Origin: Neoechinorhynchus agilis
Lineage: Eukaryota; Animalia; Acanthocephala
Direction: 5' to 3'
NCBI GenBank assembly: GCA_051530055.1
Contig: JBMGUZ010000063.1
Location: 1 to 15,721 of the forward strand
DNA: 15,721 nt
Numbering within the stretch: the first letter of the stretch is position 1; every line of letters begins with the position of its first letter. Shown here piece by piece: positions 1-15,721 of this stretch. The notes beneath the pieces are model-generated. The model was not told the DNA's origin. It did no database searches and saw only the letters and a program-made list of their open reading frames with translations. The translations under genes were made by a program, and so were the position numbers.

Positions 1-17
1 ATAAAGCATAGTCGCAA

Positions 18-3000
18 TTTTTTTTTAAACGCATATTTTTTTTGAGTAAACAAAACTATTCTCGAAATTACTTTTCTTTACATTCACCACCTCCCACCAA
101 ATTCCAGCTTTTGTCCTTCCTCGACCGTCGCCATCACGCTGGCAGCATTGCCCCGTTGTACTGCCAGCGAGATATTTTGTCGAAGAAATAAGCCTGCTCT
201 TGAGTCTCCGGTTGCCTCTCTCAATTTCTTCGAGAGATCCTTGAGCAGAGAGAGTGCCGAGCTGCCGAGCGCTCCATACGTCTCTACCCCAAAGGGGACA
301 AAATAGTGAGCCCTCGATAGCTGAATATATTTTCGTACCTTCCTCCCTTCCGCTGCACTGGCGGCACCACCGGCGATTTCGAGGGAGTAGGGGATGTTGC
401 TGGCTGCGAGGGTGTCCACACACGTGGCGTCCCAGAGGAGGCATTTGCCCTCCCGCCACGGGAAGACCGAAATTCCATCGGGCCTACGGCCGTCTAGTCT
501 GCAGAGGTGGGCGGGTTCCAGGATGTTCGGGAAGTTCGCCGTTCTCAACGCCCGAGAAATTACGTTATTGATTTCAGAATGGCGTGAAAACCTTCCTGCT
601 GACCTTCTGCAGACGAGACCGTGTCGCCCGAAAGCATCAACCAAAGACCCACATCGACAGCGATGGGGCGTGCATATCGGGAGACCGAGTCTTGAGGATA
701 CTGCGATCCTCGTCACCTCGTCAGTAAGAAGAGTTCCCACAGATGCCAGAGGAACAGCCTCCAACCACGCCCCAGATTCTCGTGTTGAAACTGCCAACAG
801 TCTAGCTCGGACGACCCCATCGCGAGAACCTGAAAGAAGAGGCTGTGAGCTCTCGCGACAAGAGGTCCGTCCCAGATCGACTGTCTGAGGCCATTCACGG
901 GAACTTGGTTAGCGCCTGTCTGCTGGCACCATTCCTCAACCGCCACCACGAAATCCTGGTCAAGACAAAACTTTTCTTTCAAAATGTTATTCGAGACTGG
1001 TAGGCTCCCCTCAAACGATCCAAGAAAGGCCGGCAAAGCAAGGTCGACTAGTGCCCGAATTCCCAATCCCCCAGATGACACAGGCAAAGAAGCTTGTCGC
1101 CACGCCTCATCTGAGAGCTGGACATTTAAAATACGCTCGAGACAAGCCCTCACCTTATCGTCCAGCTTTGCCAATCCTTTTTGTGTTTGGAGAATGTTGC
1201 TGTGCGAACCTTGTACAATAATTTGGGAATGAAGAGCGCGTTCTTTATGAGAAACAAGGCTTCGTGAGCCGAGAGAGCGCTCACCCTATCGCCCAGCAGC
1301 GAAAGTTTCGGTATGATACGGCCGATCTCATCTTCCACATTTGAATCGAAGACGCAACTGCCCAGGAGGCTGAGTTGTTCCCGAGTCACGAGTTTCGGGC
1401 CTGGAGCTACGGCCTCGAACCCAGCCATTAGTTCCTTGACTTTGGCGGGGTCTCCAATATTCAATACAAGGAGCTCACATTTTCCAGCATTGAGCTCAAT
1501 GCCCATCTTCGAGGTCTCCCTAATCAGCGTCTCCAAATCGCGCAGTACAACGGAGGGATCACCTCCGAGCGTAGCGTCATCCAAGTACCAAGCGTTGAAG
1601 CTGGAATGGAGAGAATGCGCTATTGGGTTTACTGTTAGGGAGAATCCGATTGGACCGAGGGGATCTCCTTGCTGCACTCCTCTTTCGGACCAAATGAGGT
1701 GGTCTTCGAAAAGCAAAGGAATCGCCGTCCCGTAGGCATTGAGAAAATACTGGAAGGCTTCTGGTGCGTGATCCCTAATTGCGCGGAACATGATTTCTCT
1801 ATTGAGAGAGTTAAAGGCGTTCCGAAAATCGCACTTAAGAATCACGCACGGCGCTGAGCTACTCGTAGCAAAGTTTCGGAGCGAGTGGACGATAGCTTCC
1901 GCCCCGCAGGATGTGCAGCAGCCCAGTTGGACTGGACGAAGTTGCTGCCCGGTTTTCTCTGTAATACGTTTGCAGAGAATTTTTCCTGTAAGTCGGCGTA
2001 TCGTCGAAGATACGGCGATTGGACGGATCCCACCTTCTTTTTTTGTGAGCGCACACAATGAGGCTCCGAAAAATAGGTCTTTTGCAACGGGGTTCAGGTC
2101 CTCTCCAGTCAGGCGGTCGACTATTCGAGAAAGCGCACTTCCTAGAGAGAGATCTGCTTCACCAGTTGAAAAGGACATCATGTCCTTTAAGTGCTGAGGC
2201 CTTAGTCCGTCAAGCCCGTGACCCGAACCATTTGCAAAAGTTGAGATGGCCTTTTTCATCTCTGAAATTTGAGTGGGCGTCCTGTCCTGAATGGGAGGAG
2301 ATGGAATTTCAAAGCTTCCGCTACTACATGGGTGCTTCGACCGGAGTATTTGTAGCGTCTCGCTGTCTCCTTTTGCGAAACTGTCGGAGGATGACAATAA
2401 CCGAACAGCCCCCCGAACATCCCCGTCCGCAAGCTTCGAAGAGACACGCTCAGTCAGTGATCGTTTTGAAAAACGGCAGCGATACTCTTCCTTCGTGCGT
2501 CCCTTAGAAACCTCGCGGAGATTCCTTTCGAAATTTTTAAATATTTGTTCAAAGGAATCTAACCTTTCCTTGATTGTTGATGTCAAAGACACCCCAGAAT
2601 CACCGCTGGTGCAAAGGACTAAGCGCGGGAATGCGAAGAGCCGTGTCCCTTGATGGCGCACAGTTCGTTTGCAGGCAATCGTTGAGCAATCCCGTAAATG
2701 CTTTGGCGACCTGATATCGTGCGCCCTTTGGGATCCGTTTCAGGACGTTCCTGGGCAGAAACCGCACGATATCAGGTATCGAAATAGAATCCGTGGTGAT
2801 CTGAGGGGTCTCAGGCACGAACGGTTCGGTTAATTGTGGTGGAGAACCAGACCCACTACAGCGGAGATCTCGGGGACCATGGACAAACAAAACCCCCAGA
2901 TTGGTTAATTTAAAAAACTTACCGCAAACCGGACACAAACCAGTAGAGACGCGTGGGAGCCCGGCAGCGTTGGTCTTCTCAGATTGCACGTGATCGATAA

Positions 3001-3046
3001 GTAGCTCGTTCAAATGAGTTTTTATGGCGGTACCATGTTGAAACAT
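18..3046 (-). mobile_element. CRE-clade non-LTR retrotransposon (N-terminal Zn finger, RT, restriction-like endonuclease). Single ~990-aa ORF broken by 3 frameshifts
   Basis: Four ORFs (2600-3046, 1150-2661, 713-1174, 84-797) join collinearly. Zn finger: CPVC..HGPRDLRCSGSG. RT motifs: GIRPIAV, DFRNAFNS, GVQQGDPLGP, WYLDD, LNAGKCEL. RLE motifs: CRCG..HGLVC, RHSEIN, RPDG, WDATCVD, E..K..KY, QRGNAASV. A-rich tail on the minus strand at 18-43. 5' boundary is uncertain (~3050-3140). Confidence 0.95.
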
Positions 3047-3190
3047 TTATTTCGCGGACGACTCTCGGATCCTCGAATCAAGTAAGCATTGCACATGAGT
3101 ATCTCGGCTCATCAAGTAAGATAAAAATTGAAATCGGTAAGCGTTAACTAGGAAAAATGACACAGACAAAAATCAAAGGTTAATATATCC

Positions 3191-4022
3191 TCAGCCAATT
3201 TCTTGTTCATGACTGTTGTGCCGATGACTAGGCGAATCGTGCTCGCTATTTTATCGTCGTCAAAGTTAAAAATTGCAACCCTTTTCGTTGTTTTTAAGAG
3301 AACTGTATCGACTTTAATGACACTTACGACTAATCGATCACTTTTTGTCTCGTTTATGATGTCGGATCTTTTTTGATTTCCTTATTGTTCTAAACAGTTT
3401 AGGCTTTCGCTTTAAAACTCGTTTGTCGTTTTTACTCAGTGCATCAATTGCTCTCAATGCATCCTTCGTACTTCTCATTTGAACAATTCTTCTAATATGT
3501 TTAAACAACAGAACTTCCCGACAACCAAATCACGACTAATGGCACCTTTTCGCATGGGTAACCCGTCCTTCTTCATTTTTTCGAGTAGTTCCATGTTGGA
3601 CATGTCACCGGACGACGGTCCTTGCTCATCACTAGAGTCCTTATCGGCCTGGCCTCGTTGTTGGCACTTTATGCATCGGACATCCCTAATTTGTATGCCA
3701 AACGGTTGGTCTTTTACTTTATCATTGGGTTTGGCCCATTGCTCACGTGGAGCTCCTCGCCACCGTCTTTTCCACCATCGTCGGCTGTCATACCAATCGG
3801 AGGATTGTACATGAATGAAAGTCCCAAACGACCTTTCTCATCACCCAGCAACCACCGATTCGCAAACATCTCCTTTTCCTTGTCATGCTGCTCTTTTAAA
3901 AGTTGCTGCTGTAGCCGTTCAGCTTCGGCCTTTTGCTCAGCCATCCAGAGGCGTTTCATGTTCCCCAAATTGCTGGGATGAAACCACTTCTTGGACATGT
4001 AATTCTCGTAGCCTTTCCCCAT
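3191..4022 (-). pseudogene. CIR1: CIR1 (corepressor interacting with RBPJ) homolog, disrupted
   Basis: MGKGYENYMSKKWFHPSNLGNMKRLWMAEQK..LGDEKGRLGLSFMYNPP matches the Cir_N region. After a frameshift near 3770: WRGAPREQWAK..DQPFGIQIRDVRCIKC..MKKDGLPMRKGAISRDL. After a second shift near 3500: ALSKNDKRVLKRK, then a K/S/H/R-rich tail with in-frame stops (first at 3340-3338). The 3' end is approximate. Confidence 0.88.
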
Positions 4023-4407
4023 GTCGAATCGAAGCTCTTAATAAAAAATCAATTAGAAATTCTTTAAATCTTGGTTTCAAAAAGAGCTCGTTACAGCACA
4101 CAAAAACAGCATGTCCATTTAAGAGCTGGCTTTCAAGTTCGATCGAAATCGGGGCCTTCGAGCAAGATTGGCCCGAGTTTGAGGCGCTACTTGAGTCTGA
4201 TAGGGGAAAATTTTAAAGAAAGTCTGATTTTAAAGAATTTTTCGACTTCTAAATGGATATTTGGAATCTTTTCTTGGGATTCGTTGATCAATTTACGAAA
4301 AAATAGCACCCTAATATCGCTTATTTCGATATGTGAGTGCATGTTATGTTTTTGGAGGAGAAAGGATGTCTTTGCGAGGGACAACATTTTAGAATCAAAG
4401 ATCGGAA

Positions 4408-5454
4408 ATGCCAAGTTCGACGGAATTGATCACTATATTGCTTTGTTCTCTTCTATTTGTTTATCTTCTCTTCAAAGTCTTCTCAAATGTGAGGTTGCTC
4501 AGTTCGTGCGGTCGAACATGCTTAATAATTGGACCGAGTGGCAGTGGAAAGACAAAGCTTTTTCTCGTGCTGAATGATCAGACAGCAAGATCTTCGGTGA
4601 CTTCACTGACCGCGAATGTCTCGGAGTATTCAGAATTGGTTCAATTAGTCGATCTACCTTCTCATCCTCGTTTGTGGAACAAAAGTCGAACCTCGATTAA
4701 GTCTTATGACATTGGAAAAATTATTATGGTAATAAAACCCTTCGAAGATTCAGCAGGACTTTCCAAACATGAACATTTCCTACATGCTGCTGAGTTATTT
4801 CGGGATACTCTTTCGGAAATAAGCCACCGCCAAGATCCACTAGGACATGGATATTGCCATTCGTAGTAAAATCTTCATCGTTTTAGAAAAAGAACACAAA
4901 TTCGGTCTGAGAAAAATCGAAGGCGAAAGTTACGATCCCATTGGATTTAGGGATCATCGTTTTTTAATTCGAATGTATACTTTGACTTTGGTTAACGAAC
5001 TCTGCCAAAAACAACTCACATATTTTTAGGTTATAATATTGAGGTCGGCCCTCCAGTTCTGACAGGGAAGTCAAATTTTATCGTTATCAGATCTAAAAAA
5101 AGAGTACTTTTAATTGGTAATCACTGATAACGATTTTTGTAAGGTTTCGAGGGCCGACTGCAAAATAATAACATATCTAACCGCCCGCCTACTTTTTATG
5201 AATGTGCAAAAATTCATGTCGCAAAATTGCCTGCTCTCGTAGTGTGGAATGATTGGCGCGAGGACGCTAAACAATTATTCGAAAACGGAAGGAGTGAATT
5301 AAACAAGCAAATTGTTGATACTGTGAGTAAATGCGAGGAAATACGTTCGAGTAGTTCAGTGGAGCAGTACGTGGAATCGTTTAATTGGCTAAAAGGCGAT
5401 TTAAGTAAAGATGAATTCGTAAAAGAGGTCGGTGATTGGATTAAACAAAGCTAA
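4408..5454 (+). CDS. SRPRB: SRP receptor beta subunit, two exons (4408-4815 and 5200-5454, ~220 aa) separated by a non-GT-AG interruption. Functional status unclear
   Basis: N-terminal TM helix, G1 [16 protein letters not shown] (usually DxPGH), [14 protein letters not shown]. Homology resumes at [17 protein letters not shown] and ends EVGDWIKQS*. No stop or frameshift in the joined frame. Confidence 0.8.
5044..5158. repeat. Nested inverted repeats / stem-loop element inside the SRPRB interruption
   Basis: GTCGGCCCTC (5044-5053) pairs with GAGGGCCGAC (5149-5158). ATCGTTATCAG (5080-5090) pairs with CTGATAACGAT (5124-5134). Small internal hairpins TGAC-agggaa-GTCA and AAAAG-agta-CTTTT. Confidence 0.8.
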
Positions 5455-5899
5455 TTTTTGAGTTGAGTTTTTGGACTTTACGTTCTCATCTTCCCATTAT
5501 AACGGAGGAATATTCGATAATGGAGAAGATATTGGAGAATCAAGTGGTTTTAGTATGCGGAGAAACGGGATCCGGCAAGACTACTCAACTCAGTTTTTAT
5601 ACGAATACGGATTCACACAAATAGTTTCCCAGCACAGAATAACCCAAGTCGTTATTTTGGTACAATGGAGCGATTGCCTCCTTTATTAAAAATCTCGAAT
5701 ACAGTACGGTTTCAGGGCTTCTAAAATTCAATAGGGTGTAGTGCCATGCGAACAGTAGAGGACCGAAAGGATAATCCTTCTGAACAATTTCTCGAGAGGC
5801 CGCCAAATATCAAGTCATTGTCGTCAAACATCGCGACGAATGGTAATAAGCTCGGAATATATATTTGCCATTCTTAAATTAATATTTGGCGCAACTAAA

Positions 5900-5960
5900 G
5901 AATTATAGATTAATTTAATTAAATTTCGGCCTAAGCGTAGGCCATCTTCAGATATTGTTT
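5900..5960 (-). ncRNA. Hammerhead ribozyme (type I architecture), catalytic core and stem II intact
   Basis: Minus strand reads CTGAAGA-T-GGCCTA-cgct-TAGGCC-GAAA (5951-5924): the CUGANGA and GAAA boxes flank a perfect 6-bp stem II. Stems I and III are AU-rich and imperfect. Confidence 0.8.
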
Positions 5961-5989
5961 TCGGAGGACTCGAATTTTCCTCCGAAAAC
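5957..5989. repeat. Perfect 12-bp hairpin
   Basis: GTTTTCGGAGGA (5957-5968), 9-nt loop, TCCTCCGAAAAC (5978-5989). Confidence 0.9.
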
Positions 5990-6204
5990 GAGCCCCGAAG
6001 AGCGGCGGCCAGTTGCATGTCAGATAGCTGAACAGTTGAATTTGCCAACGAATAGAGTTTCGTTCCAGACCCGCTATGAAGGTAACGGACAAACCCGTCA
6101 TTAAGTTCATGACTGATGGAATCCTTCTTAAGGAGATCCAAGCTGAGTTTTTGCTTTCCAAATATTCTGTCATAATTGTAGATGAGGACCACGAAGTCGA
6201 GTAA

Positions 6205-6510
6205 CGGTACATTCGTTTTGGTCCAATATGATAAAGGTGTCATCCACACAACGACACCAAAATTGAATCCCTGTCAGTTTAGATAGATTTGAGTCTTCCC
6301 AGTGTCTCATATACAGCTCAGCTGGGACCGGAGAAAGTGGACTTCCCATTGCTGGGCCATCAACCTGATCGAAGTTCTGTCCTTCAAATTAGGGAACTTT
6401 CTCCAGTTGGCCGCTGACAGATTCCATTGTTCCATTTATCGTATTGATTCATCAAGAATTTTGGAAATGAAAGGCTTTCCGAAACACAAATTTATTCATT
6501 CTCTGAACTA
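6205..6510 (-). mobile_element. Penelope-like element reverse-transcriptase fragment, degenerate
   Basis: 6388-6205 reads FEGQNFDQVDGPAMGSPLSPVPAELYMRHWED..FWCRCVDDTFII, matching the PLE QxxGxAMGSPLSP and WxRYVDDTF motifs (Y changed to C). Support upstream of 6390 is weak. Confidence 0.88.
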
Positions 6511-6566
6511 TGATAATGATGTATTCTTATTCATCATAAGAATACATAGATAGTTGCGACTACGAA

Positions 6567-7570
6567 TAAAAGCTCCTCGAATATCATTAACAATATTTTA
6601 TCCTTGGTCAATCGTCTCTTAAACATGGGTAAAATCAGCGATGATTGATAATATCAGCCGCCATTTATTTTCTTCAGCAATTTTTCAAGCAGTCCCTTGT
6701 GCCGAATATTTAATTGATTCGAACGAACTTGACTTAGGATGTTGACCAAATTGTTATTCCGAATTTCACTCAGCGCTATTTCACGTTCAATCATCGCGCT
6801 GAGTATCCGCTTTAGCATCGCGTGGTTCCGAACTGTGAACTTCTCGTCCAAGATGCTTTTTAAACGATCGCAGAGTTCCTTGATGCTCAAGTTCATTTCA
6901 ATTGAAGGCTTTGATTTTCTTTTTGAAATCGATTCATTCAGTGATTTGTCCTTCAATTGTGACCCTGATTTATTTTCGATCGAAATATTGGACATTTCCG
7001 TAGGTTGCCGATTGTAGATTCCCACCATCTTTTTTCCGATTTTATCGATTATGTCGATTAACGGTTCGTTTTCCCCGTTGCTGGCCATCTTATGGAGAAT
7101 ATTTATAAGATCGGAATCTTTGATTTCATCCACAGTCATCTCTAATTCTGAAATCTCGGAAAGGACATCGTCCACCAGTTCTAGGCTTTTGGTTGCGTAT
7201 TGCGAATCCAATAAAAACTTTAGTAATTTAATCTTCTTGGTTAAACGAGAAGGCGGCATCAATTGTTTGGATTCTGAAATCTGTTGACTGTGAACGTTTT
7301 CGACATTGTGAAGTCCCGTTTCTATTCCTCCATCGCTATTGATTCTCTTCGGCGATTCTGTTCTCTTTTCCGAAATTGCGTTGGAATCTCGATCACTAGA
7401 ATCAGTAAGTGATATTTCGGGTTCTACTTCTATCGGTTTGTTTAATTTGGGTTTTGTCGCTGGTCTTTCTTTAGATCGTTTTTGATTGAAAGCCTCCTTG
7501 ACCTTCATAGCAACTTGGATTAAGAGTTTCTTGAGTGGAGCATTATCCTTGTTGTCGAGCATCTCTCCAA
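6567..7570 (-). repeat. Inverted segmental duplicate of 14718-15721
   Basis: Paired coordinates sum to 22288 at both ends, so there is no net indel. By eye about 18 substitutions (~98% identity). The copy may extend past the window edge. Confidence 0.97.
6654..7562 (-). CDS. 5'-truncated 302-aa paralog of the TFIIS-N-like repeat protein (end of repeat 3, repeats 4-5)
   Basis: Open 302-codon frame with 7 amino-acid differences from 14726-15634. Identity stops abruptly 8 bp upstream of the ATG. Expression unknown. Confidence 0.6.
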   Translation of the reverse strand: MLDNKDNAPLKKLLIQVAMKVKEAFNQKRSKERPATKPKLNKPIEVEPEISLTDSSDRDSNAISEKRTESPKRINSDGGIETGLHNVENVHSQQISESKQLMPPSRLTKKIKLLKFLLDSQYATKSLELVDDVLSEISELEMTVDEIKDSDLINILHKMASNGENEPLIDIIDKIGKKMVGIYNRQPTEMSNISIENKSGSQLKDKSLNESISKRKSKPSIEMNLSIKELCDRLKSILDEKFTVRNHAMLKRILSAMIEREIALSEIRNNNLVNILSQVRSNQLNIRHKGLLEKLLKKINGG

Positions 7571-8921
7571 AAGTATTTGCGTTCTTTTCCAGCCCTTCAC
7601 TACGAATTTAACGCTTCTTTAATTGTTCAAAATTTCAGCTCTTGCTACACTGTTCAATAATACGCCTGACAAAATTCTCTTCACCATAAAGTTTAATTAT
7701 TAGATGCTTTGATTATATGAAAATCAACACCATTAAAGGTTAGCGATCAAAATAAATTTCTATCACTATGCTCACAAGTCTTATTGTTCCCCAAAGCACC
7801 CTGAAGTAGTCATTGTTACAAATTAGATCAATCGACTTAGCATCCTTTGTTTCTCAGAATTGTCAGTAGAAAGATTCCGTTATTGAAAGAAGAAGCTAAA
7901 CTCTGGTCGTTTTCCATTAGGGACATCTTGTGTACTAAACAACGTGGACTCCACCTTCACATACCTACAAATGTTCAGACGGCGGGATTAAAAAGAACCA
8001 AATTTTTGATAAAAATAATTTATGTAAAATGGCTGAAAAGGGTCTCCATCAAAGTTCAATTTAAACAAAAAATTTACATAGTTTATCATTAAAAGTTTTA
8101 AAAAAGGGGATCCATAGTTCTGGAGGTCTACCGCGCGCAAAGAAGCACAATGATTCTCCTACAATACTTTTGAGTGCACGGACGAGGGTTGGGAAAGGAA
8201 CCAGGAGATGCCTTGAGAGCTTGATAATAGATTTAATTTTACAGAATGTACTCTTCAGAGAAGTATTAATAAAAATTCGGTTTTGTGTAGAAGGGAAGTC
8301 AATTCCCAGCACACGAGAGTGCTTTTTGAAACCAAAACACGAACTTAAATCACCCTTTCGTGCAAACCAATGAACATTTCTCCGGTTTCAATTAGATTTG
8401 TCTTTTGAGTGAGAAGTCAACGCTCGTGGCTATTTTAAAGTACGAACTAAAAACTTACCATGAAGTTATCGACGAGATCTACAAGGTTCTCAATTGTGTT
8501 GAAGCAAAACCCGTCGGTGGTGGAGACGGCAAGAGCGATCTCAACCGAGCGCAAAATCCGTTTAAATTAATGGCGGAAACTATTCACTGATTTTATTTTT
8601 TGTATTGTCTCTGATTGGTTAAATTCCAGCGAAAGAGCGACGACAAATGAAACTTGAAAATTAAATGAAAGATTCCTGGGAATATTTCTTAGCAAAAAAA
8701 ACCCGATTTCCAGTATGAACGAGAACCTATTTAAAATAAGGGGAATTATATTTTTAAATTATAGTACACCCTTTTATTTAGTACGGCAATCACGTCGATA
8801 ATATCAATCTTAAAATATTTTCTTTTACCAAAAAACCAAGAAAAGAAAAGCACACAAAAGTTATAAAATTTGTAGGGTATGTGGAGATTGAACTATTCAT
8901 GTTTTTTTGCTTAAATTTAAA

Positions 8922-8981
8922 GGAATTTTATAAATCCGATATTTCAGTACAATCTCATGCCTTCATCAAAGTCTAAAATCC
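8922..8981 (-). ncRNA. Degenerate type I hammerhead ribozyme downstream of the PLE endonuclease fragment
   Basis: GGATTTTAGACT-TTGATGA-AGGCA-tgagat-TGTACT-GAAA-TAT-C-GGATTTATAAAATTCC. C3 is replaced by U, stem II is imperfect, stem III is the minimal ATAT type, and distal stem I is GGATTTTA/TAAAATTCC. Confidence 0.55.
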
Positions 8982-8999
8982 ACACGTGGAGGATAATTA

Positions 9000-9545
9000 A
9001 CTTTACACCGTACTTTGATTCATTCCCCGGTCCACTGTTTCAACCTGGCGAATAAATAAGACTCCCATTCAGAGCGATCCAATTTGAATTCACCTCGGGC
9101 CATCACGTGACCTTGTTGATCAAAATGGTGGCGTTATCGCAGAACTGAATCGATTCCCCTCCTCAGAGCGCATATTTGTCTTCTTTGGTTCTTTTTTTCC
9201 AAATTATTTGTTTGGCCTACATAGGATTTATTCCATTCGACGCAGGGAATCTCGTACACTTTGCTTTCATGCTCATCTCGTTTCTTAACCATGGAGCTTA
9301 ATTCTCGAGCTTTCTTCGATCTTTAGGCGCAACTTCCTTTATCAGATTGTTAATTGCACTGAATAACTCATCATCGACGAATGGTGAACCTATGGAGGTC
9401 CTTCGATTGGGCTCCCGGCACACTGCTTTCCTTCCATGAAGCCATTTTTATCATAGAGATTGGATAGCCCTTTCCTTTGAGCATATTGCTAACTCATTAT
9501 TGAGGGAATCTTGGTTGGAATTCAATTCCCTAGTCGGCGTTTGCA
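9000..9545 (-). mobile_element. Penelope-like element thumb/linker plus GIY-YIG endonuclease fragment, degenerate
   Basis: SNQDSLNNEL / MLKGKGYPISMIK (9469-9461 = GYP), KVYEIPCVEWNKSYVGQT (9262-9209), RTKEDKYAL*, HHFDQQGH. Multiple frameshifts and stops. Confidence 0.85.
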
Positions 9546-9607
9546 TTATTCTTACATAATTAACAGCGAAAGGACATTGGCGTTATCGGTCTCAATATCA
9601 CGCGGAT

Positions 9608-9694
9608 TCTTTATTTCCTAACAGTCTCTTGCTTTATTCTTGTACCGAATACGTTTTGGATTTTCTAACTCAATGGAATTTTCGATTTCAATTC
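9608..9694. repeat. Dispersed, diverged ~87-bp copy of the 170-bp tandem repeat unit
   Basis: TATTTCCTAACAGTCTCTTGC..CTTGTACCGAATACGTTTTGGATTTTCTAACTCAATGGAATTT is shared with the 10513-11110 units in the same orientation. Confidence 0.9.
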
Positions 9695-9744
9695 TATAGA
9701 TTTTCTGAATTCGAACACGCAAAGCGAAGGTGCACTTTTGATTT

Positions 9745-10485
9745 TCAGGAGTAATCGAGTGAGGCCGTGACTTTTGTTAGTATTGTCATTTTGGTTGTTG
9801 GTTCAATGACAGTAAAAGTTGGTTCATCGTAGATTGCTTTCATATAAGCAAGCAAATCTTCATCACAAACCGATTCAAATCAATGTTTCTTCAGAATACC
9901 TTTATTCTCCCAATTTACGACACTATGTGGATTATGGCAGTTCGGGCCGAATCGGCAACTATTGCTTGCCACAAAATAAAAACAAGCATGAACCTTCTGG
10001 CACTCTTTATCCATCACAAAACCGTCACACAATCTAAGCATACGACCAGTCTCGAAATCCGTTATAAATAAGATCTTTTTGAGGGTTCGGATTTTTACTT
10101 TATCGGCACCATGGAACTTTGCTGCCTGGAGATTGTGTTCCGACTTGAGATCGTGGTCAAATGCACATTTTCGGCCTTTTGTAGAGCTTCCTTTGAGAGT
10201 TGTTAAAAAGTATTTACATCCATGAATATATTTGCAATCCTCATTGCGTGATGGTTAAAACCTACATCTCATGATTTTTGTATTCAAAGCCAGAATGAAT
10301 TTTGTGTTGTTTTCGTCCGACAATAAACTTAGAAATCGGTGAGTTAAACTGAGTTTGTACATATCGAGGAGCATTGTTGAAGGATCAACGTCCGAAGGAG
10401 TGAGATTCGCGACACTAATTTCAGTTTGCCTTGTTTCCACCAATTTGTCAATAAAGGCATCAATAAAGGCTTCAGGACTCTCCAT
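9745..10485 (-). pseudogene. ZAP (ZC3HAV1)/PARP12-like N-terminal four-CCCH zinc-finger domain, with two in-frame stops
   Basis: One 247-codon frame: MESPEAFIDAFIDKL..HRFLSL..RCRF*PSRNEDCKYIHGCKYF..KCAFDHDLKSEHNL..KFHG..LRLCDG..CQKVHACFYFVASNSCRFGPNCHNPHSV..ILKKH*FE. TAA at 10257-10255, TGA at 9882-9880. Layout matches the ZAP/PARP12 N-terminal domain. No WWE or PARP domain seen. Confidence 0.8.
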
Positions 10486-10512
10486 TATAAGTTGAAATTG
10501 TTAGTTTTTTAA

Positions 10513-11110
10513 CGCCATCGAACCAAATCTTCTGATATTTCTCTATTTCCTAACAGTCTCTTGCGTGATTCCTGTACCGAATACGTTTTGGATTTTCCAA
10601 CTCAATGGAATTTACTTTAGATTTCACCTACCAGTTGTAGTTTTTTTCTGATTCCTGCTCACTTGATTGCTATGGAACAATAGCGCCATCGAACCAAATC
10701 TTCTGATATTTCTCTATTTCCTAACAGTCTCTTGCGTGATTCCTGTACCGAATACGTTTTGGATTTTCCAACTCAATGGAATTTACTTTAGATTTCAATT
10801 CACTAGTTGGCTTTTTCTTGATTCCTGCTCACTTGATTGCTATGGAACAATAGCGCCATCGAACCAAATCTTCTGATATTTCTCTATTTCCTAACAGTCT
10901 CTTGCGTGATTCCTGTACCGAATACGTTTTGAATTTTCCAACTCAATGGAATTTACTTTAGATTTCAATTCACTAGTTGGCTTTTTCTTGATTCCTGCTC
11001 ACTTGATTGCTATGGAACAATAGCACCATCGAACCAAATCTTCTGATATTTCTCTATTTCCTAACAGTCTCTTGCGTGACTCTTGTACCGAATACGTGCG
11101 GGATTTTCTG
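10513..11110. repeat. Tandem repeat, ~3.5 units of 170-171 bp
   Basis: Unit starts (C[G/A]CCATCGAACCAAATC) at 10513, 10684, 10854 and 11024. Units 2 and 3 are nearly identical. The outer units are more diverged. Confidence 0.97.
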
Positions 11111-11439
11111 ACTTCATCAAGTTTTTTATTGCAAAGCTCAACATCCCAGCTCGCCGCCGGTGGAGGTCGTGAGTTCCTAGCGGTTTCTTCAACATCGCTA
11201 ATTGTCGTTCTTTGTCTTTGGCTTACAACCCTAACTTCAATGATATAAAATCGTAGCTTTAACAATCCTTTGTAAAGTCTGTTAGTTTCTTATTGATATC
11301 CTTCGACTTAATCAAATTTCGAACTGGTATTATCTGCCGAATTCATCCTCTAAGCAAAAAATCGGTTTGAAGTACTCGACCTTGTACCCATCGTTCCTGG
11401 GCCAAACGAGCACGGCGAATGGTACTCTTGTTGTTTGGT

Positions 11440-12149
11440 TGAATTCATTTTGTATGCTTCGGTTTATATTTTATTTACATCAGCTTGTCGTTAATGAACT
11501 GCAAGCCAAAATAAACTTTCTCTCATAATCCAATAATAGAGTACAGTGATTGCGACTGGAAGATAAACTGCCAAATAAAGATTCCGCCATCCTCTAACAA
11601 AATAAGCGACTAAATCCAACATCAACATTCCTATACCTCAAATGAAATTAGCCATTATACACGGGGTGCCTCGGTATTCTGCTGCAAAAACTTCAATCCT
11701 GAGAATATAACAAGAAAGTTCACCAATCTGCCGGCAAATTCCAAATAAAAAATGAATACTATAAAAAATATCAAGATGATTCCGATCAATAAACAAGATA
11801 TAATGATTTTAACTGAACGGATGCATCCGATTTAGATGGTGTTTGAAAGTGCACAGCCGATTCCGAATATGATATTGATCCAAGTCCCGAGAAGAGCAAT
11901 TGGATTCTTACCAAAGTTGTCGCCAAACATTGACAAAACGGCTGCCCCAATTACTGATCCTATGAAAAAGGCTGGCTGCGGAATATCCTTTAAGAATTTC
12001 CGATCGCAATATAGATCAAAAGTGAATACCAGCGATCTGTCGTCGGGAAGCGGGTGGATGTAGCCGTTAGGACAGGGAATTGTTTTATTTGACAGTGAAT
12101 AATAATTCTCAAACTTCCCATCTGCATTAATTGAAATCGCGTCGCTCAT
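11440..12149 (-). pseudogene. SLC22/organic cation transporter-like MFS pseudogene fragment (end of the large loop through TM2-TM6)
   Basis: CPNGY..SLVFTFDLYCDR..FFIGSVIGAAVLSMFGDNFGKNP; a probable 55-60 nt intron ending TTTTATAG at 11759; FLFGIC..IEVFAAEYRG..FI*GIG..AYFVRGWRNL..YYWIMRESLFWL. In-frame stops at 11834, 11640, 11493 and 11466. Confidence 0.85.
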
Positions 12150-12319
12150 CGGCCATCAAATTAATTTAAAAATTTCTATTCTACTTATATTTTTGAAAAT
12201 AGTAACGTTAAAGCTTTCAATATTTTATTTTTTAAATCTCTATCATTCAAAGCCTTGTGATCATTTTCTTCAATTCTTTTACTTTTTGCCTCAATTCTCG
12301 TTCTTATACAACTCAAATC

Positions 12320-12880
12320 CTCCATTAGTAAAGGACATTTATGTTCCGGCATTTGATATAAATCTAACGAATGAATTTCCCTTCGCTGTTTTGTGATTAC
12401 ATTGAGTGCCATTTAAACATTTATGGCATCATAGACGTATCTTCTTATATTCTTATAATCTGCCACCTTTTAAGCTATTCTCAAATCCACACCATGGAAA
12501 ATCCCCTGATTTTCATGATCGAAGTAGATTCCAACAAGTTAATCGGCGACTTCACTGTATGTTGTATTGCTTGGTGCTGATCATGCGTAGTCCGAATGTT
12601 TTTCTCGTGGTTTTGCAAGGTTCATTGCTTGATTCTGTTCTCGAGTAGAAATGACTGCTGATTCGGTTGAAGATGAAATGATTGAACGTTGTATTGAACG
12701 TGGCTTTTGATCGAATCGATGAGTACGAGTCCACTTCAGGATTGTGGTTCATTTGACCATTGAACGATTATGGCGGTTACGTTTTCCATTGTGCTTAAAT
12801 ACTTGGATTTGAAGATTCGAATCAGTAAGAGGAAATGTTGAGATCGTGAAAATAAAGATGGCTGAGTTTGGTGAAGATGT
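12320..12880 (-). pseudogene. Possible telomerase reverse transcriptase-like relic (heavily frameshifted)
   Basis: Exact FPWCG (12500-12486), then SLK/VADY, then KCPLLMEDL (12340) at 52 codons from the W. Weaker upstream matches: LYFHDLNISS.DS (12857), VISTREQNQA, SDYA*. No DD catalytic motif or GIPQG was found. Confidence 0.45.
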
Positions 12881-13073
12881 CTCTCAATAGTAAAAGAATG
12901 AAAACTTACATTGAAATCATTAAAGCATTTCTGATTCGCAGGATAAAGACTACTTTGTATTAATGCTGATTTTTTGACATTTTTATCCTTTTTTGCTTAG
13001 CGAAAAAATCTTAAAATTAGTCTATAGACAACATTTAATTGTTAATTGAGAAGCGATTTCCGCATCGATAACA

Positions 13074-13390
13074 TTTTGTTAAACATACTCATTTTTTTGA
13101 GACATCAAATCATTCACACAATCGCTCTGGATCCCTGAGATGCCGTTTTGGTGTAACGGTCGAAAGGACGGATGAAGCATTCCCTCTCGTTTTCAGAGCA
13201 GATTTTTGTAGGAGGAATGCTCCTGATCTCGGATCGCCAGTGATTCGTCTCAATCTCTTAGACAATTCCTAGACCAGGTCCTGGGCCGCAGTGAGCTCAC
13301 ACTTTCCAGCATTAAGCTTAACGCTTAATCTCGCATTCTCCCTAATCTTTCCTGATCTCTCGGTTCGGATATCAGCCTTATGGACGTCAA
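13074..13390 (-). mobile_element. Second, internally deleted CRE-clade retrotransposon remnant
   Basis: IRENARLSVKLNAGKCEL (13319-13293, nucleotide-similar to 1471-1497) is joined directly to the C-terminal ELSKRLRRITGDPRSGAFLLQKSALKTRGNASSVLSTV..* (stop at 13112-13110). A CTC-A7 tail follows. Confidence 0.85.
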
Positions 13391-13703
13391 GAAGGAAGTA
13401 AAATGATAATCAGACTCAAGATATAGACAAATAACTACCATACAAATGAAGATTCTTACTACGAACAATAAATCATTACTGGGCTGCTATTATTTTTGTC
13501 AGCTCTTCTTCAGTACTAATTTTGATTACTAATTCATCAAAACAATGAAAATAAAGCTTCCATTTCACGTTTGACAATATCTCAGATGTTTGTACATTTG
13601 AAAGACGCCAATTGAGGTCGAATTGACGTCGTTCAATTTCGGTGCAGTAAAACTAAAACCATACTTTAGTATTGTCTTTAAAGTGCAAGAGAACGAATCA
13701 AAA

Positions 13704-15634
13704 ATGACGATCAAGCGAACATCAAATGCTAAGGATAAATCACTCGCTCAAATATGTGATGAATTGAGAGATAATCTCGACGGTGATTCTTGTACAATCA
13801 ACCAATCTTTGGCCAAACGAAACCTGCGAGAATTGTTAACGCGATCGATTACAGCCGAAGAAATCTTAAACTTTGGGATGCTTGAGATGGTAGACGAAAT
13901 GGCCGTAGACAAAGATTGCAAAAGTACAAGTTGGTTCCTAAGTAAATTAAAGAGCAAATTCAAAAAGATTGTCGGCGAAAAATATTGTCCAAGGATGAAA
14001 ACGACGAAGCATTGGTCAGTACGACCTCAACTCGAAAACGGGCAAATAAAGATGAAGTAATGGCGAAAAAGGAGATGACAGATTCAAGCGATAAAGGACG
14101 AATCCATTATGAAATGGCAACGTCCAAATCATTAAATATGCTAGTTAAAAAAGTTAAAATTGGATTGGACTCACAGTTTAAGGTTACAAACAAGAGCTTA
14201 GTAACCAGTGTCTTTTCTGAGATTCTCAAACAAGAAATGACCATCTCTCAGATTGGTAAGTCCGGCCTGATAAAGATTCTCCACCAAATGATTCAAAACA
14301 AAGAAAACGGAGAACTTGATTATTTGATTAAAGAAGTAGCAGCAAAAATTAAAGTAGTGCTCGGCATGGAGAAAGGTAAAAATGCCGATGATAAATCTCA
14401 TACGATGTCCGGTATCCACTCAAAGTTTGATGTTGAGATTGAAGAGCAGTGTCCGATAGAAACGAAATCTAAATCCAGTTTTGAAGACGCGAGCTGTAAA
14501 GAAATTTCAAGGAAGAGGCTGTCATCAACCATTCAAGGTGAAGAGAAAACAAAAATTCAGCGGACAGATTCAACACATCTCCGTCAAAGAATCTTGATGA
14601 CTATGAACTCTGAGCACAAAATTGTGAATTTTGATTTATTAAGGAGCATCGTTGATGAAATTCTGAAGGGCGAAGTTAGCCTGAGTGAAATTCGTCAATC
14701 CGGATTGATAGATGTCCTTGGAGAGATGCTCGACAACAAGGATAATGCTCCACTCAAGAAACTCTTAATCCAAGTTGCTATGAAGGTCAAGGAGGCTTTC
14801 AATCAAAAGCGATCTAAAGAAAGACCAGCGACCAAACCCAAATTGAATAAACCAAAAGAAGTAGAACCCGAAATATCAAATACTGATTCTAGTGATCGGG
14901 ATTCTAACGCAATTTCGGAAAAGAGAACAGAATCGCCGAAGAGAATCAATAGCGATGAAGAAATAGAAACGGGACTTCACAATGTCGAAAACGTTCACAG
15001 TCAACAGATTTCAGAATCCAAACAATTGATGCCGCCTTCTCGTTTAACCAAGAAGATTAAATTACTAAAGTTTTTATTGGATTCGCAATACGCAACCAAA
15101 AGCCTAGAACTGGTGGACGATGTCCTTTGCGAGATTTCAGAATTAGAGATGACTGTGGATGAAATCAAAGATTCCGATCTTATAAATATTCTCCATAAGA
15201 TGGCCAGCAACGGGGAAAACGAACCGTTAATCGACATAATCGATAAAATCGGAAAAAAGATGGTGGGAATCTATAATCGGCAACCTACGGAAATGTCCAA
15301 TATTTCGATCGAAAATAAATCAGGGTCACAATTGAAGGACAAACCACTCAATGAATCGATTTCAAAAAGAAAATCAAAGCCTTCAATTGAAATGAACTTG
15401 AGCATCAAGGAACTCTGCGATCGTTTAAAAAGCATCTTGGACGAGAAGTTCACAGTTCGGAACCACGCGATGCTAAAGCGGATACTCAGCGCGATGATTG
15501 AACGTGAAATAGCGCTGAGTGAAATTCGGAATAACAATTTGGTCAACATCCTAAGTCAAGTTCGTTCGAATCATTTAAATATTCGGCACAAGGGACTGCT
15601 TGAAAAATTGCTGAAGAAAATAAATGGCGGCTGA
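13704..15634 (+). CDS. ~640-aa intronless or near-intronless protein with five ~80-aa TFIIS N-terminal-domain-like helical repeats; one frame disruption near 13980
   Basis: ATG at 13704 in the 13623-14060 frame. The frame switches to 13985-15634 at the A5 run 13978-13982. Five repeats share the pattern L..IL..E[IM][ST]..EI..S.L..IL..M, separated by K/S/E-rich linkers. Confidence 0.75.
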
Positions 15635-15721
15635 TATTATCAATCATCGCTGATTTTACCCATGTTTAAGAGACGATTGACCAAGGATAAAATATTGTTC
15701 ATGATATTCAAGGAGCTTTTA
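14718..15721 (+). repeat. Partner of the inverted duplication at 6567-7570
   Basis: Reverse complement of 6567-7570. Runs to the window end. Confidence 0.97.

Follow-up and report, generated by a model that had tools for sequence, protein, structure and literature searches.

A multicopy gene encoding five MED26-like TFIIS N-terminal domains in the acanthocephalan Neoechinorhynchus agilis

The window analyzed here, i.e., the whole stretch of DNA under study, is the entire 15,721-nt contig C63 of the 46.2-Mb, 102-contig assembly of Neoechinorhynchus agilis, an acanthocephalan that parasitizes fish. It carries a copy of a gene whose product is built from five tandem TFIIS N-terminal domains (TNDs). 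The first in-frame ATG lies at position 13704 and is preceded by a conserved region (13457–13703, forward strand) that is common to even the most diverged full-length copies and that we regard as putative promoter and 5' UTR; the copies on contigs C3 and C1, with about 95% nucleotide identity, start to align at 13457. The coding sequence comes in two pieces, both on the forward strand. Its 5' part (13704–14009) is in frame 1, in a register identical to that of the intact copies elsewhere in the genome, and holds TND 1 (13722–13994), whereas the remainder (14010–15634), recognized by profile search and as an open reading frame, runs in the -1 frame to the stop codon at 15632–15634. A genome-wide profile search placed TND 2 at 14117–14383, TND 3 at 14552–14821, TND 4 at 15032–15295 and TND 5 at 15389–15625 (all forward strand). 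Repeat R1 is consequently read in the frame of the ATG at 13704, and repeats R2 to R5 in the -1 frame that ends at the stop codon.

Alignment with five other genomic copies puts the frame break between 14009 and 14010, where one base is missing, and thus about 30 nt away from the position near 13980 at which the earlier note had located it. An A-run at 13978–13984 was considered as the frameshift site and rejected, because all five aligned copies have the same run; the intact copies, such as the one behind the NCBI gene model P0001, read straight through the 14009/14010 point. Judged from this alignment, the window copy would be disabled by a 1-nt deletion, provided that the assembly is correct. 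Its two frame pieces were searched separately, whereas folding was done on the intact paralogue P0001. A 5'-truncated copy at C1:8104402 (locus C1:8102902-8107509) starts approximately 3 nt or less from the position of the window's deletion, and this common start may represent a shared breakpoint or repair junction.

A second, partial copy of the gene lies inverted at 6567–7616 (reverse strand). It was found as an inverted repeat of 1004 nt with 98% identity and as an ORF (6654–7562), and comprises the end of TND 3 together with TND 4 (6993–7256) and TND 5 (6663–6899). The TND gene itself is part of a segmental-duplication unit (9930–15721) that is 98.7% identical to a stretch of C1 and was also detected on C25 by blastn. 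Five 170-nt units, 66–100% identical to the reference copy, form a tandem array inside this 5.8-kb unit (window positions 9539–11151); the array likewise occurs on C1 and C25. The left part of the window contains a retroelement remnant with a 503-aa RVT_1 ORF (1150–2661, reverse strand; E 1e-18) and a 237-aa ORF (84–797, reverse strand). This remnant has a GC content of about 52% vs. 38% and lies outside of the TND duplication unit. A fragment of the gene for the SRP receptor beta subunit (SRPRB) is found at 4408–4866 (forward strand; E 3.6e-11), and the stretch from 3015 to 5477 is 99.6% identical to a stretch of C25. No part of the window resembles human sequence.

The five repeat cores quoted in the earlier note were all found exactly in the window. 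The corresponding units of approximately 85–88 aa align in one register without internal gaps, and pairs of them are 21–40% identical, with BLASTP E-values from 1e-18 (R2/R3) to 0.01 (R3/R5). Significant matches were obtained for R1 with R2 and R3, and for R5 with R4 and R3. From 36 such repeats we built the profile A1.

TNDs are right-handed five-helix bundles of about 80 residues (Pfam PF08711, PROSITE PS51319). The assignment of the repeats to this family, proposed in the earlier note, was upheld by profile-to-sequence, profile-to-profile and structural comparison. Against PDB sequences, A1 matched the N-terminal domain (NTD) of MED26 (5odd, E 2.9e-8; 6zv3, E 4.4e-8; 7emf chain Z, E 1.4e-6), and the alignment to the human MED26 NTD is gapless over residues 6–87, the full domain length. 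The TNDs of PPP1R10/PNUTS were weak further matches (PNUTS, E 0.22). A comparison of A1 with Pfam-positive Med26 domains by hhalign gave a probability of 96.1% (P 3e-9, 84 columns), while the column-reversed control alignment reached 0.7%. Outside of N. agilis, the only non-spurious matches of A1 among 1.84 billion protein representatives were proteins with a Pfam-called Med26 domain, among them one MED26-like model from a frog and two proteins of environmental origin; PPR/TPR proteins also appeared and were rejected as spurious helical-repeat matches. Pfam itself gave no hit on the TND ORFs of the window or on the whole intact paralogue. When PF08711 was applied to the 36 single repeats, one of them matched Med26 (E 0.056) and none reached the gathering score of 20.6 bits. 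We attribute these misses to the sensitivity of the model; the gathering score is not a structural criterion.

An AlphaFold2 model of R2, computed with A1, has five helices (residues 8–17, 28–40, 45–51, 53–61 and 64–91) with a pLDDT of 87.7 and a pTM of 0.77. It is thus a predicted five-helix bundle, and its top structural matches are TNDs. Foldseek ranked the MED26 TND 6zv3 first (probability 1.00, TM 0.69–0.70), followed by the LW domains of TFIIS, IWS1/Spn1, the integrase-binding domain (IBD) of LEDGF and the TNDs of PNUTS and Elongin A, with weak E-values (0.13) as are usual for small helical bundles. The all-against-representatives search with VIA-align superposed 89 of 92 residues on 6zv3 at a Z of 12.4; next came the yeast TFIIS LW domain (9.6) and the IBDs of LEDGF (9.5) and HRP2 (9.4). 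Since a Z of 12.4 falls within the range in which helical bundles can match through their arrangement alone, the fold call rests on the agreement with the sequence profiles; given that agreement, we consider the membership of the repeats in the TND family, derived from sequence and model, to be secure.

In the model of the full-length intact protein (678 aa) five bundles with a pLDDT of 70–86 are separated by linkers below 50 (residues 130–177, 260–323, 403–479 and 562–596), and the overall pTM is 0.24. The predicted architecture is therefore that of beads on a string, not of a solenoid, and no further domain is present in the model. This agrees with the statement of the earlier note that nothing else is recognizable: Pfam is blank, and the model consists of five bundles and low-confidence linkers only. 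The disordered linkers are charged and rich in serine, and carry the basic motifs STRKR and KRSK, which look like nuclear localization signals. A paralogue with four TNDs and only 35% identity is collinear and retains both the bundles and these short basic motifs.

The repeats depart from canonical TNDs at several positions (MED26 numbering, transferred through the gapless alignment to A1). The conserved Trp of the LW motif, reported as absent in the earlier note, is indeed replaced throughout: the column of MED26 W80 is hydrophobic in all 36 repeats, with Ile (13), Phe (7), Val (6), Leu (6) or Met (4). The preceding position 79, in helix 5, is Lys in 33 repeats and Arg in the other 3. N63 and N66 are conserved near the loop between helices 4 and 5, so that the family loop reads M-x-x-N-x-x-N. 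The equivalents of MED26 R61 and K62 are not basic; these columns hold Ala, Ile, Leu or Asn and Asn, Ser or Gln, respectively. The change of R61/K62 to alanine abolishes binding of the SEC by MED26 (PMC13634412). Because both the LW Trp and this pair are replaced, the canonical mode of recognizing TND-interacting motifs (TIMs) may have changed or disappeared. As R61/K62 gave way to the M-x-x-N-x-x-N loop and a Lys in helix 5, the repeats probably have ligands other than those typical of MED26. The loss of this pair argues for an altered binding specificity. In addition, the net charges of the five domains are +3, -1, 0, -5 and +7.

The window copy belongs to a large family. Nine other loci have uninterrupted frames of 676–677 codons with 90–99% protein identity; their product, if counted from the first ATG, has 643 aa. 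The 678 aa of the NCBI gene model P0001 result from an upstream extension that requires a 13-nt "intron" and is doubtful. Other copies have lost part of the gene or contain stops, and more distant paralogues comprise four, three, two or one TND. Altogether, the A1 profile detected at least 150 TND instances in the genome, which is a lower bound obtained with 150 of 224 candidates scored. In the library of 1.84 billion representatives, all hits with an E-value of 1e-11 or better but one are "hypothetical proteins" of N. agilis. The single exception is a 2,076-aa abalone protein, for which the match is confined to a short, repeated piece of the profile. Within the reach of the databases, the family is thus both lineage-specific and locally duplicated, as the earlier note had suggested. 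One of the paralogues is the 904-aa protein P0009 (L023:1922-4633, reverse strand), whose charged low-complexity region holds about eight tandem repeats, each approximately 85 aa long, and is followed by a single TND at residues 698–784. A paper on the N. agilis transcriptome (PMC12690905) does not mention these genes.

The intact paralogues are under purifying selection, which is strongest in the TNDs. Their dN/dS (Nei-Gojobori) is 0.34–0.45 overall, but 0.16–0.28 in the TNDs and 0.57–1.2 in the linkers; the pairs compared are not phylogenetically independent and dS reaches up to 0.12, while the lower value of the TNDs was present in every pair. In the repeat tree, R1, R3, R4 and R5 each group with the domain at the same position of the paralogues with four or three TNDs (support 90–96). 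This grouping indicates that the tandem array predates the recent amplification and that each position kept its identity.

How the family spread can be read from the arrangement of its copies, which often occur in inverted pairs; those of C1 and of the window are arranged likewise. On C3 (C3:2900001-2930000) a near-perfect palindrome has 6.0-kb arms with 99.0% identity, separated by a spacer of about 2–4 kb; the arms continue at 93%, after which about 2 kb of spacer is left. Each arm contains one intact five-TND gene, and this gene is its only long ORF, with no ORF for a reverse transcriptase (RT), integrase or transposase. The arms on C25 measure 5 kb and are 97.5% identical. The most diverged full-length copies, in turn, share only the gene and approximately 250 nt upstream, from 13457 onward. 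Since the copies are found in palindromic units and neither RT nor transposase travels with the gene, the family was spread by palindromic segmental duplication and not by transposition. A gene borne by a transposable element was considered and rejected: the RT of the window lies outside of the unit common to the diverged copies, and the palindrome arms are free of RT and transposase ORFs.

What could a protein made of five such domains do? No catalytic activity is known for TNDs. Those that have been characterized recognize short disordered TIMs, each made of a helix and an acidic stretch, and contact them with hydrophobic pockets as well as a basic patch (PMC9987994); the two pockets are shallow and flank the patch. 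If the repeats behave like these, each bundle would read a TIM-like motif of some other protein in the nucleus. With five bundles that differ in charge and are flexibly tethered, the protein would constitute a multivalent hub or, alternatively, a competitor that clusters or sequesters several partners at once. By analogy, we infer that the five-TND protein may act in the nucleus, either as a multivalent scaffold that gathers short disordered motifs or as a competitor for them. The genome encodes members of the partner families EAF and SPT6. The loss of MED7, MED8, MED10, MED19, MED20 and NELF was reported for acanthocephalans, N. agilis included (PMC12256650). Such losses from Mediator and of NELF make the expansion of a reader domain of the Mediator type notable, yet this is only a juxtaposition. 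On balance, we consider it probable, albeit with clear reservations, that the locus is a copy of a multicopy gene whose five MED26-like TNDs and disordered linkers form a multivalent hub or competitor.

Other explanations have to be weighed against this reading. Many HEAT/ARM proteins appeared at Z 7–9 in the structure search, and the TND has been likened to a HEAT-repeat pair (PMC9987994), which counts for a generic HEAT/ARM-like helical repeat that is TND-like only by arrangement. We find this hardly credible, as the profiles tie the repeats to MED26 TNDs in particular and do so across the whole length of the domain, and discrete bundles with 35–80 disordered residues between them do not form a continuous solenoid. 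Highly improbable, too, is a role as tether or decoy, in which the TNDs would mimic the IBD of LEDGF/HRP2 and guide or block the integration of the surrounding retroelements. Both IBDs are among the structural matches (Z 9.4–9.5), the RVT_1 ORF lies in the same window (1150–2661) and RT fragments occur near some copies. However, the sequence profile matches MED26 and not LEDGF, the duplicated unit is devoid of RT, the TND gene in the C3 arms is accompanied by neither an RT nor an integrase ORF, and no integrase was seen adjoining the TND gene. The contacts with integrase envisioned in the earlier note hence found no support. One might also envision a decaying family without function, in which recent segmental duplicates are becoming pseudogenes and open frames merely reflect their youth. 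The frameshift of the window copy, the several copies that are truncated or contain stops, and the surroundings rich in broken genes would fit such a scenario. In contrast, 643 codons are still open in copies whose proteins are about 10% apart and whose dS is about 0.11, and a dN/dS of 0.16–0.28 in the domains vs. 0.57–1.2 in the linkers is unexpected under neutral decay. Furthermore, the positional orthology with the 35%-identical four-TND paralogues implies that the architecture is old. We thus regard functionless decay as very unlikely.

A different matter is the cause of the amplification. Animal sex chromosomes carry palindrome-borne multicopy gene families, and the TND gene might be an ampliconic conflict or dosage gene as well. 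Here, an arms race in the germline, either through drive and its suppression or through the dosage of a transcription regulator in gametogenesis, would drive the palindrome amplification, and the TNDs would interfere with Pol II regulation in germ cells. The inverted pairs on C3, C25, C1 and the window are in line with this scenario, as are the TND gene as the sole long ORF of the C3 arm, the high copy number with many degraded copies beside intact ones, and linkers that evolve near neutrality. Nevertheless, selection on the TNDs is purifying and not positive, and palindromes can arise and persist neutrally via gene conversion. We therefore consider the scenario unlikely; it is compatible with the multivalent hub, because it concerns the question why the family was amplified. 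Bolder still, and in our view unlikely, is the combination of both ideas: in acanthocephalans, given their reported losses from Mediator and of NELF, a new class of poly-TND hubs built from a MED26-like domain would rewire or compete for the elongation-factor contacts of Pol II, while the palindrome amplification would reflect dosage or conflict in the germline.

Fold and family of the repeats are already known. In the literature that we searched, we found neither a protein consisting solely of five TNDs, nor a genome set of at least 150 TNDs, nor a palindromic amplification of TNDs. The human proteome holds about 15 TND proteins, and in the six characterized TND proteins the domain is a single module joined to other functional parts (PMC9987994). 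Here, a 46-Mb parasite genome contains at least 150 MED26-type TNDs, in arrays of two to five with nothing else attached. Pfam does not recognize this family, and its sole annotation is "hypothetical protein". Should the repeats resemble other TNDs in binding disordered motifs, they would represent natural multivalent readers. They would then make it possible to test in what way transcription-factor assemblies are shaped by TND valency, and might give a clue to Pol II regulation under a reduced set of Mediator and NELF components.

Among known systems, the closest is the MED26 NTD itself (5odd, 6zv3; PF08711), which has the same length and five-helix topology as the repeats and is their best match in sequence and structure. 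Both share a D20-type turn after helix 1, T44, the hydrophobic core and N66. MED26, however, has one N-terminal TND together with Med26_M and Med26_C, which dock to Mediator, while the five-TND protein P0001 has no hit to Med26_M or Med26_C; it is thus not a MED26 orthologue. A better candidate for the true orthologue, judged from its sequence, is the 582-aa protein P0012 (L019:2063-3808, forward strand) with a single TND and an R-K pair at columns 61–62. PDB sequence search, Pfam and ESM Atlas were all blank for its C-terminal part, and a search of the genome with Med26_C matched nothing, as did its control. The genome's TFIIS gene (L028:1357-2634, forward strand; C1:13399746-13401023), encoding 425 aa, is ordinary and separate; its product combines a TND with a central domain and a zinc ribbon. 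Nothing else in the genome matched Pfam Med26, and this match, at 18.4 bits, stayed below the cut-off. Several Med26 domains in one protein were seen elsewhere. The 537-aa P0021 from an environmental assembly has two Pfam Med26 domains and a Sina/TRAF-like domain, and the 942-aa MED26-like model P0015 of Rana temporaria has four, along with two Med26_M and two Med26_C stretches, a composition that probably reflects tandem MED26 duplicates fused into one model.

The TNDs of TFIIS, Elongin A, IWS1 and PPP1R10/PNUTS belong to the same fold family (Foldseek 0.94–0.99, VIA-align Z 7.2–9.6), but each of these proteins combines a single TND with further functional domains, and their sequence similarity to the repeats is weak. 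LEDGF/p75 and HRP2 likewise share the TND fold through their IBDs (Z 9.4–9.5), whereas the five-TND protein has no PWWP domain, no significant sequence match to them and no evidence for an FxGF-type use of the pocket. With IWS1, which combines three TIMs with one TND, it has multivalency in the TND:TIM network in common (PMC9987994). Unlike in IWS1, and in an arrangement that we did not find in the literature searched, the multivalency of the five-TND protein lies on the side of the reader.
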